Source of the DNA: an uncultured Verrucomicrobiae bacterium
GTDB lineage: Bacteria; Verrucomicrobiota; Verrucomicrobiia; Limisphaerales; Palsa-1400
Reading direction: 5' to 3'
Assembly: GCA_963764165.1 (NCBI GenBank)
Contig: CAVXRD010000003.1
Location: 576,001 to 640,000 of the forward strand
DNA: 64,000 nucleotides
Below are positions 1 to 64,000 of the stretch, piece after piece. Each line of letters opens with the position of its first letter. The stretch's first letter is position 1. Both the position numbers and the translations under genes were made by a program. Under the pieces are notes generated by a model that saw only the letters and a program-made list of their open reading frames with translations, was not told the origin of the DNA and did not search any database.

Positions 1-1251
1 CTCGCGGCCGATGGGCGTGATGTCGGGCCCGTCGTCTTTCCCGGCAGGCCGCAGCGCGCCAAGGATTCGCAAGAGTTTTTCGGCCCGTTCGACTGCCTGC
101 GGATCGGGCCGATCCAGCCAATCGAATCGCGCGGCGTCCTTGATGCCGAACGAGTGAAGGAGCAGCACAACTTCCGCCAAATCCGTGCGCTGGATTTCGG
201 GAGTGTTGCGCTCGGGGCGATTCAAATGCCCGCTTTCTGTCCAAAGCCGGTGACAAACGCCAGGCGCGGTGCGCCCCGCCCGGCCGGCGCGTTGGTCGGC
301 GGAGGCGCGGCTTATGGGTTCGATGAACAAAGTGCCGATGCCGCGCTCGGCGTCATACCGCGCCACCCGCGCCACGCCGCTGTCAACAACATGAATAATT
401 CCGTCAATGGTGACGGAGGTTTCCGCCACGTTGGTGGCCACGACCACTTTGCGAAGGCGGCTGGATGCAAATGCGAGATCCTGTTCTTCCGGCGGCAATT
501 CGCCGTGCAACGGAATCAAAGCCAACGGCTCGCGCATCCCCGCGGCCCGGCACGCGCCAAGGGTCGAATTGATTTCACCCATGCCCGGCATGAAAACGAG
601 AATGTCGCCGGGATCGCCGGCATTTACAATGTTTGCCACGATATCCGCCGCTTGATCTGAAAGCGGTCGCTCGTCGAGCAGGCTCAGATGCCTGATCTCG
701 ACCGGATATGTTTTGCCTTCGGAGACCAGCACCGGGCAATCGCCTAAATACTTCGCCACCGGCTCGGCGTCCAAAGTGGCTGACATGACGACGATTCGCA
801 GATCGGGCCGACGCGTTTGCTGCAAATTCTTGACAAGCGCAAGCGCGACGTCGCTCAGAAGATTGCGCTCATGAAATTCGTCGAAGAGTATCGCGCTGAT
901 GCCGGGCAGCGCGGCCTCGTCCTGCAGCCACCGCAGCAGAATCCCTTCAGTGACGAAACAAACGCGCGTGCCAAGGCTTGTCCGATCTTCAAAGCGGATC
1001 TGATAGCCCACTTCTCCGCCAAGCTGGACCTTGCGCTCCCACGCCACCCGCGCGGCCACAGTGCGAGCCGCAACGCGGCGAGGCTGCAGCACAACAATGC
1101 GCCCCTCGCACATCCCGCTGTCAAGCAACATTTGAGGAACCTGGGTGGTTTTGCCGGAACCTGTTGGGGCCACCAGCACGAGGCGATTCCCATCGCGGAG
1201 CGTGTTGATAATCGGGCCGTGAATCTGCCAGATCGGAAGGGACGTTTGCAC
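1..1251 (-). CDS. hrpB: ATP-dependent DEAH-box helicase HrpB, 5' part (runs off the window start)
   Basis: Absent from the ORF track; manual minus-strand translation from GTG at 1251 gives VQTSLPIWQIH...LVAPTGSGKTTQVPQ (Walker A), FDEFH (motif II) and VVMSAT (motif III). The frame ends exactly at position 1. Confidence 0.9.
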   Translation of the reverse strand, partial: MQTSLPIWQIHGPIINTLRDGNRLVLVAPTGSGKTTQVPQMLLDSGMCEGRIVVLQPRRVAARTVAARVAWERKVQLGGEVGYQIRFEDRTSLGTRVCFVTEGILLRWLQDEAALPGISAILFDEFHERNLLSDVALALVKNLQQTRRPDLRIVVMSATLDAEPVAKYLGDCPVLVSEGKTYPVEIRHLSLLDERPLSDQAADIVANIVNAGDPGDILVFMPGMGEINSTLGACRAAGMREPLALIPLHGELPPEEQDLAFASSRLRKVVVATNVAETSVTIDGIIHVVDSGVARVARYDAERGIGTLFIEPISRASADQRAGRAGRTAPGVCHRLWTESGHLNRPERNTPEIQRTDLAEVVLLLHSFGIKDAARFDWLDRPDPQAVERAEKLLRILGALRPAGKDDGPDITPIGRE

Positions 1252-1274
1252 GGAGAACGAAGGCGAAGCGCCGA

Positions 1275-1571
1275 TTATTTCAGGAACAGCAGCGCCGCCA
1301 ATGTTCCGGCCGAGAGAATCAGCATCAGCCCGGACGGCATGAATTTCTTCCCCTTGGCAAATCGCATTCCGAAGACCAGCAACAGGCAGCCCACCAGAAT
1401 ATCCGCCACATAAAATGGATGGATGATGCCCGTCGCGCACAGCGCGAGCGCCGCGGCGAAAACCGAGGAGACAATGAGTGAAATCTTGCTCCCGGCCTTG
1501 ATGAAACCCATCAGTCCGCCCGCCAAAAGCAGCACGATATAAACCCACAATACAATAATATTGGATGGCAT
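1275..1571 (-). CDS. TMEM14-family small membrane protein
   Basis: Hydrophobic ~98 aa protein with GGLMGFIKAGSKISL and KKFMPSGL motifs typical of TMEM14; start taken at MPSNII. Confidence 0.8.
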   Translation of the reverse strand: MPSNIIVLWVYIVLLLAGGLMGFIKAGSKISLIVSSVFAAALALCATGIIHPFYVADILVGCLLLVFGMRFAKGKKFMPSGLMLILSAGTLAALLFLK

Positions 1572-1687
1572 AGCCTCCGCCAGCGTATCCCGCCAGCGCA
1601 GGCCAAGTCCAGTATAACCAATAGCGCCGTTTGGAATCGCCGCCCTCGCCGACATTCGCTATCCTTGACGAAAACGAGAGGAACACT

Positions 1688-2029
1688 ATGACAACTTCAC
1701 AATTGGTATTTGTAGGCATCAAAGGCTCCGTGATTGCGCTCCATGCCCAAACCGGCCAGCAGGCGTGGGGAGTCCATTTGAGCGGGGCGAATTTCGTAAA
1801 CGTCCAGGTGTTGGAGGGCAAGGTCATCGCGGCCTGCAACGGCGAGATTTTTTGCCTCGATGCCGCGACCGGCAGAACCGTCTGGCAAAATGGTCTGAAA
1901 GGTTTTGGTTTCGGCCTGGCCACTCTTGCGGCCGAACCGCATTGCGGAAGCGCCCCGCAAGCCACCGCGGCGGAAAAAGTGTTTGAAGACCAGCGGGCAG
2001 CCGCGGCCGCCGCAGCCACCACCGCCTGA
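1688..2029 (+). CDS. Small PQQ-binding-like beta-propeller repeat protein
   Basis: Two repeats (VIALHAQTGQQAW; IFCLDAATGRTVW); GAGG upstream of ATG 1688. Confidence 0.7.
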   Translation: MTTSQLVFVGIKGSVIALHAQTGQQAWGVHLSGANFVNVQVLEGKVIAACNGEIFCLDAATGRTVWQNGLKGFGFGLATLAAEPHCGSAPQATAAEKVFEDQRAAAAAAATTA

Positions 2030-2095
2030 CACCCAACCCGCCTCGACGGCGTGGATTTTTCCAGATTATCCAAATATAGTTCGTCCAACTGTAGT

Positions 2096-2125
2096 TTGAC
2101 AAAGTATAATTGGATGATGTAAGAT
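2096..2125 (+). promoter_or_regulatory. Sigma70-like promoter of the ATPase-DUF234 gene
   Basis: TTGACA (2096-2101), 18-nt spacer, TAAGAT (2120-2125); ATG at 2134. Confidence 0.5.
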
Positions 2126-2133
2126 GCCGGGAA

Positions 2134-3528
2134 ATGAGCAAGTGGAACTTCATCGGACGCGAGCGGGAATTGGGCGAACTGGACAAGCAATACCTGTCGT
2201 CCGAATCCAATCTTGTGCCTATCTATGGGAGGCGCCGGGTTGGGAAAAGCGAGCTTATCATCCATTTTAAGGGCGACCGGCCCGGCATATATTTTGTCGG
2301 CAAACAAGCACCCTCCGCCCTTCAGATTCAGGAATTTCTGCTCACCGCATCGCGCGCTATTGGGCAGCCCTTGCTGGCCAAGGCCCAAATCTCCGACTGG
2401 CGCACGGCTCTCTCGGAAACTGTCCGCGCCTGGACCAAGCCGCAGAAGCTCATCCTCGCCCTCGACGGATTCCAATGGATCGTGGAAGAGGAGAAAAGTC
2501 TTCCCTCCATTGTGCAGGAACTTTGGGATCGCGAATGGCAGCACACCGGGAAAGTCATGCTGATCCTCGCGGGGTCCTATGTGGGATTCATGGAGCGCGA
2601 AGTTCTCGGCAGCCGGAAACCGCTTGGCGGCCGCCGCACATCGCAAATTCAATTGCAGCCATTCAGGTTCCAGGAGGCGGCCCGCTTCCATCCCGGCTAT
2701 TCCCGCGACGATCAGGCCCGGGCTTATTTCATGACCGGCGGCGTCCCGCTGTATCTGCTCGCCTTCAAGGACAACGTTTCCGTGGCGCAAAATATCTGCC
2801 AGACGTTTTTGAACGATTTCTCTCCGCTCTCCCGCGAACCGGAGTTTCTGCTGCGCGAAGAATTGCGGGGACTCGACAAATTCCAGGCCGTCCTCGATGT
2901 TCTTTCGTCCGGGCGGCATGCGCTCAAAGACATCGCCGCCTCCATCGGCGTTGACGCGCGTTCCATCACTTACCAACTCGATACGCTCTCCTCGCTCGGT
3001 TACGTCGGGCGCGAATTCCCGCTGACGACGCACAAGCCTTCGGCCAAGGACGTCCGTTACTGCTTGAAGGATCCGTTTCTGCGCTTTTGGTACCGCTTCA
3101 TTTTTCCCAACTTGAGCCGCATTCGTGAAAATCCGCAGGCGGCTTACCATGATCAAATTGCCGGCAATCTGGATTCGTATTTTGGCTCGTGCTTTGAGCG
3201 GTTGTGCCGCGAAGCGCTATCGCAACATTATGTCCGCGAGATGCCCAGCGTTTCCTTTCAGATTGGCGAGTATTGGAAAAACAAGGAATTCCAAATCGAC
3301 GTGGTCGGAGTGCGGTCGGACAACTGGATTGATCTGGGCGAATGCAAGTGGGGCGCGGTGACTTCCGCAACTTCGCTCGTCGCGGAACTGGAGGCCAAAA
3401 TCAAACAATACCCGAATCCCGGAAACGCGAGCATCGGCAGGATGATCTTCACGCGGCGCCCTCTTCGGACTGCGCCGAACGGCATTAAAGCTTTTTCGCT
3501 GGAGGATCTGCACAAATTGGCCGTCTGA
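2134..3528 (+). CDS. Archaeal-type AAA ATPase with wHTH and C-terminal DUF234 PD-(D/E)xK nuclease-like domain
   Basis: FIGREREL, Walker A YGRRRVGKS, GRRT, DPFLRFW, and C-terminal QIDVVG...GECKW. Confidence 0.85.
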   Translation: MSKWNFIGRERELGELDKQYLSSESNLVPIYGRRRVGKSELIIHFKGDRPGIYFVGKQAPSALQIQEFLLTASRAIGQPLLAKAQISDWRTALSETVRAWTKPQKLILALDGFQWIVEEEKSLPSIVQELWDREWQHTGKVMLILAGSYVGFMEREVLGSRKPLGGRRTSQIQLQPFRFQEAARFHPGYSRDDQARAYFMTGGVPLYLLAFKDNVSVAQNICQTFLNDFSPLSREPEFLLREELRGLDKFQAVLDVLSSGRHALKDIAASIGVDARSITYQLDTLSSLGYVGREFPLTTHKPSAKDVRYCLKDPFLRFWYRFIFPNLSRIRENPQAAYHDQIAGNLDSYFGSCFERLCREALSQHYVREMPSVSFQIGEYWKNKEFQIDVVGVRSDNWIDLGECKWGAVTSATSLVAELEAKIKQYPNPGNASIGRMIFTRRPLRTAPNGIKAFSLEDLHKLAV

Positions 3529-3531
3529 ATG

Positions 3532-4053
3532 CTAAAGCTCGTTTGGCTCGGCGGGAGTTGGCAGGATTAACTGATAAAGCACCACGTCAAGCCAGCGGCC
3601 AAACTTAAAACCCGACTGGCGAATCGTCCCTGAGCAAGTAAAGCCGAGCGCCTCGTGCAGATGAATGCTGACGGCGTTGGCACTGTCAATAACACCGATT
3701 ATGACGTGGTAATTCTGCGCCCCGGCGGCGGTGATGATCTCCTTCAGCAGAATCTTGCCCAGTCCCTTGCCACGAAAGCGTGTGTCAACATAAACAGAAT
3801 GCTCGACCGTATATTTATAGCCCGGAAAAGCGCGAAAGGTTCCGTAAGTGGAAAAGCCCATCAATTCCCCTGAATCGCTCTCGGCGCCAAAGACCGGGTA
3901 TTTCCCCTTCGCCTTGTTTTCAAACCACGCTGCCATCATTTCCTTTGTCCGCGGCTTGTAGTCGTAGAGCGCGGTGGAATGGACGATGGCTTCGTTGAAA
4001 ATCGCAAGGATCGCTTCGCCGTGCTTTTCGTAATTGCATCGAACGATGTGCAT
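3532..4053 (-). CDS. GNAT N-acetyltransferase, phosphinothricin/methionine-sulfoximine type (YncA/MddA-like)
   Basis: YTVEHSVYV, RGKGLG and GFKFGRWLD motifs. Confidence 0.9.
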   Translation of the reverse strand: MHIVRCNYEKHGEAILAIFNEAIVHSTALYDYKPRTKEMMAAWFENKAKGKYPVFGAESDSGELMGFSTYGTFRAFPGYKYTVEHSVYVDTRFRGKGLGKILLKEIITAAGAQNYHVIIGVIDSANAVSIHLHEALGFTCSGTIRQSGFKFGRWLDVVLYQLILPTPAEPNEL

Positions 4054-4059
4054 GTCGGG

Positions 4060-5481
4060 TTACTTTTTGGGCGGATTCTCAGGCCAACCGCCCGCGAGAG
4101 ATTTGTAAACGGCAATCAGCGCGGTCGCGGTTTGCGTCTCTGTTTGCGCCAATTGATCCTGCGCTTGCAGCAGCACCCGTTCGGAATCCAATACAGTTAG
4201 AAAATCCGTCGCGCCGTTTTCATACTGGGTGCGCGCGAGGTCGGAGGCGGACTGGCTTGCCTTGACCGATTCCGTCAAATAACCCAGGCGCGCGCGGGCG
4301 CGCCCGAAATCCACCAGCGCGTTCTCGGTTTCCTCAAGGCTTGTCAATACTGTTTTCTGGTATTGCGCGAGTTGCGCTTCGGCCACCGCGCCAGCCGCCT
4401 TGACGCGCGCGCGCACATGCGCGTAATCGAACGCCGCCCACGTCAGGGAAGGGCCGAACGAATGCGTGTCGGCTCCGGGGCGCACAAGGCCGGCAAACGA
4501 TTCGGCTTCCACGCCGATGGTTCCGTTGAATGTCACGCGTGGAAACAGATCGGCCACCGCAACTCCAATCTGCGCACTCGCGGAGGCAAGATTGCGCTCC
4601 GCTGCGCGAACGTCCGGGCGGCGGCGCAGCAGGTCAGCCGGATTGCCGATGGCGACCATCGCGGGCAACGCGGGAATCGGATGCGGCGTCGCCAATTCAG
4701 GTTCGAGCGCTTCCGGCTGCTGGCCCGTCAACACGCCCAGGCGATGCGTGGCGTGCGAAATGGTGGATTCGACGGGAGCGATCTGAGCAAGTGTCGTGTT
4801 CAATTCAGCGCGGGCGCGGGCGACATCCAATTCTGTGCCGCCGCCGGCTTCGAGGCGGGCCTGGGTGATCTTGAGCGTTTGGGTTTGATTCTCCGCATTC
4901 TTGCGGAGCACGGCCAATTCATTTTGCGAGCCGCGCAATTCAAAATAATTCCGCGCCAGTTCGCCCGCCAAACTCACTTGCACGTCGCGGCGGTTCGCCT
5001 CAAGGGCTTGCATCGAAGCCGTGCTGGATTGATAAGCTCGCCGGAGCCGGCCGAAAATATCCAATTCCCACGTTGCGTCGAAACCAGCGCTGTAAAGCTC
5101 CTGTTGCAGGGGGGCATTTGGAATATTGAAGACCTGCGCCTCGCTGTATTTTTCGTTGGTGTAACTGGCGACGCCGGTTCCCACCGGAAAAAAATCGGCC
5201 TTCGCGCCCATCCGCAGCGCGCGGGCTTGCATGAGATTGGCGGTGGCGATGCGCAAATCGAAATTGCTCGCCATCGCGCGTTCCATGAGACGGGTCAAAT
5301 CGGAATCGCCAAAAGTCCGCCACCACTGGGCGACGGGTTCGTTGGTCGAATACTCCGATGACGCGCCGGAAAAATTTGTCGGGGCGGTCGTTGGCGGCGA
5401 TTTGTAATCCGGCCCCACCGAGCAGCCAACCAGCGCCGCCGCAGCCATCAGACAACCCGCGATGAAATGGGGGATTCTCAT
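4060..5481 (-). CDS. RND efflux outer-membrane lipoprotein (NodT/OprM/OprN family)
   Basis: Lipobox LVGC-SVGPDY, WELDIFG, LLRRRPDV, YKSLAGGW. Confidence 0.95.
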   Translation of the reverse strand: MRIPHFIAGCLMAAAALVGCSVGPDYKSPPTTAPTNFSGASSEYSTNEPVAQWWRTFGDSDLTRLMERAMASNFDLRIATANLMQARALRMGAKADFFPVGTGVASYTNEKYSEAQVFNIPNAPLQQELYSAGFDATWELDIFGRLRRAYQSSTASMQALEANRRDVQVSLAGELARNYFELRGSQNELAVLRKNAENQTQTLKITQARLEAGGGTELDVARARAELNTTLAQIAPVESTISHATHRLGVLTGQQPEALEPELATPHPIPALPAMVAIGNPADLLRRRPDVRAAERNLASASAQIGVAVADLFPRVTFNGTIGVEAESFAGLVRPGADTHSFGPSLTWAAFDYAHVRARVKAAGAVAEAQLAQYQKTVLTSLEETENALVDFGRARARLGYLTESVKASQSASDLARTQYENGATDFLTVLDSERVLLQAQDQLAQTETQTATALIAVYKSLAGGWPENPPKK

Positions 5482-8400
5482 GTTTTCCTCCGCTCCGTCA
5501 GAAAGCGGATGACATTGTAAAAAACGGGCGTCAGGAAGATTCCAAAAAACGTCACGCCCAGCATGCCGCTGAACACCGCCGTGCCCAGCACCCGGCGCAT
5601 TTCGCCGCCCGCGCCCTTGGCCAGCACCAGCGGCACCACGCCGAAAATGAATGCGAAGGACGTCATTAAAATCGGGCGCAAGCGCAGCCGGCTCGCTTCC
5701 ACGGCCGCTTCCTTGCGGCCCATTCCGGCGTCTTGTTGCTGCTTGGCGAATTCGACGATGAGGATGGCGTTTTTACAGGCCAGCCCCACCAGCACCACGA
5801 ACCCGATTTGCGTGAAGATGTTATTATCCATTCCGCGAATCCAGACGCCGAGAATCGCGAAGAGCAGGCACATCGGCACAATCAGGATGATCGCCAGCGG
5901 CAGCGACCAGCTCTCGTAAAGAGCGGCCAGCGTCAAGAATACAAACAGGACGCACAACGGGAAAATGTAATGCGATGTATTGCCCTCAAGGATTTCCTGG
6001 AGCGTCAATTCCGTCCATTCGAAACCCATGCTGGAGGGCAATTTTTGCTGCACCGTTTTTTCCATCGTCGCGATGGCTTCGCTGGAACTGACGCCCGGTG
6101 AGCCGCTGCCGGTGATTTCCGCGGCGGGATACATATCATAGCGCACAATGTGGTCAGGGCCGGTGACGCTGCGCACTTTGACCAGCGTGCCGAGCGGCAC
6201 CATCTGGCCCTGGCTGTTGCGAGTCTTGAAGTTCAAGATGTCCTCCGGTTCGCGCCGAAACGGCGCATCGGCCTGGGCGGTGACGTGATACGTGCGGCCA
6301 AACAAATTCAAATCGTTGACGTAGAGAGAGCCGAGATAAACCTGAAGCGTGTCGAATAAATCCGTCAGAGGAACACCCATTGATTTTGCCTTGAGCCGGT
6401 CGACATCGAGATAAAGCTGCGGCGTGCTGGCGCGGAACGTTGGGTAGGAAACCTGCACTTTTCCGGTCTTGTTCGCCTCCACCATCAACTGCATGGCCGC
6501 GCCTTGCAATGCCTGCAAGCCCGCGCCGCCGCGATCCTGCAATTCCATTTTGAAACCGCCGACCACACCCATGCCATTCACAGGCGGCGGAGGGAAAACG
6601 CCGACAAATCCTTCGGAAATTCCCGCCAGCTTCTGCCGCAAATTCCCCAGAACGACATCGCCCGTGAGACCCTTCGGAGTGCGCTCTTCGAAGTCGTCAA
6701 GGATAACGAAAACGGTGCCCGAATTCGGACTTGCGCTCAGGCTGATGACGGAAAGCCCCGCCAAATCGATGGACGCTTTGACGCCGGGCGTTTCGCTGCA
6801 AATTTTGCCGATGCGATCCACCACCGCGTCGGTGCGTTCGAGAGACGCCGAGTCGGGCAATTGCACAGCGATGGCAAGATAGCCCTTGTCCTGCGGCGGA
6901 ATGAAGCCGGTCGGCACGCGCTGGAAGCTGAACCACGTCAATCCGATCAATCCGAAGTAAACGATGACGACGAGGGCGCTGACACCAATCAACCGGCGGA
7001 CGGCGTTGCTGTAAGCGGTCGTGCAGCGTCCGAAAGCCGTGTTGAACCCATTAAAAAACCAACCGGCCGAACTGTTCAACACGCGGCTGAAAATGTCGGT
7101 TCGATGGCCGTGCGGCTGGAGCAGAATCGCGCAAAGCGCCGGGCTTAAGGTCAGCGAGTTGAACGCTGAAATCAGCGTCGAGAATGCAATCGTCAACGCG
7201 AATTGGCGATAGAACTGCCCCGAGACACCCGTGATAAATGCGGTCGGCACAAACACCGCTGCCAGCACCAGCGCCACCGCCACAACCGCGCCGCTGACTT
7301 CGTCCATCGCCTTGGCCGTCGCATCGCGCGGCGAGAGGCCGAGGCCCATGTTGCGCTCGACGTTCTCGACTACGACAATCGCGTCGTCGACCACGATGCC
7401 GATGGCCAGAACCAGGCCGAAAAGCGAGAGGTTGTTGATCGAGAAGCCCATCACCGCCATCGCGCCGAACGTTCCGATCAATGACACCGGCACGGCGAGC
7501 AGAGGGATCAGCGAGGCCCTCCACGTTTGCAGGAAGACGACGACAACCAAGACGACCAGCAGCATCGCTTCAATGAGCGTATGCACCACGGCGCGAATCG
7601 ATTCGCGGGTGAAGCCGGTAGTGTCAAATACAATTTTGTAATCCAGCCCCGGCGGGAAGCGTTTCTTCAATTCCTTCATCGCCGCATGGACGGCGTCGGA
7701 GGTTTCGATGGAATTGGAGCCGGGCAATTGGAAAATCGCGACCGCGGCGGTCGGGCGGCCATCGAGCTTGGTGTTCATGCTGTAATCCAGCGCGGCCAGC
7801 TCCACCCGGGCCACATCGCGCACCCGCGTCACCTGGCCGTCGGCGCCGTTCTTGATCGCCATGTCGGCAAACTGTTTTTCGTCCGTCAAACGTCCCTGGG
7901 TATTGACGATGTATTGGAAATCGACGCCCTTGCCCACCGGCGGCTGGCCGATCTGCCCGGCGGCGACCTGCACGTTTTGCTCGCGTATGGCGGTGATGAC
8001 GTCATCGGCAGTCAGATTGCGCGCGGCAATTTTCTCCGGGTCGAGCCAGATGCGCATCGAATAATCGCGCGCGCCGAAAATGATGATGCTGCCCACACCC
8101 GGCAAACGCGCCAGCGCATCCTTCACTTGCAGATAGCCATAATTGCTGACGTAAACCTGGTCGTAACGCCCGTCCGGAGAAAACAGGTTCACAACCAATG
8201 TAATGTCCGGCGAACTCTTCGCAGTGGTCACGCCGAGGCGGCGGGCCTCCTCCGGCAAGCGCGCTTCCGCAACGGCCACGCGGTTTTCCACCAGCACCTG
8301 CGCTTTGTCCAGGTCGGTGCCGATTTTGAACGTCACTGTCAATTGCATGGTGCCGTCGCTCGCGCATTGGGCGGACATGTAAAGCATGTCCTCCACGCCG

Positions 8401-8615
8401 TTGACTTCTTCTTCAATCGGCGTGGCAACAGTATCGGCGATGACCTGGGGATTCGCGCCGGGATAGGATGCTTTTACCACAACCGTCGGCGGCACGACGG
8501 GAGGATATTCCGCCACTGGCAACTTCAGAAGCGCCAGCCCGCCCGCGATCAAAATGACAATCGACAGCACCGAGGCAAAAATCGGGCGGCCGATAAAGAA
8601 GTGGGAGAATTTCAT
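5478..8615 (-). CDS. RND efflux permease, HAE1 family (MexF/OqxB-like)
   Basis: 1045 aa; GIVVDDAIVVVENVER, KNAILIVEFA, RLRPILMTS. Confidence 0.95.
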   Translation of the reverse strand: MKFSHFFIGRPIFASVLSIVILIAGGLALLKLPVAEYPPVVPPTVVVKASYPGANPQVIADTVATPIEEEVNGVEDMLYMSAQCASDGTMQLTVTFKIGTDLDKAQVLVENRVAVAEARLPEEARRLGVTTAKSSPDITLVVNLFSPDGRYDQVYVSNYGYLQVKDALARLPGVGSIIIFGARDYSMRIWLDPEKIAARNLTADDVITAIREQNVQVAAGQIGQPPVGKGVDFQYIVNTQGRLTDEKQFADMAIKNGADGQVTRVRDVARVELAALDYSMNTKLDGRPTAAVAIFQLPGSNSIETSDAVHAAMKELKKRFPPGLDYKIVFDTTGFTRESIRAVVHTLIEAMLLVVLVVVVFLQTWRASLIPLLAVPVSLIGTFGAMAVMGFSINNLSLFGLVLAIGIVVDDAIVVVENVERNMGLGLSPRDATAKAMDEVSGAVVAVALVLAAVFVPTAFITGVSGQFYRQFALTIAFSTLISAFNSLTLSPALCAILLQPHGHRTDIFSRVLNSSAGWFFNGFNTAFGRCTTAYSNAVRRLIGVSALVVIVYFGLIGLTWFSFQRVPTGFIPPQDKGYLAIAVQLPDSASLERTDAVVDRIGKICSETPGVKASIDLAGLSVISLSASPNSGTVFVILDDFEERTPKGLTGDVVLGNLRQKLAGISEGFVGVFPPPPVNGMGVVGGFKMELQDRGGAGLQALQGAAMQLMVEANKTGKVQVSYPTFRASTPQLYLDVDRLKAKSMGVPLTDLFDTLQVYLGSLYVNDLNLFGRTYHVTAQADAPFRREPEDILNFKTRNSQGQMVPLGTLVKVRSVTGPDHIVRYDMYPAAEITGSGSPGVSSSEAIATMEKTVQQKLPSSMGFEWTELTLQEILEGNTSHYIFPLCVLFVFLTLAALYESWSLPLAIILIVPMCLLFAILGVWIRGMDNNIFTQIGFVVLVGLACKNAILIVEFAKQQQDAGMGRKEAAVEASRLRLRPILMTSFAFIFGVVPLVLAKGAGGEMRRVLGTAVFSGMLGVTFFGIFLTPVFYNVIRFLTERRKT

Positions 8616-8625
8616 CGCGCCTCGC

Positions 8626-9792
8626 TTATTGCGTCACAGCAACGGGGGCCGCGTTGGTGGGATTGGGGATGATTTTGGAGCCGGGCCGGACGGCCATCAA
8701 CCCGTCGATGATAATCCAATCATTCGTCTGCAATCCTCCCAGCACCTCCCTCATTCCGTCGATGATCGGGCCAAGTTTCACGGGGGCGTATTGGACGGTG
8801 TTCGACGAGCTTGTTGTCAATACGAATTTTTGATCCTGGTCGGAGCCGACAGCGAGATCGGGAATCAACAGCGCCTGATGCGCCTCCGATCCCGGCACGC
8901 GGACGCGCGCAAAAAATCCGGGTTGCAGGACGCGGTCGGGATTCGAGAACTTCCCACGCACGCGCATGGTGCCGGTGTTTGGGTCAACCTGGTTGTCAAC
9001 AAAATCGAGCACGCCCTTGTGCGGGAAGCCGGTTTCGTTGGCCAATTCGATTTCGACGGGCCATTTGCCGCCGCCAAAATTTCCGTGCTCGCCATGGCGC
9101 GAAAGATCGGCGTATTTCAGGATGGATCGTTCGTCGGCGTCGAAGCGGCAGTAAATCGGGTCCTGCGCCACAATGGTGGCCAGCAGCGAGGATTCCCCTG
9201 CTCCGCCATTGACGAGATTGCCCTCGGTCATCATTTTGCGGCCGATGCGACCGTCGATGGGCGCGCGAATCTCGGTATATTCCATGTTCAATTTCGACAT
9301 CTCGACGGCGGCCAACGCTGATTGAATGCCGGCGCTGGCGGTGCGCTCCGCCTTGGAGCGCGAATCGGCGTCTTCCTCCGAGATGGCGCGGGCTTTAAGC
9401 AGGCGGCTGGCGCGGGCAAGGTCGTTGCTGGCCAATTCGTATTTCGTCTGCGCTTGCAACAGGTCCGCGTTGGCGCGGTCGAGGTCAGCCTTGTAGGGGC
9501 GCGGGTCAATGACAAAAAGCAGATCGCCTTTTTTGACTTCCGCGCCGTCCTTGAAATGAATGGATTGCAGGTAGCCATTGACCCGGGCGCGAATGGCGAC
9601 GGTGTCGACCGCTTCGACCCAGCCCTGGTATTCGTCCCATTCCGTGACCTCTTTTGCGATGGGATGCACGACGGCGACCGGCATGGGCGGCATCTCGGGC
9701 GGGCCGCCAGCGGACAGGTTGTTTTGCTTTCGATCACAACCAGCGACCATCAGCAATAGAAGACCTGCCCACAAAATCCATTTCACCTTCAT
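8626..9792 (-). CDS. RND efflux periplasmic adaptor (MFP)
   Basis: Lipoprotein signal VAGC; RARVNGYL, IRAPIDGRIG, VDPNTGT; first structural gene of the operon. Confidence 0.95.
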   Translation of the reverse strand: MKVKWILWAGLLLLMVAGCDRKQNNLSAGGPPEMPPMPVAVVHPIAKEVTEWDEYQGWVEAVDTVAIRARVNGYLQSIHFKDGAEVKKGDLLFVIDPRPYKADLDRANADLLQAQTKYELASNDLARASRLLKARAISEEDADSRSKAERTASAGIQSALAAVEMSKLNMEYTEIRAPIDGRIGRKMMTEGNLVNGGAGESSLLATIVAQDPIYCRFDADERSILKYADLSRHGEHGNFGGGKWPVEIELANETGFPHKGVLDFVDNQVDPNTGTMRVRGKFSNPDRVLQPGFFARVRVPGSEAHQALLIPDLAVGSDQDQKFVLTTSSSNTVQYAPVKLGPIIDGMREVLGGLQTNDWIIIDGLMAVRPGSKIIPNPTNAAPVAVTQ

Positions 9793-9806
9793 AAAATTAT
9801 TCAGAA

Positions 9807-10508
9807 TCAGGATTCGAAAAACTCGTTGAGAGCTTCGGGATCAAAATACTTTTTAATGGCGCTCCGCTTCAAGCCCATCCCGCGCAGTGTAAACAGCACG
9901 GCCTGGCGCACAAGCTCTTCGCGCGACTCGGTATACCCAATGGCAGGCTGCGGTGGCAAATGAACAAGCGCAATCCACGCGGCCAGATGATGCGCGAACC
10001 GGGCGGTGTTGGCGGGCGGAATCGGCGATTCCTCCGCGTCACCAGCCTCCACGGCAACTTTCAGGCATTCCTCAATCCGCGAGCAAAAACAATCGAAGCG
10101 ATTCTGATACATTAGGCGGGCATACAAACCGTCCTCCAGAAAACTGTTCAGCATGAGGCGAAGGCGCGTGTTCCATTCAATGGCCGCAAACGGTTTGCCA
10201 AGAATTTGAATGCTGACAATATAATAGACCAGTTTCACCAGCGTGCCGGTGGAAGCCTCCAGCTCCTTTGTCAACTGAACAAATTTGCGGGTCGATGGGT
10301 TGGTGCTTTGGCAGATCAGATTTTGAATCTCGACGTAAATTGCGTCCTTGCTCGGGAAATGGCGGTAAAGGAGCGGCTCGGAAACGCCGGCCGCGCGGGC
10401 GAGTTCCTTGGTCGTGGTTTCCGCGTAACCCTTGCACGCAAAAAGAGGCAGCGCGGCCTGTACAATGGCCGCCTTTCGCGCTTCTGCCGAAAGCCGGGTT
10501 TTCTTCAT
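9807..10508 (-). CDS. TetR/AcrR-family transcriptional regulator
   Basis: N-terminal HTH TTTKELARAAGVSEPLLYRHFPSK; heads the efflux operon. Confidence 0.93.
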   Translation of the reverse strand: MKKTRLSAEARKAAIVQAALPLFACKGYAETTTKELARAAGVSEPLLYRHFPSKDAIYVEIQNLICQSTNPSTRKFVQLTKELEASTGTLVKLVYYIVSIQILGKPFAAIEWNTRLRLMLNSFLEDGLYARLMYQNRFDCFCSRIEECLKVAVEAGDAEESPIPPANTARFAHHLAAWIALVHLPPQPAIGYTESREELVRQAVLFTLRGMGLKRSAIKKYFDPEALNEFFES

Positions 10509-10517
10509 GACGACAAC

Positions 10518-10537
10518 AAGTTAGTGCATACTAACTT
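10518..10537. promoter_or_regulatory. Probable TetR operator overlapping the tetR-efflux promoter
   Basis: Perfect inverted repeat AAGTTAGT-GCAT-ACTAACTT just upstream of the tetR ATG; minus-strand TTGACT at 10545-10540. Confidence 0.7.
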
Positions 10538-10653
10538 ATAGTCAATGATTAAGGATGGGGCTCGGAATGGGAAGAATGGGAGTTAGGACAGCCCTGCGCT
10601 GCCTTGCAAAAACAGGCGGGCGTGGCAAACTTCCGGTGGTGAATCGGTTTGTC

Positions 10654-11577
10654 ATGCGCGCGTCGACATTGCAGTTTCGCTGGCCGAAAACCTCACGCTC
10701 TTTTTGGGCGCTGGGGGCGGCTGTTCTGATGCTTGGCCTCCTCTGCTCAGCAAATGCCCAATTCCGAAATGGCAGGGGCGGCGGCGGGCGCGGCACCCGC
10801 GGATTTGGCGGCGGGGGGATGTATCGCTGGTCAGCCGAACGCGAGGAGGAGCAGGAATTAATGCGCAAGGCCATTGATCCCGCCTTCAAAGACGACGTTT
10901 TCACCTTCGCCCGGCTAAGATTCGACTCCGATCCCGATGAGTATGGCGTGGGACGCGCATGGAATGATGACACGCCCAACGCGGATATGCTCCTCACGTT
11001 TCGCCTGTTCCAGATGACCAGCATGAAGGTGCGACCGGGCGTCAACGCCATCGATATCACCACCAAGCAGTTGCAGGACTTCCCTTTTGTTTACATGGCG
11101 GGCGGCGGCCGCTTCGATTTGCATGATGAGGAGGTGGCGGACCTGCGGAAGTATTTGCTTAACGGAGGGTTTGCGATGGTGGACGATTTTTGGGGAGACA
11201 GCCAGTGGGATCATTTTTATGCCCAGCTCAAGCGCATTTTTCCAGATCGCGCCCCCGAGCTGCTCGATTTGTCACACCCGATTTTCAAGAGCGTTTACAC
11301 TTTCAAGAAACAGCCGCAAACGCCGAGCGTCGCCGATTATTATCGGACGGGCCATTCCTACGACCAGGGATACGATTACAGCCGGCTGGGCCATGATCCG
11401 CGTTATTTCGCCATCTATGATGACAAGCATCGGATGGTGATGCTGATCTGCCACAACAACCATTACGGTGATGGGTGGGAGCACGAGGGCGAGGACGAAG
11501 GTTACTTCAACCTTTTCAGCGAGCCAATGGGCTACCCAATGTTCATCAACATCGTCGCCTACATCACGTCGCATTGA
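10654..11577 (+). CDS. DUF4159 domain protein, probably exported
   Basis: FTFARLRF, LRKYLLNGGFAMVDDFWG, HPIF, GDGWE; signal-like N-terminus; start codon uncertain. Confidence 0.8.
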   Translation: MRASTLQFRWPKTSRSFWALGAAVLMLGLLCSANAQFRNGRGGGGRGTRGFGGGGMYRWSAEREEEQELMRKAIDPAFKDDVFTFARLRFDSDPDEYGVGRAWNDDTPNADMLLTFRLFQMTSMKVRPGVNAIDITTKQLQDFPFVYMAGGGRFDLHDEEVADLRKYLLNGGFAMVDDFWGDSQWDHFYAQLKRIFPDRAPELLDLSHPIFKSVYTFKKQPQTPSVADYYRTGHSYDQGYDYSRLGHDPRYFAIYDDKHRMVMLICHNNHYGDGWEHEGEDEGYFNLFSEPMGYPMFINIVAYITSH

Positions 11578-11758
11578 CCAGATGATCCCGGGGCAAGGCT
11601 TCCTCCCAGCCGCCCCTTTTCGGAGATGGCTCGGATGGAACCCTCCCCCGGCCGTCCCGCAGTGTATTTTCTTGGGAAGGACGATACATGCGCAACCCTC
11701 CCGCGCCAAAGCCACGGAGAACATATGGACGCCTTGGCGATGCGTCGCTGTCTGTTAG

Positions 11759-13084
<1,326 letters not shown>

Positions 13085-13108
13085 CGGCCACATTCTTAAT
13101 TCAGGCGC

Positions 13109-13759
13109 ATGACGGAGCCACACGAGTCGCTCCTTCATCGCCTGATGCATTGGTATCAGGACTCTCTTGATTCCGGAGGGTATTGGCTCATCGCTGCGTT
13201 GATGGCGATTGAGAGCACATTCGTTCCCATTCCCAGCGAGGGAATCATTCCTTTTGCCGCGCACTACGCTCAAACATCAGGAAAGCTGACGCTTGCTGGC
13301 GTTGTCATCGCCGGAACTTTGGGCTCGTGGCTTGGCGCGACGATCATGTATTGGGCATCGCGCATCGCGGGACGCCCGCTGGTCTTGAAATTCGGCAAAT
13401 ACTTTCTCGTCAACGAATCCAAAGTCGAAGCGTCGGAACGCTGGGCAAAACGGTATGGGGCCTTTGGCGTTTTCGTGGCCCGGCTGCTGCCGGTGGTCCG
13501 GCATTTGATCGGCATTCCGATGGGCATTGCCAAAATGAATTTCCTTCTTTACTCGACTTTCACGCTTGTGGGTTCGGGAATTTGGTGCTCCGTGCTGGTT
13601 TGGGTGGGGGTGAAGGCGGGACAGGACACGCAGCTTATGGCGGGAGATTTGCACCATATCATGTTCTGGATGCTTGGAGCGCTCGCGGTCATCGGGGCGT
13701 TGTATTTCTTCTTCGTTCACCGGCATTTCGCTGCGGGCGATTCGGCAAAAAAACTTTAA
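13109..13759 (+). CDS. DedA family membrane protein
   Basis: MAIESTFVPIPSE, RLLPVVRHLIGIP. Confidence 0.92.
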   Translation: MTEPHESLLHRLMHWYQDSLDSGGYWLIAALMAIESTFVPIPSEGIIPFAAHYAQTSGKLTLAGVVIAGTLGSWLGATIMYWASRIAGRPLVLKFGKYFLVNESKVEASERWAKRYGAFGVFVARLLPVVRHLIGIPMGIAKMNFLLYSTFTLVGSGIWCSVLVWVGVKAGQDTQLMAGDLHHIMFWMLGALAVIGALYFFFVHRHFAAGDSAKKL

Positions 13760-13792
13760 TCTCAGGGAAGCGCCAGCTACTCTGCTCTTCGA

Positions 13793-16657
13793 ATGACTTC
13801 CGCTGAAATTCGACAATCGTTCTTGGACTTTTTCCGCTCCAAAGGCCACACCATCGTGCCTTCGTCGAGCCTGCTGCCCGATTCCCCCGGCCTGCTCTTC
13901 ACGAACGCGGGCATGAATCAATTCGTCCCGATCTTCCTGAACGAGCGCGCGCCCGATGTCGACAAATGGCCCGGCGCCATTCCCGGAAGCCCCACCCGCG
14001 CCACGGACACGCAAAAGTGCATTCGCGCCGGCGGCAAACACAACGATCTCGAGGACGTCGGGATGGACACCTACCATCATACGTTTTTCGAAATGCTGGG
14101 GAATTGGAGCTTCGGCGATTATTTCAAAAAAGAGACCATCGATTGGGCGTGGGAATTGATTACAGAGGTTTGGAAATTTCCAAAAAACCGTCTTTACGCC
14201 ACCGTTTACAGTCCTGATAAATCGAAAAACGATCCAAGCGATTTCGACCAGGAAGCCTACGACTTGTGGGCCGCGAAATTCACCGCCGCTGGATTGGATC
14301 CGAAAGTCCACATCGTCAACGGCAACAAGAAAGACAATTTCTGGATGATGGGCGAAACCGGCCCCTGCGGCCCCTGCTCAGAAATTCATGTTGACCTAAC
14401 TCCGGCTGGCGACACCCAAGGCAGCCTCGTCAACAAAGGCGACGCCCGTTGCATCGAAATTTGGAACCTGGTTTTCATCCAATTCAATGCCAATGCGGAC
14501 GGCACATTCTCTCCCCTGCCCGCCAAACACGTCGATACCGGAATGGGATTCGAGCGCGTGACCGGCATTATCCAGAACACGAATGGTTTCAAAGATTTCA
14601 CAAAAACGATCTCCAATTACGACACTGATATTTTCCGTCCGATTTTTGACGAATTGGAAAGGTTGAGCAAACAGAAATATTGTTCGTCGTTACCGGAGGA
14701 TGGGCGCTCGGTTGGCGGGGCGAATTTATTGGCTTTCAGTCGAAATCCACAGCTCCAAATTGACGTGGCTTGTCGCGTCGTCGCCGATCATCTTCGCACA
14801 CTTAGCTTTTCCATAGCGGATGGAATCTTGCCGGGCAACAACGGGCGAAATTATGTCTTGCGGCGAATTCTGCGGCGAGCGGTTCGCTACGGTCGGACGC
14901 TTGGTTTTCGTGAGCCGTTTTTCTACAAATTAGTCACAATCCTCGTCAATGAAATGGGCGACGTATTTCCTGAGCTTCGCGCTAAGGAAACGAACATTCG
15001 GGAGATCATCAAAGCCGAAGAAGACGCTTTTACCAAGACGCTGGACAGGGGGCTAGCGCTGTTTGAAGGCCAAATGCGGGCCGCTAATGAGCCCAGCAGT
15101 GTGCCAGGCCCCGCGATCCGCAGAGAGATAGGCATGAGCATGCCTTCAACTGGTGGCTCGCAACCCTCCGAGCCTTACATTCTTATCGAGACCACCGAAC
15201 GCGGGGATGAAAGGATCGTTACGAAAACGTTCGCTTTCTTACTTTACGACACTTATGGCTTCCCATTGGATCTCACGGAGTTAATGGCTCGCGAACGCGG
15301 ATTCAGTGTGGATGTCGAGGGTTTTAACAGACTCATGGAAGAGCAGCGCGCCCGCGCCCGCGCCGCTCAGAAAAAAGAAATTATTGCGGCGTCCAACATC
15401 GACACCTCGAAGCCGACTCGCTTCGTTGGCTTCGACCAATTGCAAACGGAAGCGACTGTAATTGAAGTTGTCAAATTGAAGGACAAATTGGCGATCACAC
15501 TGGATGTCTCTCCCATGTACGCAGAGATGGGCGGACAGGTTGGTGACACGGGCGAAGCGCAATCCGGCGCGAATGTCTGGCACATTGTCAATACTCAGAA
15601 GACCAGCAATACGTTCCTGCATTTTCTCGGCGGTGAGGATGCGCCCGAACACGGCGACAAAGTCGAGTTGCGCGTGAACGCTTCGCGCCGCGGCGCGATT
15701 CAGCGGCATCACTCGGTGACTCACCTGCTCCATTGGGCCTTGCACGAAGTCGTCAGCCCTGATGCGACGCAAAAAGGTTCGTTCGTCGGGCCGGACAAAT
15801 TGACGTTCGATTTTGGCAGCGCGCCGCTGACACCCACGCAAGTCAGCGACATCGAGCGGCTTGTCAACGAGCGCATTGTGGAGAATGGCGGCGTAAGTTG
15901 GACGGAAGTTCCATATGCGTCGATCAAAGGCCGCAAGGACATCATGCAATTCTTCGGAGAGAAGTATGGCGATGTTGTGCGCGTGGTGCAGATCGGCGGG
16001 GAGCATGGCGCGCTGAATGGCTATTCCATGGAGCTTTGCGGCGGCACCCACACACGGGCCACGGGCGAAATCGGGCTTTTCCGAATCATCAGCGAGGCGG
16101 CGGTGGCGGCTGGCGTTCGGCGTATTGAAGCTGTAGCCGGACTGCGCGCCTACCAAAAAACGCGCGAGGATGCTGCGCTCATTTCAACGGTGGCGGGAAA
16201 ATTGAATGCCCCCATTGGCGAATTGGAAAAGAAAATCGATTCCTTGCTCGGCCACCAGAAGGAATTGGAAAAACAAATTCTCGCCGCGCGTCAGAAACAA
16301 GCCGCTGAAACCGGCCGCGCGTTAATTGCGAAAGCTTCCAGCGGCGCGGTTCCGGCCATCATCGAAAATCTCGGAGCAGTGGATGGCGACTTTGTGCAGA
16401 GCACGGCGGATGCGATCAAGGGCCAATTCAAAGGCGTGATTCTGCTCGCCGGAACAGCAAACGGAGCCGTCTCGCTGGTGGCGGCGGTGACGCCGGAGTT
16501 CACCTCGAAATTTCAGGCTGGCAAAATCATCCAGGCCATCGCGCCCATTATCGGTGGAAAAGGCGGCGGGAAACCCGACAATGCCCGCGGCGGCGGCAAG
16601 GATGTTGCAAAATTGGACGAGGCGCTGGAAAAGGCCAAAGCCATCCTTGCATCGTAG
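13793..16657 (+). CDS. alaS: Alanine--tRNA ligase
   Basis: LLFTNAGMNQF, HHTFFEMLGNWSFGDYFK, LYDTYGFP, editing HxxxH and ELCGGTH motifs, C-terminal GKGGGK. Confidence 0.99.
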   Translation: MTSAEIRQSFLDFFRSKGHTIVPSSSLLPDSPGLLFTNAGMNQFVPIFLNERAPDVDKWPGAIPGSPTRATDTQKCIRAGGKHNDLEDVGMDTYHHTFFEMLGNWSFGDYFKKETIDWAWELITEVWKFPKNRLYATVYSPDKSKNDPSDFDQEAYDLWAAKFTAAGLDPKVHIVNGNKKDNFWMMGETGPCGPCSEIHVDLTPAGDTQGSLVNKGDARCIEIWNLVFIQFNANADGTFSPLPAKHVDTGMGFERVTGIIQNTNGFKDFTKTISNYDTDIFRPIFDELERLSKQKYCSSLPEDGRSVGGANLLAFSRNPQLQIDVACRVVADHLRTLSFSIADGILPGNNGRNYVLRRILRRAVRYGRTLGFREPFFYKLVTILVNEMGDVFPELRAKETNIREIIKAEEDAFTKTLDRGLALFEGQMRAANEPSSVPGPAIRREIGMSMPSTGGSQPSEPYILIETTERGDERIVTKTFAFLLYDTYGFPLDLTELMARERGFSVDVEGFNRLMEEQRARARAAQKKEIIAASNIDTSKPTRFVGFDQLQTEATVIEVVKLKDKLAITLDVSPMYAEMGGQVGDTGEAQSGANVWHIVNTQKTSNTFLHFLGGEDAPEHGDKVELRVNASRRGAIQRHHSVTHLLHWALHEVVSPDATQKGSFVGPDKLTFDFGSAPLTPTQVSDIERLVNERIVENGGVSWTEVPYASIKGRKDIMQFFGEKYGDVVRVVQIGGEHGALNGYSMELCGGTHTRATGEIGLFRIISEAAVAAGVRRIEAVAGLRAYQKTREDAALISTVAGKLNAPIGELEKKIDSLLGHQKELEKQILAARQKQAAETGRALIAKASSGAVPAIIENLGAVDGDFVQSTADAIKGQFKGVILLAGTANGAVSLVAAVTPEFTSKFQAGKIIQAIAPIIGGKGGGKPDNARGGGKDVAKLDEALEKAKAILAS

Positions 16658-16673
16658 ACGCGGGTTGAACAAT

Positions 16674-16821
16674 GGGGAAGCCACAGATTGACACAGATCA
16701 GCACAGATTTGGGAAAAGGAATTTGTGTTCCATGTGTTTGCAATTGGCGTCTCTTGTGATCAATTCACGCAGCCCGAACCATTCTTATCTGTGTTGATCT
16801 GTGTCGATTTGTGGCTTCCCC
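16674..16821. repeat. Inverted-repeat element made of three 10-bp-period CAGAT units
   Basis: GGGGAAGCCACAGATTGACACAGATCAGCACAGAT paired with ATCTGTGTTGATCTGTGTCGATTTGTGGCTTCCCC. Confidence 0.8.
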
Positions 16822-16901
16822 TTTCGTCTGCCTTCCTGTGGCTGATCTGCGGCAAAAAAAGTTTTCTTCCCAATTGCGCGCGCCGGGATTACACCTTGTT
16901 C

Positions 16902-17759
16902 ATGAACAAACGCGCTTTCGTTTCAGGCATCGCCGCCGCGACTTTCGTATTATTGACAATTTCCAACGCCTCCGCCGAAGATTCAGCGAAGCCAATTCGC
17001 GCGTTGCTGGTGACGGGCGGCTGCTGCCACGATTACGCCACTCAGAAGGACATTTTGAAGAAAGCCCTTGAGACGCGCGCGAATATCAAGGTGGACATTC
17101 AATACTCGGACTCACCGTCCACGAAAGCCCCACTCCCCATCCTCGGCAAGCCAGACTACGCCAGTGGTTACGACGTGGTGATTCACGATGAGTGCGTCGC
17201 CGATGTGTCCGATCCGGATACCGTGCTGGCCGTTTTGAAGCCTCACCTCGACGGTATTCCGGGTGTCAATCTTCATTGCGCCATGCATTCGTATCGCATC
17301 GGTGATCCAAAAACCCCGGTCACGTTGGGAACGCCGCACGGATATTGGTTTGAATACCTCGGCCTGCAATCATGCGAGCACTACGCTCAAAAGCCAATCG
17401 CGATCAAATTTACTGACAAGAAGAGTCCAATTGTCAAAGGAATGGTGAATTGGACGACCGTCAACGAGGAGCACTATAACAATGTGCATATTTTTGACAA
17501 AGCCCATCCCCTCGCCCACGGTTTTCAGGAGCTTCCGCAGAAAGATGGCACCGTCAAGACGAATGATTTTGTGGTAATCTGGACAAACCTCTACGGCCCG
17601 AAAAAAACGCGCGTCTTCAGCACTACGATTGGCCACAATAATGAAACTGTCTCCGATCCACGCTACCTTGAGTTGGTCACCCGCGGAGTGCTCTGGGCCA
17701 CAGGCCATTTGAACGACGACGGCACGGCGACCGAGGGCTACGGGCCAAAAGGCCGGTAA
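16902..17759 (+). CDS. Exported ThuA-like (trehalose-utilisation / class I GATase-like) domain protein
   Basis: Signal peptide, LLVTGGCCHDY, LHCAMHSY, RVFSTTIGH, LVTRGVLWA. Confidence 0.8.
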   Translation: MNKRAFVSGIAAATFVLLTISNASAEDSAKPIRALLVTGGCCHDYATQKDILKKALETRANIKVDIQYSDSPSTKAPLPILGKPDYASGYDVVIHDECVADVSDPDTVLAVLKPHLDGIPGVNLHCAMHSYRIGDPKTPVTLGTPHGYWFEYLGLQSCEHYAQKPIAIKFTDKKSPIVKGMVNWTTVNEEHYNNVHIFDKAHPLAHGFQELPQKDGTVKTNDFVVIWTNLYGPKKTRVFSTTIGHNNETVSDPRYLELVTRGVLWATGHLNDDGTATEGYGPKGR

Positions 17760-17916
17760 AAAGCGGTTGCAGTTCGTTGGCATTTGCGGCGAGTGGCTTC
17801 TCATATGGGCCGTTCGCCACATCAATTAGGACGGCCTGACCGCCAAAGGCTGCGGCCCGAGCGGGCCAGTGAGCATCTTGCCAAGCCGGAAGAGGCGGCG
17901 TAAATTATGCGTTGAT

Positions 17917-18231
17917 ATGAAAAATGGCGCAAATCGTGTCTTGGCACGTCTTTCCGAGCGGATTGAGCTTGGGCAATTTATTGTGGCCGATCCGGAAATT
18001 TGTCACGGCAAGCCTACGTTCAAAGGCACCCGCATCATGGTGGGGCAGGTGCTGGATGACGTGGCGGACGGACGCTCATGGGAGTTTATTTGCGGCACAC
18101 GATGGGGCGGTCGGATTTCTCTGGCGGCTGTCGGCGAAGCAGTCAAACTTTCGCAGCAATCCTGGCTGGACAAGCGCGGTCGGTTGGTGCGGCCTCCACA
18201 CGCCAAAAGGGCCGAACTCACGCCCGCTTGA
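17917..18231 (+). CDS. DUF433 family antitoxin
   Basis: IVADPEICHGKPTFKGTRIMV; promoter TTGCCA-17-TAAATT at 17878-17906. Confidence 0.88.
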   Translation: MKNGANRVLARLSERIELGQFIVADPEICHGKPTFKGTRIMVGQVLDDVADGRSWEFICGTRWGGRISLAAVGEAVKLSQQSWLDKRGRLVRPPHAKRAELTPA

Positions 18232-18620
18232 ATTTGCTGGACGAGAACTTCCCGGACGATCAACGGTCCCTCCTCCGGTTGTGGCGAATTCCATTCCAGG
18301 AAATAGGCCGGCATGCTGGTCGCTTTGGAATCAAGGACGATAACATTATCCCGCTTTTGCACAGGCTCCGGCAGGTCACATTTTTCACCCAGGACGAGGA
18401 CTTTTTTCGGCACCCACTCTGCCATTCGGCCTACTGTCTGGTTTGGCTGGACACTAGGGCCGATGATGCGGGCTACTTCACCCGCCGGTTTTTGCGGCAT
18501 CCGCGATTTAACACTATCACCAGCCGCATGGGGGCCGTCGTGCGAGTGCATATGAGCGGAATTCATTTCTGGCGGCGACACGCGCGCGCACTGCAAAGAG
18601 AGCCTTGGGCCGCCCAGTGA
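18228..18620 (+). CDS. DUF5615/PIN-like toxin partner of DUF433
   Basis: TTG start overlapping the antitoxin stop (TTGA); LLDENFP, DDNII, FFTQDEDF acidic PIN motifs. Confidence 0.75.
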   Translation: MNLLDENFPDDQRSLLRLWRIPFQEIGRHAGRFGIKDDNIIPLLHRLRQVTFFTQDEDFFRHPLCHSAYCLVWLDTRADDAGYFTRRFLRHPRFNTITSRMGAVVRVHMSGIHFWRRHARALQREPWAAQ

Positions 18621-18627
18621 GATGCCG

Positions 18628-21600
18628 TCAAGGCGGCAATATGGCCAAGCGGTAGAAGCGTTGGGGCGCGCCGCCCAGATTGTTGGTCAGGCTCAAGCTC
18701 GCGCCGGTTCCGTCGACGGGTGAAGTAAGCGGTATCCAATATGTATCCGTCAGGTTCGTTTTGTATTGCACCTGATAAGACTGGCCGGTCAATCCCTGCC
18801 ACGACAGAACCACATTCGTGCCCGCGGCTTGGGCCGTCATCGGAACGGCAGTCAAATTTGCGGTCGGTGTTGCCGAGAATGTGAGATTGTCGATGGCCAA
18901 ACCTTGTGATTTGCCAGCGGGGCTGGACATTTCCCACACGAGCCACAGCGCGGCGTCGGAAGGCCACGCGTAGATTGCCTGATTGGTTACGGAAAGAATT
19001 GCCTGATTATTGGTGGCTGTTCCATCCACCGCCGCGCCGCCTGCATCGCCGGCCACGATTGGGAAATTCACGTTGAGCGCTGAAATATATGCGGTCGCGC
19101 TGGTGGTGAATTTGTTGGTCGCGGTGTTGTCAATCAAATAGTAGAATTGCAGTGTTTTGGCCAGATTCGATTGCCGCCAGACTTCCGCCGTGAATTGCAG
19201 GTTGATGTAATTGAGCGTTTCGCCAGTGCCGTTGATCAGGCGCAAACCAAACGCGGTGTAACCCGTTGTGCTCGTGGCCAGCAACCCGAGCGCGCGATTC
19301 GAGGCATTCTCCGGGCCGAAGCTGATTTGCCCGCCGGTTGTCTGGTCGCCATCGGTCGCTCCGAAACGGACACCCACGCTCGAAGTCGGATCCGCCAAGC
19401 CGTACCATCCCGCCATCCCGGCAAGGCCAAGACCTCCGGTGAAACCGCTCGCGCTGACGGGCGCGGCGAAATCGTACGGATTGGGGAGCGAGTAGGCAAC
19501 GCCATCAATCGTCACCGGATTTGCGGAATCGACTGATTTTGAACCAGGATCTGGCAGTGAATCAAAGTTCTGCGAATAAACCGAGCCCGCCGCCACATAG
19601 GGAACGAACGACGCGCCAGACGCGCTGGAGGCATTGTTTGTGCCGCCGGGCGTCGGCGCGGCAAACACCTCGCGCACGAAACTTTGCCCGTCAGGCACCG
19701 AGCCGTAGGAATAATTCGGCAGCAGATTGTTGTAATTGATATAATCCAGCACTTGATATTGCCCGTTGGTGTAGCGGCTCAATCCGACTGATCCAGTCGA
19801 GGCAGGCAGAGTGAAATTCGCGTGAAGCTCGTTGGTGGTGGAAAGGTTCGTCTGGCCGTCGGCAAAGACCACGAGGAATTGCCCCGCGCGAATGACGGCG
19901 TTGGTGAGGATCGGCGATTGCCCGAAATTCGTATAATTATCGGAAAGATACAGCCCGCCCAGCGAGACGTTGGTTGCGCTCGGATTGTAGATCTCGATCC
20001 ACGGCCCGCGCTGCCCGGCGCTGTTCGTAATGCCGGTTAAATTTTGCGGCTCGACTTCGTTAATCCAGAGCGGCTGGAAGGTGGGAAGCGCTTCCGCCAC
20101 CGCGTTCGTTTGGCCTGGATTCGCGGCCGCCGCCGCCCAATTTCCAACACGCCAATTGTCCTGATGCGCATCAATCAATTGAAGTGAATAGCCCGTGCCG
20201 GAATCATTTGTGGCCCACGGCAAGACGCTGTCAAATTGAACTTCCGCGACAACGGTGTTCGAAGAGCCGCTCGGCTCCGTCAACGCAAGAAGCTGGCTCG
20301 GCTGCAATGTGCCGGTAAAAACGTCGAACAACGTATTTGTCACGCCATAGGCGGCTGCATAAGCCGTCTGGCTCGATCCGAGCATCAGAATGCCGCCGGG
20401 CGCGATGCTGGCGCCGTTCGAGAAGGTGTAAGAAAGCGCCGGAATTTGCCAGCCTGACAAATCAAAAGTCGTGTTCGTCGAATTGTTGTAGAGCTTGACG
20501 AATGCCGCATCTGGAGAAATCGGATCAAACATGATTTCGTCAATCACGACGCGCCCAACCGGCGATGGAACAGTCCCGCTGTAGACAACCGCGAGGTTGC
20601 TGGAATACCCCGCGATGGCCACCAGATTGGTCGCCATGCCAACGACGTTCAACTGATTTGTCCCGGCGCGCAATGGAACGGCGACCGAGAAATTCGTCAG
20701 CGTTGTCCAAGTAATGGGCCACGCCTCGCCGTTGATCCAAACAGTATCCACCGAAACCGGCGCGGTGCCCGTCACGTAGGCCACGTTATTGCTGATGGTG
20801 ACGTTCGGATTGACCGCGAAATTCGTCGCGTTGACGGCGTTCAATTGCTGGGAAATGCTCGCCTGCGCGGCGGCAATCCACGGAATCATCGCGCTGTCGG
20901 GATCTTCCACGCTGAGGCCGTTGGCGACGAACGCATTGTATTTCGCGTGAATCAAAGCGCCGGTGTAGAGGCTCAAATTCATCGCGCCGTTGACCAAAGT
21001 CTGCTGCGCGCGCCAATACATGCGAAGGAACGCGGGCGTGTTGTAAATCTGCCCCATGTTGGGATCGTTAGAGTCGTATTGGAGAAGATTCGCGCCTGGC
21101 CCGATGGATTCCGGGCCCCCAAGATCAATGTTCAAATCCCAAGGCATCAAAGTGTATTTTGTGCCAGCGGCCCCGATGTAGCCGTACATGTTCTGGCTGA
21201 TTTCCGTCCCGAATGAATCGATGTTTCCAGCGGCGTGGTTGGCGGCGAACACGCTCATCCATTCCTGCATGTTGGCAATGTTCTCCATGTTTTGGACGTA
21301 ATTCGGGCTCGCCGACGAATTGGCGGCATCGACCAGCGAGAAGACATTCGTAAAATCGTTGAAAGTGTCTGGCGTGCGGCGGATTTCGTAATTGAAGCGG
21401 TAACGCGCCGGCTTCTTGACTCCACCTGTCGTCGTAAACGGCAGAAGATAACAATAGGCTTCCGCCGTCGTCCCGATGGAATAACCGGAGAGATTCGGCG
21501 CGAATTCAAACCACGGCTGCATCTTGTAGAGGAAACCGCCTGTGTCGTTCGGGAAATATTGCTTGACCATGTCGCTGTCCGGCACCTGCGCATCCTCCAT

Positions 21601-24600
21601 CAAATTCCCGCCGCGCCGGTTGCCATTGACGTAGACAGCCACATAACGGCGATAGCCCCAAGGCGCGCCGACTGCGCGCACGAACGACCATGTCGTCTGC
21701 TCGCGTTGCAGCGTCAAATCGTCTCCGGGGGAATTGCCGGGCTGGTGAATTTTGTTGAAGGACGTTAACCCGAGAAATTTGTCGTCATCGGGAAAATCCA
21801 AATCGTAGGCGCACAAATTTCCGATTGGCGAATCAAACTCCTGATGGAATGGGCTGCCGGAATAATGCCCCGAGCCATTGTAAATAATTCGATTGTTGCC
21901 ATAGACGAAGGTGAAATCGTTGCCCTCATTGCTGAGATCGCCGAGGTTGGCCCACCGCGTCACGTTTGTTTGCGTAAGCCACAAGTGATAAACGCCGAAA
22001 CTGCCACCCGGATTCCCATCGCCGAACATGACCACGCATTCGCGAACGGGCGAGTTGTCCGTGAGCAGGGCCGGAAATCGTGTTGACGCTCCTTGATTGT
22101 CGGTGGCGACGGCGTAGAATCCTACAATTGTCCCGGCGCCCTGTCCGGGTATCGTCGCGCTGTAAACACCATCGTGGGCGATCACATCGCCGCCGGTTCC
22201 ATTGTCATTCATGGCCACGCTCGAATAACTGGCGCTCGGATCAATGCGGTAATACAGGATCACGCTGCGGATCCCGTCGGGGTCGTTCACGTTCATCGTG
22301 ACGACGATATTGGAATTCGCCGCGGGCACCGCCGGGCTGTGACTCACCAGATACATCGCCGGGCCGGCGTTGGTGATGTATTTGCTATTGGGAGCGCCTG
22401 GAGTTCCAAGATTGCGTGGCACCGGCAAAACCGCTGGAGCATCAAGCCAGTTCCCGTTGAGGCGAAAATCCGGTTCCGGTTCTCCATGAATCCATCGGGC
22501 CATGTAACTCAGCGTTACGATGTCGCCTGCCGCCATTTTGTTGGCCGTCAGGGTGACTTCGCAGGAATTCTCCGCGGGCCAGAATTTATCCGAGTCGCGA
22601 ATATGCAAGCAGTAATTGTTAGTGTAACCGGGGCTCTCGACACTCGAACGGACGTGGCTTCCCTGGAAAGACCAATTGGCCGTGCCGCTGTTGAAATTCG
22701 AATTCGGCACATAGTTGGTTCCATTCCAAATGACCTGGACGTTGTCAACCAAACATTCGCCCGCATCCAGAATGCCAATTTGCGCATGGGCGATGGAGGA
22801 TTCGTAATTTGCGCCGTTGTCCAGCACGCCTGTGTTCTGCACAAGCACCCATGAGGACTTTTGCGATTCGTCGCTGTCCGCCCAATTGGCGGCCAGGCGA
22901 TGGTTGCTGTGCGGGTCAATTAACTCCAGGCTGCTGCCGCCCCCGCCCGACCATTCTCCCCAGCGCCCGCCGGTACCATAAGTGACTTCGTCTTCAACGA
23001 CCATGATTGTGTTCGTGCCATTCAACGGCATGGGCATGGCCAGCGCGACGCGCTCGCCGCTGTGCGACAATTTTCCGGAATAATCGCCGTAAGTGTTGGC
23101 GGCATTCAGATTCGGATAATTCGAGAAAAGCTCGGTCGCATTTTCCGCCACCACAACATAACTGTTTGGCCCGATGCTGGCGTTCGTCGGAAAAGTGAAT
23201 GTCACGCCGGCGGTAAATTGCCAGCCAGCGAGGCTCACCGTGTTCGTGCCTTGATTGTAAAGCTCGATGTACTGGTCGGCATCGTTCCCGCTGATGGGGT
23301 CATACATCAATTCGTTGATGACGATATTGCCAATCTCTATGGCGCTGTTGTTTGTCCCGGCTGTCAACGATTGCAGCGGATAAAAATCATTCGCCCCATC
23401 CGGCCAGCGCCCTAGCGAAACGCCATTTGCCTGCGCTTCATACTGCACTGCGTCAAGCACGCGGCTGCCGTCCGGTTTGATGAAATAAATGGTATCTCCG
23501 GCTGGGTTCAGCGTGAATCCATCTGACGCGGGGAACGAAACAAATCCCGCCGGGCCAATCGTTGTTCCCGCAGGAATCACAAATTGGTTCACCGCCGTAT
23601 TGTCCGTCAGAATGCATCCGGAAACATCAACTGTTTGCTTGCTGTGATTGTAAAGCTCGACGAACGGCGGCAGGGCGGGATTTTCGGAGTGCGCCAGAAT
23701 TTCGTTAATGACCACATTGCGCAGCGGGCTCGGATGGAACGACTCCATCTGTCCCGGCGTGCCATTGGTGGCGTCGCTGATCGACCACGCGCGCGGATCC
23801 CCTTCCCCGTAGCTTGGGTTGGCCAGAATCATTGAGTGGCCGGATCCCGACGCCGCAAATGGCCAGGGTGGAGCGCCCGTGAAAGGAACTGTCAAGAGAA
23901 TAGATCCATGCTCGTCGATCAATTGCAGCGTCTCGGAATGTTTCAAGCTGCCGGTGTAAGGCCCAATGACATTCGTAATGCCGTAAACGCTTTGAATACT
24001 CGACGGAGAAGCCGCCACCACCAAAAACCCGCCACCCGGAATGATGGTGTTCGGCGGAATCGTGTAATTCATATCCGCGCAGGTCAGTTTATAATTGCTG
24101 ATGTCGTGAAACCACGGATTCGAATTGAACAGTTCGATGTATTCAACGTTGTTTCCGTCGGTGCGCGGGGCCGGCTTCCACATGATCTCCGAAATCACGA
24201 TCGGCGTTGTGCGGCTGCACGCGGCGAGCGGCTCGTATGGGTACGTCTGCGTTCCGACGATTGAATTCGCGGGCGTGTTGCTGATCTGCGTGAATTGGGC
24301 GGTGACCGTTTGATTCGTCGTATCGCTGTCCACCGAAAAACCGAGGTAAACCTGGTTCGACATGGCAATCGTTTCACTGGCCAGCAGCGTCCACGTTTGC
24401 CCGTCGTAACTCGCGAATCCGCTGAACAAATTCCCCACACGATTCAAGCGCAGCCATGTATTTGGGTAATTGTCCGGAAAACTTCCGCCCGATTGGCTGG
24501 CGCTGCCCGCCGGATCGCGCCACTCGAAGAAACAGCCGTTGATGGCCGGCGTGGACAGCGCGGCGGCAAATCTCCCGCCGGAAGTCAGCGTCTCCCGTGC

Positions 24601-27054
24601 CATCAATCCAGCCTTGGCCCAAGTGTCCGACAAGCTCAGTCCCGCCACGCGCACCGCAATGTCAAAATTTCCGGTGGCAGCCTTGTAGGAAAATTGAAAT
24701 TGATCCGCGCTCCCGCCGATGGCCGTTCCGCCGCCCGTTATTGTGATCCCGTTGCTGACCACAGACTGAGATCCCTGAAACGCTGGCCCCCCAATCGGGA
24801 TCGGCGCGTAAACGCTGGCGGTGAAAGTGACCTGCGAATTGGGCGCAATCACATTGGCGTGCGACGTCTGGTCGGAAACATTGTTGACTGTTAGAACGTA
24901 ATTGCTTTGATCGATCATCGTCCCCACGCTCAGCACGACGTTGCTTTGCGAAGCATCCTGCGCCGCCGCGGAAATCGACAGGTTGCCACCGGGCCCGGAA
25001 ATGGAATAGTTGGCGAGATTGGTCGCGGTGTCGGCGGTGAGGCGTTTTGAAAAATAAACTTCCACCTGGTTCAAGCCGAGCGTTTGCGCCCCCAACAACA
25101 CTGGAGGATTTGTGTCCGCAATCACGGTCAAAACCGCGACAACGCTCGTGGCGGTGTAAGTCGTGTTGCTGACCACGTTGGAACCGATGGCCCAAAATTG
25201 CGCGCCGTTGTCGGCAAAAGGAACGGCTGCGATGGAATAACTCGAATTCGTCGCTCCAGGAATGGCCGCGCCATTCATGAACCATTGCAACGTCGGATAC
25301 GGATTTCCCAGGCCCTCGACGTTGAAAGTAACCGGATTCAACTCCAGCACGGTCTGGCTGGCGGGTTCGTTCGTCAGGAAGAAGACCGGTTGCGGCGGCG
25401 CGATCATACCGCTAATAGCGTAAATCGCGGTGGCGGCGGCGGAGGTGGCCTGGCTGAAGGAAATGCTCGCCAGCGGCTTGTTGCTCGCGCCAAGCGCGGA
25501 CGCGAGGTTAATAGTCGTCTGGTAAAATCTCGGATTAGTCGGCCCCCCTTCCGCCGTGCCGCTGGAAATCGCAATTCGATCCGTTCCAGCCAGCGCGTAA
25601 GGCGTGTTGTTAAACCAGTCGGGCGCGCCGTAACTGGCTTGATAGGTCGTGCCGTCGGTAAAAGTGAAGACCGCCGTCCCCGCGCTGCCCGCTGTCGCAT
25701 TGGCGGAGTTGGCGAGAATGCCGATCGACTGGTAAACCTGAGGCGAGGCAAGAGTAAGCGCGCCCGTCAAAATTCCAGTATCTGAACTGAGAAGAAGCGC
25801 GTTATTTCCCGTATATGGCTGGAATTGAAACTGCGTTCCATCAACTGCGCTGAGAAATGATCCCGATTGCGGCAGCCCGTAGGTCGTCCCGGGCAGGCCG
25901 GATTGATAAAAGCACTTTCCTTCCCCGGGATTCAACTCCGCGGCGTAAGCCGTATAGGGCGGCCCGCTGGCGGTGTTTTCAATGACCAAATCCGCATTAT
26001 AACCGGTCGCCGCCACCGGCGTCATAACGGGCGTCACCGTCAATGTAACGACACTGCTGGTGACGCTGTGAACGGCATTGCTGACGAAATTGGACGCCGT
26101 CAGATAAAAGCTGGCGCCGTTGTTGGAATAGCCAACGGAATTCAGCGTCAGCGTGTAGTTTGTGGCCCCAGCCAACGCCGATCCGTTCTGAAACCATTGC
26201 AGCGCCGGATAGGGGTTGCCTGTGACGGTTGCGGAAAAAGTCACAGAGTTAAACTCGGTCACCGTTTCGTTCGCCGGCTGTTGGATGATGGCGGCCGGCG
26301 ATTGATTGAGCAATTCTCCGCTCACGGCATAAATAGCCGTCGAGCCCGCCACACCATTTTGACTTCCCGCCGCCTTGGAGAACGACAGGCTCGCCAGGGC
26401 TTTATTGGCATTTCCCAAGATGGCCTGCAGATTGATGGTGGTTTCGTAAAATCGCGGATTGTTCCCACCGGTTGTGGCCGCGCCGGTGGAGAGATTCACG
26501 CGGTCAACGCCGCCAAGAGCGACGTTGTAGGTATTATTAAACCAATCCGGCGCATAATAATTCGTCACAAACGTGCTGCCATCGGCGAACGTGCACAGCA
26601 CTTGACCAGCCCCAGTGCTGTTGCCGTTCGCCGAGTTGGCGATGACGGCTATCCGGTTGTAAACGGTTGGATTGGCAAGAGTCAACGTGGCAGTGGTGGC
26701 CCCCGTATCCGAACTCAGAACCAGCGCGTTGTTGGCCGTGTAAGGCTGGAATTGAAACGTGGTGCCGTCGCCCGTCGCGCTGACAAACGAGCCGGTGGCT
26801 GGAAGCCCGTCATTGTATCCAGACAATCCGTGCTGATAAAACGCCGTCCCCTCGTTCGGGTTGAACTCGAGCGCATAACTCGTATACGGCGGCCCAACAG
26901 CCGTATTCTCGATGACAATGTCCCGATTCCATCCTGAGAGAATGATCGGCGTCATGTTGCTGGCCTTGGAATTCAAAGCCAAAGCCAGTTGGAGGGCGAG
27001 GAGGAAAACAAAGACCGCAAAGGGTCCGCGACGGAGTCGGATATTATCGTGCAT
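18628..27054 (-). CDS. Giant secreted multidomain protein: duplicated N-terminal module with Ig-like domains, several lamin-tail domains, CotH-kinase-like domain
   Basis: ~2800 aa with signal peptide; repeated I(S/N)EI...EYIELYN...L.GW lamin-tail motifs; CotH-like LQRE...YVAVYVNG...GNIDS...NMY...PWDLN; C-terminal RFYRL. Confidence 0.85.
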   Translation of the reverse strand: MHDNIRLRRGPFAVFVFLLALQLALALNSKASNMTPIILSGWNRDIVIENTAVGPPYTSYALEFNPNEGTAFYQHGLSGYNDGLPATGSFVSATGDGTTFQFQPYTANNALVLSSDTGATTATLTLANPTVYNRIAVIANSANGNSTGAGQVLCTFADGSTFVTNYYAPDWFNNTYNVALGGVDRVNLSTGAATTGGNNPRFYETTINLQAILGNANKALASLSFSKAAGSQNGVAGSTAIYAVSGELLNQSPAAIIQQPANETVTEFNSVTFSATVTGNPYPALQWFQNGSALAGATNYTLTLNSVGYSNNGASFYLTASNFVSNAVHSVTSSVVTLTVTPVMTPVAATGYNADLVIENTASGPPYTAYAAELNPGEGKCFYQSGLPGTTYGLPQSGSFLSAVDGTQFQFQPYTGNNALLLSSDTGILTGALTLASPQVYQSIGILANSANATAGSAGTAVFTFTDGTTYQASYGAPDWFNNTPYALAGTDRIAISSGTAEGGPTNPRFYQTTINLASALGASNKPLASISFSQATSAAATAIYAISGMIAPPQPVFFLTNEPASQTVLELNPVTFNVEGLGNPYPTLQWFMNGAAIPGATNSSYSIAAVPFADNGAQFWAIGSNVVSNTTYTATSVVAVLTVIADTNPPVLLGAQTLGLNQVEVYFSKRLTADTATNLANYSISGPGGNLSISAAAQDASQSNVVLSVGTMIDQSNYVLTVNNVSDQTSHANVIAPNSQVTFTASVYAPIPIGGPAFQGSQSVVSNGITITGGGTAIGGSADQFQFSYKAATGNFDIAVRVAGLSLSDTWAKAGLMARETLTSGGRFAAALSTPAINGCFFEWRDPAGSASQSGGSFPDNYPNTWLRLNRVGNLFSGFASYDGQTWTLLASETIAMSNQVYLGFSVDSDTTNQTVTAQFTQISNTPANSIVGTQTYPYEPLAACSRTTPIVISEIMWKPAPRTDGNNVEYIELFNSNPWFHDISNYKLTCADMNYTIPPNTIIPGGGFLVVAASPSSIQSVYGITNVIGPYTGSLKHSETLQLIDEHGSILLTVPFTGAPPWPFAASGSGHSMILANPSYGEGDPRAWSISDATNGTPGQMESFHPSPLRNVVINEILAHSENPALPPFVELYNHSKQTVDVSGCILTDNTAVNQFVIPAGTTIGPAGFVSFPASDGFTLNPAGDTIYFIKPDGSRVLDAVQYEAQANGVSLGRWPDGANDFYPLQSLTAGTNNSAIEIGNIVINELMYDPISGNDADQYIELYNQGTNTVSLAGWQFTAGVTFTFPTNASIGPNSYVVVAENATELFSNYPNLNAANTYGDYSGKLSHSGERVALAMPMPLNGTNTIMVVEDEVTYGTGGRWGEWSGGGGSSLELIDPHSNHRLAANWADSDESQKSSWVLVQNTGVLDNGANYESSIAHAQIGILDAGECLVDNVQVIWNGTNYVPNSNFNSGTANWSFQGSHVRSSVESPGYTNNYCLHIRDSDKFWPAENSCEVTLTANKMAAGDIVTLSYMARWIHGEPEPDFRLNGNWLDAPAVLPVPRNLGTPGAPNSKYITNAGPAMYLVSHSPAVPAANSNIVVTMNVNDPDGIRSVILYYRIDPSASYSSVAMNDNGTGGDVIAHDGVYSATIPGQGAGTIVGFYAVATDNQGASTRFPALLTDNSPVRECVVMFGDGNPGGSFGVYHLWLTQTNVTRWANLGDLSNEGNDFTFVYGNNRIIYNGSGHYSGSPFHQEFDSPIGNLCAYDLDFPDDDKFLGLTSFNKIHQPGNSPGDDLTLQREQTTWSFVRAVGAPWGYRRYVAVYVNGNRRGGNLMEDAQVPDSDMVKQYFPNDTGGFLYKMQPWFEFAPNLSGYSIGTTAEAYCYLLPFTTTGGVKKPARYRFNYEIRRTPDTFNDFTNVFSLVDAANSSASPNYVQNMENIANMQEWMSVFAANHAAGNIDSFGTEISQNMYGYIGAAGTKYTLMPWDLNIDLGGPESIGPGANLLQYDSNDPNMGQIYNTPAFLRMYWRAQQTLVNGAMNLSLYTGALIHAKYNAFVANGLSVEDPDSAMIPWIAAAQASISQQLNAVNATNFAVNPNVTISNNVAYVTGTAPVSVDTVWINGEAWPITWTTLTNFSVAVPLRAGTNQLNVVGMATNLVAIAGYSSNLAVVYSGTVPSPVGRVVIDEIMFDPISPDAAFVKLYNNSTNTTFDLSGWQIPALSYTFSNGASIAPGGILMLGSSQTAYAAAYGVTNTLFDVFTGTLQPSQLLALTEPSGSSNTVVAEVQFDSVLPWATNDSGTGYSLQLIDAHQDNWRVGNWAAAAANPGQTNAVAEALPTFQPLWINEVEPQNLTGITNSAGQRGPWIEIYNPSATNVSLGGLYLSDNYTNFGQSPILTNAVIRAGQFLVVFADGQTNLSTTNELHANFTLPASTGSVGLSRYTNGQYQVLDYINYNNLLPNYSYGSVPDGQSFVREVFAAPTPGGTNNASSASGASFVPYVAAGSVYSQNFDSLPDPGSKSVDSANPVTIDGVAYSLPNPYDFAAPVSASGFTGGLGLAGMAGWYGLADPTSSVGVRFGATDGDQTTGGQISFGPENASNRALGLLATSTTGYTAFGLRLINGTGETLNYINLQFTAEVWRQSNLAKTLQFYYLIDNTATNKFTTSATAYISALNVNFPIVAGDAGGAAVDGTATNNQAILSVTNQAIYAWPSDAALWLVWEMSSPAGKSQGLAIDNLTFSATPTANLTAVPMTAQAAGTNVVLSWQGLTGQSYQVQYKTNLTDTYWIPLTSPVDGTGASLSLTNNLGGAPQRFYRLAILPP

Positions 27055-27421
27055 AAAGACGCAGGAGTGGCTCAAAAACCGTCTCCTTGTGCAGGGTGCA
27101 GAATATCCAAACCGGAACCGCGTTGCCAGTGTTTTTTACAAAAATGTCACTTGACGAAATCCGAATAGTTGCCCACTTCAGCCGACGAGTGATTTCAACC
27201 AGGGCCGAAGTCGATCACTACACTAGGCTAAAAGACCTGCGGCCGAAGATTCCGTTCAACAGCGGCCCACAAATGCGTTATTACATTGGCCCGGCGCTTT
27301 TCCGGTTTTTCAGCGGCGCCAGAGGCATGGCATCAGTGCAGAAACGGCCAAATAAATCCACGGGTAGGGCAGCGGGAACACTTTGACTTTCAACCCCAAA
27401 CGGCGCAGAATAAAATTCAGC

Positions 27422-27703
27422 GTGAGCACCGAGACAAACATTTTAATTCAACGCGCAGCCGCCGAACTCAAAACCGCTGGCGCGCGGGAAGTTTATGTTT
27501 TCGGCTCCGCTGCCAAAGGAACAGGTGATGCCGATTCCGATCTCGACCTGGCGGTTTCCGGCCTGCCCCCGTCGGTGTTTTATCGCATGGGCGCGCGGGT
27601 CAGCGATTTGATCGGCCGTTCGGTTGATCTGATTGACTTGGACAGCAACACGCCGTTCACTCGCTACCTGCGCACGGAGAATGAACTCGTCCGAGTGGGA
27701 TAA
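27422..27703 (+). CDS. Minimal nucleotidyltransferase (MNT) antitoxin
   Basis: VYVFGSAAKG...DSDLDLAV...VDLIDL (GSx10DxD); promoter TTGACT-17-CAGAAT at 27383-27411. Confidence 0.88.
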   Translation: MSTETNILIQRAAAELKTAGAREVYVFGSAAKGTGDADSDLDLAVSGLPPSVFYRMGARVSDLIGRSVDLIDLDSNTPFTRYLRTENELVRVG

Positions 27704-28139
27704 ATTCCGCAAGCAACAAACCACAGAACGCGAACAATTGAAGCGATTGCTGTGCAGCATTCAAGGACTTCTCGCCAAATGCCGCAGCACGGACCCGACT
27801 GAAATTGAATTGTCCGCGCTCGCAGCCTCGCTCCATTCTTTCTACACTGGCGTGGAAAATATATTTAAGCGCGTGGCGGTCGAGCTGGACGGCGAGCCGG
27901 TGCGCGGCGATTCCTGGCACCGCGAACTCTTGCTGCGAATGAAATCACCGGCGGCTCGCCGCCCGGCGCTGCTCTCGGAAGAACTTCACGACTCATTGAA
28001 TGAATACCTGCGTTTCCGCCATGTCTTCCGCAACGCCTATTCTTTTGACTTGGACTGGCAGAAAATGTCCCCGCTGGTGTTGCGCCTGGAAGAGACATTC
28101 AAACTTCTGGAAAAAGCTTTGGATGATTTTATAAAATGA
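27681..28139 (+). CDS. HEPN-domain (HepT-like) ribonuclease toxin
   Basis: LHSFYTGVENIF, SWHRELL, FRHVFRNAY; overlaps the MNT gene. Confidence 0.85.
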   Translation: MNSSEWDKFRKQQTTEREQLKRLLCSIQGLLAKCRSTDPTEIELSALAASLHSFYTGVENIFKRVAVELDGEPVRGDSWHRELLLRMKSPAARRPALLSEELHDSLNEYLRFRHVFRNAYSFDLDWQKMSPLVLRLEETFKLLEKALDDFIK

Positions 28140-28171
28140 GCGCATGACACGCTCTCACGTCAACACAGGCC

Positions 28172-28249
28172 GGGGTCAGATCAACACATTACACACATCA
28201 TGGCGAGGAAATTGGGAGAGACAAATATGTCATTATGTTGGTCTGACCC
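28172..28249. mobile_element. MITE-like remnant, possibly of a REP-associated Y1 transposase
   Basis: Imperfect inverted repeats GGGTCAGATCAACACATTACA / TGTCATTATGTTGGTCTGACCC around a short frame reading MARKL...MSLCWSDP. Confidence 0.45.
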
Positions 28250-28517
28250 GTCCTCATTCGTGACCCCTCCTCATTCGTTGCTTCCGGCACAAAACGAATT
28301 ACGCTCGCAAGATGCCTTGACGCCAAACCATACGAAATCGGAGTTGCCAGGGCGGCGTCATCGCTTTTGATCCTGCTTTCGAGCGAACATCGCAGCAAAG
28401 AACCACTCCCCGTTTTTAACGCGCGGGTCAGGGACCGGGCTGACAACTTCGTGTTTCAGCGCCTTCCGCAGCGGCTTCCCGGAGAGCTTGACGGCGGCGC
28501 CGCGCTCGGTTGACTCT

Positions 28518-28617
28518 GGCATCCCGCCGGGATGCGGGGAGATTTTTGGGAAATGTTTCCGGTGGTGTCGCTTCGCTCAACGACCGGCTACTCTCTTGCA
28601 TCCCGGCCGGGATGCCC
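28518..28617. repeat. REP-like palindrome cluster
   Basis: GGCATCCCGCCGGGATGC ... CCGGTGGTGTCGCTTCGCTCAACGACCGG ... GCATCCCGGCCGGGATGCC: two related hairpins flanking a central hairpin. Confidence 0.7.
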
Positions 28618-29095
28618 GTTTACGGGACGAAATGTCGCAGTAAATGTTGGATTCCTCGCTGTTTTGAGCGGAACAGCCGCGCAATCTTGCTCGGACGGGC
28701 GCGCCCCCCGTCCGCCTGCAACACTCCTGCCCCGCGCCCCGTCGTTTTTTTGCCTTCGGTCCGGCCTGAACAATTGATGTCTCGTTTGTCATGCCTCCAT
28801 AATTCCACCAAAGCGTGTAATTGCAATGTTAATTGACAAGAAGGGCCTTTCGGCCTTATGTTTCTCCATGCAGCCGCCAGGGCGTGTTCTTTGATATTTT
28901 GGGATTCCGGCACCAGGGGGCGGTCGTTCTTCAGCGACAGTCGGGCACGGGGGCCAAATAAGTCGTGCTCGGGCGTTGCACGCTATTACACCCTATTGCA
29001 CCCTTGGTTTTCGCGACACCGATGTTGCCGATTTTCGAGATTATATGACTTGCGGCGGTCGGCTCCCGACGGGACAACAACCCTCTTTGAAGAAA

Positions 29096-29176
29096 TGTAG
29101 CGGGTTTGTAGCGGCTCTGCAGCCCCAATGTAGCGGTTTATCTGGTTGATAATCAACGATGTAGCGGGTGTAGCGG
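29096..29176 (+). repeat. Five direct TGTAGCGG repeats around a GTTGATAATCAAC palindrome
   Basis: Copies at 29096, 29107, 29129, 29160 and 29169; palindrome at 29145-29157. Confidence 0.8.
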
Positions 29177-29257
29177 GTTTTTCGAGATTATATGCTCATT
29201 CATATTCTTGATATAATCCGGAACTCAAAAACTCACGACAAAAGGCCGGAGTTGGCA

Positions 29258-29380
29258 GGGGAAGCCGCAGATGGACGCAGATTGGCGCAGACAAAAATTA
29301 TTGCAGCACACCAAAGGGTCAAGGCGGACGAAACTTGCGGGCGCTTTTCGAAATCTGCGTTGATCTGCGGGCATCTGGGG
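29258..29380. repeat. Second CAGAT-triplet inverted-repeat element
   Basis: GGGGAAGCCGCAGATGGACGCAGATTGGCGCAGAC ... ATCTGCGTTGATCTGCGGGCATCTGGGG; same architecture as 16674-16821. Confidence 0.7.
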
Positions 29381-29530
29381 CCAATTGAGTTCCAGGTTCA
29401 AATTTTTCGTAATATCTCTTCAATAATCGTGCCTGAAAATCTCCGGTCGGTTTTTTGTTTTCCCGGCCATGCGCCAAAGTGTGAGCATCACTTGCCATTC
29501 GCCCGCGCTTCCTGTTCACTTGCCATTGAC

Positions 29531-30730
29531 ATGAAACAGGAATTTGACTCGATTGAATCCGTCATCGCCGATCTCCGCAAGGGGCGCATGGTGGTTGTCG
29601 TCGATGATCCGGGGCGCGAAAACGAGGGCGATCTTATCATGGCTGCCGAATGCGTCACGCCGCAGGACATCAATTTCATGGCCAAGCATGGCCGGGGCTT
29701 GATCTGCGTGCCGACGACGTTCGAGCGCTTGAAGCAATTGGGCATCGAGCAAATGGTGGCGCAAAACACGGAGAATTACCGCACCGATTTCCAGGTGAGC
29801 GTCGACGCCGCCAAGGGCGTCACCACCGGCATCAGCGCGGCCGATCGCGCCCGAACGATTACGATCATGGCGAATCCGACCGCTGTGCCCGAGGATCTCG
29901 TCCAGCCCGGCCACGTCTTCCCGCTGCGCGCCAAGCCCGGCGGCGTTTTGCAGCGGGCGGGTCACACGGAAGCGGCAGTCGATCTGGCCAGGATGGCTGG
30001 CTGCCGCCCCGCCGGAATCCTGTGCGAGATCATGAGCGACGATGGCTCGATGGCGCGTTTGCCGGAGTTGAAACGGTTCGCGCGCAAGCACAAATTGAAG
30101 CTCTGCACCATCGCCGATCTCATCCTTTACCGGCGCACGCGCGAAAAGCTGGTGCAGCGAGTCGAGACGGTTCGGCTGCCGACGGCTTATGGCGATTTCG
30201 ATCTTTACCTTTATCGCTCGAATGTTGATGGCCAGCATCATCTGGCCTTGGTGCGCGGGGCCGTTGCCGGAAAGAAGAATGTTCTCGTCCGCGTTCACAG
30301 CGAGTGCCTGACGGGCGATGTCTTCGGCTCCTATCGCTGCGATTGCGGGCCGCAATTGCACGAGGCCATGCGCCAAATCGCCGAAGCCGGCCAGGGCGTG
30401 ATCGTGTATATGCGACAGGAAGGCCGCGGCATCGGGCTGCCGTCGAAAATCAAAGCGTATAAGCTGCAGGAATCCGGCATGGACACCGTCGAGGCGAATC
30501 TGAAACTTGGCTACGGCATGGATCTGCGCGAATACGGCATTGGCGCGCAAATCATGGTGGATTTGGGCCTCAAGACGATCTCGCTATTGACGAACAATCC
30601 GCGCAAGGTGGTCGGATTGGAAGGGTACGGATTGGAGATTGTGAAGCAATTGCCCATCCGCATCCGCCCAAATCAGCACAATGAGAAGTATCTTAAAACA
30701 AAGCGCGAGAAAATGGGGCATTTGTTGTGA
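29531..30730 (+). CDS. ribBA: Bifunctional DHBP synthase / GTP cyclohydrolase II
   Basis: DDPGRENEGD, RAGHTEA, VRVHSECLTGD, RCDCG, QEGRGIG, LLTNNP. Confidence 0.98.
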   Translation: MKQEFDSIESVIADLRKGRMVVVVDDPGRENEGDLIMAAECVTPQDINFMAKHGRGLICVPTTFERLKQLGIEQMVAQNTENYRTDFQVSVDAAKGVTTGISAADRARTITIMANPTAVPEDLVQPGHVFPLRAKPGGVLQRAGHTEAAVDLARMAGCRPAGILCEIMSDDGSMARLPELKRFARKHKLKLCTIADLILYRRTREKLVQRVETVRLPTAYGDFDLYLYRSNVDGQHHLALVRGAVAGKKNVLVRVHSECLTGDVFGSYRCDCGPQLHEAMRQIAEAGQGVIVYMRQEGRGIGLPSKIKAYKLQESGMDTVEANLKLGYGMDLREYGIGAQIMVDLGLKTISLLTNNPRKVVGLEGYGLEIVKQLPIRIRPNQHNEKYLKTKREKMGHLL

Positions 30731-30753
30731 GCGCCCGTTCACCAGGCAATCTT

Positions 30754-30997
30754 GGCAGGGCGAGGCTCCTGCCGAGACATCTTCAACAGCGCGGCTCGGC
30801 AGGAAGCCCCAGCCAACGAATTGGTGAGAAGCTCCGACGAACACATTTCGCCTTTGGTGGTAGGGACGCCTCGCCGAGGCGTCCGGTTGCGCGTGAAAGT
30901 TTTTGTGGGCCGCACCGTTCAACAACGCCTCACCCCGGACGCCTCGGCGAGGCGTCCCTACCATCACAAGGCAGTTCGTTGGCAGCCTCGCCCTGCC
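30754..30997. repeat. Nested REP doublets between ribBA and ribH
   Basis: Outer pair GGCAGGGCGAGGCT / AGCCTCGCCCTGCC; inner perfect pair GGTAGGGACGCCTCGCCGAGGCGTCC (30859-30884) / GGACGCCTCGGCGAGGCGTCCCTACC (30937-30962). Confidence 0.85.
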
Positions 30998-31033
30998 GAC
31001 CGCGCTTATTTCCCATGCTCCGATGGAAAAATT

Positions 31034-31495
31034 ATGTTGACTAAAGTAACGCAGAAAAAGATCCGCAAGAGCCACGGCGCATTCGCCATCGTCGCCTCCC
31101 GATACAACGGCGTCTATGTCGACGCCATGCTTGAGGCGGCCGAGGCCGTTTTGAACGAAGCGGGCGTGAGGAAATTGCGGGTGGTGCGCGTGCCGGGTGC
31201 GTTTGAAATTCCTGCCGTGGCGGCCCGGCTGGCGGACGATTATTACTCGGCGATTATTTGCCTGGGAGTCATCATTCGCGGCCAAACCGATCATGCACAG
31301 CAAATCGGCAACGGCGTCAGTTATGCGCTGGCCAAGATACAGGTCGACTACGCATTGCCAGTGATTCACGAAGTGCTGCTCTTGGAAAACGAAGCGCAGG
31401 CAAAAGTCCGCTGCCTCGGCAAGGAGCACAACCGCGGGGCGGAGGCGGCCCACTCAGCCTTGGATATGGCGGAAGTGATGGAGTCGTTGCATTAG
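31034..31495 (+). CDS. ribH: 6,7-dimethyl-8-ribityllumazine synthase
   Basis: AIVASRYN, VPGAFEIP, ICLGVIIRGQTDH, NRGAEAA. Confidence 0.95.
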   Translation: MLTKVTQKKIRKSHGAFAIVASRYNGVYVDAMLEAAEAVLNEAGVRKLRVVRVPGAFEIPAVAARLADDYYSAIICLGVIIRGQTDHAQQIGNGVSYALAKIQVDYALPVIHEVLLLENEAQAKVRCLGKEHNRGAEAAHSALDMAEVMESLH

Positions 31496-31671
31496 GAACG
31501 GAGCACTCGCAGACGGGCGCCGGATTTCATTTCCGCTTCGGATTGCTGAATGGCGGCTTCAAACTCCGGAGTAAACCCCAACTGGTCCTCGACAAAGTCG
31601 TCAAGCCAATCCCGAACCTGGCGCAGTTCTGCGGTGGACAGCTTTCGCAATTCACTCTCAACTTGCTCCAT
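31492..31671 (-). CDS. Small acidic protein resembling an addiction-module component
   Basis: MEQVESELRKLSTAELRQVRDWLDDFVED... helical pattern of such proteins; start uncertain. Confidence 0.55.
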   Translation of the reverse strand: MEQVESELRKLSTAELRQVRDWLDDFVEDQLGFTPEFEAAIQQSEAEMKSGARLRVLRS

Positions 31672-31865
31672 TTTGCTCGTGGAACAGTAATGCAACGAAC
31701 ACTGCGGAGATTTCAAGCTTTCTATGATTCTGAAAAACTCCTGGCGTGCGCCCAGCTTACCTCGTGGATTAGCCCTTGTGAAAAGTTTCACATAGTGCTT
31801 GCGAACACCTCCCAGCCCGCTTAATTTTTTTCACAAATCGGTATGATTCCGATCCAAACAACAGT

Positions 31866-32594
31866 ATGAGAACTTTGACTTTTTCAATGATCCTCGCCGT
31901 GGTGGCGGGATCCATTCAATGGGCCTCGGCGGCGGACATTACGGGGAAAATCACGCTTAAAGGCACGCCGCCTGAGCCGTTAAAAATTCCTTATGACGAG
32001 GCGTGCAGCAAGTTGAACCCGACCGTCCTCACCACGCGCTTTTACGTTGTGGGCAAGGATAACGGCCTGGCCAATGTCTTCGTTTACATTTCCCAAGGTC
32101 TTCCGGAAGGCAAAACATACGCGCCTCCCGCCGAGCCGGTGGATCTCGACCAAGTCGGCTGCAATTACAACCCTTACGTCTTTGGCGTGATGGTGGGCCA
32201 GAAGGTCCGCATCAAGAATTCCGATGCCGTCATGCACAACATCCACGCCATGCCGAAAACCGATGGCAACGACGAATTCAATTTCGCCGAACCCAGCCAG
32301 GGCGACGTCAACGAGACTAAATGGACCGATGCGATCAAGAAGCCTGAAGTTTTGGTGAAGATTAAATGCGACGTGCATCAATGGATGTTTGCTTACGCCG
32401 GCGTCCGCCCGGATCCGTATTTCGCAGTGTCGGACCCGGATGGAAACTTTAAGATCAAGGACGTTCCGCCCGGCAAGTATACCGTGACGGCGTATCATTT
32501 GAAGGCGCACGGCGCCAAACCTGGAGAGACCGCAGAAGTAACGGTTGCGGATGGTCCCGCGACAGCTAATTTCACGGTTGAAGTGCCGAAATAA
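31866..32594 (+). CDS. Exported cupredoxin-like / carboxypeptidase-regulatory-like domain protein
   Basis: Signal peptide; DQVGCNYNP, NSDAVMHNIH, KCDVHQWM, VPPGKY. Confidence 0.75.
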   Translation: MRTLTFSMILAVVAGSIQWASAADITGKITLKGTPPEPLKIPYDEACSKLNPTVLTTRFYVVGKDNGLANVFVYISQGLPEGKTYAPPAEPVDLDQVGCNYNPYVFGVMVGQKVRIKNSDAVMHNIHAMPKTDGNDEFNFAEPSQGDVNETKWTDAIKKPEVLVKIKCDVHQWMFAYAGVRPDPYFAVSDPDGNFKIKDVPPGKYTVTAYHLKAHGAKPGETAEVTVADGPATANFTVEVPK

Positions 32595-32687
32595 CAGCGA
32601 ACGCTGTTGCAAGGATCGGTTGATTTTGGATCGTTTTGGCAATGACCCGGCAGTGCCGGGCTTTGCTATTTTGGTAATTGTTGTCTG

Positions 32688-33914
32688 TTGCAAAAAGTGA
32701 GTTTGATTCAAAGCAGGAATGTGTCGCTGAAGCGATTTGCGTTCGCCACCGCGCTGGTGACGTTCGTTCTCGTCTGGATAGGCGGCCTCGTCACCAGCCA
32801 CGAAGCCGGCATGTCCGTCCCCGATTGGCCTACGAGCTACGGTTACAACATGTTTTTCTTTCCCGTCTCGAAATGGATGGGGGGAATTCTATACGAACAT
32901 TCCCATCGCCTGGTGGCTTCGCTGGTTGGGTTGCTTACCAGCATCCTGGCGCTGTGGTTATTTGGAAGAAATTCGCGGCCCTTGATTCGTTGGATCGGAA
33001 TTATTTTCATCGTGGCCGGAATAGCGCTGACGTTCGTTTTTCCAAAGCACGCCGCCGAAAACTTGATGACCTCAGGAATGGGCCTGATCGGTTTGATCGC
33101 GAGCTTCTATTGGCCCGCATGTGAGCCTTCCGCGAAATGGCTGCGAACGCTTGGCGTGATTGCCTTTGTGGCAGTGGTGATCCAGGGAATGCTTGGCGGC
33201 TTTCGGGTCACGCAAAAAATGGCGGAACTTGGAATTTTTCACGGCGCACTGGCGCAAATGTTTTTCGCGCTGATTTGCGCCATTGCCTTGTTCCACTCGG
33301 ATTTCTGGCGAAGTCTTCCAATGCACGCAGAACGCGACCAACGTCATTTTCGCATGCTTTTCACGGTCACCACCGCTTTGGTGCTTTGCCAGCTTGTATT
33401 GGGAGCGACCATGCGCCATCAACATGCCGGATTGGCCATCCCGGATTTCCCCGCAGCCTACGGAAAGCTCTGGCCTGACACTGATCCGGCGGCGATTGCG
33501 CGTTACAATCAGCAGCGCAACACAATCTCCGAAGACGCTTTGATCACCGCCGCGCAAGTGGAATTGCAGATGGCTCATCGGATTTTGGCGCTCGTCGTAT
33601 TCTCGCTGGTCGGCCTGTGCGCGTGGCGCGCGTGGCGCGGACTTGGATCGAAGCATGTCCTGACGCGGTTTTCATTCATTTGGTTCGCGCTGGTCTCGCT
33701 GCAACTTGTCCTCGGCGCGGCCACGATTCTTACGGCCAAAGCGGCGGATATCGCCACCGCGCATGTTGCGTGCGGGGCGCTTTGCCTGGTCACCGGCACG
33801 CTGGCGTCGATCGTTTCTTTTCGTCTTTTAACGGTCCCCGCGGCCCAATTGGCTGGCGCGGAAAAAAATGAAGTGACTTCGCTTCTTGCGTCTAGCAGCA
33901 TCGTCGCGAAATAG
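32688..33914 (+). CDS. ctaA: Heme A synthase (COX15/CtaA)
   Basis: GGLVTSHEAGMSVPDWP, YEHSHRL, conserved His in HG, HR and HV; multiple TM helices. Confidence 0.92.
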   Translation: MQKVSLIQSRNVSLKRFAFATALVTFVLVWIGGLVTSHEAGMSVPDWPTSYGYNMFFFPVSKWMGGILYEHSHRLVASLVGLLTSILALWLFGRNSRPLIRWIGIIFIVAGIALTFVFPKHAAENLMTSGMGLIGLIASFYWPACEPSAKWLRTLGVIAFVAVVIQGMLGGFRVTQKMAELGIFHGALAQMFFALICAIALFHSDFWRSLPMHAERDQRHFRMLFTVTTALVLCQLVLGATMRHQHAGLAIPDFPAAYGKLWPDTDPAAIARYNQQRNTISEDALITAAQVELQMAHRILALVVFSLVGLCAWRAWRGLGSKHVLTRFSFIWFALVSLQLVLGAATILTAKAADIATAHVACGALCLVTGTLASIVSFRLLTVPAAQLAGAEKNEVTSLLASSSIVAK

Positions 33915-33915
33915 C

Positions 33916-34839
33916 GTGAAAGCCACCGCCACAACTCTCGCTGCGCCCGCGCCAATGGTGAAAACACCATCGGTCGAACGTTCGCGCGCCGGCGTGCTCA
34001 GCGACCTTTTCAAGGCCCGGCTGACGTCGCTGGTTCTGTTGACAACACTGGTCGGATTTTACGTCGGCTCGCGGCAGCCTGTGTCGTGGTGGCTGATGAT
34101 CAACACGCTTTTGGGAACCGCCGTTCTGGCCGGCGGCGCATCGGCGCTGAATCAATGGATGGAGCGCGGTTACGACGCAAAAATGCGCCGCACGCAGGAT
34201 CGCCCCCTGCCCTCCGGCCGGCTGACGCCGGAATCCGCGCTGTTGATCGGCGGGTTTTGCGGAATGGCGGGCATGATTTATCTGGCGCTCACGGTTAATT
34301 TGATCACAGCCGCTTTGGGCGCGTTGACGCTGGCAAGTTATCTCTTCATTTACACGCCCCTGAAGCGCGTCACGACGTTGAATACCGTCATCGGCGCGAT
34401 TCCCGGAGCGTTGCCGCCCCTGATGGGTTGGACGGCGGCGCGTGGGGAAGTCTCGACGGAAGGTTGGGCGCTTTTCGCAATACTGTGCTTCTGGCAATTG
34501 CCTCATTTTCTGGCCATCGCCTGGATGTATCGCGATGATTATGCGAAGGCGGGTTTTGTCATGCTCCCGGTGGTGGATCCGAGCGGAGAGCGGACTGGCC
34601 GGCAGGCATTTTGCCACACCATCGGATTGCTCCCTGTGAGCATGTGCCCGTTCCTGCTCAAAATGGTCGGGCCTGTTTACCTCGTCGGCGCGGTTTTGCT
34701 TGGCTTGGGATTTATCTGGTGCGCGTTTCAATTCTCCCGCGATCTCACGATGGCGAGGGCGCGAATGCTGTTTTTCGCTTCGATTATCTATTTGCCAGCA
34801 TTACTTGGATTAATGGTGCTTGATAAAATTGCGACTTAA
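33916..34839 (+). CDS. ctaB: Protoheme IX farnesyltransferase (heme o synthase)
   Basis: DAKMRRTQDRPLPSGR, YTPLKR, GALPPLMGW, WQLPHF, YRDDY. Confidence 0.96.
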   Translation: MKATATTLAAPAPMVKTPSVERSRAGVLSDLFKARLTSLVLLTTLVGFYVGSRQPVSWWLMINTLLGTAVLAGGASALNQWMERGYDAKMRRTQDRPLPSGRLTPESALLIGGFCGMAGMIYLALTVNLITAALGALTLASYLFIYTPLKRVTTLNTVIGAIPGALPPLMGWTAARGEVSTEGWALFAILCFWQLPHFLAIAWMYRDDYAKAGFVMLPVVDPSGERTGRQAFCHTIGLLPVSMCPFLLKMVGPVYLVGAVLLGLGFIWCAFQFSRDLTMARARMLFFASIIYLPALLGLMVLDKIAT

Positions 34840-34928
34840 ATTAGCCATTATGATTTCCATTGACACCCGGCTTTCGATAAAATTAAGCTCTAACCCGAAA
34901 TTGGCATCGTCAACGCCATAAAAAGGTC

Positions 34929-36761
34929 ATGCAGTCACATACAACCGGATCACACCACGCCGAAGCCGAGCATCATCACGATCCCGGCTTCTGGGAGCAG
35001 TATGTCTTCTCCACCGATCACAAGGTCGTTGGAATCCAATACGCCGTCACCGCCCTGCTCTTTTTGTTGTTTGGTTTCTGCCTGATGCTGATGATGCGCT
35101 GGCAGCTCGCGCACCCTGGCACGCCTATTCCCGTCATGGGCAAAATCCTTTCGCAATTTCTGGGCGAGGACATGGCGAGCAAGGAAGGCGTGATGTCGGC
35201 GGACTTGTATAATTCCTTCGGGGCGATGCATGGAACCATCATGGTGTTCCTCGCGGTCGTGCCTCTGCTGACGGGCGCTTTCGGAAACTACGTCATGCCG
35301 TTGCAAATCGGCGCGCCAGATATGGCTTTCCCGCGCCTGAACATGATGAGCTACCAGTTTTATTTCGTCGGCGGCGTGGTCATGTTCACCAGCTTTTTTG
35401 TGCCGGGCGGCGCCGCGAAATCCGGGTGGACGTCGTACTCGCCTCTGGCGAGCATTGCGGACACAGTTCATCATCCCAACGGCCAAACGTTCTGGCTCCT
35501 CGGAATGATCTTTTTGATCACGTCGTCACTGCTGGGTTCCGCCAACATTCTTACGACGATCATTCAATTGCGCGCGCCGGGTTTGACGTGGTTCCGGCTG
35601 CCCTTCTTCGTGTGGGCGCAGTTTGTGACCGCATTTCTGCTCTTGCTGGCCTTTCCTCCGCTCGAAGCGGCGGGTTGCCTCCAATTGATGGATAACGCAT
35701 TCGGGACGAGCTTTTTCCTTCCGACTGGCTTGGTGGTTTCTGGAAAACCGCTGCACGTCGCGGGTGGCGGAAGCCCCCTGCTCTGGCAGCACTTGTTTTG
35801 GTTCCTGGCCCATCCAGAGGTGTATGTATTGATTCTGCCGGCCATGGGAATCGTTGCGGAAGTCATAGCCAACAATACGCGCAAGCCGTTGTGGGGTTAC
35901 AAATCCCTCGTGTATGCGTCGATGGGTCTGGGCTTCCTCTCTTTCGTCGTTTGGGCGCACCACATGTATATGACCGGCATGGGAATTCACATCGCAACGT
36001 TCTTCCAAACCACCACGATGCTGATTTCGATTCCATCGGTGATCATCCTGACGGCGTTGCTGCTGTCCCTTTGGGGTGGTTCGATTCGCTTTAATACTCC
36101 GATGCTGTTTGCGGTCGGTTTCCTGCCGATGTTCGGCATTGGCGGACTTACGGGATTGCCGCTGGGTTTCAGCTCGAGCGACATTCAACTGCACGACAGT
36201 TATTACGTCATCGGCCACTTCCATTATGTCGTGGCGCCGGGGACCATCTTCGCGATTTTCGCGGGGATTTATTACTGGTATCCGAAGACGACGGGACGGT
36301 TTATGAGCGAATACTGGGGCAAGGTTCACTTCACGCTCTCGATGTTTTTCATCAACCTCGTTTTCATGCCAATGTTCATCCAAGGACTGGCCGGCATGTC
36401 CCGCCGCATGTATGACGGCGGCAATACGTACGCGGCGGCGAATGGCGGATTGGGCGGGTTGAGCCCGTTCGTTCTCAATTTGAACAAGGTGATTTCCTAC
36501 GGCGCATTCGGCCTGGCGATTTCCCAGATTCCTTTCATCATCAATTTTTTCTGGAGCATCCGCAACGGCAAGAAGGCGTCGGATAATCCTTGGGAAGCGA
36601 CGACATTGGAATGGCAAACGCCAACGCCTCCAGGCCACGGCAACTTTGACAAGCCGATTGAGGTTTTCCGCGGCCCTTACGATTACAACGTTCCTGGCGA
36701 CCACCGGGAATTTGCGCCGCAAAACGAGCCCACCACCCCAGCGCCCGCTTTTGTTTCATGA
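34929..36761 (+). CDS. ctaD: Cytochrome c oxidase subunit I (type A)
   Basis: STDHK, HGTIM, FWFLAHPEVY, WAHHM, HFHY heme/CuB ligands. Confidence 0.97.
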   Translation: MQSHTTGSHHAEAEHHHDPGFWEQYVFSTDHKVVGIQYAVTALLFLLFGFCLMLMMRWQLAHPGTPIPVMGKILSQFLGEDMASKEGVMSADLYNSFGAMHGTIMVFLAVVPLLTGAFGNYVMPLQIGAPDMAFPRLNMMSYQFYFVGGVVMFTSFFVPGGAAKSGWTSYSPLASIADTVHHPNGQTFWLLGMIFLITSSLLGSANILTTIIQLRAPGLTWFRLPFFVWAQFVTAFLLLLAFPPLEAAGCLQLMDNAFGTSFFLPTGLVVSGKPLHVAGGGSPLLWQHLFWFLAHPEVYVLILPAMGIVAEVIANNTRKPLWGYKSLVYASMGLGFLSFVVWAHHMYMTGMGIHIATFFQTTTMLISIPSVIILTALLLSLWGGSIRFNTPMLFAVGFLPMFGIGGLTGLPLGFSSSDIQLHDSYYVIGHFHYVVAPGTIFAIFAGIYYWYPKTTGRFMSEYWGKVHFTLSMFFINLVFMPMFIQGLAGMSRRMYDGGNTYAAANGGLGGLSPFVLNLNKVISYGAFGLAISQIPFIINFFWSIRNGKKASDNPWEATTLEWQTPTPPGHGNFDKPIEVFRGPYDYNVPGDHREFAPQNEPTTPAPAFVS

Positions 36762-37531
36762 TTATCCCATACACAGTAGAACAGCGCGAAGATACCGGCC
36801 TATACAACGCCAAGCTCGGCGTGTGGCTATTCCTGGCTTCGGAGGTCATGCTCTTCGGCGCGCTTTTTTCCTCCTACCTCTTGCTGCGTGTCGGCGCGGA
36901 TCCAGGCACTTGGCCGCGGCACTGGCTGGATTATAAATTGGGTGCGCTCAACACCTGCATCCTCATCGTTTCCTCGGTCACAAATGTGATCGCCTGGGCG
37001 CAGCTCAAGCTCGGTTCCTTCGGCAAATATCGAATTTACCAGGCGCTGACGATGATTCTCGCGGCGACATTCCTTTGCATCAAATCAACCGAATACTACA
37101 GCAAGTTCCATCACTTCACTGTCACGACCAAGGACGGCAAGATTATTGACGGTCATTTGGTAAAAGGTGAAACCACCAAGGACAAACTGGCTCTCGACGG
37201 CTGGTCCCCTGCCACGATGGCCGAAGTCATGGACCCTCCCGCCAAGATCGAGGAAAAGAAATTTGAAATCGAAAGCAACAACATCGTTGCGATTCAAAAC
37301 TACGGCCCGGCCCGGAACAATTTCACAGGCCTTTATTTCACCATGACCGCGTTGCATGTGCTCCATATTATCGGCGGAGCCATCGTTCTCTTCGCTATTT
37401 GGGGGCCGTTGAGCAGCATGTGGAAATCCGACCCAGAACGCTACACCAATCGCGTCGAAGTCGCCGGGCTTTTCTGGTCGTTCGTCGATTTGGTTTGGCT
37501 GTTTATCTTTCCGACGTTTTATCTTTTGTAA
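36758..37531 (+). CDS. ctaE: Cytochrome c oxidase subunit III
   Basis: WLFLASEVMLFGALF, LHVLH, FVDLVWLF. Confidence 0.93.
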   Translation: MIIPYTVEQREDTGLYNAKLGVWLFLASEVMLFGALFSSYLLLRVGADPGTWPRHWLDYKLGALNTCILIVSSVTNVIAWAQLKLGSFGKYRIYQALTMILAATFLCIKSTEYYSKFHHFTVTTKDGKIIDGHLVKGETTKDKLALDGWSPATMAEVMDPPAKIEEKKFEIESNNIVAIQNYGPARNNFTGLYFTMTALHVLHIIGGAIVLFAIWGPLSSMWKSDPERYTNRVEVAGLFWSFVDLVWLFIFPTFYLL

Positions 37532-37537
37532 CCGAAC

Positions 37538-37864
37538 ATGAACAAACCCACGGAACAGGAAATCAAAGACGTCCAGAAGCACGTTCAGCATCACATCATC
37601 ATCGCACTGGTGTTGATTGTCGGCAGCGCGACGACCTTGTGGACGTCGCAAACGCACTTCTCGAGCTTTGCCGTGAATGTTTACGCGACCCTCACGGTGG
37701 CTGCCATCCAGGGATTTCTCGTGGCCGCCTATTACATGCATTTGCTCTCGCAAAAGAAGATGATCTATACGTTTCTGGTATTTACCGCTATATTCTTTGT
37801 AGTGATGATTCGAATAACCTACTGGGCGCGCCTGCCGGAAAACGTGATCCATATAAATTCATAA
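37538..37864 (+). CDS. Cytochrome c oxidase subunit IV (CtaF-like)
   Basis: Three TM helices, LVAAYYMHL motif, follows subunit III. Confidence 0.8.
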   Translation: MNKPTEQEIKDVQKHVQHHIIIALVLIVGSATTLWTSQTHFSSFAVNVYATLTVAAIQGFLVAAYYMHLLSQKKMIYTFLVFTAIFFVVMIRITYWARLPENVIHINS

Positions 37865-37867
37865 TTT

Positions 37868-38074
37868 ATGTCACTCAAAGCTGTTCATATTGTCTTTATC
37901 ACCTGCTCGATTCTGCTGGCCTTCTTCCTTGGCGCCTGGCTCTGGCATGATTACGGCACGACGAAGGACACCACCGAAGGCGCCTTTGCCATCGGTTCCG
38001 GGATCACCGGCGTGCTGCTGCTCATTTACGCCAAAGCCATTTTGAGAAAACTCCGCCAAATCAGCTTTTTATGA
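37868..38074 (+). CDS. Small two-TM membrane protein in the oxidase operon
   Basis: 68 aa, MSLKAVHIVFI..., tightly packed in the operon. Confidence 0.7.
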   Translation: MSLKAVHIVFITCSILLAFFLGAWLWHDYGTTKDTTEGAFAIGSGITGVLLLIYAKAILRKLRQISFL

Positions 38075-38307
38075 GACGCTTCAAAACTCTTCTCTGCCCG
38101 GTCGTGATGGCCTGCGCCGCAAACGCCGCCGTCGCCTGCCCGGTTTGCTTCGGAAAATCGGATTCACCAATGGCGCAAGGCGTGAACGCGGGAATTTTTG
38201 TGATGCTCGGCGTCGTCGGCTGCGTGCTGGCGGGCGCCTCGGTGTTTTTTGTTTACCTGGCCCGCAAAGCATCCCACACGTCATCGCCAGTCAAACCAAA
38301 GAATTGA
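38071..38307 (+). CDS. Small membrane protein with CxxC motif in the oxidase operon
   Basis: Signal-like N-terminus, ACPVCFG, one TM helix; overlaps both neighbours. Confidence 0.7.
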   Translation: MRRFKTLLCPVVMACAANAAVACPVCFGKSDSPMAQGVNAGIFVMLGVVGCVLAGASVFFVYLARKASHTSSPVKPKN

Positions 38308-39077
38308 TGAAACCCGAACTCGCATGGCTCGGCTTGCCGCTGAACGCGTCCAAGGATGGCGGCGATATCGACACGCTGATTCTGGCCGTTCACATCCTGA
38401 TGTTCGCGCTGTTCGCGGGCTGGTTTGCATATTTCATCTATGTCCTTTTCCGATTTCAAAAATCGCGCCATCCCAAGGCGGACAACGTCGGCATCAAGAG
38501 CCACGCTTCCTCGTATCTGGAAGGCCTGGTCGCGCTGATAGAGGCCGCGCTGCTGATCGGCCTCGCCATCCCGATTTGGTCGAGAGCCACTGAAAAATTT
38601 CCGGACGCCAAAGAATCCACCGTCCTCCGCGTCATCGCGCAGCAATTTCAATGGAACGGCTGGTATCCCGGGACAAACGGCGTGTTCGTCAAGGCGGATC
38701 CGAAATTTGTGGATGGCAGCAATCCGTTTGGCTTCGACAAGTCTGACACAAATTACAATTATAATTTCACGGTGACCAAAGAATTCGTCGTGCCGGTTAA
38801 GAAGCCTGTGATCGTTTATCTTAGCTCGCTGGACGTGATTCACTCCTTCTCGTGCAGGCCGCTGCGGGCCATGCAGGATGCCATCCCTGGCGTCCCCGTC
38901 CCCCTCCATTTCACCCCGGCGCAGACGGGCACCTTCCAGATCAACTGCGCCCAGCTTTGCGGCAACTTCCATTACGGCATGCGCGGCACCGTCAAAGTCG
39001 TCGAACAACAAGAATACGATAAATGGATTGGCGACAAGGTGAAGGGGGCCATCGCAGCGGCCACCCCAGCTAAATAA
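38307..39077 (+). CDS. ctaC: Cytochrome c oxidase subunit II
   Basis: Two TM helices, AQQFQW, DVIHSF, CuA motif CAQLCGNFHYGM; ATG overlaps the upstream TGA. Confidence 0.95.
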   Translation: MKPELAWLGLPLNASKDGGDIDTLILAVHILMFALFAGWFAYFIYVLFRFQKSRHPKADNVGIKSHASSYLEGLVALIEAALLIGLAIPIWSRATEKFPDAKESTVLRVIAQQFQWNGWYPGTNGVFVKADPKFVDGSNPFGFDKSDTNYNYNFTVTKEFVVPVKKPVIVYLSSLDVIHSFSCRPLRAMQDAIPGVPVPLHFTPAQTGTFQINCAQLCGNFHYGMRGTVKVVEQQEYDKWIGDKVKGAIAAATPAK

Positions 39078-39087
39078 GGGGGCGCTT

Positions 39088-39705
39088 TTGTCCGAACGCA
39101 AATTGGAATGGGTTGTCTGGGGCGGATTGGGCGCAACCATCCTGATTATCTTGGGCGCGCTTGTGATTGTCCCCTTGCGGGCAAAACCCCTTCCCATCCT
39201 AGGCGTGATGTCTGATTTTTCGCTGACAAATCAGGACGGAAAAACTGTCACCCTTTCCAATTTGCGCGGCAATGCCTGGGTCGCCGACGTCATTTTCACG
39301 CGCTGCCCCGGCCAATGCCCCATCATGTCCAGCCACATGGCCGATTTGCAAAAGGCGCTCCCCGCTGATTCACAAATCAAGCTCGTCTCATTCACCACCG
39401 ATCCTGATTTCGACACCCCGCCCGTGCTGAAAAAATATTCGGAGCATTATGGCGCGCGCGACGGCCAGTGGCAATTCCTGACCGGGACAAAACCCGCCCT
39501 CCGCAAAGCCGCCGGCGAAGGACTGAAACTCAGTGCGCTTGACAAGCCCATCGAGGGCCGCGAAAGCGCAACCGATCTGTTCATCCACAGCGAGAAATTC
39601 GTCGTCATCGATCAAACCGGACAAATTCGGGGCTATTACGACGGCGAAGCCACCGATGGCATGAATCAGGCATTGGCCGCAGCCAAGAGTCTGGCGCACC
39701 AATGA
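39088..39705 (+). CDS. SCO family copper chaperone
   Basis: FTRCPGQCP (CxxxC), DPDFDTP, HSEKF. Confidence 0.93.
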   Translation: MSERKLEWVVWGGLGATILIILGALVIVPLRAKPLPILGVMSDFSLTNQDGKTVTLSNLRGNAWVADVIFTRCPGQCPIMSSHMADLQKALPADSQIKLVSFTTDPDFDTPPVLKKYSEHYGARDGQWQFLTGTKPALRKAAGEGLKLSALDKPIEGRESATDLFIHSEKFVVIDQTGQIRGYYDGEATDGMNQALAAAKSLAHQ

Positions 39706-40133
39706 AAGCCCCGGTCAATTTCCCCGCCATCAACGCAGCCCTCAACGGCCTGAGCGCCGTCTTGCTTGGCATCGGCTACGTCTTCATCCGCCAGAAGAAA
39801 ATCGCCGCGCACAAGCTGTGCATGATCAGCGCCTTCATCACGTCAGCCGTATTCCTGGCCTGTTACCTCACGTATCATTTCCTTTATCACGGATTCACCG
39901 CCTTCCGCGACCCTGCGTGGTTCCGTCCGATCTACATCACAATTCTACTGACGCACACCATTTTGGCGGTCGTCATTGTCCCGCTGATTTTGATGACATT
40001 GAGCCGCGCTTTGAAGGCGAGATTCGATCTGCATCAAAAGATCGCGCGTTGGACTTGGCCCCTATGGATGTATGTTTCGGTGACGGGCGTCGTCGTGTAT
40101 CTGCTGCTGTATCAAATTTTCCCGCAAAAATGA
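39702..40133 (+). CDS. DUF420 (CtaM-like) membrane protein
   Basis: INAALN, HKLCM, HTILA, HQKIARWTWPLWMYVSVTGV. Confidence 0.9.
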   Translation: MKAPVNFPAINAALNGLSAVLLGIGYVFIRQKKIAAHKLCMISAFITSAVFLACYLTYHFLYHGFTAFRDPAWFRPIYITILLTHTILAVVIVPLILMTLSRALKARFDLHQKIARWTWPLWMYVSVTGVVVYLLLYQIFPQK

Positions 40134-40284
40134 CACGCGAAAAAGCTCCAATGTCCTACCGTGACAGCCGCAGCTAATTTTCCGTGCGTTTCTGATGCGG
40201 GACGTCAGGCAACCGGGTAACTTGATGATCTGACCGCAATGGAATCAACTCGATGCGCGAGAGTTCCCTAGCGACGGCACTCTT

Positions 40285-42867
40285 TCACGGCATCGTCAAT
40301 CCGTAAAATCGATTCGGAAAATTTGTCCAGGTTGGGTCCGAAAAATATGCAGAGCCATTTGTGATCGCCACCGTTTGCAGCGGAACCCACTCGGGGCTCG
40401 CCAGATTGGCGCAGGCCTGCACCACGACGGAGAAATTATTCGTGCTCGTTACGTTAAAGCCGAATCGATTGCCTTGGACGCCAAAGATTCCATCGCCGGT
40501 CGCGATCACCGGTTCCCATGGCACTGCGGCGGCCCCGCTGTTGGCGGCGAACGAATCCCAGCCCGAAGTCCACGGCAAGTAGCAAACCGTAGTGCCGTTG
40601 GGTAGAAAATAGCTTGCGGGATTGCCCGGCGCGTTGCCCGCGAAGTAGACGGTGGATAGCCCGTAACAGGCCTCGAATGCGCCCGTTCCTATGCTGGTCA
40701 CACTGGCCGGGATGTGGAGGCTGCGCAAATTGGTGCAGTAGTTGAAGTCGTAGGCGCCCAGCGAGGTCACGCCCTCCTGAATCACGACATTGGTCAACCA
40801 GAAACAGCCGACGAAGGCGTCTGGGCCAACATTGGTCACGCTGCCCGGAATCGAAACGCTCTTCAGCCCGCTCCCGGAAAACGCGTCCTTGGCGATATTG
40901 AGCAGGGTCTTCGGCAGCACGATGTTGGTGAGGGTGGTCAGATTCAGGCACGCGTTGGTTCCAATATTTGTCACCGTGCAAAGCACCGTCACATTTGCCA
41001 CCACCACCGGCTCGCCGCCCCCCAACGAAGCTATGTTATTGACAATCCTTCCCGTGATGTAGGCTGGCACAATGATTGACGTGTTGGTGGTGGAATATCC
41101 ATATCCGGTAATCGTGATGCCGCCCGTGCTGTTGGTGATGAAGTAGAACGGGGAGGCTGTCGTCGCTGCCACGGTCGGCAGTCCCGCGAATTCGGCGGTC
41201 CACCTGGCCGTGCCGCCAGGATAATAGATCGTGGCCTGGGTGTCCCCCTCGAAGGCGTTGGACGCGATCGCTGCCGACACTGGCGCGTTGGTCGAAAAGT
41301 AGATTTGAGAAAGTTCCAGGCAACCCGCGAACGCGCTATCGGCAATCGTGCTGACTGTATTGGGAACCGCCGCCCAAATCAGGTTGGCGCAATCCATGAA
41401 CGCGCTGTCATCAACGTTGGTGACGCCGTAGGAAATCACCAGGTTGGTCAAAGTGCTGCAACCCGCGAAAGCCTGCGGCCCCACATCCGAAATGGGCTGG
41501 CCGAACAGATAGGAGGGAATTTGAACGTAACCATTTGTTCCAATGTAATTGGTGATGGTCAGGCTGTTGAAGTTGCCTGTCGGGGGCGCCACGCCGGATC
41601 GAACGGACGGAGCCGTCTGGAATGGCAGCAGCTCGCTGTAAACTTCATTCCACATGAGCGGCGTCCAGCCCGTTGTTCCCGGCAAATAATACGCGATGGC
41701 TGACTGTTGCAGCGCCGGCGTGCCCGTCGGCGCATCGCCCAAAAAATACACCGCCGAAATGGGGCTTCCAACAAAACAGAACGTCCCAAGATTGGTCACC
41801 GAGGCGGGCACCGTCACCGTTTCAAGGGTCTGGAACTCCTCAAATTCATGGTATCCGATGGAGGTCGTTCCGTTGGTGACGATGGCGTTGGTTAGATTGG
41901 TGCAGCCGCCAAAGACGGCGTAGAGGTCAACCAGCCCGCCACCCACGGTGATGGAAGAAAGCGCCGTGCAATTGGCGAACGCGTAAGCCGCGACATTGGT
42001 CAGCCCGGGCGGAAGCGCAATGCTCTTGAGCCGCGTGCAATTTGCGTACGCGTAGGCCGCGATGCTGACGAACGGGCATCCCCATGCGACCTGCGTGAGG
42101 CCGCTGCAATTCTCGAACGCCGCGGTCGGCACGTTGGTGATGCCGATGGGAAGATACGCATTGATCATCGAAGTGCATCCGTAAAACGCCGAGGAGCCCA
42201 GGCTGGTCACCGTCGTCGGAATAATCACCTGAATCAGTGTCCCTTTGCTGGAGAAAGCCGATGCCCCAATGGCGGTGACGGGATATCCATAGGCGATTGC
42301 CGGAAGCGTCAGGAACTGCGTCGTCCCCGTGTAACCGCTGATAGTCAGGGTGGAGCCGTTTGTTTGAAATTTGAAATAGGAAACCGGCGACATCGCGTAA
42401 GCGCCGCGCCCGCCTAGGAGCGTTCCCCATCCGGCGGCCCCGCTTTCATAATATACCGACGTGTGGCTGCTGCCTGAAAAAGCCGTCGCCGAGGCCTGCG
42501 GAGCCGAACCGCCAAAGTAGACCGCCTCGAGATTTGTGCAGTCGGCGAAAGCGCCGCCGTCGACCAAGGCGAGGTTTCCCAGCACAACCACGTCAATGGC
42601 GTTGGTCATTCCCTCGAACGCATTCGTGCCAATTTCCGTCACCGCCAGCCCGTCGATCGTCGCAGGAATCACGACGGAGCTGGCGTACCCATTGTAACCG
42701 GTGATCGTGATGCTTCCGCTCTGATTCGTTGCAAATGTGAACTGGGCTCGCGCCGTCATCCCGGCAACGGCGAGAAGCAAGCCCGCAAGCGCGCAAATGA
42801 AGAAGCTCTTCTGCGCGCGAAAAATGCACCGGCGGGCGCGTGGAATGGCGAGCGGAGGCATTTTCAT
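40285..42867 (-). CDS. Secreted BspA-type (LRR_5) leucine-rich-repeat surface protein
   Basis: Signal peptide; repeated VT.IG..AF..C..L motifs; modules ITGY.G...YF.G.AP...YY.PG..GW; C-terminal RFYG. Confidence 0.9.
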   Translation of the reverse strand: MKMPPLAIPRARRCIFRAQKSFFICALAGLLLAVAGMTARAQFTFATNQSGSITITGYNGYASSVVIPATIDGLAVTEIGTNAFEGMTNAIDVVVLGNLALVDGGAFADCTNLEAVYFGGSAPQASATAFSGSSHTSVYYESGAAGWGTLLGGRGAYAMSPVSYFKFQTNGSTLTISGYTGTTQFLTLPAIAYGYPVTAIGASAFSSKGTLIQVIIPTTVTSLGSSAFYGCTSMINAYLPIGITNVPTAAFENCSGLTQVAWGCPFVSIAAYAYANCTRLKSIALPPGLTNVAAYAFANCTALSSITVGGGLVDLYAVFGGCTNLTNAIVTNGTTSIGYHEFEEFQTLETVTVPASVTNLGTFCFVGSPISAVYFLGDAPTGTPALQQSAIAYYLPGTTGWTPLMWNEVYSELLPFQTAPSVRSGVAPPTGNFNSLTITNYIGTNGYVQIPSYLFGQPISDVGPQAFAGCSTLTNLVISYGVTNVDDSAFMDCANLIWAAVPNTVSTIADSAFAGCLELSQIYFSTNAPVSAAIASNAFEGDTQATIYYPGGTARWTAEFAGLPTVAATTASPFYFITNSTGGITITGYGYSTTNTSIIVPAYITGRIVNNIASLGGGEPVVVANVTVLCTVTNIGTNACLNLTTLTNIVLPKTLLNIAKDAFSGSGLKSVSIPGSVTNVGPDAFVGCFWLTNVVIQEGVTSLGAYDFNYCTNLRSLHIPASVTSIGTGAFEACYGLSTVYFAGNAPGNPASYFLPNGTTVCYLPWTSGWDSFAANSGAAAVPWEPVIATGDGIFGVQGNRFGFNVTSTNNFSVVVQACANLASPEWVPLQTVAITNGSAYFSDPTWTNFPNRFYGLTMP

Positions 42868-43118
42868 TTTTTTGGAAGTTAGATTCTACAACGTGAAATC
42901 GTAATCGCCAGATTGTGCCAAAGCCAGACGCCGCGTGGCAAGCAAACACTAGAGAAATGCAAGCATATAAAACTCATAAATCAGGCGCCTGATCGGGATC
43001 AGATGGCTATCCGTTAGCGGAGCGCGCGTCACAGCGCGAAAAAAGACTTGCGCAGCTTTCCGAGGATTTGGAATGATCAGCCCTTTTTGCGCCTTTGAGC
43101 CCTTGCGCTGTTGCGTTA

Positions 43119-43941
43119 GGGCCTGTTAACACTAGTTGACATTTTATAGGCGACAAGGCAAAATGGCTGGGTGGAGCTTACAGAGAGTCAATATCAGCGG
43201 GTTGCTGATTGTCTGCCGCGGCAGCGCGGCAACGTGAGCATGACCAATCTGCAACTTCTCAACGCCCTGCTCTATGTGGTGGAGCATGGGTGCAAATGGC
43301 GCGGCCTGCCAAAACATTTTGGCAACTGGCATACGATCTACACCCGCATGAACCGCTGGAGCAAAGCGGGCGTGCTGGATCGAGTCTTCGCCCGGCTCCA
43401 GCAGGAGCAAATCCTGGCGATCCGGATCGAGCAAGTCTGCTTGGACAGCACGACGATCAAGGTTCACCCCGACGGCACCGGGGCGCTAAAAAAAACGGCC
43501 CACAGGCCATCGGGCGCTCCCGAGGCGGTTGCACCACCAAAATTCATCTGGTTGCCGCGAATGCCCAGTGCGCCTTAATGCTCAAGCTTTCCCCCGGCCA
43601 GGCGGGGGACGCGCCGCAAGGACGCGAGCTTTTGCAGGCGGGCGGGCCGGTTCCGGCAGGGCTTCCACTCATCATGGACAGCGCCTATGAAGGGGACGAG
43701 ACTCTGCAACAGGCGCGGGAATTGGGCTACGCTCCAGTGGTTCCTCCTAACCCCCGACGCTTAAATCCGTGGGAGTATGACCAAACCCTTTACCGACGCC
43801 GCAATGAGATTGAACGGCTTTTTCGCCGACTCAAAAGCTACCGCCGAGTCTTCAGTCGCTTCGACAAATTGGATGCGTTGTACTCCGGATTCGTCGTCCT
43901 CGCGCTCATCGTGGAGGCGTTACGTTAGTGTTAACAGGCCC
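43119..43941 (+). mobile_element. IS5-family insertion sequence (IS427-group-like), 823 bp
   Basis: Perfect 16-bp TIRs GGGCCTGTTAACACTA (43119-43134) / TAGTGTTAACAGGCCC (43926-43941), TA on both flanks, two overlapping transposase ORFs. Confidence 0.93.
43171..43928 (+). CDS. IS5-family DDE transposase, expressed by a probable -1 frameshift
   Basis: ORF A (GCKWRGLP..FGNWHT; DSTTIKVH) and ORF B in the -1 frame (GRSRGGCTTKIH, DSAY, YRRRNEIERLF) joined at an A8 run (43488-43495). Confidence 0.9.
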
Positions 43942-44007
43942 TAGAGCAGTTAAAAGAATTCTCAATTGCAGATGTGCCCGGCGCGCGCGAAAAAAGTCGA
44001 AATCCCA

Positions 44008-44036
44008 TTGACGCGCCCGTTTGGCATTTGTAAATT
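44008..44036 (+). promoter_or_regulatory. Promoter of tRNA-Asn
   Basis: TTGACG-17-TAAATT just upstream of the tRNA. Confidence 0.6.
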
Positions 44037-44053
44037 GTCCGTCCCATGAGGGA

Positions 44054-44128
44054 TCCAAAGTAGCTCAATGGTAGAGCACGCGGCTGTTAACCGTGTGGTT
44101 GTAGGTTCGAGTCCTACCTTTGGAGCCA
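44054..44128 (+). tRNA. tRNA-Asn (GTT)
   Basis: Acceptor stem TCCAAAG/CTTTGGA plus G-CCA, D arm GCTC/GAGC, anticodon loop CT-GTT-AA, T arm GTAGG-TTCGAGT-CCTAC. Confidence 0.97.
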
Positions 44129-44130
44129 TT
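44106..44130 (+). repeat. attL core (tRNA-Asn 3' end)
   Basis: TTCGAGTCCTACCTTTGGAGCCATT, identical to 54211-54235. Confidence 0.93.
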
Positions 44131-44289
44131 TCGTTTGGCCCTCAAATTCAAGGACTTAGAGAGTTTTGAGGGTGCCAAAAGGCCAATTGCCAGCAAATTT
44201 GCCAGCAGAATTGACAATTTGCCACAATTCGCCATTAGGCAAGTATCTCCCTCTCAGTGCTCTCTAACGGAAAATCCTAAAAAATTCGT

Positions 44290-45360
44290 ATGCTCAAGAT
44301 CATGGAAAATATCGTGAAACAAGCATATCGAATGTATCTGAGAAATGGCACTTATTATGTGCAAGACAATCAAACGGGACAGCAGAAGAGCCTTGGGACA
44401 ACCGACAAGAATCAGGCGAAACGCCTTTTGCACGCCTACAACGAAACCCGTCAATCCCCTGCCCAAAATCTCGAAATGGCGAAGGTTTATTTGTGGGGAG
44501 CCGACCCGAAACTTAAAACCCGCACTTGGCAAGAGGTTATGGACGAATTCAGCACGCACGGCAAGGAATCCAGCCAAAGCCGTTGTAAACGAGCAATGGC
44601 CTCCAAACCCTTCAACGTTATACGAAACAAACCCCTCAATGGAACAACCATTGATGATTTCAAAGCCGTTTTACAACGTGGTGGAAACGCCACGAATAAT
44701 TATCTGCGCCGTCTGCACAATCTTGCCATGAGACACCGATGGCTCGTAAGGGATATTATTCCTCCAATGGAATGGGAGAAACCCGCCAAAAGACCAAAAC
44801 GCGGAATCACCTTGGAGGAACACTCTCGAATTATCACGGCAGAGGCGAACGAGGAACGACGAAAGTATTACCAATTACTTTGGCTCGTTGGATCGGCACA
44901 AACCGACGCCTCGCAATTAACCTCAGAAAATGTGAATTGGGACACACGCGTCCTCTCTTACAGACGTATGAAAACGGGCCAATGGTCGTCGTTGCAAATC
45001 GGGACTTCGTTGGAAACTCTCTTGAAAACATTGCCTGAGCAAGGATTCTTGTTTCCGAAAATCGCCACACTCACAGACAACGACCGTTCGGCGGAATTTT
45101 CCCGTCGATGCCGTTTGTTGGGAATTGTCGGCGTCAGCTTGCACAGTTACCGATACGCTTGGGCGGAAAGAGCCTACCAGCAGGGCTATCAGGAGCGATT
45201 TGCACAAGCCGCGCTTGGCCACAAAAGCAGCGCAATTCACCACGCGTATGCGAGAAATGCGATTGTTGTATGTCCAGCATTGGAAACAATCGGGACAAAC
45301 ATCGTCACCCTCAGCCAGCAAACGACCGCCCAAACAGAACTTGAAAGAAAAATCGGGTAG
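44290..45360 (+). CDS. Tyrosine recombinase/integrase
   Basis: N-terminal arm-binding-like QKSLGTTD, RMKTG, HSYR (HxxR), LGH...HAY; adjacent to attL; start uncertain. Confidence 0.88.
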   Translation: MLKIMENIVKQAYRMYLRNGTYYVQDNQTGQQKSLGTTDKNQAKRLLHAYNETRQSPAQNLEMAKVYLWGADPKLKTRTWQEVMDEFSTHGKESSQSRCKRAMASKPFNVIRNKPLNGTTIDDFKAVLQRGGNATNNYLRRLHNLAMRHRWLVRDIIPPMEWEKPAKRPKRGITLEEHSRIITAEANEERRKYYQLLWLVGSAQTDASQLTSENVNWDTRVLSYRRMKTGQWSSLQIGTSLETLLKTLPEQGFLFPKIATLTDNDRSAEFSRRCRLLGIVGVSLHSYRYAWAERAYQQGYQERFAQAALGHKSSAIHHAYARNAIVVCPALETIGTNIVTLSQQTTAQTELERKIG

Positions 45361-45379
45361 GCACTGAAATCAAACATTG

Positions 45380-45410
45380 AAGCCGTCGTTCGAGAGACAA
45401 CGGCTTTTTT
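45380..45410 (+). terminator. Rho-independent terminator after the integrase
   Basis: AAGCCGT-CGTTCGAGAGACA-ACGGCTT followed by a T run, between convergent genes. Confidence 0.65.
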
Positions 45411-45798
45411 ATTCCACAAACGCACTTTCTGAACGTGCCGTTTCCGAGGCTTTCTCCATGTTTGGAAAAGTTCGGTCGGCTCGCGCCCGAAAATCTTTTT
45501 GCGGACTTGCGCTGTTCTTCATTTTCCAACGGTCGTAAACCGCCTGTGTTGCCTTCCAAAGCCACTTGGAGTTCTCAGCCAGTGCTCTGATTTCACAAGC
45601 CGCAAAGTATTTCGTGGCATTTTGGACGGGATTACCGAGCGGACTTAAAAGGTTTGAGCCAACTAAGACGTGGATGTCATGTTCCTGAAAACCCAAAACA
45701 TTCGCAGTCACCTTCGAGTTAATGCGCCCTGAGAGTCGTTGGACATTTAAAGTCTCATCCGCAGAGGATAAGCACGATTGATATTTGTATTTCTTCAT
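45409..45798 (-). CDS. Small basic protein, putative excisionase / wHTH DNA-binding protein
   Basis: Convergent with the integrase; TANVLGFQEHDIHVLV...LLSPLG...TKYFA resembles an Xis/MerR-like HTH; own promoter TTGACA-17-GAGAAT (45833-45805). Confidence 0.5.
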   Translation of the reverse strand: MKKYKYQSCLSSADETLNVQRLSGRINSKVTANVLGFQEHDIHVLVGSNLLSPLGNPVQNATKYFAACEIRALAENSKWLWKATQAVYDRWKMKNSASPQKDFRARADRTFPNMEKASETARSESAFVE

Positions 45799-46269
45799 CC
45801 ACTAATTCTCAGAATTTTTTAACAATCTGTCAACACTATCTAATTTCTGAATCAAAAAATCTGATTTTCCGCTTTGGTCTTACCCTGGCATACTTTGGAC
45901 TCTGGCACTTTCACTAGACGCCCTACGCCACTTCTCGTTCTTATGCCTCACCCCAGCATCACTAATGCCAAAGGCTCATGTGCCGACTTTATGAAAACAT
46001 TAGCTTTTTGAATAATGGCCGAATCGGGTTAGGTGCCTTATTTATATTTCCGACAACAAAAGGGCGATTCAAAAACCGCGAATTATCCAAAGTTCCGTAG
46101 CCCTTGCAATGCAGAATTATTCAAAAAAAGTGTAATACTAAGGACAATATGAATGACTCAATCCCTATGGCAAAAGAATCGAACGCGGACCTCGGAAGGG
46201 ATTTAGATGCGGCAAATTTCACTGATGACAGAATTCAAATGTCCACGACCAATCTCGACGCTGGCCCCG

Positions 46270-46590
46270 TCAACCCGATTGACTTACTTGAAACTCTGAT
46301 ATGCACTGCAAGGTGCGAGTATCCAAATCGGCGTCTATGGCTTTCTCTTGCCTGCGGCCCCTCGGATGTCTCTGATAAAAGACCTCTTCGCCATTCTCAA
46401 GGTCGCAAATAAAAATGTGCCCATCCGCCGCAATCCACTGATACAGGCGGATCAAGTCGGTTTTGTTATACTCTCGCCCTACAATTGCAAACGTGCGTTC
46501 GGACAGTTTTCTTACAGTCCACTCATTTAGGCAATCTTGAATAGCTGCGGGGCTGGTTATGTTCTTGAAGTCTAAAATGTATGATGGCAT
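46270..46590 (-). CDS. Hypothetical protein, possibly small ferredoxin-like fold
   Basis: 106-aa ORF with AAGGGA upstream; co-directional with upstream island genes; fold guessed from hydrophobicity pattern only. Confidence 0.5.
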   Translation of the reverse strand: MPSYILDFKNITSPAAIQDCLNEWTVRKLSERTFAIVGREYNKTDLIRLYQWIAADGHIFICDLENGEEVFYQRHPRGRRQEKAIDADLDTRTLQCISEFQVSQSG

Positions 46591-46616
46591 AATTCCCTTT
46601 TGATCTTGATGGTTAG

Positions 46617-47465
46617 TTAATTAAAATTCTTTTGAACTTCGCTTTGCGGTAAAGTCTTCGACAGCACAACGACTTTATGGGTGCTGATTCTCACGAGTAT
46701 GTCATCTTTCGTGTATTCCCAGTATGAGTTGTTCTCACCTGTATGGTATTTCATAGTCGGTATGCCATAGGCATTAACAAACATTTGAACAAACTGATCC
46801 GCAGTAAGGTTGCCCGTACTGAATAAATTATCAACAGCCAAATTGAAGAAAATTATGTTCGTAACGTTTCCAGATTGATCGTATAAAACATGTACGTTAT
46901 CGCTGACTAGGTCGTGTGCAAGGGTCTCTTTTCGGACTTGCTTAGAATCAGCAAGGTGGGGACTCCAAATTACAAAGTACTGAACTGTATCTGCTGGATG
47001 ATTTTCAATTTGCCAATCACCGCAGAATTTATTTTTAACAGCGGTCTCTAAAGATGAAACTGGCATTCCGATATACAATCCTTTGACAACAAGCCAACTT
47101 GGGACTGGAATTGGCATTTGTTGTCGCTGGGGAAGCGGATGTTCAGCCCGCCAATCTGTCGTCTCTGGTTTCCAAGGGGCAGGTTCATGCAATCTACCCT
47201 TGATAGTAGAGTAAGTCCACCAACATACGCCCGCAATAAACAGGATGAAGACAAGCCACCCCACTACTTCCCCTGAGCGTGATTCATTTTTAGAAGTTTT
47301 CGCGGTATTCCACTCGTTTGGAAACGATGCTCTCGTTTGACGCTCGCCTGTCGGAACGAGAAACGACTGATTGCACGTCGGGCAAGTGATTTGCATTCCC
47401 CGATAACCTTCATCGCATTCGAGAGCTTGTCCGCAATGAAGGCAGAAGATTTTGATTTCGGGCAT
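46617..47465 (-). CDS. Hypothetical single-TM protein with N-terminal zinc ribbon
   Basis: CLHC...CPTC, TM helix VVGWLVFILFIAGVCWW, soluble C-terminal domain. Confidence 0.75.
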   Translation of the reverse strand: MPEIKIFCLHCGQALECDEGYRGMQITCPTCNQSFLVPTGERQTRASFPNEWNTAKTSKNESRSGEVVGWLVFILFIAGVCWWTYSTIKGRLHEPAPWKPETTDWRAEHPLPQRQQMPIPVPSWLVVKGLYIGMPVSSLETAVKNKFCGDWQIENHPADTVQYFVIWSPHLADSKQVRKETLAHDLVSDNVHVLYDQSGNVTNIIFFNLAVDNLFSTGNLTADQFVQMFVNAYGIPTMKYHTGENNSYWEYTKDDILVRISTHKVVVLSKTLPQSEVQKNFN

Positions 47466-47552
47466 AGCGTTTATCTTTCCGAGAAGAAAAGACTATTCAA
47501 AAACCACGGATTTACTCAAAAAAGACATACCTTCTTCTATCTTCCGATACGC

Positions 47553-48605
47553 TTATGGCGAAAGTGTAGAGAGAACCTTCTTAGCATCATTATTTCCATT
47601 TTTGGCCGCTTTGTCCAACCACTCCCTTGCAAACGCCTTATTTTGAGTTACCCCGTCTCCATTCAAAAAGCGCATTCCAAGTTTATACTGGTATGAATCA
47701 ACATCTTGCAACGCAAGATTCACTTCCGACATAAGGAGTTTGTCGCCAAGATCAATCCTATAGCTCAAGGCCGCAAGTGTTTTCTTTGCGTCGAAATCAT
47801 CTTGCGCCGCAGCTTTCTCAAGCCATTCTTTCGCTTTTACATCATTTTTGGTTACACCGTCCCCTTTCAGGTAACGAAGTCCAAGTTTGTATTGGGATGA
47901 GGCAAATCCATTTGTTGCCTTGGCAATATCCGCGAGCAATGTTTTAGTCTCTCTTTCGGCTTTCTCGTTCTCTTGGAGAATAAGGCTTTCCTTTGCGGCA
48001 AGGGCTTTGCGGGACTCTGCCTCTTCGATCTCCTTTAAGCGTTTAGATTTAGCGGAACTATAATTCAGTTGTTCAACGTCGCTCAAATGTGGAGGCGCAG
48101 TTGGCGCACAATAATCAAGGATCAATGAATCTTGCCCGTTTGGTGCTTCGTAACCGACGATTGTGTAGTGATGTTTCAGAGGTTGCCCTAAAAACCCTTC
48201 AACTCCCCCAAATGTGTTTAAATTGCCCTCATAGACTCCTTTTCCCCTATAACGAACCATGACATCAATGTTCTGGCCGATGGCTGGAGGTCGGTGAAGA
48301 TTCCTTATTAGAACGACATAGCTGTCGTTCGGATGCAAATACTGATTTTCCGACGAATCCGACATATCATCGTCTGGCACAAACACGGCGGTCTGAGGAG
48401 ATGAAAAGTAACCTTCACACCATATTCCTTTGCTGCTAACTTTGATTACCTTTCCCGTAAACCGTCCCCAGTTCTGATCGGCCCAGATATTTTCCACAGT
48501 TCCGTTGTGAATTCGCCAATCGGGTTCTTCAGCAAGTTGCGCTTCTGATGTAGCAACCAGAGAGGAAAGCCCCGCCATTAAAACTGTCAATTGCATTTTT
48601 TTCAT
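47553..48605 (-). CDS. Exported Sel1-repeat protein
   Basis: Signal peptide MKKMQLTVLMAG...SEA; two Sel1 repeats (QYKLGLRYLKGDGV...WLEKAA; QYKLGMRFLNGDGV...WLDKAA). Confidence 0.8.
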   Translation of the reverse strand: MKKMQLTVLMAGLSSLVATSEAQLAEEPDWRIHNGTVENIWADQNWGRFTGKVIKVSSKGIWCEGYFSSPQTAVFVPDDDMSDSSENQYLHPNDSYVVLIRNLHRPPAIGQNIDVMVRYRGKGVYEGNLNTFGGVEGFLGQPLKHHYTIVGYEAPNGQDSLILDYCAPTAPPHLSDVEQLNYSSAKSKRLKEIEEAESRKALAAKESLILQENEKAERETKTLLADIAKATNGFASSQYKLGLRYLKGDGVTKNDVKAKEWLEKAAAQDDFDAKKTLAALSYRIDLGDKLLMSEVNLALQDVDSYQYKLGMRFLNGDGVTQNKAFAREWLDKAAKNGNNDAKKVLSTLSP

Positions 48606-48756
48606 AATTTTCCCTTCAAACTCGTCTTCGTTTTGAGGTTTCCTGCCTGAACGGTCATCTGATATGGATATTGCTCCTTCAGAGCAAAAGCGCAAGCGTA
48701 TAAATTGGAACAACTGTTCCTGTAAACCATGAGTTCCAAATTGGCAGATTTGACGA

Positions 48757-48999
48757 ATGCGATCAAAGGATTTTGCCAGAGCATTCGGGGTTGCCGTACG
48801 GAACCACCGAAAAGCCAAAGGCTTGACCCAAGAATCCTTGGCAGAGAAGGCCGACCTTGCCCCAAAAATGATCTCTTTGATTGAACGATTCCAACGGAAT
48901 CCGACTTTAAATGTCGCCCATTCGATTGCAGCAGGATTGTCTGTCCCATTGTGGAGGCTGGTCAAGGATGCCGACGATTTGAGACGCAAAGGGCGATAG
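48757..48999 (+). CDS. XRE-family HTH regulator
   Basis: RKAKGLTQESLAEKADL...ISLIER...NPTL. Confidence 0.9.
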   Translation: MRSKDFARAFGVAVRNHRKAKGLTQESLAEKADLAPKMISLIERFQRNPTLNVAHSIAAGLSVPLWRLVKDADDLRRKGR

Positions 49000-49044
49000 G
49001 GGTTTTCCATTATTCAACTGGCAAGTTTCGCCTGTTTATCTGAG

Positions 49045-50463
49045 TTAATAGGCTTCGACAAAAACCGCACTTTGCACAGCTTTTGGTGTTACCTGGGGTT
49101 TTGACTCAAAAGCAAAGGGTGGTTCAACCGTTTCGCCTTGCCTCCCGTAAGCGGTTTTCCTTAATGCTGGATTGAATCCGAAGCGGTTTAGAAATTCAGC
49201 TTTGAGAAGTTCCTCAACTGGCGTCGCAAATTCAGGCAAAGTCAAAATTGAGTCGTGAATAGTTAAGACAGGAAATTTTGATCCCCTTGCAATTTTGCCG
49301 ATAACCCCATAAATCACAATATCGGCCTCTTGTTTCTGGAGCCACAAGGCGCAATGCCTATGGTGGGGGTATTTCAAGTCCTGAATTTTTTGAAACAACA
49401 CGGGAAACCGACGTGCGAACGCTTGGCACAATTTGCTTGGCCTTTGCCAAATCCGATCAAAAAACACCTGAGTAAAAACAGCCTGTTTTAATTCTTTCCG
49501 TCTATCAGGGCCAAACGGATTTTCAAGTTCCCAATCAAGAGCCTCATAAAAAAGTCCGCTTCGGACAATACTCTGATAATCTTCGCGCTCATGCTCGCCG
49601 TTGTAAAGACCCAGGAGCAGCAGTGGTTGACAATTCGCAATATCAATTTCCACGAGCGGTCTTTTATCCAACCTCAAGAATGGACGCAGGTCTTTAGGTA
49701 AACTGGTTACGTTATTAAAAACCCTACCAGTATTCTTATCGAAACAGAAAAAACCCTCGCGCCCGCGAATCCACCCTGCGCTACGGTAGTAATAATCCTG
49801 TTGGCGTATATTGGAGAATTGGAATCCCTCCAAATATCTTTCGACCCCCGCATCAATCGTAACTTGTTCAAGCGATTGGGCTAGGAACTCGTGCTCCAAA
49901 CAATTCTTTACGTGACGGAACTTGGGCACCGTCGCTAACGCAATAGCTCCCTTTATCGGAATCGACTGTCTCACTTCTTTGAACCGCGCACTCTGATACG
50001 GCTCACGGAATCTGTAGCCTTTACACTTCCCATTTACTACATAATGATTATCGGTTTCCAAAATGTTTAATCTGACTAAAACATTTTTGGCTTCGCTGGC
50101 AAAGCGTGACCCCAACAAGCCCTCAATAATTTTACTGCTTATAGGGGTGAAATCGTCGTCCGTGAAGGCCTTATTCCATCGTGCTCTATAAACCACCGTT
50201 AAAATATAAAGCAGCTTCCATGCATGGCGTATCCAGTATCTTTCCTGCGCAACTTCGAGCGCTTTGATTAAATCTAAGTTTTCTGGGCAATAAAACTTGT
50301 ATTCAGTCGCTTTTGCAGAACATAAGGGAGGAGGAATAAATGATATTGATTTATTATTTAATGAAGGTATTAAAGTATTGTTATTGTTTAATGTAGATAT
50401 ACCTTTAAGTATATTTACATTAAATGATTGCTCTCGCACTTTGATGTTTAATTGTTTGGTCAT
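49045..50463 (-). CDS. Divergent superfamily-A polymerase-like protein (TV-Pol-like), putative replication protein
   Basis: TGRVF, motif A EIDIANCQPLLL, motif-B-like RKELKQAVF, LQKQE, motif C TIHDSIL. Confidence 0.65.
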   Translation of the reverse strand: MTKQLNIKVREQSFNVNILKGISTLNNNNTLIPSLNNKSISFIPPPLCSAKATEYKFYCPENLDLIKALEVAQERYWIRHAWKLLYILTVVYRARWNKAFTDDDFTPISSKIIEGLLGSRFASEAKNVLVRLNILETDNHYVVNGKCKGYRFREPYQSARFKEVRQSIPIKGAIALATVPKFRHVKNCLEHEFLAQSLEQVTIDAGVERYLEGFQFSNIRQQDYYYRSAGWIRGREGFFCFDKNTGRVFNNVTSLPKDLRPFLRLDKRPLVEIDIANCQPLLLLGLYNGEHEREDYQSIVRSGLFYEALDWELENPFGPDRRKELKQAVFTQVFFDRIWQRPSKLCQAFARRFPVLFQKIQDLKYPHHRHCALWLQKQEADIVIYGVIGKIARGSKFPVLTIHDSILTLPEFATPVEELLKAEFLNRFGFNPALRKTAYGRQGETVEPPFAFESKPQVTPKAVQSAVFVEAY

Positions 50464-50478
50464 TTAAAGTCCTTTGCC

Positions 50479-51240
50479 TTATGCGGCCATGACTTGAGTG
50501 CATTCGCCACTCTTGTAAAGGTTTTGTATAAGCTCCTGCTCCCTAAGCCAGTATTGCTTAGTATGGATATACGAACCATGACTCCGCCGTGACCGCACAA
50601 CAGTTCCATTTGTGATTTTCACATTGTCGGGCAAAATGAAAATCTCCTTTTCCTTTCGTTCCAAAAATAAACCCAAAACGTACTTTTTTTCACAGAAACC
50701 ATAGAGGCAAAATCTAAGCGGATGGGGTTGCCTATTTACAGCAAACCATTCGGCTTTGCTCTTAGAGAGGGTCCAACTGAAACCGAATATGTTATAGACA
50801 GTCGCAGCACGGTAAACGCGGAGTTTGTCGGGGAGTTTGGATAACGTCATTTGTTCCTCCTCTGTCATCATGTCTTGATGATCTGGCTTTTTAAGGTCAA
50901 GCAACGATTCTATTAACGGCATGTCCTCCCAACTGTTTTCACAGCAAGTCCAGATAAATCTAAATGCGCGCCAAAACTCGGAATCTGTTAGGTGATTTTT
51001 GACTGCATCCAGTATTGTAAACCGAAAAGGCGCACTCACACAGCGGAAAAACCCTGTCCAATTTCTTTTGCGGGCGTGGGCTATCATTTGTTCCACAAGA
51101 CCACCAGGAACACCGTTTATGGTCGCCCATAGCTCTGGATGCTGACTTATTGGATTGTCACATTCAATAAACGTCGTTGTCACGTTAGGTGTATTGTGTG
51201 GATTTGCGTTCACTGTCGTTTTATCAGTTCTGTTTAACAT
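50479..51240 (-). CDS. Hypothetical protein with ADP-ribosyltransferase-like R-S-E motifs
   Basis: VYRA...FSWTL...A.WFA...ERKEKEIFI. Confidence 0.55.
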   Translation of the reverse strand: MLNRTDKTTVNANPHNTPNVTTTFIECDNPISQHPELWATINGVPGGLVEQMIAHARKRNWTGFFRCVSAPFRFTILDAVKNHLTDSEFWRAFRFIWTCCENSWEDMPLIESLLDLKKPDHQDMMTEEEQMTLSKLPDKLRVYRAATVYNIFGFSWTLSKSKAEWFAVNRQPHPLRFCLYGFCEKKYVLGLFLERKEKEIFILPDNVKITNGTVVRSRRSHGSYIHTKQYWLREQELIQNLYKSGECTQVMAA

Positions 51241-51247
51241 AGAACAG

Positions 51248-51276
51248 ATTTTACAATGTTTTTATTGTCGAGTCAA
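51248..51276 (-). promoter_or_regulatory. Near-consensus sigma70 promoter for the ART-like/polymerase-like operon
   Basis: Minus strand TTGACT-17-TAAAAT, 7 nt before ATG 51240. Confidence 0.65.
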
Positions 51277-51820
51277 GCTAAGAGTTAAAAATTTGTTATG
51301 TTGAACATTCGTTAAACAAATAGTTTTGCACGCTTGGAAACCGAGAATTTTGTTAATTGAATAGTTGTGAAACGATCCTTTGGCTAAGTATTTATTTGTA
51401 GTAGTAAGTATTATGTCTTTGGACGGGGCACTTTTTACGGATCGTCCAAAACCATCTGACCAACAGAGTTTGCCAGCAAAAGGTTTTGGTACAAATAGTT
51501 TTCGGTTTGCTGGTGCGGATGGATGGCCAGCCCGTCGGGCAAACTCTGATTATTTTATAGTACAGAAAGCTTTAAGGAGGGTTGCGGAAAGATGACGCAT
51601 GTTGCGTCTGAAAAAGTTCTTTTTGATTTGATGCCCGTGCTCGTTTGATAAATTGGCAGCGGGGCGTGGCAAATTAAATTGAATTGATTTATTTTGGACA
51701 CCGTGTTTCCTGTGGGCGTGGCAGATCCAGAACATACGCCAGTCACGAATAGGGCACTTTGGTTCACAGGCGAGTGGAAAAGCGTTCTCTTTTTCGGCTC
51801 CAGAACTTTCTTGGAAGATT

Positions 51821-52873
51821 ATGGAACTAAAAGACCTTGAACAACAATATAGATTGTTTGCTCCACTTGGCCAACAATTCACGGGCGAATTGACACGCCA
51901 ATTGCACGAGCTATTGACGCAACAGAATGTTTCTTTAGGCTGTCCTATCCAATCCAGAGTAAAGGAATGGATTTCAATTTCCGAGAAGATTGAGCGCAAA
52001 TCGCTCCAACTTGAGAGCATCAATGATATTCCTGACTTAATTGGACTGAGAGTGATATTGCTATTTCAGCGAAGCGTCTCAGATGTTTGTGAACTTATCA
52101 AAAGTAATTTTGTAGTCCTAAAGGCCGAAAATGTTCACGAAAGGCTTGCTGCTAGTGAATTTGGATATTCATCGGTTCATTTCCAGATTAAACCACCTGA
52201 CGCATGGTTGAGCGTCCCGACTTTAAAGAGAATTGGTAAGCTCAAAGCGGAGATCCAAGTTAGGACTGTCGCGCAACACATTTGGGCATCGGCCTCGCAT
52301 GTTTTACAATATAAGCAAAAGAAAGGTGTGCCGCCATCGGTTCGCAGGGCAATTTTTCGTGTTTCGGCTCTTTTGGAAACTGTGGACTTGGAATTTGAAA
52401 GGGTTTTGATTGAACGCGCATTATATTTGGCGAATGTTCAAACTGATACGTCTGCGGAAATACTCAACGTGGATTTACTTGCAAAAATTCTGGACGAATT
52501 GCTCCCGCAGGATAATAAAGCACAAGGAGAGGAGGATTATGCGACTCTTCTTACGGACTTAGCCGATTTTGGGATCAAGACCAATGTTGAACTCAGGAAT
52601 TTAATCCAGGAGACCAAGACTTCGATAATGCTCGCGGACAGGAAAAGAGTTTTGGAAGAGCTACATGAAAAGCATGAGCGAGAGAACGCTGAGGACACAC
52701 CGTTGAATATTATTGTCGATGACGAGAGGCTTGATCGTGGCGTGTTTTTTTCTCACGTAGGGCTTGTAAGAATCGCACTTGCGAACAAATTTGGGACTAA
52801 ATGGGAGGACTACGCCATGCTACGTTGGCGCAGTGGCCAAAGTTCCAATTCCGATGAAGAAATTCAAAATTAA
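51821..52873 (+). CDS. Small alarmone synthetase (RelA/SpoT synthetase domain) with C-terminal extension
   Basis: SRVK, DLIGLRVI, GYSSVH, EIQVRT, QHIWA...HVLQYK. Confidence 0.9.
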   Translation: MELKDLEQQYRLFAPLGQQFTGELTRQLHELLTQQNVSLGCPIQSRVKEWISISEKIERKSLQLESINDIPDLIGLRVILLFQRSVSDVCELIKSNFVVLKAENVHERLAASEFGYSSVHFQIKPPDAWLSVPTLKRIGKLKAEIQVRTVAQHIWASASHVLQYKQKKGVPPSVRRAIFRVSALLETVDLEFERVLIERALYLANVQTDTSAEILNVDLLAKILDELLPQDNKAQGEEDYATLLTDLADFGIKTNVELRNLIQETKTSIMLADRKRVLEELHEKHERENAEDTPLNIIVDDERLDRGVFFSHVGLVRIALANKFGTKWEDYAMLRWRSGQSSNSDEEIQN

Positions 52874-52951
52874 TTTTGCCTTGAAATAGGAGATTGCTTT
52901 GAATTCGACCAAGTTTGGGCCAAATAAGAAGAGACGGAAGTCAGAGCCTTT

Positions 52952-53797
52952 TTATTGCGTTTTCGGTTTTGTCGGTGGACGCAACAAAACAACCTGATGA
53001 CGGTATGGCTTGGATGTGGCTTTCCAAGTTTGGAATAAGTTTACCGTGTTGAATGCCTTCATTTGTTCCTTTTCCCCCGACAATTGCTTTCCGTGCGCTG
53101 TAAATTTGGCTCGTACATAATCGTTTAGGTCGACAGGAACGACAAAATGCTCCATGCGCCCCATTTCTAAAAAGAACCAACAAAGCGTTTTCATTTTCTG
53201 ACAAGTGCTGCCAACAAGTGAGTTTGAAAGTTGCTCCGTGCCCGTCGGTACGTCATGTTCAATTATCGCATCCTCATACATGGAGTGGAAAACCTTTGGT
53301 TCTACAAAAGTTTTGAAAATGAGCGCGTACGCTTCGTTAGACACTACCGTTCCTGCGAGCTGACATTGTGCGCCTAGTCTGTGCGCGTCCATGATTGCTT
53401 TACCTACAAAACACCGCTTGCTTATCATTACGTCGCCAACGTGAACCGCGCCGCGCATGGGCAACCCTAGTTCAAACATTCTGCGGTTGATGTATGCGGC
53501 AAGAATCGCAAAAAAAATCAGATTGAATTTTATTGTGTCAGGTTTATCTGTAGCTTTTAATTCCAGCGCAACAAAAATCGTATCGGAAAATGTGAGCCAT
53601 CTCAACCGCTCTTTCACCTCGTTTATCTTGTCTTGCGGCGTGTCATTCTTTTCGTCCAATCCGTGTAACAATAACTCTGGGACTTCAGTTTCAAAATCAT
53701 CCATTACTTTCAGCACCCTTTCTGCATTGCCGAAATCACAGTTTTCGCAAAAACTTGTAAATCCCAAAACGTCAAAGAGTCCGAAAATGCAATTCAT
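52952..53797 (-). CDS. Divergent class III nucleotidyl-cyclase-like protein
   Basis: FDVLGF, FSDTI, MRGAVHVG, VGKAIMDAHRL correspond to the D / xGD / RxG..G / G..VN.A.RL motifs. Confidence 0.7.
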   Translation of the reverse strand: MNCIFGLFDVLGFTSFCENCDFGNAERVLKVMDDFETEVPELLLHGLDEKNDTPQDKINEVKERLRWLTFSDTIFVALELKATDKPDTIKFNLIFFAILAAYINRRMFELGLPMRGAVHVGDVMISKRCFVGKAIMDAHRLGAQCQLAGTVVSNEAYALIFKTFVEPKVFHSMYEDAIIEHDVPTGTEQLSNSLVGSTCQKMKTLCWFFLEMGRMEHFVVPVDLNDYVRAKFTAHGKQLSGEKEQMKAFNTVNLFQTWKATSKPYRHQVVLLRPPTKPKTQ

Positions 53798-54210
53798 ATC
53801 TTAAAATGAGACGAAACAGTTAAATTTAAAGTAATTTGTCCGCTAATAATGGCTTTTGGCCTAAAGTTGGAAAGATTTTAAGGCAAATAAGGAGGAGCAC
53901 GGGCGCGGTTAAAACCCGCCAAGGATGCGTCCTTTGCTCTCTCAGGGGCATTTTTCTGGTGTCACCCCATGTTGACCCACTTTGGACGGAAGGCGGGGCA
54001 GGACGCCTTTGGGGGACTTGCTCAGATAGTCGAAAAGAGCCGAAACGGGCAATTCTTGAAAATCTCAGGTTAATTAGGGCGAAAAGGGGGTGGGGACTGC
54101 CAGCAAAACTGCCAGCAAAAAGCAGGCTTGAGCATTGAAAGACTGATGGGAATTATACTTGATTTGCCTGTGAGAAATGGTAAAATTTTCCTTGATAAGG
54201 GCATACGGGT

Positions 54211-54235
54211 TTCGAGTCCTACCTTTGGAGCCATT
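54211..54235 (+). repeat. attR core (duplicated tRNA-Asn 3' end)
   Basis: Identical to 44106-44130. Confidence 0.93.
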
Positions 54236-54292
54236 CGACTCGGCCTTTGACGCCTCGCTCATGGCGAGCCGCAAAAGGCCGAGTCGAATGGC
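54230..54292. repeat. Long hairpin just outside attR (probably the original tRNA-downstream sequence)
   Basis: GCCATTCGACTCGGCCTTT ... AAAGGCCGAGTCGAATGGC with an inner CTCGC/GCGAG stem. Confidence 0.7.
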
Positions 54293-54356
54293 CCCGAGCA
54301 AGCGAAGCGCGCCGAGGGACTTTCCCGCAATTCCATGATCCGTGTCAGTTGAATGG

Positions 54357-55121
54357 CTAGTCTGCGTGCGACAGGAGCGCCTTCTCCAATTCATTCTTAA
54401 ACTTTGGGGAGACGACGCATGTCAGATGGCCGGCGTGCGGAATGATAATCACTGGCCAGTCCGCGCGAATTTGTTGCAGGGGTTCGATATAGAGCCTCCG
54501 GCATGGATCGGATTCGCCCGCGATGATTGTCACCGGAACCCGGATCGCTTTAACCTGATCTTCGCTGACCGCGAGCTTGGCCATGCCGTGGACGCAAGCC
54601 GGCGGCACGGGCGTGTTGTCGCGCCCGGGAAGAATCTCCCAGAATCGTTGCAGCGCGCTGCCATCTTTCAGCCAACCCATTCCTCCGAGCACGGCAGACT
54701 TCACGCGGTCCGGGTGAAGCGCGAGTAGTTTCATCGTGATCATGCCGCCGAGCGAATAACCAACCACGTGCGCTTTTTGAATGTGCAGATGGTCCATCAG
54801 GCGCACCACGTCTTCCGCCATTTCCGGGCCGTATTTATCTTCTTCGGCGGGCTTTCCTGATTCGCCGTGCCCCCTGTTGTCAAACGTAATAACCTGAAAG
54901 CGCTTCGATAGCCGAAGCGTCGTTCCAGGGGCGTCCCAATTCTTCTGGGCGCTGGAATAAAGGCCGTGAATCAGAATGACTGGCTCGCCTTGTCCAACGA
55001 CATGATAGTGAATCTTGACCCCGCCCGAATCGAACTCGTCAGCGCGAGCCGTCGAAATGCCAGCCATCAAAACTACCGCCGAGAGCCACAGCGAAAACTT
55101 CCATCGCGTCATCCTTTTCAT
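54357..55121 (-). CDS. Exported alpha/beta hydrolase
   Basis: Signal peptide, LIHG, DNRGHG, nucleophile elbow GYSLGG, D and H triad positions. Confidence 0.88.
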   Translation of the reverse strand: MKRMTRWKFSLWLSAVVLMAGISTARADEFDSGGVKIHYHVVGQGEPVILIHGLYSSAQKNWDAPGTTLRLSKRFQVITFDNRGHGESGKPAEEDKYGPEMAEDVVRLMDHLHIQKAHVVGYSLGGMITMKLLALHPDRVKSAVLGGMGWLKDGSALQRFWEILPGRDNTPVPPACVHGMAKLAVSEDQVKAIRVPVTIIAGESDPCRRLYIEPLQQIRADWPVIIIPHAGHLTCVVSPKFKNELEKALLSHAD

Positions 55122-55143
55122 ATAACACCCATCAATGTGAGAC

Positions 55144-56292
55144 TCAGTGTTTCAATCCCATCACAAGCAGTATCAAATCGACAATGAACAATAGCACAAT
55201 CGTGACTTCCAGGGTCAGCATCCATTGATTGATTCTATCCTGGCTTAGCAATTGGTAAAGGTCGTCGAGAGTGTCGAGTTTCTTGTCAATCGTGCGGTGC
55301 CAGTCGCCAAGATGAAATCGCGCGGCGATATTTTCGTAAAGGCGCGCCACATGCCAATCGCCGAAAAACTTTGTGATGTTTGACATCTCGTCGCTGAAAC
55401 GAGCCAGATCAACGCGAATTTCGCGCAACTCCCGCATGACCTCCCTGCTCCGCCGCGGCTGGCGCGCGAGATCGCGGTAAGACCGCTCCAAGGCCGCGTC
55501 AAGAATTCGATCATACGCCTCCAACTCGGCGAGCTGCAGATTCGCCAGCTCGAGCACGTAAAGAATTTCGTCCAATTGCCCGGGCTCCTGCACGATTAAC
55601 GCGGCGTCCCAGTCCAGCACCGCGAGATCGTTCTCGTAATAGCTGAGGTAGCGGCCCGTCGATTCGTCGGCTTCCTGGCGCGAAAGCTGGTCGACGTCCT
55701 CCTCTTGCGTCAGCAGAGCCGCAACCTCCCGGCGGTGCTGCTGCAGCCAGTCCTCGGCGGTGAGGGGCTGCTCGTCCTTGGCGGCCAGGGGGGCGTCAAT
55801 ACAAAAAACCGTATACGCCTCTTCGTCCGCCAATTGCGGAACCGGCTTGATGAGGTAGGGCGCCAGTTCGGCCCGCGCCTCTTCGGCGATTTGCCGGACT
55901 TCGTGGCTTAATTGGCCGTTGGAAAATTCAATGTCGTGGAAGCCAACCAAATCCTTGATTGCCGGCACGTCGAACGGCACCGAGACGGTGATGCTGATGG
56001 CGCCCACGGGCAAGAGCTTCAGGCTGCGTTCAATGCGAACGGGGCCGCTGGGGCCGATGCGCTCCATCGGCGGTAGGCGCACCATTTGCGGGCGGTAAAA
56101 GAACAAATGGCGGGGATTGCGCCGGCTCGTATCGACCGAGAATTGCGCCACTGGCTGGCCCAGCAATTGCGGAATCGGCGCGCGAGCCATCTCGTAAGCC
56201 ACGTCGAAAGCGAAGATGTAGATGACCTTTCCGGTGTATCGTTTTACGCCCCGGCGCACACGCAATGTTTCCGGCATTTCGAGCATCTCCAC
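55144..56292 (-). CDS. Conserved hypothetical protein (RMD1/CorA-like architecture, C-terminal TM)
   Basis: ELANLQLAELEAYD, FFGDWHVARLY, RFHL..W, C-terminal LEVTIVLLFIVDL helix. Confidence 0.6.
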   Translation of the reverse strand: MEMLEMPETLRVRRGVKRYTGKVIYIFAFDVAYEMARAPIPQLLGQPVAQFSVDTSRRNPRHLFFYRPQMVRLPPMERIGPSGPVRIERSLKLLPVGAISITVSVPFDVPAIKDLVGFHDIEFSNGQLSHEVRQIAEEARAELAPYLIKPVPQLADEEAYTVFCIDAPLAAKDEQPLTAEDWLQQHRREVAALLTQEEDVDQLSRQEADESTGRYLSYYENDLAVLDWDAALIVQEPGQLDEILYVLELANLQLAELEAYDRILDAALERSYRDLARQPRRSREVMRELREIRVDLARFSDEMSNITKFFGDWHVARLYENIAARFHLGDWHRTIDKKLDTLDDLYQLLSQDRINQWMLTLEVTIVLLFIVDLILLVMGLKH

Positions 56293-56349
56293 ATATTAGC
56301 GCAGAATTGAACCCGCGCCAAAGCCGAATTGCGCATGCAGAAAGGCAGC

Positions 56350-56374
56350 GACGCCTCGGCGAGGCGACTTCTAC
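56350..56374. repeat. Single REP copy of the ribBA-ribH family
   Basis: GACGCCTCGGCGAGGCG...CTAC, same core as 30938-30961. Confidence 0.6.
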
Positions 56375-58260
56375 AGGCGGCATTCGATCACCGTCGAGGA
56401 CAATGCGGGCAATGTTATTGACACTTCGTTCGTCGGCAATGCGACCGTGCTGATGCGCTTTGGCGCGTCCCACGAATTTACAATATCCTTCTGCCCCGCA
56501 GCCCGAACGTCGCAGACGGAGTAGGCAAGGCTCGCCGGCATCAAACCGCGACTAATGTCCTGAACCGAAATGGCGACCGGCTTCGTTTTCGTATTGACGC
56601 AAAACAGGCAAACCGAGTTGTGATCGTCCGAGGCGCAGGCAACAATGTCCAAATCCTTGTCGGCGCAGGTGGCTTGCACCGGAACGGGTTTCGCGTGCTG
56701 GGCGTAAAGCTGCATCACCAGATAGCTTGGGCGTTCGAGAACGCCGCTGGCATCCGTTTCGATGGTCGCGCCGCAATAGCTGTTGGCCAAATTGGAGCGG
56801 CACGCCAATTTGACTTTGTCTGCGTGACGCATCATGACATGCAAGTAACGGGCATTGGCCAGCGCCGCGCCGAGAGTCATTTGGCGCCCGCGCCCCAATC
56901 CCCAATCGCCGCCGCTGATATTCCATTCTGTCACGCCAATCTTGACCGCTCCGCAACCGGCGGTGCTGTCAATCATTTTGGAGATTTCGTTGAAGTCGCG
57001 GTCACACGCGCCAAGATCCGGCGTGTAGTGGTGCGGGCAAACGCAAAAGATATCCGGTCCGAATCGGGTGAGCAGCGCTTGGGAAGGAAAGGAAGTCATG
57101 ACTCGCGCGGCAGGATCCGCCTTCTTGATGAGCCGTATAAAATCGCCAAACCGGGCGAGATAGTTCGCGTCGTCGCCGCTGATTTCGTTTCCAACCTGCC
57201 AATACTTGACATGATACGGGGCCGGATGCCCGTTGGCAGCGCGGCGGGCGCCCCATTTCGTGTTCGAATCGCCGTTGCAATATTCGACCTGATCCGCCGC
57301 GTTTTGGGGACCGTCGGCAAAGCTGAGACAAATGAGCGGTTCCGCGCTGACGGCCTCACAAAATTGGCAAAACTCATCAATACCCACATCGTTTGGATCA
57401 ATGCGCCCCCAAACTTTATTCAGAAACGGCGTGCGTTGATCGCGGTCGCCGATGCCGTCCTTCCAACGATATTGGCCGGGGTCGCAGGACGAACCGCCCC
57501 AGCGGATGACGGATGGACGGCTTTCCTTAATTTCCCGCACGACATCGGCGCGCCAGCCTTGCACGTTGTCGGCGGGCATCAGCGACAACTTGTCCGCCCA
57601 AAGACTCCCTTTGCCCTTCGCGCTGAGTTCGAACACGACGCGATCTGTTTGCCCGCGAGATTTCAATCGCACATTGCATTTCTTCCAATCGGTAGAGAAC
57701 TTCGGAAGGTCCAGGGAGGCCAGTGTCATCCACGAGCCATCGGGCAGCAAGGCCTTCAAGAGAGACGTCACGCGCACGCTGGCATCGGCGCGGAAATACC
57801 CGGAAAATTCGTATTCCGTCCCCTTCTTGACAGCGAGACCGGACTGCGAAATAAACGCTCGCTCGCCAGAACTCGGCGAAAGCCGGGCGCACTTTGACCC
57901 GTTGAAAACGTTTGTTGTTTCAAGCGACCATGTGGAATTGGTATCCCATGTTCGGTCGCAAAAATCGGGACGGCCATCGTAGTACGACCAATTGGCGGCA
58001 GGAATCACGCCTTCAAACGAGCGATCATTCAACATCTCCGCCCACATCCCCGGCACGACGTCTTCGAGCAGTTCCACGAAATTGCCGAATAGCATCGGAT
58101 CAATGCGGCCCGGCAGCGCGTCCTTCGCTTCCATTTTAACTTGGATTGCAACGGACTCGGCGGAAACAGCGGTGTTAATCGATCCGGCGAAAATGCAAAA
58201 CGCGCAGGCGAGCGCGCCAATCCGCGCGATGACCGAAGAATTGAATTTCGCTTTGGACAT
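56371..58260 (-). CDS. Alpha-L-arabinofuranosidase, GH51, with CBM-like insert
   Basis: IDPMLFGNFVE, IRWGG, YWQVGNE (acid/base), VTEWN (nucleophile), LPALS. Confidence 0.88.
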   Translation of the reverse strand: MSKAKFNSSVIARIGALACAFCIFAGSINTAVSAESVAIQVKMEAKDALPGRIDPMLFGNFVELLEDVVPGMWAEMLNDRSFEGVIPAANWSYYDGRPDFCDRTWDTNSTWSLETTNVFNGSKCARLSPSSGERAFISQSGLAVKKGTEYEFSGYFRADASVRVTSLLKALLPDGSWMTLASLDLPKFSTDWKKCNVRLKSRGQTDRVVFELSAKGKGSLWADKLSLMPADNVQGWRADVVREIKESRPSVIRWGGSSCDPGQYRWKDGIGDRDQRTPFLNKVWGRIDPNDVGIDEFCQFCEAVSAEPLICLSFADGPQNAADQVEYCNGDSNTKWGARRAANGHPAPYHVKYWQVGNEISGDDANYLARFGDFIRLIKKADPAARVMTSFPSQALLTRFGPDIFCVCPHHYTPDLGACDRDFNEISKMIDSTAGCGAVKIGVTEWNISGGDWGLGRGRQMTLGAALANARYLHVMMRHADKVKLACRSNLANSYCGATIETDASGVLERPSYLVMQLYAQHAKPVPVQATCADKDLDIVACASDDHNSVCLFCVNTKTKPVAISVQDISRGLMPASLAYSVCDVRAAGQKDIVNSWDAPKRISTVALPTNEVSITLPALSSTVIECRL

Positions 58261-58291
58261 GGACTGCAAGATAACCGCCGCAATTCGAAGT

Positions 58292-58843
58292 TCAAACTTC
58301 AATTGACAGGCGTTTTGATATTAAAAAATAGAGGCCTGCATGCACTTTGGGTTCAATTAACAAACCCTCCTTTTCTTTTTGCGTGAGCCAGCCGTCTATG
58401 CTTTGCACCGGCACTTCATGCACAGTGATGTTCTCTTGCGCCACACCGCCGCCGGCATTCACGCGTTTTAGTTTTGACGCCGCGACCAGCGTAATAACCT
58501 CCGACGTCAATCCCGCCGACGATGGCCCTGTCGTTAGAATTTCAACCTCTGTGGCGGCAAAGCCTGTTTCCTCGAGCAACTCGCGCTTGGCGGCAGCAGC
58601 CATGCTTTCGCCCTCTTCGCCAGGTTCGTCTCCGACAATTCCAGCGGGCAGCTCAATCGTTCGTTGGTGGAGGGGAATTCGATATTGCTCCACAAGCAAA
58701 AGCTTTCGCTCATCAGTCACCGCGAGAATGACAACTGCGCCGCTTGCGTTGACGCGCTCAACATATTCCCAGCGCCCATCTTTCAATAGCGTCAAAAACT
58801 TTCCGACGTAAAGCGTGGTTGGTTTTTCTGTTTGCGAGATCAT
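58292..58843 (-). CDS. NUDIX hydrolase (ADP-ribose pyrophosphatase-like)
   Basis: EQYRIP, ELPAG, AAKRELLEETG Nudix box. Confidence 0.92.
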   Translation of the reverse strand: MISQTEKPTTLYVGKFLTLLKDGRWEYVERVNASGAVVILAVTDERKLLLVEQYRIPLHQRTIELPAGIVGDEPGEEGESMAAAAKRELLEETGFAATEVEILTTGPSSAGLTSEVITLVAASKLKRVNAGGGVAQENITVHEVPVQSIDGWLTQKEKEGLLIEPKVHAGLYFLISKRLSIEV

Positions 58844-58861
58844 AGTCCTATAGCGCAAGAC

Positions 58862-58899
58862 AGCGCCGCCACGACGTTTGGAACCGTCGTGGCGGCGCT
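58862..58899 (-). terminator. Strong hairpin downstream of rplW
   Basis: Perfect 15-bp stem AGCGCCGCCACGACG/CGTCGTGGCGGCGCT, 8-nt loop; weak U tract. Confidence 0.6.
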
Positions 58900-58937
58900 T
58901 GGAAATTTGGAACCCGGCGGGCCGAGTTCAGCCGGCC

Positions 58938-59219
58938 TCAGGCCAGGCTGATTTTGTCTTCCTTGCGGAGCGTGACGATGGCTTTCTTCCAGCTTGGCGC
59001 GCGGCCTTCGAAGGGGGTGCGGGCGCGGCGGAGTTTGCCACGGACGTTCAGCGTGTTGACCTTGAGGACCTTCACGTTGAACAACTCGCTGACAGCCTTG
59101 CGGATTTCAGTCTTGTTGGCGCGTCGGTCGGCCACGACAGTGTATTGGTTGAATTTGTCCGACTGGCGGGTGCCCTTTTCGGTCATCCGCACGGTTTTGA
59201 TGATCTCGTAAGAATTCAT
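58938..59219 (-). CDS. rplW: 50S ribosomal protein L23
   Basis: TEK, ANKTEIRKAVSELFNVKV..VNT, WKKAIVTL. Confidence 0.97.
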   Translation of the reverse strand: MNSYEIIKTVRMTEKGTRQSDKFNQYTVVADRRANKTEIRKAVSELFNVKVLKVNTLNVRGKLRRARTPFEGRAPSWKKAIVTLRKEDKISLA

Positions 59220-59220
59220 G

Positions 59221-59850
59221 TTATTCCTTGGCCAGACGCTTCTCAACTTGCTCCCACGCGCCGCGTGTAAATACTAATTTATCGCTGCGCAACACTTGAT
59301 ACGTGTTGACAGAATCGCCCGTTGTCAACTCAACACCCACCACGTTGCGCGAGGCGAGGAAGAGATTCTTGTCGGCTTCGTGGCCAACAAAAAGGGCAGT
59401 GTGTCCGTGAACTTCCAGCGCGCTCAGCACGCTGACGAAATCGCGTGTCTTGGCGGATGACAATTTCAAATCGTCAACCACCGTGACATCTCCAGCCTTG
59501 AGGCGTTCGCTCAGGGCTTTGCGGAGGGCCGTTTGGCGGGTTGTGCGATTCACTTTTTTGGAAAAATCGCGAGGCTTGGGTCCGAAGACCACGCCGCCGC
59601 CACGCCACAACGGCGATTGGAACGAACCGGCGCGAGCGCGGCCCGTGCCTTTTTGGCGCCATGGTTTCTTGTTGGTGCCGGCGACTTCGCCGGCATTCTT
59701 GGTGCAGGCTGTGCCCGAGCGCTGGGCGGCGTTGTAGGCCACCACCACCTGGTGGACGGCTTCCGTCGCGCTGCTGTCCTCGATGAGAGCGAGCTTCACT
59801 TCCACTTCGCCCGCATCCTTCCCCTGGATATTTTTGACAGTAAGCTTCAT
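59221..59850 (-). CDS. rplD: 50S ribosomal protein L4
   Basis: [30 protein letters not shown]. Confidence 0.98.
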
Positions 59851-59853
59851 AAA

Positions 59854-60600
59854 TTATTTCTTCTTGGCGGCCGGGGCTTTGGCAGGAGCTGCTTTGGCCT
59901 TGGCTCCAGCAGCCGGAGCTTCGGTGACGGCCGAGCGAACCGCCAAACGGTTCTTCGCGCGATCCGAGCCCTTCGGCAATTTCTTCGCTTCGCGGATCAC
60001 AACGTAGTCATCGTTGGAGCCGGGAATGGCGCCTTTGATGAGCAGGAGGTTTTCCGCTTCGCGGACCTGGATGATTTGCAGGTTCTGAGCCGTGCGGCGA
60101 ATCTGGCCCATGTGGCCGGGCATCTTCATGCCGCGCATAACTGTGCCGGGGAACAAACGCTGGCCGATGGCGCCAGAACGGCGGCGCCAGCCTTTGGCTC
60201 CGTGGGAGGCATCACCGCCTCGGAAATTGTGGCGCTTCATGACGCCTTCGAATCCGCGGCCTTTGGTGACGCCGATGGCGTCAACAAAATCGCCGATGGC
60301 GAAGATTCCGGGTCCGATTACATCGCCGGGTTTGACCGTCAGGGTGAAATCGCGGAACTCTTTGACACGCTTGGTGGGCGTCGCCGAGAATTTCCTGAAA
60401 TGACCGAGCAACGGCTTGGTGACGCGCTGTTCTTTTTGGTCTTCGAATCCCAATTGAACGGCGTTGTAGCCGTCGGATTCGACAGTCTTGACTTGAATGA
60501 CGCGATTAGGTCCAACGAGCACCACGGTCACCGGGACGATAACGCCGCGGGAATCATAGACGCTGGTCTGGCCAAGTTTTTTTCCGAGAAGTCCGAGCAT
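59854..60600 (-). CDS. rplC: 50S ribosomal protein L3
   Basis: GKKLG, DGYNAVQLG, KGRGFEGVMKR, KMPGHMG. Confidence 0.98.
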   Translation of the reverse strand: MLGLLGKKLGQTSVYDSRGVIVPVTVVLVGPNRVIQVKTVESDGYNAVQLGFEDQKEQRVTKPLLGHFRKFSATPTKRVKEFRDFTLTVKPGDVIGPGIFAIGDFVDAIGVTKGRGFEGVMKRHNFRGGDASHGAKGWRRRSGAIGQRLFPGTVMRGMKMPGHMGQIRRTAQNLQIIQVREAENLLLIKGAIPGSNDDYVVIREAKKLPKGSDRAKNRLAVRSAVTEAPAAGAKAKAAPAKAPAAKKK

Positions 60601-60612
60601 GGGAGGAGAGCG

Positions 60613-60921
60613 TTAAATTTTAATGGTGATGTCCACGCCGGCTGGAAGATTCAATTTCTTGAGTTCGTCCACCGTCTTGGCTGTGGGTTCGATGATGTCC
60701 AGCAAGCGCTTATGCGTCCGCTGCTCGAAAGTCTCCTGGGACTTTTTGTCCGAGTGCGGCGAGCGCAGCACCGTGAAGCGCTCGATGCGGGTGGGAAGTG
60801 GGATGGGTCCGGCCACACGGGCGCCCGTGCGTTTGACTGTTTCCACAATATCGTGGGCCGAGGCATCAATGACGCGATGGTCAAAGGCCTTCAATCGAAT
60901 TCTAATACGCTGTCCAGCCAT
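60613..60921 (-). CDS. rpsJ: 30S ribosomal protein S10
   Basis: [23 protein letters not shown]. Confidence 0.99.
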
Positions 60922-60954
60922 ATAAAAAGAACAAGTTAATAGTTTATGTTTACT

Positions 60955-63144
60955 CTACGTCCTGGCGGCGGGCCGTTTGCCAGCCTGCTCCATGATCGCA
61001 CTCAAAACACTGTTCGGAACCTGCTCGAATGTCAAGGGTTCCATGGAATACGAAGCTCGGCCCTTTGACAGCGAGCGAATCGCGGTCGCGTAGCCGAACA
61101 TTTCGGCCAGCGGCACGTGTGCGTTCAAAATGGTTTGACCGCCCTTGCCATCGATGGCGATGATTTTGCCGCGGCGACGGTTCACGTCGCCAAGCAGGTC
61201 GCCCTGATATTCGTCAGGCGTGGTGACTTCCACTTTCATGATGGGTTCGAGCAAGATCGGGTTCGCCTTTTTGAAGGCGTCCTTCAGCGCGAAAATACCG
61301 GCCATTTTGAAAGCCATTTCGTTCGAGTCCACCTCGTGGAATGATCCATCCGTGATTTCGACCTTGACATCGATGACCTGGAAACCGGCGTAAGCGCCGC
61401 TCTTGCAGGCTTCTTCAATGCCGTCGATAATCGCCGGGATGTATTCCTTTGGAACCGCGCCGCCAACAATCTTGTTGACGATTTCGAGACCTTTGCCGCG
61501 CTCCTGGGAAGTAAGCATGATGCAGGCGTGGCCGTATTGGCCGCGTCCGCCGGATTGCTTGATGTATTTTCCTTCGCCCTCGGCGGAACCAGTGACGGTT
61601 TCGCGATAGGCGATTTGCGGCGCGCCCGTGCTGGCCTCGACCTTGAATTCGCGCTTGAGGCGGTCAACGATAATTTCCAAATGCAGCTCACCCATTCCCG
61701 CGATGATCAACTGGCTCGTTTCTTCATTGGTGAAGCAACGGAACGTCGGATCTTCCTCAGCCAGGCGCTGCAAGCCTTCGCCCAACTTCTCGCGGTCAGC
61801 CTTGGTCTTCGGTTCGACGGCCATGCTGATGACGGGCTCAGGGAACGTCGGCGGTTCGAGCATGACATCGAAATCTTCGTTGCACAGCGTGTCGCCGGTA
61901 ACGATGTTGCGCAATCCGACCAGAGCCGCGATGTCGCCAGAATAAACGGAATCCACGTCCTTGCGTTCGCTGCCTTGAATAATCATCAAACGCGCGACGC
62001 GCTCACGCCTGCGCGTGCGGGGATTGTAAATGGTATCGCCCTTCTTCAAGACGCCCGAATAGACGCGGAAGAATACGAGTTTGCCGGCATAAACATCGGT
62101 CCAAAGCTTGAACGCCAGCGAGCAGAATTTGTTATTGTCATCCGGCTCCACCAAAACGGGAGTGTCGGTGCCGGGTTCGTGCCCGGACATCGGCGGAACA
62201 TCCATCGGGCTGGGCAAATAGTCGACGACAGCGTCCACGAGAACCTGGACACCCTTTTTCTTAAAAGCTGAACCGCACAAAACCGGGATCAACTCGATTT
62301 TGCAGGTCAAACGGCGGATGGCAGCCTTGAGCACCAGCGCAGGCACCGGCTTGTCTTCCAGAACGTATTCCGCAATGGTGTCGTCCTTGTCAGCCACAGC
62401 ATTGATCAACTCCGTCAACGCCTTGGCGGCCTTTTCCTTCAGCGCCTCCGGAATTTCGGTGACTTCATAGCTAAGGCCTTCCTTGACCACTTCGCCGGGA
62501 CCCCAAGTGATAGCCTTCTGGTTAACGACGTCAACGACGCCTTCGAAAATGTCGGCCGCGCCAATCGGCAAAAAGATCGGAAATGCATACGCGCCGAGCT
62601 TCTTGCGCATGTCTTCAAGCGCGTTGTCAAAATTCGCCCCTGTGCGGTCCATCTTGTTGACGAACGCGATGCGCGGAACTTTGTATTTGGTCGCCTGCCG
62701 CCAGACGGTTTCCGATTGCGGCTGCACGCCAGCCACGCCGCAGAACACGGCCACGGCGCCGTCAAGGACGCGCATGGAACGTTCGACTTCAGCGGTGAAA
62801 TCGACGTGTCCGGGAGTGTCGATAATGTTCACGCGATGAGGAACGGTCGGGTAAAGTTTCTCGAGCCCCTCTTCCTTCTTCTGGGTCCAGTAGCAGGTCA
62901 CGGCAGCCGACGTGATCGTGATGCCGCGTTCGCGTTCCTGCTCCATCCAGTCGGTCACGGTATTGCCGTCATCGACATCGCCGATCTTGTGGATCAAGCC
63001 GGTGTAAAAGAGAATGCGCTCGGTGGTGGTCGTTTTGCCGGCATCGATGTGCGCGGCAATGCCGATGTTGCGCGTGCGCTCCATCGTATATTGACGGGCG
63101 GGCGAATTCACAGGCTTCTTTGTATCTGCAACGGCTTCTGACAT
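60955..63144 (-). CDS. fusA: Elongation factor G
   Basis: AHIDAGKTT, ERGITI, DTPGHVDF, NKMD, GMGELHL. Confidence 0.99.
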   Translation of the reverse strand: MSEAVADTKKPVNSPARQYTMERTRNIGIAAHIDAGKTTTTERILFYTGLIHKIGDVDDGNTVTDWMEQERERGITITSAAVTCYWTQKKEEGLEKLYPTVPHRVNIIDTPGHVDFTAEVERSMRVLDGAVAVFCGVAGVQPQSETVWRQATKYKVPRIAFVNKMDRTGANFDNALEDMRKKLGAYAFPIFLPIGAADIFEGVVDVVNQKAITWGPGEVVKEGLSYEVTEIPEALKEKAAKALTELINAVADKDDTIAEYVLEDKPVPALVLKAAIRRLTCKIELIPVLCGSAFKKKGVQVLVDAVVDYLPSPMDVPPMSGHEPGTDTPVLVEPDDNNKFCSLAFKLWTDVYAGKLVFFRVYSGVLKKGDTIYNPRTRRRERVARLMIIQGSERKDVDSVYSGDIAALVGLRNIVTGDTLCNEDFDVMLEPPTFPEPVISMAVEPKTKADREKLGEGLQRLAEEDPTFRCFTNEETSQLIIAGMGELHLEIIVDRLKREFKVEASTGAPQIAYRETVTGSAEGEGKYIKQSGGRGQYGHACIMLTSQERGKGLEIVNKIVGGAVPKEYIPAIIDGIEEACKSGAYAGFQVIDVKVEITDGSFHEVDSNEMAFKMAGIFALKDAFKKANPILLEPIMKVEVTTPDEYQGDLLGDVNRRRGKIIAIDGKGGQTILNAHVPLAEMFGYATAIRSLSKGRASYSMEPLTFEQVPNSVLSAIMEQAGKRPAART

Positions 63145-63201
63145 AGGATAAAAATGCCCCGGTGTGTTGCCACGACGGGGCGATAACGGCGTTATAACGG
63201 T

Positions 63202-63675
63202 TTACCAGCGGAAATGCGCGAAAGCTTTATTGGCCTGGGCCATCTTGTGAACTTCGTCACGTTTGCGGATCGCGTTGCCCTGTCCTTGGAACGCATCCAT
63301 GATCTCCAGCGCGAGGGCTTCTCGCATGGCGATGCCTTTGCGGGCATCCGCCAAGTCGACCAGCCAGCGCATGGCGAGCGACAACTGGCGATCCAGCGTC
63401 ACTTCAACCGGCACCTGATAAGTCGCGCCACCGACACGGCGGGGCTTGACTTCGAGGCGCGGCTTGGCGTTGTCCACGGCCCGCTGCAAAATCTCCATCG
63501 GGTTGCTGGCCGGGTTTTTGGCGGCGATTTGATCGAACGCGCCATAAACGATGTTCTGCGCGGTGGTCTTTTTGCCGTTTTCCATGACGGTATTGACCAA
63601 ACGCGAAACCAGCGTGTTGTGATACTTGCTGTCTTCCAACAGCGGTCTTTTGACTGCACGACGACGACGGGACAT
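63202..63675 (-). CDS. rpsG: 30S ribosomal protein S7
   Basis: RRVGGATYQVP, HKMAQANKAFAHFRW. Confidence 0.99.
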   Translation of the reverse strand: MSRRRRAVKRPLLEDSKYHNTLVSRLVNTVMENGKKTTAQNIVYGAFDQIAAKNPASNPMEILQRAVDNAKPRLEVKPRRVGGATYQVPVEVTLDRQLSLAMRWLVDLADARKGIAMREALALEIMDAFQGQGNAIRKRDEVHKMAQANKAFAHFRW

Positions 63676-63678
63676 AAA

Positions 63679-64000
63679 TTAAGCTCCTTCCCCAGGTTTG
63701 GCGGCAGCGCCAGCTTTGGCGGCCTTGGGGCGTTTGACCCCGTATTTGGAACGGCTCACGCGCCGCTTTTCAACGCCCGCGGCGTCCAATGTGCCGCGCA
63801 CAATGTGATAACGCACGCCGGGCAAATCTTTCACGCGGCCGCCGCGAACCAGAACAATCGAGTGCTCCTGGAGGTTATGGCCTTCGTCCGGAATGTAAGC
63901 GATCACCTCGAAGCCGTTGGTCAAACGGACTTTGGCGACTTTTCGCATGGCGGAGTTGGGCTTTTTGGGAGTGCGCGTCATCACCTGGATGCAGACCCCG
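63679..64000 (-). CDS. rpsL: 30S ribosomal protein S12, 3' part (start lies beyond the window)
   Basis: [29 protein letters not shown]. Confidence 0.99.

Follow-up and report, generated by a model that had tools for sequence, protein, structure and literature searches.

A 10.1-kb integrative island, inserted at a tRNA-Asn gene in the 7.0-Mb genome of an uncultured Verrucomicrobiae bacterium, encodes a stand-alone polymerase whose gene contains a conserved 24-bp cis site, and we read the enzyme as an origin-specific primase-initiator of ColE2-like type on a Pol I fold, whose origin lies inside its own gene (probability about 0.55). The novelty here lies in the conserved site. An earlier note on this DNA had proposed an undescribed class of element; integrase-linked elements with a stand-alone TV-Pol polymerase were described in 2008 (PMC2579912), and as islands pairing such a polymerase with an integrase were predicted there, the class is not new.

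Coordinates in the window (the whole stretch of 64,000 nucleotides that was analysed) are collected in Table 1. The exact 25-bp att duplication claimed in the earlier note is present at both ends of the island and occurs in 2 copies only in the genome. The paired arm-like repeats were also found, as a tandem TGCCAGCA-N4-TGCCAGCA at 44188-44207 and 54098-54117 (2 in the window compared with 0 in 100 shuffles, and a genome-wide count of 2), and these are likely integrase arm sites. GC content is 0.443 within the island compared with 0.559 and 0.571 in the flanks. All ten ORFs that had been listed are there and open, and no capsid, helicase or conjugation gene was matched among them, as had been stated. 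Their labels fared unevenly: library matches support the integrase, the XRE regulator (HTH_3) and the RelA/SpoT synthetase, the fold supports the polymerase, and the ART-like, cyclase-like and Xis-like labels drew no confirming library match. Searches of the window with Pfam, PHROGs and NCBIfam, and of related islands with Pfam, detected no primase-helicase module or packaging-interference gene; a relaxase, with or without a T4SS, likewise had no match in the window ORFs or the related islands. An empty attB was not found, the hydrolase of the right flank not being found in 5 relatives, and the tRNA-Asn in relatives holds other elements or sits at a contig edge.

Table 1. Features of the island and its insertion site, in window coordinates
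Feature	Position	Strand	Evidence or remarks
tRNA-Asn(GTT), integration target	44054..44128	+	ARAGORN
attL core, 25 bp	44106..44130	+	exact repeat of attR; overlaps tRNA-Asn(GTT) 3' end
Arm-type tandem repeat, left (TGCCAGCA x2)	44188..44210	+	
Tyrosine integrase, 356 aa	44290..45360	+	Pfam PF00589 7e-9
Integrase-linked protein, 129 aa	45409..45798	-	no family match
Hypothetical protein, 106 aa	46270..46590	-	no library matches
Cargo protein, 282 aa, Zn-ribbon-like start and one hydrophobic segment	46617..47465	-	sub-threshold DZR match; sequence
Exported Sel1-repeat protein, 350 aa, cargo	47553..48605	-	Sel1 8.7e-22; start set at signal-peptide-like ATG 48605
XRE-family HTH regulator	48757..48999	+	HTH_3 1.2e-9
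Winged helix and exonuclease-free family-A polymerase core, 472 aa	49045..50463	-	winged helix residues ~50-170; R247, D274, Q279, R322xxxK326, H403-D404-S405
Conserved cis site TCCTCCTCCCTTATGTTCTGCAAA, 24 bp (+ strand ...GAACATAA followed by GGGAGG)	50312..50335	-	within polymerase ORF, codons ~44-51
AT-rich tract, 21% GC	50336..50440	+	no C on + strand for 77 nt from 50325
ART-like protein, 253 aa	50479..51240	-	phrog_4776 8e-31; 15 bp upstream of polymerase gene
Small alarmone synthetase (RelA/SpoT synthetase domain) with C-terminal extension, cargo	51821..52873	+	PF04607 1.7e-19; YjbM 1.7e-13; PADLOC PDC-S33 6.6e-14
Cyclase-like protein, 281 aa, cargo	52952..53797	-	two-aspartate pattern
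Arm-type tandem repeat, right	54098..54120	+	
attR core, 25 bp	54211..54235	+	followed by 32-bp-arm hairpin (54227-54295)

The structure model of the polymerase (pLDDT 86, pTM 0.83) returned family-A DNA polymerases in every Foldseek match listed, to rank 50, with TM-scores of 0.3-0.4. The VIA Z score was 12.7 for T7 DNA polymerase compared with 9.9 for mitochondrial RNAP (351 aligned). No exonuclease domain was matched in the model, and the thumb and fingertip segments are far shorter than those of Pol I. Residues 50-170, modelled as helices with a beta-hairpin, match several winged helices at Z of about 5; an Atlas search with residues 48-170 returned no usable match. Among 150 homologs, R247, the motif A aspartate D274, K326, H403 and D404 are invariant, R322 is kept in 135, position 304 varies (K/T/Q/E), and Y306 is invariant instead. 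Sequence comparison by hhalign gave a probability of 90% for a 10-sequence PolA profile (0.2% for an integrase control), was not significant for a 2-sequence PolA profile or for T7 RNAP alone, and a sequence search of the PDB with polymerase profiles found nothing significant. The family, which is unannotated, comprises about 11,000 clusters at 50% identity.

An unseeded Gibbs search of 33 in-gene insertions from other organisms recovered the cis site in 9 of 10 runs (information content 13.7 compared with 9.4-9.8 in 3 shuffled controls), with the consensus CC(A/T)TATGTTnnGCA, and the motif built from those other organisms places the window site third among about 14 million host positions. On this sequence conservation, we predict that it is an origin or priming site. 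The adjoining AT-rich tract contains a 16-bp inverted repeat (50387-50402/50409-50424), codes for a mostly disordered linker (low pLDDT at residues 22-42) and is predicted to be an unwinding or R-loop region. Across the family the site accompanies the polymerase gene, lying upstream of 9 of the 29 genes with a short segment and of none of the 23 with a long insertion, 15 of which have it within that in-frame insertion (training sites included); it is seen in all three frames and in both orientations. The best site fell within the gene +/-300 bp at 9 of 23 held-out cellular loci compared with 3.1 expected, kin among these loci not being independent, and held-out viral loci showed no enrichment (5/39 compared with 5.4). 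Scanning viral contigs for the site alone yielded 15 matches in 10 distinct contexts, none near a member of the polymerase family, and a second site pattern gave 0. The earlier note had not mentioned a site inside the polymerase gene, and we found no published description of one in the literature, in which the supplementary data of the TV-Pol paper (PMC2579912) may hold members of the family.

An unlikely alternative is that the enzyme is a miniature single-subunit RNA polymerase, with the site serving as a promoter for a regulatory or antisense RNA and not for a replication primer. The layout of the site resembles T7 promoters (CACTATA followed by GG.. compared with GAACATAA followed by GGG), motif C is IHDS as in T7 RNAP, the model also matches the T7 and N4 RNAPs structurally, 3 of 57 family members have weak PHROG 'RNA polymerase' matches, and the same idea is put forward for divPolA2 (PMC11348598). 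However, DNA polymerases outrank RNAPs in the structural comparisons, RxxxKxxxF and Q376 align with Pol I, and the site, where found, occurs once and in most cases faces antisense into the gene of the enzyme itself; high-scoring sites at 31 phage loci show no enrichment in the DNA between genes (5/54 compared with 9% intergenic DNA).

The cargo bears on a further reading, which we consider improbable: that the site is a mere autoregulatory operator for the winged helix, or that the polymerase is itself conflict cargo (e.g., for nucleic-acid signal synthesis with the ART-like partner), on an island that does not replicate. In the closest clade the site does lie near the gene start, most elements with the window's integrase have no polymerase, and both here and in L011 the gene immediately upstream of the polymerase is ART-like, with an unrelated ART-like ORF (by motif reading only) in a second island of the same genome. 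Elsewhere, however, the site also lies mid-gene, downstream or flipped, positions that would be unusual in an operator, and a skewed AT-rich tract accompanies it; phage copies of the gene lie ahead of PolA and DnaB, and among 108 polymerase loci the window's ART matched just 1 besides its own. On that count, and with no ART locus in viral contigs, we rejected the idea that ART and polymerase form an obligatory pair. The sole library match of the ART-like ORF is phrog_4776, a function-unknown group, and its structure model has a pLDDT of 49; its R-S-ExE pattern, in an alignment of 3 sequences, we take to be ADP-ribosyltransferase-like. The cyclase-like ORF has no library match, and its two aspartates (among 31 homologs, D72 is invariant and D9 is kept in at least 90%) presumably form a class-III-cyclase-like pattern. 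The nucleotide-signalling cargo that had been claimed is confirmed for RelA/SpoT, the ART and cyclase assignments coming from motifs only, and the claimed defence hotspot is plausible from RelA_SpoT with its PADLOC PDC-S33 match plus those motifs. We infer that the genes for the alarmone synthetase, the ART-like protein and the cyclase-like protein are conflict cargo that can be exchanged.

The same polymerase family is found in 12 distinct att-bounded islands of 6.3-16.9 kb, in agreement with the proposal of a compact integrative element carrying a stand-alone superfamily-A polymerase. A tyrosine integrase lies within 4 kb of the polymerase in 25 of 36 long loci (near-duplicates counted), and resolvases are present in L012 and L118. 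From 10 of these islands, 129 of the 148 ORFs called were scanned with Pfam, which matched no helicase, capsid or T4SS, and no conserved cluster of small partner proteins was found at the polymerase loci. The window's integrase family is common in the host lineage (8 other matches in the source genome and 25 in 5 relatives), and the polymerase was not found in those relatives. The 129-aa protein, which is matched 4 more times in the genome, close to integrases of this family, and also occurs in relatives, is a probable excisionase or directionality factor; hhalign against HTH_17 ORFs gave a probability of 2.8%. The core proposed for the element, comprising this integrase, the 129-aa protein and the polymerase, did not survive: the first two match 0 of 108 polymerase loci (many just 1-4 kb long), the pair of integrase and Xis-like protein often occurs where the polymerase is absent, and in its 12 att-bounded islands the polymerase family travels with other integrases. 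We propose that polymerase and site form a mobile replication module exchanged among unrelated integrases.

Members of the family are also found in 199 viral-contig stretches. In 4 of 31 phage groups the gene lies immediately 5' of a true PF00476 polymerase, and in 2 of these a DnaB-like helicase follows after another 2-3 kb; this is where an initiator or primase would be placed. Among 72,556 plasmids the family turned up on just 1, which encodes a Rep of its own and whose family gene lacks a top-scoring site; identity as a plasmid Rep was thus rejected, and the family is not an established plasmid replicon. The suggestion of a phage satellite was not borne out, as no packaging or helper-hijack gene was found. 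The viral occurrences, together with L010, L016 and L091 in phage-like contigs, would fit a larger prophage or satellite cut down by deletion, a reading that is very improbable and largely refuted by the intact att ends and arm repeats, the ten open ORFs among which no structural-gene fragment was found, and the 11 other compact att-bounded islands that share the plan.

Under the primase-initiator reading, the element, once excised as a circle, would need no helicase of its own to replicate. The tyrosine integrase would insert and excise the element at the tRNA-Asn 3' end, as the anatomy suggests, and the winged helix, on its predicted fold and the conservation of the site, may bind the consensus. 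The palm, to judge from the T7-promoter-like layout and an E-to-Q change at the sugar gate, would then open the ACATAA box and start a G-rich, C-poor primer, probably of RNA, de novo into the AT-rich tract, and the primer would be extended by the enzyme itself or passed to the host replisome. A Pol I polymerase domain was not found in the host, so a strict ColE2 hand-off would be unavailable here. Carriage of the polymerase is not tied to loss of host Pol I (PF00476 match in 4 of 11 other carriers compared with 3 of 21 relatives). Counting against the primase-initiator reading are the 5 of 12 islands with no good site at the gene (L012, L064, L082, L112 and L118), the lack of enrichment at held-out viral loci, the many islands of the same integrase family that manage without the polymerase, and the L004 island, in which a Prim-Pol domain lies directly upstream of the polymerase, because a self-sufficient primase would not need it.

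In keeping with the self-replicating element suggested in the earlier note, the enzyme could instead be a full prim-pol replicase, priming at the site and then copying all of the 10-kb circle with strand displacement. The intact catalytic motifs, the islands without a helicase, the host without a Pol I polymerase domain and the prediction of TV-Pols as prim-pols (PMC2579912) are in its favor; the enzyme has no proofreading domain, however, its thumb and fingertips are reduced, and in large phages a second family-A polymerase adjoins the gene, which suggests a division of labor, so that we regard this proposal as improbable too.

More broadly, and at slightly below even odds, the entire family of about 11,000 clusters may consist of one-protein initiators, each a winged helix joined to a minimal Pol I-fold palm, that recognize a conserved T7-promoter-like origin inside their own gene, melt it and prime de novo without a helicase or SSB partner. 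They would serve some jumbo phages as well as small integrative islands in Verrucomicrobiota, Planctomycetota and Bacteroidota, and would connect T7/mitochondrial RNA-polymerase priming with DNA polymerase I as a living link. Beyond CCPol, no TV-Pol member had been biochemically characterized as of the 2020 CCPol paper (PMC7581432). As the 24-bp candidate origin is the missing template, assays of priming, sugar choice and mini-replicon function become direct. If confirmed, a stand-alone Pol I-fold origin primase would join the DnaG and AEP primases, and would mark replicons in thousands of islands that lack annotation and in some jumbo phages; as a compact site-specific initiating polymerase, the enzyme would also be usable as a tool.

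Several known classes of element and enzyme differ from what was found. PICIs and P4-like satellites have a primase-helicase module and packaging-interference genes (terS, capsid-size genes), and ICEs and IMEs a relaxase, with or without a T4SS; the island has none of these by the searches above. T7-like RNA polymerases have about 880 aa and several promoters upstream of genes, whereas this enzyme has 472 aa and one site per island, with sites not enriched intergenically.

TV-Pols, in contrast, are close. As described by Iyer, Abhiman and Aravind in 2008 (PMC2579912), they are stand-alone minimal superfamily-A polymerases of 400-600 aa that carry an additional domain at the N-terminus, lack a nuclease and are encoded beside a lambda-type integrase; they come from Bacteroidetes, Planctomycetes and Verrucomicrobia. 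Their core of a beta-hairpin arginine, two palm aspartates and a fingers RxxxK corresponds to R247, D274, D404 and R322/K326 here, and their size, lack of a nuclease and neighborhood (a lambda integrase, a resolvase or transposase, or a D5 helicase) also agree. Their conserved fingers aspartate has no counterpart at the variable position 304 in the Pol I D-I-H alignment, the choice of aspartate being our interpretation of the paper; their N-terminal domain was predicted as all-helical, and the model here, of helices and a beta-hairpin, is winged-helix-like; the sections of the paper drawn on describe no origin sequence. A search of the Ma-LMM01 record with the family, run without a positive control, gave 0 matches.

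CCPol-MP of SCCmec and the PolA-SSB primases are family-A polymerases of mobile islands that prime de novo at a preferred site, and so are a biochemical precedent for the chemistry proposed here (PMC7581432; bioRxiv 2022.12.02.518924). As described there, they need an OB-fold partner and an origin-recognizing D5-type helicase, and move with serine recombinases; the island polymerase has a fused winged helix and neither helicase nor conserved partner, and that operon is not found here. The divPolA2 proteins of tailed phages (PMC11348598) also lack an exonuclease and join a palm to an N-terminal domain of unknown kind, lie beside the regular phage polymerase and match both DNA and RNA polymerases structurally. 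The published representative AUR84708 scored just 1.5 and 3.1 bits with the family profiles (hhalign 3.6%) and, unlike the island family, keeps E in motif A and has FDE in motif C; divPolA2 is a sister lineage outside this family. Pipolins (PMC11551731) are likewise direct-repeat-flanked integrative islands that have a minimal core, varying integrases, defense cargo and a polymerase that needs no primer, but that polymerase is of family B and the fold here of family A. ColE2 Rep (PMC4538821) is an AEP-fold plasmid protein that requires host Pol I, whereas the island enzyme has a Pol I fold and resides in a host without that polymerase domain; the way of working we propose is the same, with one protein binding its own origin and making a short primer with no helicase of the element's own.

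The reading that best fits the data is that the 472-aa polymerase of the island is a predicted origin-specific primase-initiator, based on the combination of a single site, independent of frame and orientation, that is kept in or beside its gene, a winged helix fused to the enzyme, and an intact palm that has RNA polymerase-like traits. The polymerase had no match in Pfam or NCBIfam and contains no exonuclease domain. With hhalign, its motifs A, B, and C aligned to a 10-sequence PolA profile with a probability of 90%, compared to 0.2% for an integrase control, and a Foldseek search with the AlphaFold model (pLDDT 86) returned family-A DNA polymerases for all of the matches listed. In a wide structure search the model matched T7 DNA polymerase (Z 12.7) and yeast mitochondrial RNA polymerase (Z 9.9), and modeled residues 50-170 matched the winged helices of MarR, MCM, TubR, Cdc6, and ORC2 (Z 4.8-5.2), with each match middling and all of them together consistent. 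A profile of relatives collected 11,395 clusters at 50% identity, 5,169 of them with E <1e-30, and R247, D274, Q279, Y306, K326, E379, H403, and D404 are invariant in 150 aligned members. Q279 stands in place of the sugar-gate glutamate of Pol I, and the IHDS sequence of motif C is shared with T7 RNA polymerase.

In the window, the conserved cis site, CC[A/T]TATGTTnnGCA, lies inside the polymerase gene. In the closest homologs, the DNA immediately before the conserved coding start has a C/T-rich tract and then TATGTT in common. The same words, sometimes reversed, recur in distant homologs (L032, L079, L023, L039), within an in-frame insertion of low complexity that comes after motif A. An unseeded Gibbs search of 33 insertions, with the host genome excluded, recovered CCATATGTTGCACA in 9 of 10 runs, with an information content of 13.7 versus 9.4-9.8 in three codon-shuffled controls, and the resulting matrix placed window positions 50314-50329 third among ~14 million host positions. 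A seeded matrix ranked the window site first, but its training sites had been chosen with a matrix for which the window was part of the input. Of 23 held-out cellular loci, 9 had their best site within the gene or 300 bp to either side, versus 3.1 expected (p ~0.002, kin not being independent), and sites were found in all three frames. An upstream site was present in 9/29 short-segment genes versus 0/23 genes with long insertions, whose insertion itself holds a site in 15/23 (training sites counted); the two placements are mutually exclusive. That the site is instead an operator, or that the polymerase is conflict cargo, we consider quite improbable. The top site lies in the gene or at most 150 bp away in 7 of the 12 islands compared (two being training sites and one weak), and the polymerase gene has no site in the other 5. 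Held-out viral loci showed no enrichment (5/39 versus 5.4 expected), and none of the 15 matches in a site-only scan of viral contigs was near a polymerase gene, both of which count against generality. A weak match in Vibrio phage MG592441 (L271:26825; 11.3 bits, fifth in 50 kb), 64 bp upstream of its divPolA2 gene, may be due to chance.

On the opposite strand the site reads ...GAACATAA|GGGAGG, like T7 promoters (...CACTATA|GG), although this is a resemblance only. Beyond the window site, C is absent for 77 nt, and this side also has a tract of 21% GC and an inverted repeat of 16 bp; together they code for low-confidence residues 22-42 of the AlphaFold model. Across 52 sites, template-strand frequencies on the T7-promoter-like downstream side were 0.148 for G and 0.237 for C, versus 0.205 for each of the two bases on the other side. 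This promoter-like layout, together with the IHDS motif and the mitochondrial RNA polymerase match, speaks for a mini RNA polymerase, a reading that we nevertheless regard as unlikely. As a primase-initiator, the polymerase would bind the cis site, melt the DNA there, and prime, so that the island would replicate from this site.

The Pol I polymerase domain (PF00476) was found in 0 of 13 genomes of the host family and in 3 of 21 relatives, and the host itself has a lone match to the N-terminal part of Pol I (C2:2261387-2262064). No paper on this missing domain was among the records listed by a literature search. Because the host is without it, extension of the primer would have to fall to the polymerase itself or to the host replisome. 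Full replicase activity of the polymerase seems rather improbable.

The island has a GC content of 44%, versus 56-57% outside, and its 25-bp att sequence occurs exactly twice in the host genome (7.0 Mb, 97% complete). The arm tandem TGCCAGCA-N4-TGCCAGCA occurs once inside each island end and is absent from the rest of that genome. An extra lone arm-like TGCCAGCAAA between the ART-like and RelA/SpoT synthetase genes could be the trace of a former end or of a cargo junction. All ten ORFs of the earlier note are open. Library matches confirmed the integrase, the XRE regulator, and the RelA/SpoT synthetase, and showed one ORF to encode a Sel1 protein; the ART-like, cyclase-like, and Xis-like labels, taken from motifs or position, had no library confirmation. 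An IS5-type transposase in two ORFs, with look-alikes at C2:3254555 and C2:3566208, adjoins the tRNA on its upstream side, and a putative 860-aa leucine-rich-repeat-like surface protein is encoded upstream of the island. Within the genus the tRNA-Asn gene is an integration hotspot: in relatives (L272-L278, L281) it carries elements in tandem, and their integrases are of two or more types.

Features in and around the island (window coordinates)
Feature	Position	Remark
Leucine-rich-repeat-like protein gene	40285-42867	
IS5-type transposase	43171-43928	two ORFs
tRNA-Asn(GTT)	44054-44128	
Xis-like protein	45409-45798	129 aa
Polymerase	49045-50463	minus strand
cis site	50312-50335	
ART-like ORF	50479-51240	
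Lone arm-like copy	51471-51480	
Cyclase-like ORF	52952-53797	
att duplicate of tRNA-Asn last bases	54211-54235	25 bp, exact

The proposal that this integrase, the Xis-like protein, and the polymerase form a co-occurring core was not borne out in the host genome, five relatives, or 108 polymerase loci. Elsewhere in the host genome the integrase has 8 matches and the Xis-like protein 4, all away from polymerase genes; the five relatives (completeness 85-95%) gave 25 integrase matches and zero polymerase matches, and neither protein was matched in any of the 108 loci, many of which are short. In general, though, tyrosine integrases do accompany the polymerase: among the 36 loci that extend 4 kb or more in both directions, 25 have one at most 4 kb away, a count that includes five near-duplicate pairs and uses a profile derived from the same loci.

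Polymerase islands bounded by tRNA or tmRNA duplications numbered 14 (12 without two duplicates) and span 6.3-16.9 kb. A Pfam scan of 129 of 148 called ORFs, covering 10 of the 12, found integrases, HTH_17, HTH_3, resolvases, and defence-type cargo, and no helicase, capsid, relaxase, or T4SS genes; exceptions in content were one Prim-Pol domain and one rolling-circle Rep, apparently in a second element. Derivation of the island from a prophage is very improbable. The family was detected in 12/301 genomes of the order and 12/401 of the phylum (many weak), 1/72,556 plasmids, 5/50,697 curated phages, and 199 viral-contig stretches.

One of these bounded islands is a second, 7.6-kb island in the host genome (G000:C4:60918-68552), where 40 bp from the 5' half of tRNA-Arg CCT are duplicated at the boundary. 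It has an unrelated integrase, HTH_17, and a reversed cis site close to the 3' end of the polymerase gene; the ORF just upstream of that gene encodes 157 aa and shows an ART-like pattern. Metagenome locus L011 has the same ART-polymerase pair as the window, has a 307-aa cargo gene in common with this second island, and also contains a cyclase-like fragment. In an 8.2-kb island of locus L079, a GHKL ATPase and Topo VI/Spo11-type Toprim pair (L079:5314-7862) lies directly upstream of the polymerase gene, and similar pairs occur in L076 and L032.

Among 31 phage groups there are 4 in which the polymerase-family gene stands immediately before a recognisable family-A polymerase, and in 2 of these a DnaB-like helicase lies another 2-3 kb along. 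A syntenic operon of large phage contigs (L179, L180, L182, L185, L227) consists of the family gene, then a family-A polymerase of 406-430 aa (tested with Pfam in four of the contigs), and a sigma-like ORF, with a DnaB-like helicase in two. In another set of large phages, the AT-rich L197, L207, L229, L251, and L254, the gene is preceded by a conserved ~440-aa ORF without a clear Pfam family, and no clear cis site was seen.

Pipolin (PMC11551731, available text), divPolA2 (PMC11348598, likewise in part), CCPol-MP, PICI, and IME identities were each rejected, and the accessible part of a jumbo-phage review (PMC7824862) does not describe the family. The islands match the integrase-linked subset of TV-Pol, the stand-alone minimal superfamily-A polymerases predicted in 2008, as far as the available portion of Iyer et al. 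2008 (PMC2579912) describes it; three TV-Pol features given there are present in the family and the fingers aspartate is not conserved. No sequence link to published TV-Pol members was obtained (one record, Ma-LMM01, without a positive control). Islands of this class were already predicted in 2008, and the cis site is what is new: no description of it was found in a largely open-access literature, and the TV-Pol supplement may list family members. The site makes that old prediction directly testable. For the predicted mechanism, ColE2 Rep (PMC4538821, in the part available) is the functional model and CCPol-MP (PMC7581432, partial text; Rice 2022) the chemical precedent.
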